DNA of 22,857 bases, taken from the IMG/VR virus record IMGVR_UViG_3300028887_000098; one strand, given 5' to 3'. Origin of the DNA: a virus. Taxonomy: Duplodnaviria; Heunggongvirae; Uroviricota; Caudoviricetes. Shown here in pieces: positions 1 through 22,857 of this stretch (positions are counted from its first letter, which is position 1; each line of letters starts with the position of its first letter). The translations under genes were made by a program, and so were the position numbers. A model generated the notes under the pieces. It worked only from the letters and a program-made list of their open reading frames with translations, ran no database searches and had not been told where the DNA came from.

Positions 1-49
1 CTGTTTCCAAACCTTTTAAAAAATCAATACTATTTGCTGAATATTCCAT
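1..49 (-). CDS. Partial CDS (N-terminus only): probable type IIA topoisomerase ATPase subunit (GyrB/ParE-like)
   Basis: Hand translation from ATG at 49 gives MEYSANSIDFLKGLET, which runs off the window. It resembles the GyrB/ParE N-terminal Y-x-A-x-x-I-x-x-L-x-GLE motif. Only 16 codons are visible. Confidence 0.55.
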   Translation of the reverse strand, partial: MEYSANSIDFLKGLET

Positions 50-68
50 AATTTTTAACCGTTTTCTA

Positions 69-77
69 CAAATATAG
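69..77 (-). promoter_or_regulatory. CTATATTTG motif, putative early/middle promoter element
   Basis: Lies about 20 nt upstream of the ATG at 49. The identical 9-mer recurs in intergenic DNA at 10272-10280 and 19846-19854. Confidence 0.4.
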
Positions 78-137
78 TAAAAAATAACGTCTTATTTATG
101 TAAATTGTAAAAAATTTTGAACATTATCTTGAAAAAC

Positions 138-145
138 TATAAATA
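138..145 (+). promoter_or_regulatory. T4-type late promoter TATAAATA
   Basis: Exact consensus, 4 nt before ATG 150; gp55 is encoded in the window. Confidence 0.75.
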
Positions 146-149
146 ATGT

Positions 150-944
150 ATGAAATCCATTTGGAATAATACCTTTTATAATACACAACCTGCACTTGGT
201 TGGACATTTGATATTTCCTTTGATGAGTATTATGACGGTGATACTAGTAATAATACTATAGGATTAAACAGATTGGCACAGGCTGCAGTAGATATAACCA
301 TTGGTAAGCGTGAAAGCGAATATACCAGTGTTTATTATGCTGGTGTAGAATTTAAAAAATTGACACGAGCACAAAATTCTGGAACATTTACTATAAAATT
401 TAACGAAGATAAATTTTATACAATTACTGGCATTTTAGAAAATATTTATAATAATGATAATTTAAATCAAGATTATTTCGATTCTGGATCTCATGTCTAT
501 AATTATCCGACAAATGGAACTAGAAAAATCGTAGTTAATATGTATGATCCGAATGTTTTACATAGTGACCCTAATGCAATTGTCGGTTATGAGTTTTATA
601 ATTGTAGAATAATGACTATTGATGATGCAAACTTTTCTTATGAAAGCACAGATACGATAACAAGAGCAGTAACTTTTGTTTATGATTATATGAAATATAG
701 AGATTATAGGTCTGAACGCTTCGCACAAGAAAGAGAAAATGCTGAAAAAGAAAGAATTGAAAATTCTAAGAAATTAAAAGCACAGCTTGATGCAAATCGT
801 AAAGAACGTATTTCTGGAATGATTGATGCATCGCTTCAAACTTGGAATAATAGTATTGCACTTGCAGAAGAAATGAGTAATAAGGATATACAAAACCAAA
901 AAGCTTATGAAAATATGCAGCGTAGTCGTGGAGGATATAGATAA
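150..944 (+). CDS. Tail tube-fold protein (gp19/gp48/gp54-like) with charged helical C-terminal extension
   Basis: YYAGVEFKKLTRAQNSGTFTIKFNED and YEFYNCRIMTIDDANFSYESTDTITRAVTFVYDY follow the T4 gp19-family pattern; preceded by a late promoter. Confidence 0.7.
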   Translation: MKSIWNNTFYNTQPALGWTFDISFDEYYDGDTSNNTIGLNRLAQAAVDITIGKRESEYTSVYYAGVEFKKLTRAQNSGTFTIKFNEDKFYTITGILENIYNNDNLNQDYFDSGSHVYNYPTNGTRKIVVNMYDPNVLHSDPNAIVGYEFYNCRIMTIDDANFSYESTDTITRAVTFVYDYMKYRDYRSERFAQERENAEKERIENSKKLKAQLDANRKERISGMIDASLQTWNNSIALAEEMSNKDIQNQKAYENMQRSRGGYR

Positions 945-1543
945 TGGAAAGTATATTTTCAAATAATAATTTTTATAATTTGTCAGATCCACAAGCTACC
1001 TGGCTATATGATGTCATGTTTTATAGTGTAAAGAATAATAGTTCTAACGCTTATTTTGTTGATTGGTGTAGCAAAAATATTATTATTACAAGTGTTTCTT
1101 TACCATCATACCATACTGAAACTGTTACCAAGAAATATTGGGGAAGTGAAAAATCTTTTCCAGTAATTAGAACTTATGGCGGTGAATGCACAATGAAATT
1201 TGATATAAGAACAGAAATGCATGATATGGTCAATACTGAAAAACTTGCACAGATTGATTCTTTATATCACACAGAAGGTCAAGATTATATTTTATATCAC
1301 CCAGAACTTGAAAATGTAATTGGTTCTGTAAGTTTTGAAAAAGTAATAGTCAAATTAAAGAATAAGACCGTTGCTGCAACTGCAGAAAATGCAGTATCGC
1401 AAGAATATGAATACAATAATTGTATTATAACTGATTTTGGTTTTAATGAAGAACTTGATTATTCAAGCGAATCTAAATTAACTGGAAAACTCTCATTCCA
1501 TTACGATATGTGGCATAAGAGAAAGGGAATTAACGGAGTATAA
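944..1543 (+). CDS. Tail tube-fold protein (gp19/gp54-like)
   Basis: SVSLPSYHTETVTKKYWGSEKSFPVIRTYGGECTMKF and YEYNNCIITDFGFNEELDYSSESKLTGKLSFHYD; TAATG overlap with the upstream paralog. Confidence 0.72.
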   Translation: MESIFSNNNFYNLSDPQATWLYDVMFYSVKNNSSNAYFVDWCSKNIIITSVSLPSYHTETVTKKYWGSEKSFPVIRTYGGECTMKFDIRTEMHDMVNTEKLAQIDSLYHTEGQDYILYHPELENVIGSVSFEKVIVKLKNKTVAATAENAVSQEYEYNNCIITDFGFNEELDYSSESKLTGKLSFHYDMWHKRKGINGV

Positions 1544-1546
1544 ATA
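1539..1546 (+). promoter_or_regulatory. T4-type late promoter TATAAATA
   Basis: Exact consensus overlapping the upstream stop codon, 4 nt before ATG 1551. Confidence 0.7.
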
Positions 1547-1550
1547 AGAT

Positions 1551-2036
1551 ATGAATAATTATTATAATGCTGCTAACAACTATTTTAATAACTACGGTCC
1601 TGACGCAGTAGATCCAGGTTCATATAAGATTGGACTTGATAAGCTAGTTTGCCCATGTTGTGGTAAAAAACTACATCTTGTCGATTCAACCAAAAAAGAA
1701 TATGAAGGTGATGATTTAATTAAGGTTAATGAATCTATTTTGAAAGAAAATAAGCTTGCTGATTATCTTTTAGGTATTATTGAAGAAGAAGCAAGAGCAA
1801 TCTACGAAGACGAGCTCGAGACGAATGAACCAGAAACCGATGCGATGGGAAATATCATCGGTGAATATGGCGAAAGATTTTTATACGTTAATAAAGAATT
1901 GAAAAAGATAGTTAAAATGAAGGCCAACGCGATTTCTAATATGGTAAAACATCAAGGTATCGAAGTTTCTCCATTTTATGTTGAAAATGAACTGTTCCAA
2001 ATGCTAAAATGCTATGGATATACAGGAGAACGCTAA
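1551..2036 (+). CDS. Hypothetical late protein with a CPCCG motif
   Basis: 161-aa ORF after a late promoter; LVCPCCGKKL motif shared with the next gene. Confidence 0.8.
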   Translation: MNNYYNAANNYFNNYGPDAVDPGSYKIGLDKLVCPCCGKKLHLVDSTKKEYEGDDLIKVNESILKENKLADYLLGIIEEEARAIYEDELETNEPETDAMGNIIGEYGERFLYVNKELKKIVKMKANAISNMVKHQGIEVSPFYVENELFQMLKCYGYTGER

Positions 2037-2053
2037 AAAATTCAAATTTTAAT

Positions 2054-2061
2054 TATAAATA
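2054..2061 (+). promoter_or_regulatory. T4-type late promoter TATAAATA
   Basis: Exact consensus followed by SD-like AAAGGA and ATG 2089. Confidence 0.75.
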
Positions 2062-2088
2062 ATATAAAATAACTAAAGGAATTTTACC

Positions 2089-2742
2089 ATGAGAAATAGA
2101 TTTGACACATTTAAAACCGCAGGTTGGTTGCTTGATGAGTCATATGACCCTATGAATTATATGACTGAAGCTGAAGAAGATGAAAATCAGGAACTTGAAG
2201 ATGAAACTTCCGAAGATGGAGATTCTGATGAAGATTCTGATGAAGAAAATCTTGATTTAGATGATGATTCTGATGAAACTGATGATTTGGTTGATGCTGA
2301 TGATTTAGATGTCGATGATAATGAAGATGTCGAAAATGACACTGAACTTGATCCGACTGACATTGCTGGTCGTCTTGATGCAATCGAAGACAAACTCGAT
2401 GATATTGCAGACAACAAGCAAGAACCAGATGAAGACGAAACATTCGATCTTGACCTTTCTAATCCAGTTTGCCCATGTTGCGGTGCTCGTTTGAATATCT
2501 TGAATTCTATCGACGATACTGAAGACATTGCCAATGACGAAGAAGGTGATGAAGAAGCTACAGAAGATGATGATATTTCTGCACTTCTTGCTGGCGAAAC
2601 ACCTGAAGAAGGCGAAACAGAAGGCGAAGAAATCAGCACAATGGATGATAGTCTCGATGATGTTGACGGCTTAGGCTATGATGATAGCGAATATGTCTCT
2701 CTTGACGACGAAGCTGAAGAAGACGACGACGACGAAGAATAA
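2089..2742 (+). CDS. Extremely acidic late protein with a CPCCG motif (possible prohead core/scaffold-like)
   Basis: About 44% Asp+Glu by hand count (96/217); late promoter, SD and downstream terminator. Function is inferred only. Confidence 0.8.
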   Translation: MRNRFDTFKTAGWLLDESYDPMNYMTEAEEDENQELEDETSEDGDSDEDSDEENLDLDDDSDETDDLVDADDLDVDDNEDVENDTELDPTDIAGRLDAIEDKLDDIADNKQEPDEDETFDLDLSNPVCPCCGARLNILNSIDDTEDIANDEEGDEEATEDDDISALLAGETPEEGETEGEEISTMDDSLDDVDGLGYDDSEYVSLDDEAEEDDDDEE

Positions 2743-2760
2743 TTCAAAAACAAAATTTAT

Positions 2761-2789
2761 AAAATAACCAGAGTAATTCTGGTTATTTT
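2761..2789 (+). terminator. Intrinsic terminator
   Basis: AAAATAACCAGA-gtaat-TCTGGTTATTTT hairpin with a T-tract after the stop at 2742. Confidence 0.8.
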
Positions 2790-2823
2790 TTTATATATTC
2801 ATATATTAAAGCACTTTTAAAAC

Positions 2824-2831
2824 TATAAATA
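2824..2831 (+). promoter_or_regulatory. T4-type late promoter TATAAATA
   Basis: Exact consensus, 4 nt before ATG 2836. Confidence 0.75.
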
Positions 2832-2835
2832 ATAC

Positions 2836-3303
2836 ATGAATAATATTATCGTTAATAGTGAAGACAACAAGCAGCTTGCATTGTATATTGGTAATAAAAT
2901 AAGAAATTTTAAGACCACATATCCAATGAAAAGAGATTATTGCGGAGATATTAATGATGAACTTCGTGAAGAATTGTCATATGACGGTATCAGATGTAAA
3001 CGAATTTATGGATTATATAAAGTAAATACGTTTATTGGTTGGTTAGACGAAGATGATTTCACCGACGATGAGTTAGATGAAATTACTAAAAAATATGGTG
3101 GAACTTATAGAGAAGATTTAGAAGAATATGTAAAGAGTTTACCAGAAGATAAACAAAAAGAACATCTTTATATTCCACATGTTTTTCTGCAATGTAAAGA
3201 ACTTATCCTTGACGCTGCGTCAGATATGTTTAATGGATTTGGTACACATTCCAAATATAGATATTTTTATGACAATTACACACCTGTTATTGGAGTTAAA
3301 TAA
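2836..3303 (+). CDS. Hypothetical protein, possible papain/transglutaminase-like Cys-His-Asp fold
   Basis: YCG (C36), PHVFL (H115) and ILDAASDMF (D126) pattern. The ORF is solid; the fold call is tentative. Confidence 0.6.
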   Translation: MNNIIVNSEDNKQLALYIGNKIRNFKTTYPMKRDYCGDINDELREELSYDGIRCKRIYGLYKVNTFIGWLDEDDFTDDELDEITKKYGGTYREDLEEYVKSLPEDKQKEHLYIPHVFLQCKELILDAASDMFNGFGTHSKYRYFYDNYTPVIGVK

Positions 3304-6300
3304 ATGAGATTCTTAGAATTATATGAAAGTGATAAGCCTGAAGAAAAGAAGAAAGATGACATGCCAAGTCAAAAGAACGTAATTACTATTGAAAAAGTCT
3401 TGGCAGATCTTGAACATTTCCATGATAGTAAGAAAGCTCGTGCTATATTTTTGAATAAAATTCATCGTCCAGGTCAACAGCCAGATAAAGCTTTTACATA
3501 TGGCGGCGACGGAAGTAGAAATGGTGCAGGTGGTAAATCTATTAGTTATACAGCAGATGTTGGTTCTAACCAGCCTTCTGAAGATTTCGCACGCATAATT
3601 GATAAAATTAAAGACCGTACTGGTTGGAAACAAGAAATTGAAGAAGTTATCAACCTTGTTAAAAATTCTAACCAACAACAGTATATTAGATCATATTTCA
3701 TTCCTAAAGTTGAAAATCCAGGTGCAAGATTAACCACAACTGGTAACTTAAGAGGCGATAATCGTGTTCCAGGTATTGATGAATATAAGACATTTGGTCA
3801 GGCAATGGTTTTCTATGCAGGTAAATGTGTTAGTAGAATGGCTGATGCAGATACTAAGATTGGAGCAGATAAATTCAAATTAATTATGCAAGGCTGTTTT
3901 GGTGCTGCACCACTTGCAAACGGTGAAGATGATAGTTTCTTGTCTCAGTTTAAAGATTTGGAATCTAAGTTAAAAATTGACGCTGCAAAAAACGTTATTT
4001 TGTCTATCCATAAAGCTGGTACTAAAGATATTGAAGGTATTGAAGTTGAAGAATCTTATTATACTGGCATGAGCTATATAATTAATAATAAGTTATTCGA
4101 AGCAGAAACAACAGAAAATAACTCAGTTGAATGCCCAAAAACTATTGATGAATTTAGCAAACTTGCAGGAACTGCATTAAAGCAGGCTAAAGCAGTTGCG
4201 CAAAAATATCCAAAACAGTATAAAATTTGGTATGAAAAATTACGTTCTGCTTTTGATGAAGGTGTTAAAGACTATCAAGATAAGGAACGTGATCCTGAGT
4301 TAATGAAGAAAGGTATTGAAAACCCAATTACTAAAGAAATAGAACATAGAAACGGTAAGGCTTGGGGTGCAGGCGGTCCAAATGCATTTATTAGAAATAA
4401 TGAATATTTGAATAATATTGTTCAAGCAATTAAGAAAGGAACACCTGGATGTGAAGGTGTAAATGGTTGGGATATTTTCAACTGTGGTCCTAAGCTTATT
4501 CTTACAATTTTTGATGCTCTCGAACATGGTGGTAAGATTTATCAGAAACTTTGTGATGACCTTAGTGTAGGTATGCGTCAAATTAAGCGTGCATTAGGTG
4601 CAACAAAGCCAGAAGATTTTGATAAGTTAATTAAGAAGTATGCTAGTGAAAATGAACATGCAAGAGCAATGGAAGTTAGTATTTCTGGTGTTTTGTGTGC
4701 ATTAGCAAATCTTTACAAAATTCTTGCAAATGGTAAGATTGGTCAGCTTAATTGGGAAACAAAGACATTCAATACTGAAAATTCTGATAGTGAAACTATT
4801 ATTCAAGTTCGTATTGACCAGTTAAAAGATGCTATCGCACATGCTGTTAAAGAAAAAGCTGATTACGAAAAGTGGAAAGAAGAACAAGATAAGAAACACG
4901 AAGAATACATTAAGAAACTTGAATCTGAAATCGCTGGTCTTTCTAAACAAGCAGAAGGACAGCAACAACAGAAAGAATCTACCACTGTAGTTTCTGTTAA
5001 AAATATTTTAACTGAAGAAGAAAAAGAAAACAGAAATCAGAAAATGGTTTCTAATGCACAAGATGAATTAAAGAAGAAAAAAGAAGAATTAGAAAAAGCA
5101 AAAAAGAATGACAAAACTGTTATTAAGCTTTCTAATTATATTGCAATTCTTGATGATTATAAGGACGTATTAGGTTTACAACCTCATATTAAAGAAGCTT
5201 ATAATACAATTTCAATTCTTTTTAATCCTGATGCAGCACAAGAACAGTATCAAGAACTTTTCAATAATAATACTGATAAAAAAGATAATTCAGATGAAGA
5301 AGATAATTCTCAACAGAAAACTAATGAAAAGGTTTCTTTAAGTTCACGTTTGGATAAAATTCTTACAGAATATAAATTATTCGAAGATGAAGGCGAAACT
5401 GTTGACCCTGATGAAGATAATGGTGAAGATTCAAATAAACCTGCAGAAGCTAAGAAGAAAGAAGAACCAAAACCAGAACAGCAGAATAATAACCAGAATA
5501 ATGACGTTGAAGTTAAGAGCAAAAATAAAGGAAATCTTGACTGGACAAAACAAGGTCAGGCACAAGGTTTGAAAGCAATTTACCGTATATTCAGTGAAGG
5601 TAAAGATAATGTTCGTTTTGATTTGGAAGCTTTTAAGGAACTTGCAAAATCAAAATCAACTAAGGAAGCATTCAAGAAAATTTGTGTAGTTCTTGAGAAT
5701 TTACAGAAGACTTTAAATAGTTTAAAGACTGTTGATCCTATTGTCGACGGTATTGTTGCATGTAACAAGATTGATGACCCTAAGAATATTCCAGGTTGTA
5801 TTGAAACCGTTAAATTAGGTTCTCAACAGAATAATCAGGAAAAAAAGAAAGAAGAAGCAGATAAACCAGGTGAAAGCAAAGATGATAGAAATAAGTTAGA
5901 AGTCTTAGAAGACCAACAGAAAACCTTAATTGGTCTTGTCGACGAAGATAGTTCTCTTATGAAAAATATCATTGGTAAGTTGAATGAACTTGTCAAGAAT
6001 GCAAAAGATGATAGCTGGTTAAATGAATATAATTCATTCGTTCAGAACTTTAATGCTGAAGGTTCTAAGATTCTTCAATATATTAAAGAAATTTATAAAA
6101 ATTCTAAGAGTGCAGAAAATTGGATTAAACAGCAAAGTGAGATTATAGAACGTTCTAATGTTCTTGCAAGAATGTGGCATATTATTTCAATGGCAAAATA
6201 TTGTATTGCACAATTACAAGAACAGATTGATAATCAAAGAACTGAAGATTTAGCTAAAGAACAGAATGCTGAAACACAGAATTCTTCTTATATACCTTTT

Positions 6301-6822
6301 GCTGAAAATCCGTCATTGAATGAAGCAGCATCTGCAGAATGTAGTATTAATGTAGTTCTTAAAAAAGTTAGTGAAAAATTATCATCATTTAACTTTAACA
6401 TAATGTTACCTACCGATTATAGAAATAATATCTATAAATTAAGTGATTCTAGTGAATTTAATAAAGTAGAAGAAAAATTTGCGTCAATAGTTGGAATCAA
6501 ATATGTTGAAGGTAATACAATTTATGGTATGATTAAGCAATTAATTGGTGATAAAACTATTATTAATGCATTAAAAAGTAAAAATATTGCAAAATGTGCA
6601 GAACAAATTAATTATATACATACTAATAAAGGTAATAAACAAAGTCCAGATAGAAATATGCTTCTATTTTATGGTGTTGTTCATGCTATCTGTAATGTAT
6701 TTGGTAGTCTTGATAACGATACAAAATCAAAAAATATTAGAGCTACTGATGAGAACTATATTCCAGAAGTTTCACCTGATGTATTAATGAATGAAATTTA
6801 TAAATATATAAGAGGAAATTAA
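3304..6822 (+). CDS. Large (1172 aa) helical late protein, probable virion internal/head protein
   Basis: Long ORF abutting the upstream stop (TAAATG); charged low-complexity linkers; multiple L-x-E motifs (LYES, LFEA, LTEE, LTEY, LFED, LNEA). No recognisable enzyme domain. Confidence 0.7.
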   Translation: MRFLELYESDKPEEKKKDDMPSQKNVITIEKVLADLEHFHDSKKARAIFLNKIHRPGQQPDKAFTYGGDGSRNGAGGKSISYTADVGSNQPSEDFARIIDKIKDRTGWKQEIEEVINLVKNSNQQQYIRSYFIPKVENPGARLTTTGNLRGDNRVPGIDEYKTFGQAMVFYAGKCVSRMADADTKIGADKFKLIMQGCFGAAPLANGEDDSFLSQFKDLESKLKIDAAKNVILSIHKAGTKDIEGIEVEESYYTGMSYIINNKLFEAETTENNSVECPKTIDEFSKLAGTALKQAKAVAQKYPKQYKIWYEKLRSAFDEGVKDYQDKERDPELMKKGIENPITKEIEHRNGKAWGAGGPNAFIRNNEYLNNIVQAIKKGTPGCEGVNGWDIFNCGPKLILTIFDALEHGGKIYQKLCDDLSVGMRQIKRALGATKPEDFDKLIKKYASENEHARAMEVSISGVLCALANLYKILANGKIGQLNWETKTFNTENSDSETIIQVRIDQLKDAIAHAVKEKADYEKWKEEQDKKHEEYIKKLESEIAGLSKQAEGQQQQKESTTVVSVKNILTEEEKENRNQKMVSNAQDELKKKKEELEKAKKNDKTVIKLSNYIAILDDYKDVLGLQPHIKEAYNTISILFNPDAAQEQYQELFNNNTDKKDNSDEEDNSQQKTNEKVSLSSRLDKILTEYKLFEDEGETVDPDEDNGEDSNKPAEAKKKEEPKPEQQNNNQNNDVEVKSKNKGNLDWTKQGQAQGLKAIYRIFSEGKDNVRFDLEAFKELAKSKSTKEAFKKICVVLENLQKTLNSLKTVDPIVDGIVACNKIDDPKNIPGCIETVKLGSQQNNQEKKKEEADKPGESKDDRNKLEVLEDQQKTLIGLVDEDSSLMKNIIGKLNELVKNAKDDSWLNEYNSFVQNFNAEGSKILQYIKEIYKNSKSAENWIKQQSEIIERSNVLARMWHIISMAKYCIAQLQEQIDNQRTEDLAKEQNAETQNSSYIPFAENPSLNEAASAECSINVVLKKVSEKLSSFNFNIMLPTDYRNNIYKLSDSSEFNKVEEKFASIVGIKYVEGNTIYGMIKQLIGDKTIINALKSKNIAKCAEQINYIHTNKGNKQSPDRNMLLFYGVVHAICNVFGSLDNDTKSKNIRATDENYIPEVSPDVLMNEIYKYIRGN
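6799..6806 (+). promoter_or_regulatory. T4-type late promoter TATAAATA
   Basis: Exact consensus in the 3' end of the large gene, followed by AGAGGA and ATG 6824. Confidence 0.6.
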
Positions 6823-6823
6823 A

Positions 6824-7294
6824 ATGATACAAGAAGATTACGAAAAACTAGTAGAACATATAGCTGGAATTAACAATGACTACAAAGTTATTGTAGAAGA
6901 CATTGATTTGGATAGCTATGATGATGAGCCTAAAGAAAAGAATTCTCGTCAAGAAATTCGTGATGCTATCAAACCGCAGGTTGATATTGCTTCTTCTTTG
7001 ATTACAACAATTAAAGACGGTTTTGAAGATAATATGGACCAGACAAAGCGAATGAATGATGCTATGGACCAGATTCAATCTTGGGAAAAGACTATTCATG
7101 GTGCATGTGAGCAAATTCTTAAAACTGTTGAAGCAAAAGATGGTTCTATAGATAGACCAGAATCTATTGTTAATGATAGTTCTAAATGTTCTCCAAAGGC
7201 ATTTAATAAGTATATTAAGAACTATACAAGCCGAGATTATGGTGTTCTCGAACTTGCAGCAGCTATCATGGTTTTCTATAATTCTTTGAGCTAA
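6824..7294 (+). CDS. Hypothetical protein
   Basis: 156-aa ORF with SD, followed by a bidirectional terminator. Confidence 0.8.
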   Translation: MIQEDYEKLVEHIAGINNDYKVIVEDIDLDSYDDEPKEKNSRQEIRDAIKPQVDIASSLITTIKDGFEDNMDQTKRMNDAMDQIQSWEKTIHGACEQILKTVEAKDGSIDRPESIVNDSSKCSPKAFNKYIKNYTSRDYGVLELAAAIMVFYNSLS

Positions 7295-7313
7295 TTTAAT
7301 TACAAATAAAAAG

Positions 7314-7339
7314 AAAAGCAGTGAAAAATCACTGCTTTT
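7314..7339. terminator. Bidirectional intrinsic terminator
   Basis: AAAAGCAGTGA-aaaa-TCACTGCTTTT between convergent genes; contains the gp62 TGA stop. Confidence 0.85.
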
Positions 7340-7754
7340 TATTATACACAAATTTTATATAATCTGCCCATTTTGTTTTTAAAATATTTCTTTGAGCGTC
7401 ATTTAATAATTCATTATATCGTTTAGCTTCTTTGGTACCAATATTGTATTCTTTCTTTAATGCAATAATCAAATCTTGGTCAACTGTTTCTGTTTTATAT
7501 GCTTCATAGTTAAAATAATGTTTAGTTTTCTTAACCCAAGTATATAAAACAGTATAATGCTGTTGATTTGTTAATTTTTGAATAGTCAATTCATTAATTA
7601 ATGGTAACAAATATTCATAACTTGATAAAAATCTATTTAATATGAACTGATTATATGCTGATTTATATTCATCTGGCAGATTAGTCCAATCATACTTTTT
7701 TGTGCAGATTGAACTTAATATTTCAAAGATTGGATTTTTCTTCTTTTCAGTCAT
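7329..7754 (-). CDS. gp62: Sliding-clamp loader small subunit (T4 gp62-like)
   Basis: YNQFILNRFLS...INEL...QHYTVLYTWVKKTKHY...ALKKEYNIGTKEAKRYNELL matches the gp62-family pattern. Confidence 0.8.
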   Translation of the reverse strand: MTEKKKNPIFEILSSICTKKYDWTNLPDEYKSAYNQFILNRFLSSYEYLLPLINELTIQKLTNQQHYTVLYTWVKKTKHYFNYEAYKTETVDQDLIIALKKEYNIGTKEAKRYNELLNDAQRNILKTKWADYIKFVYNKKQ

Positions 7755-7915
7755 TCAAAATGGTCCTTAAATTCTATAGTAACTTTATCGTCATTAATTA
7801 CTGATAATTTTACTTCAATAAACGTTTTATTATCTTTAAAAATATAGTAATTTCCTGCGTCTTTTAACATGACAAAAGAAGGATCTTCTGTAAAACTCTT
7901 AACAATCTTATTCAT
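7751..7915 (-). CDS. Small hypothetical protein (54 aa), absent from the supplied ORF track
   Basis: Hand translation MNKIVKSFTEDPSFVMLKDAGNYYIFKDNKTFIEVKLSVINDDKVTIEFKDHFE*. It fills the operon gap and has an ATGA overlap with gp62. Confidence 0.7.
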   Translation of the reverse strand: MNKIVKSFTEDPSFVMLKDAGNYYIFKDNKTFIEVKLSVINDDKVTIEFKDHFE

Positions 7916-7916
7916 A

Positions 7917-8627
7917 TTATTCCTTGTTGAATTTGCTTAAACGTGAAATAGGCCAAATACCATTAACTTTCTTATTCCATTTTTCAAAGAAGTGTTTTTT
8001 AAGTTCTTCAAATTCCTTTGGCGGTTTTCCTTCACTTGAATGTTTAACCGTAATATCGATTGTTGAAACCTTAAGGCCACGTTCAAGAACTTGTAAAGAA
8101 ATGTCGGTATCATAAAAATGAAAGCCTTTAAGATTTTCATCAAATCGTAAACCTTCTTCAAATACCCATCTTGGGAAAAACATACAACACCCGTCAACTG
8201 TTGCAAGATAATCATGAACACCCGGATGGTCATTCATCGGATATTCAATCGGTTTTCCATCCTGTCCGACACCACCTTGAATAATATAACCAGAACCATA
8301 GGTCCATCTACCACCAGCTCTAGGAACTCCATTCCACCAAGTACAATTTGTATCAAGTGCAATAGTTCCAATTACACCAGCAAGACCAACATCTTTTTCT
8401 TCAAATAATTTAGTTAATTTATAATCGCAAACATCGATTGATGTTTTAATCGTGCAATCATTATGTCTAAAACAAATAATTGGATCATTATTTTTTAAGA
8501 CAATATTTTCAATAGCATAATTGTATTTCTTAGCCATTGAATCACCTTGCGTATTATCGATGTAAAAAACTCTATTTGTATCTACATTTTCAGGTTTACG
8601 TTCTGTAACTGGGACGATTTCAATCAT
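7917..8627 (-). CDS. Glycosyltransferase-like protein (GT-A fold, Glyco_tranf_2_5-like)
   Basis: ICFRHND, DVGLAGVIG, TVDGCCMF and FDENLKGFHFYDTDISLQ motifs. Confidence 0.8.
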   Translation of the reverse strand: MIEIVPVTERKPENVDTNRVFYIDNTQGDSMAKKYNYAIENIVLKNNDPIICFRHNDCTIKTSIDVCDYKLTKLFEEKDVGLAGVIGTIALDTNCTWWNGVPRAGGRWTYGSGYIIQGGVGQDGKPIEYPMNDHPGVHDYLATVDGCCMFFPRWVFEEGLRFDENLKGFHFYDTDISLQVLERGLKVSTIDITVKHSSEGKPPKEFEELKKHFFEKWNKKVNGIWPISRLSKFNKE

Positions 8628-9308
8628 CTACTTTTCCTTTAAAATATCACTTAAAAGTCTAACTTCAAATTTAGTTTCTGGTCCTTTTATTGCAGCGTAA
8701 TCAATTAAAATTTTTTGTGCCAATCTACTAAATATATTAGTTTTATTGTCTTTAATTATAACTAATTTTGAATAAGACATTTGATTTTCTAACATATGTT
8801 CACGTTGTTCTAATGAAAGCAAAGTTCCTACACTATCAATATCTAATGGCAATTCATTAAATTCTATAGCTTTGGACATGACTTTTTCTTTATCTTCATT
8901 AGAGATCGTCGGTGCAAAAATATAGTAAGTTAATTGACACTTGGTTTTCTCTTTTTGGATTCTTTCTGCAATTTCTGCTTCAGAAAGAGGATTATCACCA
9001 AATTCTTTTAAATCTTCAAATATTGGTTCTAATTGAGTGTCAAATAATTGACCAGGTTTTACATATTTTAATTTATTATCTTTAAAACATGCAGTCAATG
9101 GAAAGACACTTCTTTCTAGCATGTCTTCTAAAATTTTACGTTCAGAATCTAATGAAACTTCAACAAAATAAAGAAATCTATTATTAATATATTCTATTGA
9201 TTGTTTATAATCCTGACAAATATGGCATGCATCATCTGTAAAAATATAAATGCCATGTCTATAAGATAATAAAAATTTTTCAAAACTTAATTTTTGAGAA
9301 TCAAACAT
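8628..9308 (-). CDS. Thioredoxin-fold protein (CHIC) with additional C-terminal domain
   Basis: YIFTDDACHICQDYK CxxC motif and FPLTACFKDNKL cis-Pro-like segment. Confidence 0.7.
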   Translation of the reverse strand: MFDSQKLSFEKFLLSYRHGIYIFTDDACHICQDYKQSIEYINNRFLYFVEVSLDSERKILEDMLERSVFPLTACFKDNKLKYVKPGQLFDTQLEPIFEDLKEFGDNPLSEAEIAERIQKEKTKCQLTYYIFAPTISNEDKEKVMSKAIEFNELPLDIDSVGTLLSLEQREHMLENQMSYSKLVIIKDNKTNIFSRLAQKILIDYAAIKGPETKFEVRLLSDILKEK

Positions 9309-9314
9309 ACGTCT

Positions 9315-9322
9315 TATTTATA
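9315..9322 (-). promoter_or_regulatory. T4-type late promoter TATAAATA
   Basis: Exact consensus, 6 nt before ATG 9308, just downstream of a terminator. Confidence 0.65.
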
Positions 9323-9327
9323 CAGAA

Positions 9328-9358
9328 AAAATATACCACTTATTAGGTGGTATATTTT
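9328..9358 (-). terminator. Intrinsic terminator
   Basis: 12-bp stem AAAATATACCAC/GTGGTATATTTT with 7-nt loop, after the stop at 9364. Confidence 0.8.
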
Positions 9359-9363
9359 AAATA

Positions 9364-9852
9364 TTAAGCTTCAGGTTCTGTAATTAGATTTTGTTCCAAA
9401 TCTTCAAGAACTGTATTGTAAGTCATTAATACTTTCTTACCAGTTTCAGGGTCTTGTTCCTTATGCTTGACATACCAAGCAATATTCTTAATCATATCCT
9501 TTTCAGGATCGCAAACAAAACTAAGAATATACTCAGTTGACCATATACCATCTTGAGATTCCTTACGTGTAGCAGAAATACCAATTAATTTTGCTGGAAA
9601 TACAAGATCACTAAAAGTTACCTTATATTCTAATGTATATGCATCAAGTGGAATATTGAGCTTATCCCATGCGTCTTGAACAGCGGACTGGTCAAATGCA
9701 CCGTTAAAATCAATATCGCCTTGGAACTGACGTGGGAAAGAACGAATGCTTGTATCTTCAACGACTTTCATCTGAAGAATCCAAAACATGTCTTCACCTT
9801 TCTTAACAAGCTTGAAGTTAGTCAATGAACTATCAAATCTTGCTGTATTCAT
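9364..9852 (-). CDS. Hypothetical protein
   Basis: 162-aa ORF with TAATG coupling to the upstream gene; no motif recognised. Confidence 0.8.
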   Translation of the reverse strand: MNTARFDSSLTNFKLVKKGEDMFWILQMKVVEDTSIRSFPRQFQGDIDFNGAFDQSAVQDAWDKLNIPLDAYTLEYKVTFSDLVFPAKLIGISATRKESQDGIWSTEYILSFVCDPEKDMIKNIAWYVKHKEQDPETGKKVLMTYNTVLEDLEQNLITEPEA

Positions 9853-10241
9853 TAGTTACCTGCCTTTACTGACTTTTCAATCTTCTTGCATTGATAAACT
9901 GGATGATCAAGCTTAAAACTTGCAAGTTCTTCGGCTTCAAATTCATCAACAATCTTAAGATTTTCAAGCTGGTCAAGTGCACGGAAATATGCTAAACTCT
10001 TACCAACTGACTTATTGAACTTGTCCTGATAATTACAATGTGCAAAACCAGAAACTGTAACCTTGGACATATTTGGTTCCTTGAACCATTCTGTAATGGT
10101 CAAAGCAGTATTATGTTCTTCCCATTCAGTATAAACATCACGCAAAAATTCATCCTTAGTGCACGTGTGCTTATATTCTGTTGTATATCTAACCTTGACA
10201 ATAAATTGTCTACCATTTGAAAGAATAACTCTCATTTTCAT
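9852..10241 (-). CDS. Conserved-type phage hypothetical protein
   Basis: GFAHCNYQDKFNKSVGKSLAYFRA resembles the G-x-A-x-C-x2-D-x-F-x4-G-x2-A motif common in phage small proteins. The start is more likely ATG 10241 or 10235 (after AAAGGA) than the TTG at 10274. Confidence 0.7.
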   Translation of the reverse strand: MKMRVILSNGRQFIVKVRYTTEYKHTCTKDEFLRDVYTEWEEHNTALTITEWFKEPNMSKVTVSGFAHCNYQDKFNKSVGKSLAYFRALDQLENLKIVDEFEAEELASFKLDHPVYQCKKIEKSVKAGN

Positions 10242-10271
10242 TTTCCTTTGTTTAAAAGATTTAACGTATTT

Positions 10272-10280
10272 CAAATATAG
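10272..10280 (-). promoter_or_regulatory. CTATATTTG motif, putative early/middle promoter element
   Basis: Between the terminator at 10335-10354 and the gene start at about 10241; same 9-mer as at 69-77 and 19846-19854. Confidence 0.4.
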
Positions 10281-10334
10281 CTAAAAAATGTTACTTAAAA
10301 TTTACTAAAAATAAAATTTGTATTTTTAATAAAA

Positions 10335-10354
10335 ACGGAGTTTTTCAACTCCGT
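10335..10354 (-). terminator. Intrinsic terminator
   Basis: On the minus strand ACGGAGTT-gaaa-AACTCCGT followed by TTTT, right after the stop at 10360. Confidence 0.8.
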
Positions 10355-10359
10355 CTTAT

Positions 10360-11568
10360 TTAGATAATATCTTGTTCTTTTGAATCGAACATCAACAGCA
10401 TTTGATTTATATGTTGTGATGATTCAAGCCAGCAACCAGAACTATTGATAAAGTCATATTGCCAGTTCAAAATTTCATTATATTTATCTTTTTTACAGAG
10501 TTTCCAGAATATATCGTCAATTTCTTGAACAGTTGACTTATCTGTAAATTTACATTCTTTATGAATTTCTCTATATGGACTGTCATCATTTTCTGTAAAA
10601 ATATTACCCATAAATACACATCCACATGCGCAAGCTTCTGTGAATCTTAATGAAGACTTTGCACGGTTAAATGGATTGTTTACGATAGAAGCAATACTAA
10701 AATCTGCATGAACTTCCATAAATTTTCTTGGGAATGTGTGAGAATCTGCCCATGGAATGAACTGAATTCTGTCCTTAATTTCTTCCCAGAAATATGGCAA
10801 TGCACCCATTACATAGAAATCAATCTTATTTTCCTTGACATTCTTAATTACCCAATCACAAAGACCAGTGTTCCAGTCACCTCTATCACCTGGCTGACCT
10901 GGATGGCCTTGAGGGAAATTCGGATGTTGACCTGGTTGCAACTTAGGAATTGGTTGCTTGTAATGAGTTGGACTACCAGAATAGATAACTCTTGGTTTTA
11001 CCAAATCTTCTGTAAGATTTTTCTTACGCTCAAAATTCCACAAATATCTCGGAACAACATTCTTGATAACCATTACATTATTGACATTAAAGACGCGTTC
11101 AACTACTTTTTTGAGATAATCAGTAGAAACAACGATTAAATCCAATAACGGTAATGTCTTCTTCATACATTCCATCATATCATTTTGTGCTTTGTGAGTA
11201 CTTTCATATGATGGATTATATGGCGGAACAGAGTCATTTGCAGGATCAGCATCACCGGTTGGGAAAATCAAATCATCAAATTCACCAACAAGCTTATAAC
11301 CGAATTTAGGCTGCAATTCCTTATATCTTGTAAGCAAATCAATATCGACTTTATTGACTGGTCTTTGAAAGATAATAGTCTTTGCATGTGCCAAAGCTTG
11401 CGGTTCAAATGTATAATATGGTAATAAAACAGGAATAACACCTAATTCGTGACCATTGATATATTCTGCATTGTAACGAAGTCTTACATGCGAACAACCA
11501 GATGTATCACGGCAATAGATTATTGCCATGTTTTTACCATCAATATTTTCGGTATGTGCGTTTAACAT
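10360..11568 (-). CDS. Glycosyltransferase, GT-B fold (GT4-like)
   Basis: SGCSHVRL, IIFQR, GEFDDLIF, DLIVVSTDYLKK, VIKNVVP, IYSGSPTH and FNRAKSSLRFTEACACG motifs typical of large-phage GT-B enzymes. Confidence 0.8.
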   Translation of the reverse strand: MLNAHTENIDGKNMAIIYCRDTSGCSHVRLRYNAEYINGHELGVIPVLLPYYTFEPQALAHAKTIIFQRPVNKVDIDLLTRYKELQPKFGYKLVGEFDDLIFPTGDADPANDSVPPYNPSYESTHKAQNDMMECMKKTLPLLDLIVVSTDYLKKVVERVFNVNNVMVIKNVVPRYLWNFERKKNLTEDLVKPRVIYSGSPTHYKQPIPKLQPGQHPNFPQGHPGQPGDRGDWNTGLCDWVIKNVKENKIDFYVMGALPYFWEEIKDRIQFIPWADSHTFPRKFMEVHADFSIASIVNNPFNRAKSSLRFTEACACGCVFMGNIFTENDDSPYREIHKECKFTDKSTVQEIDDIFWKLCKKDKYNEILNWQYDFINSSGCWLESSQHINQMLLMFDSKEQDII

Positions 11569-11576
11569 AAATTCCT

Positions 11577-12170
11577 TTAGTTATCATCTCCATAAGGGTC
11601 ATCGATAGTATTAAGATTTTCATAGAAATCCAAACCAGCGATTTCCTTTTCATTTCTTTCATTCATTTCAGAAAGATATAAATTCAAAGCGTTAGTAATA
11701 AGCTGAGTAACGAATGCGAATGCACTAGAATTTCGAGTTTCGTCATATCTGTTAATATAGGTAAATAAAGTCATTAGTGCTTCTTGACGAATATCATCGA
11801 TTTCTTCATACGCAGGAGATTGAACGAGTTTAAACGAAATAATACGACCATTGATAACCTTGATGAATGCATCACAAATATCTTTCTTGACCTGTTCGAA
11901 TTCCATATTAAACTTATGTCTTTCTTCAGGAGTCATTGTATTATAACGTTCGTGCAAAGCCTTGATTTCTTCACGCTTGCGCTGAATAAAATCTTTAGAG
12001 ACTTCATACTTGTCTTCTGTAATACTCTTTTTATTATTCTTGTTTTCAAGTTTACGTTCGTATGCGTCGCACCATTCACCTGTATCATTGATATTCATCT
12101 TATTAAACTTAACGACCAATTCGCGTAAATATTTATTTGATATGTAACCTTCACCTTTTTCTTGTTTCAT
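11577..12170 (-). CDS. gp55: Late-transcription sigma factor (T4 gp55-like)
   Basis: YISNKYL N-terminus and DDIRQEALMTLFTYINRYDETRNSSAFAFVTQLITNA match the gp55 pattern; many TATAAATA promoters occur in the window. Confidence 0.8.
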   Translation of the reverse strand: MKQEKGEGYISNKYLRELVVKFNKMNINDTGEWCDAYERKLENKNNKKSITEDKYEVSKDFIQRKREEIKALHERYNTMTPEERHKFNMEFEQVKKDICDAFIKVINGRIISFKLVQSPAYEEIDDIRQEALMTLFTYINRYDETRNSSAFAFVTQLITNALNLYLSEMNERNEKEIAGLDFYENLNTIDDPYGDDN

Positions 12171-12196
12171 ATTATACCTATATTAATTCTGTATCT

Positions 12197-12225
12197 ATAA
12201 TATAAATATAGAATTTTTTTGTAAA
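12197..12225 (-). promoter_or_regulatory. Sigma70-like promoter for gp55
   Basis: TTTACA (12225-12220), 17-nt spacer, TATTAT (12202-12197), 27 nt upstream of the ATG. Confidence 0.5.
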
Positions 12226-12240
12226 TAAAAATTTACAAAA
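12217..12240. repeat. 10-bp inverted repeat (weak terminator or operator)
   Basis: TTTTGTAAAT-aaaa-ATTTACAAAA overlapping the predicted -35 box. Confidence 0.45.
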
Positions 12241-12256
12241 GTTTTTTCTGAATTTT

Positions 12257-13198
12257 TTATAAGTGCGGCATGCTAGGCATTGATGGCTTCGTAGCATGAG
12301 GAATATTCGGCATTTGAGACTTTGCTTTTGCAATTTCTTTATTATTTGCCTCATTTTCTTCTTCAATCATCTTATTGATAATTTGTTGTTCTGCTTCTAC
12401 TTCAACCCAAGCCCATTCATTTGTTATCTGTAAATTTGAATACTTTGCAATCCTTGTGATAGTTTCAAGAATCTGTAATAAGTCAACTTTACTAAATAAA
12501 TTCTTATCACTGATTTCAATTTTTACATTATGTGTTTTACCACATTTTGGACAAGAAATTGTAAAATCTTTTTTAACACCACAATAATTGTCTGCTATAT
12601 GTGCTTTTAAAATTATAAAGTCATTAGCTGTTAAATTACTAATAAAAGAGTATTTTTCTTCCATTGTATTAGCGGTATCAATGTATAAACATAGTTCATC
12701 AATATCATCATTGATTTCATAAATTGAATCATTATATCTAGGCATTTTGATAGGTAATGTAATACCTAAATCTGGTAGAAATACTTTATTAACAAAAGGA
12801 TGATCTAGATATACAAATTCTAAGTCGACTAATTTAATAATATGTTCTATTCTTGACTTACAACCAGAACATGATGGAATGATTACAGTAAAACCATTAC
12901 CGTTAATAAAACTATTCAATCTAATCCAGAAAATAATAAATTCTCTATCAGCTAAAACCAATTCTTCATATTTTAAATTTTCAAGAATAGTGCATTTTTC
13001 GATAAGTTCATTACAAATATCTGTTGCATTTTCTTCTCTTAAAGAAGCAAGATATTTTACTTCAAGAACAGTCATTGAACGTGCTTTTATCTTTGCATTC
13101 TTCGAATATAAAACACCTTTTGATGGCAATTCATTTAAATCGATTTGCCAGAAGTTGAACATATCATAATTATGCATTATATTATTTGTTGTTTTCAT
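12257..13198 (-). CDS. Baseplate hub subunit (gp26-like), possibly with gp51-like C-terminal module
   Basis: ELPSKG...RSMTVLEVKYL...LADREFIIFWIRLNS...CSGC...CPKCG. The true start may be ATG 13177 or 13162. Confidence 0.7.
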   Translation of the reverse strand: MKTTNNIMHNYDMFNFWQIDLNELPSKGVLYSKNAKIKARSMTVLEVKYLASLREENATDICNELIEKCTILENLKYEELVLADREFIIFWIRLNSFINGNGFTVIIPSCSGCKSRIEHIIKLVDLEFVYLDHPFVNKVFLPDLGITLPIKMPRYNDSIYEINDDIDELCLYIDTANTMEEKYSFISNLTANDFIILKAHIADNYCGVKKDFTISCPKCGKTHNVKIEISDKNLFSKVDLLQILETITRIAKYSNLQITNEWAWVEVEAEQQIINKMIEEENEANNKEIAKAKSQMPNIPHATKPSMPSMPHL

Positions 13199-13868
13199 CG
13201 TTATTATCTCCAGGATCCGCTAATAATTTTACAGTTGCAGTTCCATTAAATATACCGCCGCCAGGAGTAGTTCCTACTGCGACACCAGTCATTGGAGGCG
13301 ATGTAGTTATTGCTTTCTTTAAAAAATTTTCAAATTCAGTCCAAAATGCCTTAAATGTATCTGGACTTTCTGGTGGTTCTGTTTTTATTCTATTAATGAA
13401 TTTTTCACCAAAAACATAAAAATGCGGAGTAGGAACTCCACTAGGAATAGTACCCGTAATCATAATAGGATTTACATATGCGCCAGCAGATATTCCTAAA
13501 AATTTTGGCCATAATGCAGATGTAGTTGACCAATTAATTGTTGCCTGTGTAATTTTTATTCCAATGTAATTAAAAATCATCGGAAATATTTTTTCCTGAA
13601 ATGTAGAAAATGCTTTTAAATCAGTAGGGTTTATATTAAGAGATTCTGCTATAGGTTTTAAACCATTATAATAAAATGGTGTACTAACACCCAAAAGCTG
13701 AGGATAAGTAACTACTCCAGCAACAGAACCATATTGAATAATTAACCTTCTATCAAACCATTCATTTAGTGCATTTGCAAGAATATTATAAAATGTTCCT
13801 GGTGGCGATGTACTACTTAATGTTTTTAATTTTGGATATATTAAACTATAAATTGATGAGAATTCCAT
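13182..13868 (-). CDS. Hypothetical protein (Pro/Gly/Thr-rich, probable structural)
   Basis: 228-aa ORF with TAATG coupling to the terminase C-half. Confidence 0.75.
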   Translation of the reverse strand: MEFSSIYSLIYPKLKTLSSTSPPGTFYNILANALNEWFDRRLIIQYGSVAGVVTYPQLLGVSTPFYYNGLKPIAESLNINPTDLKAFSTFQEKIFPMIFNYIGIKITQATINWSTTSALWPKFLGISAGAYVNPIMITGTIPSGVPTPHFYVFGEKFINRIKTEPPESPDTFKAFWTEFENFLKKAITTSPPMTGVAVGTTPGGGIFNGTATVKLLADPGDNNDENNK

Positions 13869-14923
13869 TATTTAAAGTCACTCCAGAAATCATCGTTATA
13901 TTCCATTGCATCAGCCATCATATCGACTGTCATATTACTTATTTCTTTTGTCACTTCTTTAATCTTGATATTGTCCATATCAATTTCTGGTTGCAATGTT
14001 GCGTAAACTGCCCAATACAAAGCTGAAACAGTATCGTCGTGATTTCCTTTTGCCGCTTTAAAGACGTTTGGTGATTGTTCTTCAAATCTTGAAAGTTCTG
14101 AAATTGTAACACCATCATGAATTGTAAGAATTTCAGCATCAATAACTCTCTGTAATTCAAGACATGCGTCAAGCTTAGAACGCTTATCAGATTTAGTTCC
14201 TAATCCTTTACCTGCTTTTTCAGTATTTAAAAGATTTGGATTTTCAAGAGTATACCAAATTTCTTCTACAACTTGTTTACCTGGGTCATTATTTTCGATA
14301 ATGAACGAAGCATCGTTATACATTTTTGAAACTTTATCGATAATTCTAGCAAATTCACCAGGTTTTACCGTATTGGAACGATAAGTAGCAACTTGTTCCA
14401 TGTGATATTTGTCTTTAATTTCAATAACCTGAATGCAAGCATAGTCACCACCAACACCTGCACAAGGGTCACATCCCATCAAATAGAAATGTCCTGCTTC
14501 TGGTCTTTTATAAATTGAAAATGACAAATCTTCAAATTGAACTTCTACAGGTTCCATTTCAACAAGTTTTTCAAGAACGTTACCGCTAATCAAAGTGTTA
14601 GAAGAACCAATGAATGAACAGTTATGATGAATAATTCCATTCGTTGTTTCATATAATGCACCGTCGATATTAAGTGGAGTATAAACAGTCTTGACTCCTA
14701 CTTCTTCTATTTGAAGTACTCTACTTATCCCAAATGTATTGTTTTTGACTGTAGAACCACGTTTAAGATCTTTTGCATATACATCCTGATTTTCAGGACT
14801 CTTAAATCTATGGTCTAATGAACAAGTAATTTCAGAATTATCAAATATAATATGTATTGATTCAGCAGTTTTTTTCTGAAATCCATCAAATTTTTTAAAG
14901 GTGTCACCAATCTTAATAAGCAT
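13868..14923 (-). CDS. gp17: Split terminase large subunit, C-half: IntC (101 aa) fused to the gp17 nuclease domain (250 aa)
   Basis: The extein begins CSFIGSSNTLI (gp17 C-x-F-x-G-S-x-N-T-L-I) and contains YLMGCDPCAG, IIENNDPG and KGNHDDTVSAL RNase H-fold motifs. The N-terminal 101 aa are intein-like. Probable start ATG 14923; the extension to 14995 reads through promoter DNA. Confidence 0.9.
   Translation of the reverse strand: MLIKIGDTFKKFDGFQKKTAESIHIIFDNSEITCSLDHRFKSPENQDVYAKDLKRGSTVKNNTFGISRVLQIEEVGVKTVYTPLNIDGALYETTNGIIHHNCSFIGSSNTLISGNVLEKLVEMEPVEVQFEDLSFSIYKRPEAGHFYLMGCDPCAGVGGDYACIQVIEIKDKYHMEQVATYRSNTVKPGEFARIIDKVSKMYNDASFIIENNDPGKQVVEEIWYTLENPNLLNTEKAGKGLGTKSDKRSKLDACLELQRVIDAEILTIHDGVTISELSRFEEQSPNVFKAAKGNHDDTVSALYWAVYATLQPEIDMDNIKIKEVTKEISNMTVDMMADAMEYNDDFWSDFK
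14621..14923 (-). mobile_element. C-terminal fragment of an atypically split intein (TerL-type IntC)
   Basis: Block B-like TCSLDHRF, AKDLKRG, block F-like VYTPLNIDGALY, block G TNGIIHHN then +1 Cys (codon 14618-14620). No block A Cys1 segment upstream. Confidence 0.85.
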
Positions 14924-14957
14924 AATAATCTCGATAAAATAAACAGAATATTTTATA

Positions 14958-14965
14958 TATTTATA
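14958..14965 (-). promoter_or_regulatory. T4-type late promoter TATAAATA (for IntC-gp17C)
   Basis: Exact consensus 34 nt upstream of ATG 14923; back-to-back with the plus-strand promoter. Confidence 0.7.
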
Positions 14966-14976
14966 ACAAGTAAAAC

Positions 14977-14984
14977 TATAAATA
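14977..14984 (+). promoter_or_regulatory. T4-type late promoter TATAAATA
   Basis: Exact consensus followed by AAAAGGA and ATG 15013. Confidence 0.75.
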
Positions 14985-15012
14985 TTATAAAACAATTAAA
15001 AGGATTTAAAAT

Positions 15013-16359
15013 ATGTTAAATTTAGATGTAACTCCTGCAAAAATGAGCTGTGAAGAAATCAAGTCATGGCTTACAGAATGTGCTGCAGAAATTAGCAAGG
15101 CATATGATGAAGACAATATTGCCTATGCAAATAAGCTTGATACAATTTATCAAGTTGTAAAGCAAATGGGCGAAGAAAAATGTAAAAATGAATCTTTTAG
15201 AGGATATTTAAGTTCTTCAATGTTAACTGAATCTGTTACAGAAGAAAGTTCAAATCCTACATATTTAATAGAAGTTGATGAAGCAATTATTTCATTTGAA
15301 GACAAATTGAAAGATTGCGATGTTGAACTTGACGCAAAGGTAACAGTAGACGATAATTTAAATATTATTGATTTTCCACCTATTACAGTTGATATTGGAT
15401 TTAAACTTCCGTATATTGATGAAAAACAGCATATCGTTTTAACATATACTCCTAATGGAATGCCTGAAAATTTAAATATTGACAATATTCCAGCAAAAGA
15501 TTATACTACTAGTCATACTGAAACAGGAACTGTTGTTTCATTCAAATCTCTCGGTAATTTAGCTGATAATCTTGAAGAATTTGAATTTACTGAAACTATT
15601 GAATGGCCATTTGAAATGGATTTCAAATCTGCTACGGTAAAGAAAAAATTTGATAAAATTAAAACTTTATCTGGAAAGATTATTGCTTTGCTTGGTAAAG
15701 ACCAATTAATTAATAAAGTTAGTGGTTATCAGTCTACACACTCTTCTGGTTCTAATAAAGCAACAAGAGCTAAGAGAGAAGCTGAAGCACTTAAAGCAAC
15801 AATTCGTGCACGTGGTCCGTTCAAGTCTAGAACTGAAATTCTTAAAGATACACTTAGTGCAATTCCAGGTATTACTTCTATTGAACAGTTACCTGTTATG
15901 GGTAATCAGCAATATTATACCAAATTCCGTATTACATTCAAGGGTGGTTGGTTTGATGTTTTCAATGGCGGTATGAATTTCAGAGTAATGGACAGTCTTG
16001 GTGGTTTCGGTAATAATCAGGAATTTAGAACTGATCCAAGTGATCCAGATGCATCTGTTACAAAAACACGTAATAAAGTTGTTGCATATATTCAAAAACG
16101 TATGGAAGATATGAAGATTGCAGCATTAAGTCCTAGAGAACGTGCAGCATTAGCAGCAAAGAATAAGCCAAAACAACGCGATTTAACGACTGAATATAAC
16201 GAGTTTATTGAAATGGCTACAAATACCCTTAATGGAACAAATCCAGTTTCCAGAAGCGTCTTATCGGACAAATATGACCATCTCATGTATAGTGAGCGAT
16301 TCTTAACTGATGAGCAAATGACTAAACTTATGGAACTTGTTACAGAGTTAGATATTTAA
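15013..16359 (+). CDS. Hypothetical late protein, probable head/internal protein
   Basis: 448 aa; late promoter and SD; NESFRGYL...MLTESVTEE motif. No homing-endonuclease motif recognised. Confidence 0.75.
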   Translation: MLNLDVTPAKMSCEEIKSWLTECAAEISKAYDEDNIAYANKLDTIYQVVKQMGEEKCKNESFRGYLSSSMLTESVTEESSNPTYLIEVDEAIISFEDKLKDCDVELDAKVTVDDNLNIIDFPPITVDIGFKLPYIDEKQHIVLTYTPNGMPENLNIDNIPAKDYTTSHTETGTVVSFKSLGNLADNLEEFEFTETIEWPFEMDFKSATVKKKFDKIKTLSGKIIALLGKDQLINKVSGYQSTHSSGSNKATRAKREAEALKATIRARGPFKSRTEILKDTLSAIPGITSIEQLPVMGNQQYYTKFRITFKGGWFDVFNGGMNFRVMDSLGGFGNNQEFRTDPSDPDASVTKTRNKVVAYIQKRMEDMKIAALSPRERAALAAKNKPKQRDLTTEYNEFIEMATNTLNGTNPVSRSVLSDKYDHLMYSERFLTDEQMTKLMELVTELDI

Positions 16360-16363
16360 AAAT

Positions 16364-16389
16364 AAAAGCTTGGTTAATTCCAAGCTTTT
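16364..16389 (+). terminator. Intrinsic terminator
   Basis: AAAAGCTTGG-ttaatt-CCAAGCTTTT. Confidence 0.8.
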
Positions 16390-16397
16390 TAATATAA

Positions 16398-16429
16398 AAA
16401 AATATGTGAACAAAAGTTCACATATTTTT
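16398..16429 (-). terminator. Intrinsic terminator (second of a tandem pair between convergent genes)
   Basis: AAAAATATGTGAAC-aaaa-GTTCACATATTTTT. Confidence 0.8.
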
Positions 16430-16447
16430 ATTTTCTCCTAAAAACTA

Positions 16448-17746
16448 TTAGATAGAACCGTAATCAGTTAATCTTGCAGCAACATCGAGGAAACTGTCAT
16501 AAGATTCTTCAGTTTCAACTGTTTCTTTAAGAATTCTGCCACCTAAGCGATTTGCACGTCTTGATTCAGCAACTTCGGCTGGTGCTTCATCATTGAGGAA
16601 TTCTCCTTCGTCAACAACTTCATATTCAGCACCATTATTATCTAATGTACTCTGAATTGCATCCAACTTATTAGCTGGAGCAGTAATAAGAATATATGGT
16701 CCATTGACTTCAGAAGAAACATCAAAGCTTGGTAAAATGTCTTCGATAACAACTTGAACATCATTTGCATTTGCAAACTTTAAGCAACGATTTTCATCAG
16801 CTGGTGCTTCTGGAGCTTGTGCTGCTGGGTTAACGAATTCACCAAAGTCAGCGAGAACTCTCTTTGCAACGTCAACGTTTTTCTTTCTACCGACATTTCT
16901 AATTGTAAATGTTCCGTCTTCATTTTCAGTATAATCAACTTCATTACTATTAAGTCTTGTTCTGATACGTAATGGCGAAACACCTTCATTTGGCTTAAAT
17001 ACTGCAATTCTACCAGATGTAAGCTGATTATTAGCATTATCACCAGTTGCAATATCAAGCTTGACATATAAACCGTTGACTTTTTCTTTTTCTTCTGCAG
17101 TAAGTTCTGCTTCACGTGCGGCTAATGCATCAATACGTGCTCTAATTTCATCTGCATTGTTACCACCGCGTCTGAAAGAAGAAATAGAAGAACTAATACG
17201 TCTAATAATATCTGATGGCGTAAGAGCACCATCATCGCGAGAATGAGTTGTTCTTGCTTGTCCTTCATCAGTCCAACGACCTTGTGGAATACCATCACCT
17301 TCTTCAACACATTGGTTGATATATGCACGTTCTTTCTGCAATTCGCTTAAATATTCCTGATTACCAGATTCTGGGAATGCTGCAAGAGCTGCATCAAAGT
17401 TAGCCAAAAGCGTTTCTGCGGTCTTTTGAGACATACCCTTACTATTAGCACTCTTGAAGTCATTTTCAACCTTAGAAAGTGCTTCAGCAACGCCAAATTC
17501 CTTGCTTGCACCTCTAACTGTTAAATTGACTGTACCGGCATTTTCAAGACCGCTAAAAGAACCAGTATAACGACCATTAAAACGTGCCATTTCAGAAAGA
17601 ATCTGATATGCCTTTGTTCTTGTTGCATTACGAGATTCCATAGATTCCATTAAATCCTTGACGGTTTTCTTAAAATCATCTTTAGATTTAGTATTAACTG
17701 AGTAACCTACAGAACCTAAAATTTTCTTTGCTTCGTTTAATTCCAT
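16448..17746 (-). CDS. Hypothetical late protein, probable head/internal protein
   Basis: 432 aa; MELNEAKKIL N-terminus, LMES and LKET motifs; late promoter and AGGAG SD. Confidence 0.75.
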   Translation of the reverse strand: MELNEAKKILGSVGYSVNTKSKDDFKKTVKDLMESMESRNATRTKAYQILSEMARFNGRYTGSFSGLENAGTVNLTVRGASKEFGVAEALSKVENDFKSANSKGMSQKTAETLLANFDAALAAFPESGNQEYLSELQKERAYINQCVEEGDGIPQGRWTDEGQARTTHSRDDGALTPSDIIRRISSSISSFRRGGNNADEIRARIDALAAREAELTAEEKEKVNGLYVKLDIATGDNANNQLTSGRIAVFKPNEGVSPLRIRTRLNSNEVDYTENEDGTFTIRNVGRKKNVDVAKRVLADFGEFVNPAAQAPEAPADENRCLKFANANDVQVVIEDILPSFDVSSEVNGPYILITAPANKLDAIQSTLDNNGAEYEVVDEGEFLNDEAPAEVAESRRANRLGGRILKETVETEESYDSFLDVAARLTDYGSI

Positions 17747-17777
17747 TTTAAATTCTCCTAATTTAATTACTTTATAT

Positions 17778-17785
17778 TATTTATA
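17778..17785 (-). promoter_or_regulatory. T4-type late promoter TATAAATA
   Basis: Exact consensus 31 nt upstream of ATG 17746. Confidence 0.7.
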
Positions 17786-17789
17786 AGAA

Positions 17790-18191
17790 TTATTCAGAAA
17801 TATTATTAATATTGAATTTTCTGACTTTTTTATAATTAATTGCATCATTATGAGAAACAATATCAAATTTTGTTCTGTGCGGCACAATTTCATTCATATC
17901 GTTGATAGAAATCATATGCCATTTTATTAGCCATAATGCAATAGAATTACGTCTTTCTAAATCTTCTAATGATACGTTACCAAAACCATGATAGCCGTTT
18001 TTGCCAGTTGTTAATGTAAATAATTGTTTAAAATGAACTAAATAATAAGTATCAAATTGCTTTAATAAATGACAAGATTGATAAATTATTTTATTTTTCT
18101 TATCAACAATTCCCATTCTGGACAATGTTTCTTTAATAACATTTGGATCTACCAGTAGCTTCACTTCTAATAATTTATTTGTTTGAAACAT
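17790..18191 (-). CDS. regA: Translational repressor RegA
   Basis: IKETLSRMGI...IYQSCHLL...YYLVHFK...EDLERRNSIALWLIKW closely follows T4 RegA. Confidence 0.92.
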   Translation of the reverse strand: MFQTNKLLEVKLLVDPNVIKETLSRMGIVDKKNKIIYQSCHLLKQFDTYYLVHFKQLFTLTTGKNGYHGFGNVSLEDLERRNSIALWLIKWHMISINDMNEIVPHRTKFDIVSHNDAINYKKVRKFNINNISE

Positions 18192-18617
18192 TTAATATTC
18201 CTCTGGTTTCCAATCAAATTCTTTTAATTCGCTTATGAATAACTTATTCGCAACGCTTTCTGGATCAATTTCATCATCAGAAACAGACCTAAAGAATGTC
18301 ATCAATATATTTTTAACCATTGTATATCTAATAAGTTCAGATTCAGAAAGTTTAGAAAAACCATAATCTTTATAACCTTTATTATTATAAAGAATATCAA
18401 TCTGCTTTTTCAATTCTGTAATATTGATATATTTCTTATTGTAAATTAGATATTTATTGTTACCAATTTCACGTGCAGTCCAAATAATCGGATTTGCATC
18501 TTTAATAACGTCTTCAAGAGTCATTTCTTTAGCAGCTTTACGAACGACTGTAGATTTTGATAATTCATCAGTCGCTTTATTCTCTTCTTCTACTAAATAT
18601 TGCTTAAAATTAATCAT
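18192..18617 (-). CDS. Hypothetical late protein
   Basis: MINFKQYLVEE N-terminus typical of T4-like head-associated proteins; late promoter. Confidence 0.75.
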   Translation of the reverse strand: MINFKQYLVEEENKATDELSKSTVVRKAAKEMTLEDVIKDANPIIWTAREIGNNKYLIYNKKYINITELKKQIDILYNNKGYKDYGFSKLSESELIRYTMVKNILMTFFRSVSDDEIDPESVANKLFISELKEFDWKPEEY

Positions 18618-18622
18618 ATAAT

Positions 18623-18630
18623 TATTTATA
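18623..18630 (-). promoter_or_regulatory. T4-type late promoter TATAAATA
   Basis: Exact consensus, 5 nt before ATG 18617. Confidence 0.7.
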
Positions 18631-18635
18631 AGTAA

Positions 18636-18661
18636 AAAAGGAGTATAAAATTACTCCTTTT
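18636..18661 (-). terminator. Intrinsic terminator
   Basis: AAAAGGAGTA-taaaat-TACTCCTTTT after the stop at 18680. Confidence 0.75.
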
Positions 18662-18679
18662 CTGTATTTTTATTTAAAA

Positions 18680-19471
18680 TTACTTGATTTTCGGTAAGAA
18701 GAACGATGGAACAAATGGCATTGGCAAGATAATTTCTTCACCACAAGATTCGCACTTGAACTTTGCAATCGGTTTTGCACTGAAAAGTAATTCACTCATT
18801 TCATTTGTAAAATGACTGAAGCTCTTTGCATCAAGGTCACAGATATATTCATATGCCTTATATAACGATAGCTTAGTATCATTGACTTTGTAAATATAGC
18901 TAGAAAGTTCCAAAAGTTCTGGATTAATTTCAAGAATGATATTTTGGTCATTCTTTAAACGATTAATTGCACCTTCTGTACTAATTGTCGGATACGTGAT
19001 TGTAATTTTATCTTCATTTGGTAATTCGATATATTCTGGAACGTCCTTATCAAGATAAGTAACATCAAGATTCTTAAGGAAGAACTTATAATTTTTAATG
19101 TTACCACAATTATTGCAAGTTCCACGAAGAATAAATGGAATATCATCGTATGTAAAAGCACGAAGATAATAAATTAACCAAATCTTGTCACCTACAAGAA
19201 TTTTATTTGTATCAATACCCCAAATACAAGAGGCAAGAACGTTATTAATTACATTATTAATATTATTTTCATTAATTGTAGCAAGATTTTTAATATTTAA
19301 TGTATTTAATTTCTTTACATAAATTGGATCTGTATAGAATTTACCTCTTGATGGTAATAAATTCTTATCTAACATTACAGATCCTTTAGGTGGTTGATTA
19401 TTTATTTCTTGTGAAATAACTCCAACATTCCCTTGATTAATATTATTAAGATCTAACTTTTCTGATTTCAT
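18680..19471 (-). CDS. Baseplate hub subunit (gp26-like), second paralog
   Basis: LLPSRGKFY...LVGDKIWLIYYLRAFTY...CNNCG...ITYPT...CESCG; same architecture as 12257-13198. Confidence 0.7.
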   Translation of the reverse strand: MKSEKLDLNNINQGNVGVISQEINNQPPKGSVMLDKNLLPSRGKFYTDPIYVKKLNTLNIKNLATINENNINNVINNVLASCIWGIDTNKILVGDKIWLIYYLRAFTYDDIPFILRGTCNNCGNIKNYKFFLKNLDVTYLDKDVPEYIELPNEDKITITYPTISTEGAINRLKNDQNIILEINPELLELSSYIYKVNDTKLSLYKAYEYICDLDAKSFSHFTNEMSELLFSAKPIAKFKCESCGEEIILPMPFVPSFFLPKIK

Positions 19472-19503
19472 ATTTTCACCTTTATTAAATTAAACATTTT
19501 ATA

Positions 19504-19511
19504 TATTTATA
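19504..19511 (-). promoter_or_regulatory. T4-type late promoter TATAAATA
   Basis: Exact consensus 32 nt upstream of ATG 19471, with SD AAAGGTG. Confidence 0.7.
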
Positions 19512-19519
19512 TACATTAA

Positions 19520-19845
19520 ATATATCTATACTCACACGTTCAAATATCTGTAGAGACAATAAGCCTATTTAGGAAAATAGGCAAAAGACATCTGTCTTCG
19601 ACTAAGTGGATTTACAAACAAGCTTGCGGGTCGGTCATCCTGTACTCCGATTTCATCTTGTTCAACCAATGGCGGCTAAATGTATTGTTTATTAGGCAAT
19701 ACTTCGATGAACTTTCCATTATCTGTTAATACCAGATCATATTACTGAAAGATGTCGTTCTTACATCTTTAATGGCTTACCCTCTACCGACAGTTCCATT
19801 GAGTTGGTCTTCGCTCCGAGGAATAAGACTTGGAATTTATGGAAT
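19520..19845. ncRNA. Putative structured non-coding RNA of unknown class
   Basis: No ORF of 60 aa or more; about 40% GC by hand count over 19561-19830 versus very AT-rich spacers elsewhere; at least eight short helices; candidate minus-strand promoter directly adjacent. Strand uncertain. Confidence 0.55.
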
Positions 19846-19876
19846 CAAATATAGATTAATTGTAAATTTTTGTAAA
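19846..19876 (-). promoter_or_regulatory. Sigma70-like promoter pointing into the putative ncRNA
   Basis: TTTACA (19876-19871), 17-nt spacer, TATATT (19853-19848); includes the CTATATTTG motif. Confidence 0.5.
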
Positions 19877-19895
19877 CCCAGATAATATAAAAATT

Positions 19896-21668
19896 CTAAG
19901 AATTCTTAACAGTAGTCATTGTATGACCATATTTTCCAGTTAATCTACCACGACGATCAACAGCATTGCGTTTACCTGCATTTTTACCTTCTTTAATATC
20001 CCATTCTTTATAAAGAACTTTATTCATAGTTTTATCTGTCATCATCTGGTTAACAAATTCTTCAGAGAACTGACCTTTATTCTTTTGTAAGTCAGCAATA
20101 GCTTCTTCTTTATGTGAAGCGAGATATGTTCCAAGTTTTTTAGAAGCACCGCCTGCACCATATTCAAGGTGAGCAACGCCACCAATCGTTGTTGCATCCA
20201 TATTACTGAGGATTTCTTTATCTATATTTGTTTCAAGTTTTGATGCTATGTTAGTCATAGATGCATTTTCAATTCTATTTGTTGAATTTTCATCAAGACG
20301 CCATACAGATTTAACACTAATTGCATTACCTTGTGTTTTTAAAACATTAGTTAAATCTTCCATAGTACCAGTATAACTTTCACCAGTTTTTATATTAATC
20401 ATAGTGAATTTTTCAGCCTTTAATCCAAGACCTTCAAGATAACGTTGCGTATTACCCATACCAAAGTTACCCTTTTGTTTTCCACCATCATCTGGATTCA
20501 TATATACTAAATTACTTGCACCTTCAGCACGACCAGCATTATTAGTTCCAAGAAATTCTGCTTTTGCATATGCTTTAAGATGTTCTATATCTACTGCATT
20601 CATACCAACACCACCTGTAGCTTGAAGCTGTTTACCAGCCATTTTTTGCTTAGGAAATTGAAGAACTACATCTTTTGATTTTTGTGTAGTACTAGATTCT
20701 TTTAATAGATTATTGTATTCAGTATTTAATTTTTCTAAAGCATTTATATTTTCATTAAGATTAGAAAGTAAATCTTCAGTTGCATATTGAGGGTCGACAT
20801 AATCCTTGACCATCTGGGTTAACGTTTTTAATTCTGCATTATTTAAGCCATCATCAAGATTAATGCTACGCATTTTTAATTCCGCATCAAACATTTTTAC
20901 TTGAGATTCTTTTGTTGGATCATAACCCATTGCAATCATAGCCTGTTGAGCTACACCAGCAGAAGTCTTGATTTGCTCAGCTTTCAATACGTCTATTATC
21001 TTACGGTCACGCATCTTCTTATCGAAATCACCCTTGCTCATCTTCTGTCTATCTTCTTCATCAGCAACTGCCTGAGCTTCATTAGTAATTCTTTCATTTT
21101 CTGGAAGTTTTTCACGAATAATGACTCTATAACCGTCTTTTATTTCTTCAAGAACAGTAGGTTCTTCAACAACATAGACTACTTTAAATGTTGCAGAAAT
21201 TTCTATAGGACTTCCATGACCATTATTATTGAATGACGGAGTTCCATATTCTTTTAAACGACAAATATAAGTCTTTTTATCGGAAATAGTTAACATTGTC
21301 TCATCAAATTGAGTAATACGAATATTTAATAAACCACCGTTTACACCTTTAAATAGTTCATTACCCATTAATCCAGAAAGTGTTTTAAAAACACGCATAT
21401 CGTCTGTTTCTTCAAAGGTAATTTCCATTGTTGTATCACCAAATTTTAAAATTGGAACAACAAATACAGTATTACCGAAGTTTAACTTATTTTCAGTATC
21501 TAATTTAAATACTGGTTGACTAATACGTTTTATGGTAAATTCTAATGGTCTGAATATCTTATCATTATTATCATAAGCATTTTGATAATTAGGCCAAATT
21601 TCCGCTTTAAATCTATACGGAATATGTGGTCTCAAAGCCATTGCATTAAATAGATTAATTAAGCCCAT
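19896..21668 (-). CDS. Tail tube-fold (gp48/gp54-like) N-terminal domain, helical linker, and putative lysozyme-like C-terminal domain
   Basis: N-terminus: RPHIPYRF...IKRISQP...LKFGDTTMEITFEETDD...IEISATF. C-terminus: EGASNLVYMNPDDGG...GNFGMG and GGVAHLEYGAG. Confidence 0.6.
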   Translation of the reverse strand: MGLINLFNAMALRPHIPYRFKAEIWPNYQNAYDNNDKIFRPLEFTIKRISQPVFKLDTENKLNFGNTVFVVPILKFGDTTMEITFEETDDMRVFKTLSGLMGNELFKGVNGGLLNIRITQFDETMLTISDKKTYICRLKEYGTPSFNNNGHGSPIEISATFKVVYVVEEPTVLEEIKDGYRVIIREKLPENERITNEAQAVADEEDRQKMSKGDFDKKMRDRKIIDVLKAEQIKTSAGVAQQAMIAMGYDPTKESQVKMFDAELKMRSINLDDGLNNAELKTLTQMVKDYVDPQYATEDLLSNLNENINALEKLNTEYNNLLKESSTTQKSKDVVLQFPKQKMAGKQLQATGGVGMNAVDIEHLKAYAKAEFLGTNNAGRAEGASNLVYMNPDDGGKQKGNFGMGNTQRYLEGLGLKAEKFTMINIKTGESYTGTMEDLTNVLKTQGNAISVKSVWRLDENSTNRIENASMTNIASKLETNIDKEILSNMDATTIGGVAHLEYGAGGASKKLGTYLASHKEEAIADLQKNKGQFSEEFVNQMMTDKTMNKVLYKEWDIKEGKNAGKRNAVDRRGRLTGKYGHTMTTVKNS

Positions 21669-21671
21669 AGA

Positions 21672-22529
21672 TTACCAACCTTCAAAAGGATCATAATATT
21701 GTGGATTATCTTCTTTTATTTCCTCAGACTTATATTGAACATTAGTAGGAACATTGTCTTTAGGTTCATTATTAATGTCTGTATCAGTTTTTGCATCTGT
21801 ATTTGTTGATAACATATCAGATTCAGGTGCAACTTCACTTGTCTTGTCGGTTGTAGAAGTAGAAGTATCAAGTTTAAATGTTTCTGCAAGTTCTGCATAC
21901 TTTCTAAATTCATCCATTGGGTCACTATTAACATTGAGTTCATCAACGTTTTCATGATTGTTGTGCCAGACACGTAATTTAAATGTATAAGTAATAGGTG
22001 TAGACAAGAATGTTGTCTGTTCAGCAAATTCCTTTACATTAACGACTTCATAATAAGTATCAGAATATTCGATATAAACAATATCACCAATCTTTGGAAC
22101 CTCAGCTTCGTAAATATCCTTCATATCTGGATATGAAAGCTGAGATGCTTCAAAGAAATGTTGAACAGTGCATTGACATGTTATAATTTCCGGATATATC
22201 ATACCCTGAAGTTCGTATTGTCTCTGCATTGTAGGAATAGAATCTGTATACATTTTTAATAAGAATCTACGTTCTACATTTGCCAATGGGTCTTCACCAT
22301 ATAATCTGTCTTTTTTAGTATCAATATTTTTTAAATAATATTGTACTTCAAATCCAAACATATTATATGCTTCAGAAGAAAGCTCAGAAAGTAATGCCGC
22401 TTCTGCTTTATAACAGTCATTTTCCATACTGTCAAAATATCTAGGAGCTGTCCAGTCCTTACCTTGAACAGAACAGTTGCCAGTTTTAAATAACTTAGAA
22501 AATTCAGAAGCGTATGTTTGAACTGCCAT
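21672..22529 (-). CDS. gp14: Neck / head-completion protein (T4 gp14-like)
   Basis: EAYNMFGFEVQYY...DRLYGEDP...PKIGDIVY...YYEVVNV matches the gp14 pattern. Confidence 0.82.
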   Translation of the reverse strand: MAVQTYASEFSKLFKTGNCSVQGKDWTAPRYFDSMENDCYKAEAALLSELSSEAYNMFGFEVQYYLKNIDTKKDRLYGEDPLANVERRFLLKMYTDSIPTMQRQYELQGMIYPEIITCQCTVQHFFEASQLSYPDMKDIYEAEVPKIGDIVYIEYSDTYYEVVNVKEFAEQTTFLSTPITYTFKLRVWHNNHENVDELNVNSDPMDEFRKYAELAETFKLDTSTSTTDKTSEVAPESDMLSTNTDAKTDTDINNEPKDNVPTNVQYKSEEIKEDNPQYYDPFEGW

Positions 22530-22533
22530 ACAT

Positions 22534-22541
22534 TATTTATA
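22534..22541 (-). promoter_or_regulatory. T4-type late promoter TATAAATA
   Basis: Exact consensus, 4 nt before ATG 22529. Confidence 0.75.
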
Positions 22542-22563
22542 AGGCGATATATAAAATACAGAA

Positions 22564-22588
22564 AAGGTTACTCAATTTGAGTAACCTT
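22564..22588 (-). terminator. Intrinsic terminator
   Basis: AAGGTTACTC-aattt-GAGTAACCTT after the stop at 22595. Confidence 0.8.
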
Positions 22589-22594
22589 AAAATA

Positions 22595-22857
22595 TTAATT
22601 TTTACCAAGTAATGCAACTAAATCGTCTTTTGTTTGTCGAGGAGTCTCATATTTAACGAATTGACCGCCTCCACCAGCAAATGCTTCACAATTTTTTCTA
22701 TAATCATCAATTAATACAGAATTTTGGTCTGCATAATATGCTTTTTCGTTACCCGTATTTGTAATAATGATATGATGTCTATCGATTTTTGTATTATTCT
22801 TTAACCAGTTTAGTTTACCAATCTTACCATCAGTAAAATGAACCGCTGTTAAAATAA
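22595..22857 (-). CDS. Partial CDS (C-terminal 86 aa): 5'(3')-deoxyribonucleotidase-like HAD phosphatase (NT5C family)
   Basis: Hand translation ILTAVHF...GKLNWL...EKAYYADQNSVLIDDYRKNCEAFAGGGGQFV contains the HAD motif-IV-like LIDD. Confidence 0.75.
   Translation of the reverse strand, partial: ILTAVHFTDGKIGKLNWLKNNTKIDRHHIIITNTGNEKAYYADQNSVLIDDYRKNCEAFAGGGGQFVKYETPRQTKDDLVALLGKN

Follow-up and report, generated by a model that had tools for sequence, protein, structure and literature searches.

In the window, a 22,857-nt stretch of DNA from a tailed virus, we identify a gene that with a probability of about 85% encodes only the C-terminal half of a T4-type large terminase (TerL; gp17), an enzyme split in nature and completed by trans-splicing with a distant ATPase half. 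The virus is a giant cow-rumen phage with a genome of roughly 400 kb, and its two terminase halves are most likely joined after translation. The anatomy of the gene, its family membership, the presence and position of the partner in relatives, residue conservation, the predicted docking of the two intein fragments and signs of purifying selection support this reading directly; from these we infer the splicing itself, its late timing and the position of the partner in the genome of the window phage.

The gene is read on the minus strand from ATG 14923 to a stop codon at 13868-13870 (351 aa; Table 1). In this ORF the intein terminus ...NGIIHHN is followed by CSFIGSSNTLIS, and the preliminary description of the window, which had proposed an intein fragment (IntC) ending in HHN before a Cys and fused to a complete gp17-type nuclease domain (residues 102-351), was accurate, including its coordinates. 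The only Pfam match in the window protein was Terminase_6C (E 2.5e-12, 47.5 bits compared to a cut-off of 22.6), and no ATPase domain was detected in the protein by this search. ATG 14923 was taken as the real start codon because about 47 homologue clusters (344-354 aa) begin at this position and because TTG 14995, from which a longer frame could be read, lies upstream of the promoter box; TTG 14995 was rejected as a start on both grounds. Compared with the stored record, the window has a single base change, at 13953; an exact search with the window protein had no match, and the version of the protein in the record has E324.

Table 1. Coordinates of the nuclease-half gene, its parts and its neighbours in the window.
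Feature	Position	Strand	Remarks
Whole gene, IntC fused to TerL nuclease half	13868..14923	(-)	351 codons + TAA stop
IntC fragment, residues 1-101	14621..14923	(-)	ends ...NGIIHHN; block B CSLDH (His38), block F VYTPLNIDG, block G NGIIHHN
+1 Cys codon, Cys102 = first C-extein residue	14618..14620	(-)	putative nucleophile of the transesterification step
Remaining C-extein, residues 103-351	13871..14617	(-)	FIGSSNTLISG linker motif, RNase-H-like nuclease domain, acidic C-terminal tail
Pfam Terminase_6C, residues 149-306	14006..14479	(-)	acidic residues D152, E210, D296/D297 invariant
TATAAATA box, candidate late promoter (T4-type) of the C-half	14958..14965	(-)	42 nt before ATG 14923; putative function
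TATAAATA box, divergent gene starting at 15013	14977..14984	(+)	motif position
228-aa gene downstream of the C-half	13182..13868	(-)	ATG overlaps TAA stop by one base (TAATG)
Baseplate-hub gene, after the 228-aa gene	12257-13198		

The C-extein was matched to T4 gp17 (3EZK, 3CPE) with E values of about 1e-20 (best 9e-21). A structural model of the window protein (mean pLDDT 82.8) matched gp17 nuclease domains as well as inteins, with a TM score of 0.90 to the nuclease domain of RB49 gp17 (3C6A) by Foldseek. Residues D152, E210 and D296/D297 align with acidic residues of T4 gp17 and are unchanged in all 29 homologues compared, whose identity ranges from 28 to 88%. A profile score above the cut-off, a conserved acidic triad and the RNase-H-like fold place the half among the T4-type TerL nucleases.

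The partner was sought in the record from which the window derives, a 37-kb fragment that CheckV estimates to be 9% complete. Absence of a gp17 N-half, previously noted for the window, was found to extend to the whole 36,968-bp record, in which neither Terminase_6N (PF03237) nor the ATPase half of a relative had a match. This relative is a complete 415,750-bp genome with terminal repeats that is collinear with the window (81-85% nucleotide identity) and encodes a 91%-identical nuclease-half protein. Its ATPase half ends in ...QQEYA and is followed by an IntN of Cys plus 34 more residues (35 aa) and a stop codon. Terminase_6C occurs once in this genome, its only partner is the IntN-bearing ATPase half, and no intact one-piece terL was found in the 415,750 bp. 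The expected ATPase ORF ending in Cys and an IntN of 25-40 aa was thus present in the complete relative and absent from the window's own incomplete record. Among the matches listed, approximately 115 of 120 ATPase-half clusters end in QE[YF]x, followed by C and 25-35 aa.

In the relative, where the halves are encoded on opposite strands, the gap between them is 58.6 kb, a distance measured in this one complete genome; at the loci of the clade that were fetched, no N-half was detected within flanks of 4-10 kb, the span covered for the other lineages. The claim that the halves are unlinked was in this way upheld, and the unlinked layout holds across this rumen-phage clade. By contrast, the term 'fractured gene' in the sense of Dassa 2009, with halves that flank a homing endonuclease, which had also been applied, does not fit unlinked halves. 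An endonuclease-like gene (DUF7487 plus a PD-(D/E)xK-like domain) is located upstream of the N-half in the relative, not between the halves, and is sporadic, being absent or decayed in other lineages.

The intein is assigned by sequence to the known family of atypically split TerL inteins (AceL-TerL, GOS-TerL, Cat). Residues 7-105 of the protein matched PDB 6DSL_B, 'Consensus engineered intein CatC', by phmmer against PDB at E 1.5e-5, although at only 28 bits, consistent with the resemblance to AceL-TerL-type IntC that the preliminary description had proposed. The split site is atypical, with an IntC of 101 aa that carries blocks B, F and G in the window and the 35-aa IntN of the 91%-identical relative. 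N-halves stop at the end of Terminase_6N, and alignment of the C-extein with T4 gp17 begins at the AFEGTSGTLISG motif; the insertion site, at the ATPase/nuclease junction, is identical to that of Serratia phage 92A1. All class-1 catalytic residues are present (Cys1, block-B His, penultimate His, terminal Asn and Cys+1): position 1 of IntN is an invariant Cys in the N-half alignment (A1), and across the 29 homologues (alignment A2, 28-88% identity) His38 and Asn101 are invariant and His100 and Cys102 nearly so. The block-F Asp of Cat and of distant relatives is Thr (VYTP) in the window clade, and the splicing kinetics may accordingly differ from those of Cat. Purifying selection on IntC is as strong as on the nuclease (dN/dS of 0.07 compared to 0.06 for the extein).

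[quoted passage not shown] When IntC residues 1-115 were folded with residues 262-306 of the 91%-identical relative, the complex scored 0.84 compared to 0.01 for the best control, a prediction that may pass through likeness to the solved Cat intein (6DSL); of 78 solved complexes 51 attained the benchmark for this score, as did 2 of 108 mismatched pairs. Contacts agreed by at least 81% among the three runs, with a partner pLDDT of at least 78, and the predicted interface brings window residues 99-102 and 32-39 to the IntN junction residues 270-284. The 45-aa IntN region, too short as a query, had no sequence match in PDB.

A predicted complex of this kind displays docking and not chemistry, and the intein fragments could instead be a docking module that holds ATPase and nuclease chains together as a two-chain terminase that does not splice. 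The fragmented NrdA of Aeromonas phage Aeh1, described as held together by mobile-element-derived interaction domains (PMC3045599), is a precedent, and the Thr at block F would be compatible with such a role. We nevertheless consider a two-chain enzyme improbable: the residues that serve chemistry alone (Cys1 of the N-half; His38, His100, Asn101 and Cys102 of the C-half) have been kept invariant or nearly so at 28-88% identity, and in vitro splicing has been described for AceL-TerL, GOS-TerL and Cat (PMC11766414).

The complete relative encodes two Terminase_6N ORFs, each with Walker A and B motifs, and the second of these is an intein-less, ATPase-only paralogue (258 aa) whose family is conserved (more than 50 clusters, 255-262 aa), with an end that coincides exactly with the splice junction, QEYA[V/C]EFIGS[K/N]. 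The nuclease half might work with this paralogue, or alone as a headful or maturation nuclease, with the IntN-bearing ATPase as a side issue. This is very improbable, as a paralogue that lacks IntN would leave the conserved IntC (dN/dS 0.07) unexplained, whereas IntN and IntC are predicted to dock; in addition, the paralogue search returned 85 proteins, some of them N-halves themselves, compared to 496 for the N-half search.

Although the window record is an incomplete metagenomic contig, the chance that the gene is a terL fragment left by mis-assembly or decay, in a genome with an intact terL at another place, is negligible, and pseudogene, mis-assembly and a second terL were all rejected: the E324 protein is found on 8 independent contigs from several samples in the same layout, which recurs in approximately 75 homologue clusters; the gene is under strong purifying selection; the nuclease domain occurs once in the complete relative, which lacks an intact terL; and the junction at 14923-15013, for which assembly continuity had been proposed as a check, is tiled by DNA contigs from two further studies. 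Of the contrary outcomes that the preliminary description had named beforehand (mis-assembly, an intact gp17 or an N-half lacking IntN), none was encountered.

Each half was also predicted to have its own late-type promoter, and TATAAATA boxes, putatively functional as promoters, were indeed found upstream of both. In the window, an 89-bp spacer holds two such boxes back to back. The motif occurs 14 times in the window compared to 5.1 expected, a count reached in 0 of 100 shuffles, and the start of a same-strand ORF lies just downstream of 12 of the 14 boxes. Both the 91% and the 76% sublineage retain the box of the nuclease-half gene at -41 to -43 despite differing flanks, and N-half genes without the endonuclease have boxes at -45 and -56. 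Weak matches (E 2e-4 to 7e-4) to Sigma70_r2 and to the PHROG 'late sigma transcription factor' were obtained for a neighbouring 197-aa ORF. Relatives down to 37% identity share the order C-half, 205-228 aa gene and T4_baseplate gene, and the 228-aa gene is probably co-transcribed with the C-half gene. RNA-library contigs from one metatranscriptome study cover most of the C-half gene at 95-99% identity, a match that does not in itself prove transcription; no metatranscriptome contig covers the 14881-14941 bin, which includes the start codon (14921-14923), and coverage is near zero to about 14995. In one study, RNA-library contigs start at 14995 and 14999, a weak hint that concerns the box of the divergent gene.

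In the mechanism that we propose for a split TerL completed by trans-splicing, the window gene would be expressed, probably from its own late promoter, as a precursor of IntC (101 aa) and nuclease domain (250 aa), and a second late gene elsewhere in the genome of about 400 kb would supply an ATPase domain (about 271 aa) ending in the 35-aa IntN. The short IntN would dock into the nearly complete IntC to form the HINT fold, in which Cys1, the block-B His, the C-terminal His-Asn and the +1 Cys would carry out class-1 protein trans-splicing. By this route ...QEYA would be joined to CSFIGSS..., giving the junction ...QEYA-CSFIGSSNTLISGNVLEK in a full-length TerL of about 521 aa that would package and cut DNA. 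Whether unlinking of the halves also regulates packaging is a further question, to which a positive answer seems unlikely: trans-splicing would then set the amount or timing of nuclease-competent TerL, and the ATPase-only paralogue would join the motor or compete with it. If so, the paralogue would be a nuclease-free subunit and the packaging motor would be of mixed composition; to our knowledge, no such motor is known in tailed phages.

TerL is a hallmark gene by which tailed-phage genomes are recognised, classified and judged for completeness. Since this clade has TerL only as two distant half-genes, automatic annotation will call it truncated or missing. An enzyme essential for virion assembly may, by this arrangement, depend on trans-splicing between loci tens of kilobases apart. 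The split layout has been stable over long evolutionary time, as C-halves that have diverged to 37% identity keep it. The clade also supplies dozens of natural short-IntN split-intein variants from a body-temperature habitat; short-IntN split inteins are already valued for protein labelling, and the clade enlarges this existing toolbox but does not start another.

AceL-TerL, GOS-TerL and the engineered Cat-TerL are atypically split inteins of T4-like large terminases (PMC2677866, PMC11766414; PDB 6DSL), with an IntN of 25-37 aa and an IntC of 104-115 aa (PMC2677866, PMC11766414). Work on the family, including its engineering, goes back to 2009-2017, and trans-splicing of the halves is already known for phage terminases. 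The window system is similar in its gp17-type TerL host, short IntN (35) and long IntC (101) and HINT fold, and it shares Cys1/Cys+1 with AceL and Cat. It differs in its far diverged sequences, in the Thr that replaces the block-F Asp and in its habitat, the bovine (mammalian) rumen at about 39°C as opposed to the Antarctic lake or ocean of AceL-TerL and GOS-TerL; the halves of these two are encoded at one locus, whereas about 59 kb separates those of the complete relative, which are on opposite strands. A search that covered papers other than the primary ones on AceL-TerL, GOS-TerL and Cat found none on unlinked terL halves in phage genomes.

In fractured genes (Dassa et al. 2009, PMC2677866), a free-standing homing endonuclease gene lies between adjacent halves. 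The cultured Serratia phage 92A1 (OR088902) has this order, with a terL N-half, a GIY-YIG gene and then IntC-nuclease, and other distant relatives likewise keep their halves adjacent around a homing endonuclease. The C-halves of 92A1 and the window phage are 33% identical and have the same junction; 92A1 has a similarly short IntN (...QEH, then C and about 36 aa), and its IntC ends in THN before C. By contrast to 92A1 and fractured genes in general, the C-half of the window phage has no adjoining endonuclease and the halves are unlinked. Vibrio phage vB_VmeM-32 (KU160494) has a contiguous intein at the same TerL site in a one-piece terL ORF of 704 aa, which aligns with the window protein in its IntC-like segment and nuclease (residues 9-350). 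Unlike the window system, its one-piece gene would splice in cis.

The cyanobacterial DnaE split intein has halves encoded far apart on the chromosome, and its essential enzyme is joined by trans-splicing. The terminase of the window phage is likewise an essential enzyme in two halves at distant loci, but is a phage packaging enzyme and not a cellular replicase; the split of DnaE is canonical (long IntN, short IntC) and its family unrelated. Unlinked terL halves are an unusual but not unprecedented layout, and the intein is a real new member of a known family.

The gene on the minus strand at 14923 encodes a two-part product of 351 residues, as proposed in the preliminary description (a 101-residue IntC joined to a terminase nuclease). 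After IntC come Cys102 and the motif SFIGSSNTLISG. Terminase_6C was the sole Pfam match in the full protein (residues 149-306, E 2.5e-12), and no Pfam family was matched by residues 1-101 searched alone. Compared to PDB sequences, however, residues 1-101 matched chain B of 6DSL, 'Consensus engineered intein CatC' (E 1.5e-5), in agreement with the AceL-TerL-type resemblance noted previously; a weaker match was to the gp41-1 intein. The remainder of the protein was related to T4 gp17 (3EZK, 3CPE; about E 1e-20) by a match that opens exactly at the gp17 motif AFEGTSGTLISG, the start of the nuclease domain. In an AlphaFold2 model built with 29 homologues (mean pLDDT 82.8), the C-terminal part superposed with a TM of 0.90 (by target) on the nuclease domain of RB49 gp17 and the N-terminal part resembled the VidaL, gp41-1 and DnaX inteins; junction residues 99-106 were of low confidence, as expected of an unassembled active site. 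A longer frame from TTG 14995 was rejected as the gene start, since about 47 homologue clusters (344-354 aa) begin at the same Met and the TTG precedes the promoter box.

Features of the split terminase genes and their surroundings in the window and in relatives
Feature	Position	Strand	Remarks
IntC-nuclease gene (C-half)	ATG 14923 to TAA 13868-13870	-	351 aa
IntC	residues 1-101	-	block B CSLDH, block F VYTPLNIDG, block G NGIIHHN
TATAAATA box of C-half	14958-14965	-	42 nt before ATG 14923
TATAAATA box of divergent gene	14977-14984	+	faces gene at 15013
Candidate gp55-like late sigma ORF	11577-12170	-	197 aa, 1.7 kb downstream of C-half
Lineage-specific ORF	15013-16359	+	448 aa
Lineage-specific ORF	16448-17746	-	432 aa
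Terminase_6C (C-half), complete relative G001	45231-46283	-	exactly one in genome
Terminase_6N ORF 1 (N-half), G001	104931-105851	+	306 aa
Terminase_6N ORF 2 (ATPase-only paralogue), G001	300756-301532 (= L026:1315-2091)	+	258 aa; not in window
Putative endonuclease gene, G001	L025:294-1301		335 aa; overlaps terL N-half start

The partner half was sought in the stored record of the window, a 36,968-bp fragment of 9% completeness by CheckV. Neither Terminase_6N nor a match to the ATPase half of a relative was detected within it, which extends to the whole record the absence of a gp17 N-half noted around the gene. A complete relative from IMG/VR (415,750 bp, direct terminal repeats) is collinear with this record at 81-85% nucleotide identity, and its C-half is 91% protein-identical to that of the window. 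Two Terminase_6N ORFs were found in this genome. In the first, the ...QQEYA end of the ATPase domain gives way to Cys plus 34 residues (CLTGEHKITV...) and a stop, a tail that represents a 35-aa IntN with block A; an ATPase ORF closing on Cys and an IntN of about 25-40 aa had been predicted. The two terL halves are 58,647 bp apart and divergently transcribed, so the unlinked arrangement suspected from the window holds in the complete relative.

The best-supported reading, to which we assign a probability of roughly 0.85, is that TerL is assembled by protein trans-splicing of two late precursors. ATPase-IntN and IntC-nuclease chains would be made, the 35-aa IntN would complete the HINT fold of IntC, and class-1 trans-splicing would yield a TerL of roughly 521 aa. 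Among 29 C-halves (28-88% identity), His38 of block B and Asn101 were invariant, His100 and Cys102 nearly so, and nuclease residues D152, E210 and D296/D297 were likewise invariant; Cys1 was invariant in the N-half alignment. Measured against the 91% relatives, the IntC segment had the same dN/dS (0.07) as the nuclease segment (0.06). In block F, the position occupied by Asp in Cat (the engineered consensus intein) and distant relatives has Thr in the clade, with a nearly invariant Pro after it. When IntC residues 1-115 were folded with residues 262-306 of the relative's N-half, the predicted complex scored 0.84 versus 0.01 for the best control. Among solved complexes, 51 of 78 attain this mark, against 2 of 108 among mismatched pairs; as the Cat intein is already solved, this pass indicates likeness to it and not independent proof, with the IntN taken from a relative. 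Contacts agreed by at least 81% over three runs with a partner pLDDT of at least 78, and the predicted interface joins IntC residues 99-102 and 32-39 to partner junction residues 270-284. Docking of the intein halves without splicing is improbable, because residues needed just for the chemistry are conserved.

Less probable still is that the C-half partners an intein-less paralogue or acts as a free nuclease. A potential partner of this kind is encoded by the second Terminase_6N ORF, which is 41% identical to the IntN-bearing half and has Walker A and B motifs, without intein or nuclease; this reading, however, leaves the conserved IntC unexplained. The paralogue ends exactly seven residues beyond the splice junction (QEYA[V/C]EFIGS[K/N]) and resembles an intein-free terL copy truncated at the junction. 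Over 50 clusters (proteins of 255-262 aa) have the same ending, and their contigs reach 427 kb in length. Artefact or decay is hardly credible: mis-assembly of the C-half locus was excluded by 8 independent contigs (ENA, JGI and Logan assemblies) with the record version of the protein and, from two additional bovine-gut studies, by DNA contigs that tile 14923-15013, where continuity had been in question. In the three places shown of those 8 contigs the neighbours were identical, including the divergent 448-aa gene. The window differs from its stored record by one base (13953, A in the window versus T in the record; V324 versus E324), and this is a natural polymorphism, as both alleles are present in public bovine-gut runs.

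Both terL halves are probably late genes, based on TATAAATA boxes before the C-half and endonuclease-free N-halves (at -45 or -56 in the latter) and on a sigma-like ORF nearby. The window contains 14 copies of this T4 late-promoter box versus 5.1 expected (0 of 100 shuffles reached 14), with 12 of the 14 just upstream of same-strand ORF starts. The back-to-back pair described between the C-half and the divergent gene was recovered, and the C-half box keeps its position in the 91% and 76% sublineages despite a differing spacer around it. The sigma-like ORF weakly matched Sigma70_r2 (E 7e-4) and the PHROG 'late sigma transcription factor' (E 2e-4), and in distant relatives it is found at the corresponding position downstream of the terminase half. 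A dedicated C-half promoter is not universal, since in a 68% lineage (L022) the gene directly adjoins regA without a box. RNA-library contigs cover the C-half gene and are uninformative on its transcription starts. Separately, RNA contigs from two libraries of one study begin at 14995 and 14999, 11-15 nt past the plus-strand box, where DNA contigs run across; this weakly suggests a transcription start for the divergent gene. Boxes at 138-145, 1539-1546, 2824-2831 and 22534-22541 end just 4-5 nt before annotated ATGs (150, 1551, 2836 and 22529), which would place a T4-like start site on the start codon or past it; either these genes begin further downstream or have leaderless mRNAs, or the boxes belong to other genes.

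A query with the N-half returned 496 proteins. Among the 120 matches listed, about 115 end in QE[YF]x followed by C[LIC]xG..., 25-35 residues and a stop, and many are on contigs of 200-680 kb. The C-half query identified about 75 clusters of IntC-nuclease architecture, with identity down to 28%. At every clade locus fetched (C-half extein identity 43-100%), the partner half was absent from the 4-10 kb flanks, and the downstream order of C-half, 205-228 aa gene, baseplate-hub gene and sigma-like gene was kept. In more distant relatives the halves stay together: about 1 kb apart in an IMG/VR locus of 34% identity (L014), and as a one-piece 704-aa terL containing a homologous insert in Vibrio phage vB_VmeM-32. 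In the cultured Serratia phage 92A1 (Straboviridae), terL-N (ending ...QEH, then C and about 36 aa) is followed by a GIY-YIG gene and an IntC-nuclease gene with IntC ending THN before C, the classical 'fractured gene'. Thus, judging from the sequences compared, the unlinked layout is a derived state stably inherited in the clade, whose members in this analysis come mostly from samples of bovine gut and rumen. The 448- and 432-aa ORFs, without Pfam or PHROG match, form a lineage-specific insertion between regA and the terminase half that is present in the 91% relative and absent in the 68% lineage. The product of the 335-aa gene combines DUF7487 (E 8e-19) with a C2H2-like finger, and its C-terminal part is weakly endonuclease-I / PD-(D/E)xK-like. 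One lineage has this gene immediately 5' of the N-half, a second (L117) lacks it, and in a third (L121-L123) only a 48-aa remnant survives (L121:2866-3012); it looks like a sporadic homing endonuclease beside the terL halves, not between them.

Atypically split TerL inteins include GOS-TerL (Dassa 2009, PMC2677866) as well as AceL-TerL and Cat (reviewed in PMC11766414; PDB 6DSL). The intein described here is a new, divergent member of this family, of use when the genomes of huge phages are annotated and as a supply of intein variants from a habitat at body temperature. The label 'fractured' given in the preliminary description did not hold, as the halves do not flank an endonuclease, the defining feature of such genes. 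No paper on distant encoding of split halves for phage terminases was found in a literature search that did not reach the original AceL and Cat papers, and an unlinked split TerL would hardly surprise an intein specialist. The split-intein halves of cyanobacterial DnaE are encoded far apart, as are those of terL in the complete relative.

Follow-up and report, generated by a model that had tools for sequence, protein, structure and literature searches.

The locus and its setting

What occupies the only long gap in an otherwise tightly packed array of phage genes was the question raised by the interval 19472-19895 of the window, i.e. the whole 22,857-nt stretch analysed here, which belongs to IMG/VR record IMGVR_UViG_3300028887_000098. 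The first-pass annotation had singled out the only long intergenic region of the window and placed there a structured, GC-enriched RNA with about 40% G+C. With 424 nt it was indeed the sole gap above 150 nt, located between two minus-strand genes (Table 1). The enrichment also stood, with 38.9% G+C in the RNA part compared to 13–23% in the other gaps and 31.2% window-wide, but the figure of 40% did not hold for the interval delimited by the annotation (19520-19876), which had 35.6%.

The gene content of the window (tail-tube proteins, clamp-loader small subunit, RegA, neck protein and a terminase nuclease domain) was that of a T4-like phage, and the CheckV completeness of ~9% for the 36,968-bp source record placed the genome size near 400 kb. 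The RegA translational repressor and the clamp-loader small subunit were clearly recognizable at 17790-18191 (-) and 7329-7754 (-), respectively, and a weak Sigma70_r2 match at 11577-12170 (-) marked a candidate for a gp55-like late sigma factor. This T4-like set is consistent with the TATAAATA late promoters ahead of the structural genes.

Identification of the element as cow-rumen-2

The Rfam scan of the entire window produced a single match: RF02947, cow-rumen-2, was recognized on the minus strand at 19708-19603 over model positions 1-106 of 106 with 96.7 bits (E = 9.7e-18), the gathering score of the family being 66 bits. The gap element, therefore, belongs to cow-rumen-2 and does not represent a new family. 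The annotation had suggested a candidate novel RNA of unknown motif, had asked for an Rfam search and had itself named a hit to a known family as removing the novelty; this search, when run, gave such a full-length, above-threshold hit, so the claim of novelty falls, while the more general claim of a structured phage RNA was right. Both unpaired blocks of the model, AGCCGCCA and ACAGGAUGACC, were found in the window and were invariant or nearly so across the homologue alignments, and the model helices (5' hairpin, 13-pair stem and inner hairpin) were kept by compensatory changes among relatives, including the window sequence.

A permissive Rfam search of 19350-20000 at E<=10 added two chance-level matches only and gave no match to RNase P RNA, group I/II introns, ribozymes, riboswitches, ROOL, GOLLD, HEARO or IS605-orfB; neither tRNA nor tmRNA was detected in the window by ARAGORN. 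The segment GUCGGUAGAG is reminiscent of a tRNA D-loop, but it is placed in a different fold.

Weinberg et al. 2017 reportedly included cow-rumen-2 among their 224 candidate RNAs. The RF02947 entry is 106 nt long, typed 'Gene; sRNA', and is an orphan with no host, context or function attached. In our literature search it was named by the Rfam 15 paper alone, where it is listed with two additional covarying pairs among the families with improved structure (PMC11701678), and it was absent from the papers on RNA-only assemblies. The element described here has in common with the entry the hairpin, the single-stranded AGCCGCCA, the 13-pair stem and the inner hairpin with ACAGGAUGACC. Beyond it, the conserved RNA reaches ~2.7 times the model length by addition of a 5' domain, a three-way junction, a 3' domain, a pseudoknot and a promoter, and the family gains a place as a multi-copy gene of T4-like jumbo phages. 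The cow-rumen-2 motif thus becomes the centre of a ~290-nt pseudoknotted RNA, a gene of ~400-kb T4-like phages with an early-type promoter; as a family it offers little that is new, and its full architecture is moderately novel.

Extent and secondary structure

Homologues were collected by exact-pattern scans of IMG/VR on conserved blocks, which gave more than 60 loci, and an nhmmer profile and anchored alignments were used, with 29 distinct homologues for the whole RNA and 48 distinct core sequences. These 29–48 sequences of IMG/VR phage contigs showed that conservation and covariation continue beyond the Rfam model, for ~130 nt on the 5' side and ~60 nt on the 3' side, and the 5' domain used by itself as a pattern retrieved 61 loci. 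A second viral pattern was discarded after yielding ~40 chance matches in coding DNA, mostly in one gene of 57-kb phages. No match to the gap was obtained among GenBank phages by blastn; a loose pattern run against prokaryote genomes listed mostly high-G+C chance matches, and the four checked among the matches listed had no Rfam match. Indels in the homologue alignments did not come in threes and the changes were compensatory, which identifies the element as non-coding.

The conserved structure covers ~19554-19829 on the minus strand and consists of twelve nested helices (Table 1; RNA positions are numbered as n = 19834 minus the window coordinate). The covariation check among homologues that the annotation had proposed was positive: 87.4% of the cells were paired in the 29 homologues in contrast to 33–42% when the 3' partners were slid by 1–3 columns, the covariation score was 0.455 against 0.07–0.10 in the slid controls, and 40 of the 68 pairs had changes on both sides. 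For the core, 93.8% of the cells were paired, with double-sided changes in 20 of the 24 pairs over the 48 distinct sequences (27–42% of pairing in slid controls). The folding energy of the single sequence, on the other hand, was on par with shuffles for both strands (z = -1.5 and -1.8), so that the structure rests on the comparison of homologues. The plus strand, favoured by the annotation because of a few G-U extensions, has to be replaced by the minus strand, since G-U cells exceeded A-C cells by 145 to 39 in the 29 homologues.

Table 1. Coordinates of the cow-rumen-2 RNA, its parts and the neighbouring elements in the window.
Feature	Position	Strand	Remarks
590-aa protein	19896-21668	-	no Pfam or PHROG match; directly upstream of RNA
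Promoter	19848..19876	-	-35 TTTACA (19876-19871), 17-nt spacer, -10 TATATT (19853-19848)
Predicted transcript, ~288 nt	~19840 to ~19553	-	both ends predicted
5' domain	19774..19829	-	outside Rfam model; P1, P2, P2a, P3
P1; P2; P2a	n7-10/55-58; n12-16/50-54; n21-23/44-46	-	in 5' domain
Three-way junction	19717..19774	-	P5 (n60-63/114-117) encloses P4 (19770-19748) and P6 (19737-19721)
Cow-rumen-2 core	19603..19708	-	P7 hairpin, single strand, P8 stem, P9 inner hairpin
PK-A 5' strand	19705..19707 (n127-129)	-	pairs with 19633-19631 (n201-203)
P7 hairpin	19702-19682	-	in core
Invariant single strand UAGCCGCCA	19678-19670	-	in core
P8 long stem	19668-19657 with 19622-19607	-	in core
P9 inner hairpin	19649-19627	-	in core; holds GUACAGGAUGACC
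PK-A 3' strand	19631..19633 (n201-203)	-	inside the GTCGGT segment (19630-35) of the first-pass annotation
3' domain	19554..19597	-	outside Rfam model; P10 encloses P11
P10	19597-19593 with 19558-19554	-	long-range helix
P11 hairpin	19582-19563	-	terminator-like; near-invariant CCU and UAGGCU
Box TTGAACGTGTG	19533..19543	-	10-15 nt past last RNA helix; common to many paralogous copies
TATAAATA	19504..19511	-	33 nt upstream of baseplate-hub-like gene ATG; recurs in homologues
Baseplate-hub-like protein	18680-19471	-	PF12322 / phrog_150 match; next gene downstream of RNA

In the 5' domain, helices 1-2 were 91–94% paired in the 29 homologues, with double changes in P1 and P3; the P3 hairpin loop CAAYYCAAUG is conserved, and the domain also contains the conserved GGAGCGAA and UCGGUAGAGGG. 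In the three-way junction, both-side changes were present in 7 of 7 pairs of P4, 3 of 5 pairs of P6 and 3 of 4 pairs of P5. In general, the junctions and loops are rich in invariant nucleotides and the helices drift freely.

Four of the helices proposed from the single sequence recurred with compensatory changes in the homologues, i.e. 19563-70/19575-82 as P11, 19682-87/19697-702 as P7, 19721-25/19733-37 as P6 and 19748-55/19763-70 as P4. The helix 19585-89/19594-98 turned out to be a weakly supported local alternative to P10 with 65% of pairing, while 19668-72/19716-20, 19771-75/19796-800 and 19807-11/19825-29 were paired in 62–82% almost without double changes. These last three make use of the repeat words CCAUU/AAUGG and GUCUU/AAGAC of the window copy, which are not kept in homologues, and the pairings competing with them are better supported, the covarying partners being P5 and P1.

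The RNA appeared to be modular. In the L224/L048 type (G005 and the copy at 359.1 kb of the complete genome G003), the core and the 3' domain were kept, while P1–P6 were replaced over the first ~190 nt by an unrelated 5' domain rich in G+C, and P6 was missing in L049, L050 and L022. The 5' swap and the P6 losses indicate that the core and the 3' hairpin form the indispensable part.

Pseudoknot within the core

In the scan of all column pairs two adjacent non-nested pairs stood out, both involving the strand just 5' of the core: n127-203 (GC 18, UA 18, AU 5, CG 5 in the 48 core sequences) and n128-202 (CG 33, UA 12, UG 3). The helix formed by them, PK-A, was 97% paired in the same set and uses RF02947 model positions 2-4. 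This pattern of covariation indicates that PK-A is a true pseudoknot linking the strand just 5' of the core to the 3' side of the inner hairpin. A pseudoknot had been predicted from the single sequence between 19630-35 and 19786-91, and one half of it survived: the segment 19631-33 is knotted, but its partner is 19705-07 and not 19786-91. The originally proposed pairing was broken in 8–16 of the 29 sequences wherever a position varies and had the covariation of shuffles.

Three further pairings were rejected: AGGA (n193-196) with UCCU (n260-263), 93% complementary, had one-sided changes only and one uncompensated change, and both CGGU (n45-48) with GCCG (n158-161) and the P3 loop with CCAUUGG were unsupported when compared by eye.

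The invariant AGUAC-AGGAU-GACC of the inner hairpin was compared to what we take to be the sarcin-ricin loop sequence, AGUAC-GAGAG-GACC: the two are of equal length and agree in 11 of 14 positions. The sarcin-ricin loop is a bulged-G element of 23S rRNA, and a module of this kind may be present in the inner hairpin, where the Rfam pairing of two G-C pairs and PK-A share some of the nucleotides. Bulged-G modules are common in RNA, and the likeness is, therefore, a lead on local shape and not on function.

Promoter, transcript ends and downstream elements

The minus-strand promoter TTTACA-N17-TATATT noticed in the first reading was confirmed, with agreement in 10 of 12 consensus positions, and both hexamers recurred upstream of every homologue in the flanked alignment. 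GTTTAC corresponds to the -35 form of T4 early promoters, which suggests that host polymerase, not yet modified, transcribes the RNA at an early stage of infection. From the spacing to the -10 hexamer, the transcript would start with an A at ~19840, and the terminator-like P11 together with the last conserved helix strand of P10 (19558-19554), into which the tail pairs back, places the probable 3' end near 19553. The length of the 590-aa gene and its position before the early-promoter element recall what is presumably the arrangement of T4 gp5 beside oriE.

P11 followed by UUAUUGU scored as terminator-like in the window, while the U run was missing from most copy types and a usable U tract was present only in the window's type. 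The box TTGAACGTGTG was followed in different copies by differing genes and stood at a variable distance to the late promoter, other copy types had CCAAAAGAT, and no pairing partner was found for TTGAACGTGTG. The TATAAATA motif, the T4 late-promoter consensus, belongs to the hub gene and not to the RNA.

In copies of the L008/L011/L012 type, four consecutive G+C-rich perfect hairpins were observed ~20–110 nt 3' of the RNA, before the TATAAATA promoter, in an otherwise A+T-rich genome; they may represent several clustered terminators or another structured RNA.

Copies and genomic neighbourhoods

Three phage genomes of 424, 411 and 416 kb (98–100% complete) contained 4, 3 and 4 copies above the Rfam cut-off, respectively. 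The nhmmer search with the full-length profile found exactly four copies, at 50.9, 113.0, 273.0 and 359.1 kb, in G003 (415,750 bp), and one copy in the window's own record. The copies within a genome were strongly diverged, with all of the conserved unpaired nucleotides kept. Selection thus keeps 3–4 diverged copies per genome, and, for a viral sequence, conservation of this degree speaks for an important role early in infection.

G003 (IMGVR_UViG_3300028832_000001) is 415,750 bp long with 34.2% G+C and direct terminal repeats. The cumulative GC skew follows the gene-strand blocks, with the maximum at 161 kb and the minimum at 343 kb; the 47 tRNA genes of the genome are located in two cluster regions (292–313 kb and 369–375 kb).

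No recurrent protein was found next to the RNA among the four G003 copies and the divergent copies, and the neighbourhoods pointed to no protein or ligand as its partner; the neighbours included hub, lysozyme-like, RNA ligase, gp46/47-like and DHH phosphoesterase genes. In relatives with as little as 69% identity of the hub protein, the RNA still preceded the hub gene, a sign of vertical inheritance at this locus. The L016/L020/L025 copies are antisense to every neighbouring ORF and are followed by their own hairpin with a U run, which speaks for a stand-alone gene and not for an obligatory leader. The L228 copy has a convergent gene downstream and, likewise, a hairpin with a U run after the RNA.

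Taken with these neighbourhoods, the element is best explained, at a probability of roughly 0.6, as a stand-alone gene for a full-length cow-rumen-2 RNA that would act in trans through its fold. The combination of a host-type early promoter, several copies, a knotted fold and invariant junction and loop nucleotides fits an abundant trans-acting RNA. According to this explanation, the host RNA polymerase would transcribe the RNA early from the GTTTACA/TATATT promoter into a discrete, stable transcript of ~288 nt with its 3' tail tucked into P10, the several copies would serve dosage, and the action would depend on the three-dimensional fold rather than on base-pairing with a target, the RNA either engaging a protein or small ligand, as a partner or as a decoy, or assembling with itself. 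The complement of the invariant 9-mer UAGCCGCCA occurred at chance level in the window, which argues against a base-pairing sRNA.

Possible competition for the 3' strand of P11

A second long-range complementarity suggested a different function. AGCC of the invariant single strand (19677-19674, n157-160) and GGCU of P11 (19565-19562, n269-272) were invariant and 100% complementary in the 29 sequences, and because GGCU always takes part in the local P11 stem as well, the two pairings are mutually exclusive. In this alternative the element would be a cis-acting leader or a riboswitch-like switch: GGCU would be contested by the AGCC in the core and by the P11 5' strand, and it would depend on the state of the core if the early transcript terminates at P11 or continues into the downstream gene. 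Both exclusive pairings are kept, and the 3' strand UAGGCU is invariant with a varying local 5' partner, as expected of a strand with two partners. The divergent members were evenly divided, with two changes keeping or extending the pairing and two breaking it at the end pair: L236 had the end pair changed on both sides (U157 with A272) and L220 an extra C-G pair, while in L257 and L268 the A157 was changed without compensation. The 4-bp helix would also need to displace a part of an 8-bp hairpin.

The neighbourhoods were equally two-sided. About 18 of the ~20 locus types have a same-strand gene 50–250 nt downstream and P11 is terminator-like in the window, and since no clear terminator precedes the next gene, a leader role is possible for most of the co-directional copies. 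A same-strand gene downstream is, however, expected by chance in compact co-directional phage genomes, these genes differ between the copies and have late promoters of their own, no U tract follows P11 in most copy types, and of the copy types mentioned above one is antisense to all of its neighbours and another faces a convergent gene. A switch of this kind is, on balance, unlikely.

Possible relation to replication origins

Another explanation, mentioned already in the first-pass annotation, concerns replication. In this case the primer for leading-strand synthesis would be the early RNA or a 3' extension of it reaching into the A+T-rich tract (19472-19545), and, by analogy with ColE1 RNA II, the RNA fold would govern the formation of the hybrid. 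T4 has R-loop-primer origins, oriF/ori(uvsY), oriG/ori(34) and the early-promoter-dependent oriE, and these share no common motif, the R-loop formation being independent of specific sequences (PMC3016281). The elements studied here resemble them in being several, dispersed and driven by an early or middle promoter, and in the location of some copies at strand switches; they differ in that the cow-rumen-2 element is defined by a conserved fold. The 3–4 dispersed copies each have an early-type promoter, the G003 copy at 113 kb sits exactly on a local minimum of the cumulative GC skew and on a strand switch, with another copy 4 kb from one, and the tract after the RNA in the window is very A+T-rich. 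But no skew turning point lies anywhere near two of the four G003 copies, no iterons were found, some copies precede G+C-rich hairpins and not an unwinding element, and all intergenic DNA in the genome is A+T-rich anyway. The T4 origins lack both a shared motif and a specific RNA sequence, in contrast to the dozens of invariant nucleotides and the covarying pseudoknot of the present element, and this weakens the origin reading, which is improbable.

An extended form of it, even less probable and again modelled on ColE1 RNA II, would have the T4-like jumbo phages use the four dispersed copies, transcribed early, as origin pre-primers that depend on the fold; in these, the fold and the competition between AGCC and P11 for GGCU would decide on the hybridisation of the 3' end to the A+T-rich DNA behind. 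If true, the pre-primer would be a sequence-defined origin RNA in a group whose model, T4, has motif-free origins.

Guide scaffolds, retroelements and introns

A guide scaffold of TnpB/IscB type, a retron or DGR RNA, or a ribozyme or intron remnant might also account for a large structured RNA of this kind, and the annotation had named an orphan guide scaffold and a ribozyme remnant. In size and pseudoknotted complexity the RNA resembles the omega RNAs, and the divergent copy L228, on a 248-kb phage contig, lies 1.1 kb from a gene for a 555-aa TnpB-like protein (L228:1583-3250 (-)) with the OrfB_IS605 and Cas12f1-like TNB domains. This gene, however, is on the opposite strand with its 3' end toward the RNA, and it represents one of more than 20 contexts; no nuclease gene was a consistent neighbour. 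The nuclease domain search was made with PF07282 (TnpB TNB), IscB with its HNH/RuvC being outside of it: PF07282 had no match in G000-G003 and G005, i.e. in the window record and the carriers, including three complete ones, while 8 of 14 controls matched. The reverse transcriptase domain PF00078 (RVT_1) had no match in G000-G003 and G005 either, and the control genomes matched. The RNA is conserved at both ends and lacks a variable guide segment, the window neighbours are structural genes, the flanking genes are intact and separate, and no intron, ribozyme, HEARO or IS605-orfB model matched even at the permissive threshold. All of these classes are, therefore, extremely improbable.

Comparison with large phage-linked RNAs

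The stand-alone, trans-acting RNA, preferred over these alternatives, finds its closest counterparts in ROOL and GOLLD, which form RNA-only homo-oligomeric complexes according to cryo-EM, ROOL being an octameric nanocage (PMC12286853, PMC13622246), and are often located near tRNA genes (PMC5737381). Similar to them, the cow-rumen-2 RNA is a large, intricately folded, phage-linked orphan and an independent gene rather than a leader; ROOL was first seen in cow-rumen data, and both ROOL and GOLLD are often prophage-borne. The differences were also clear: neither of the two was matched in Rfam, the cow-rumen-2 RNA is half their size or less, and its copies are not near tRNAs, none of which was found in 20 loci, with the 47 tRNAs of G003 clustering elsewhere. 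By analogy, the cow-rumen-2 RNA could self-assemble like the ornate RNAs forming RNA-only complexes (PMC12286853). The ~290-nt RNA offers a defined construct for probing, pull-downs and cryo-EM.

Additional observations on the neighbouring genes

The hub-like gene next to the RNA has a paralogue 5.5 kb away, the pair (PF12322 / phrog_150) being located at 18680-19471 (-) and 12257-13198 (-). Between the two, a 375-aa ORF at 13868-14995 (-) carried only the RNaseH-like nuclease domain of the terminase (residues 173-330). It was separated by a 448-aa ORF at 15013-16359 (+), which had no family match, from a 432-aa ORF at 16448-17746 (-), also with no family match. The arrangement over 13868-17746 could represent a split or interrupted large-terminase gene. 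The ORF pair, 448-aa (+) and ~415-aa (-), was also present next to this locus in the complete genome G003 (46372-49057).
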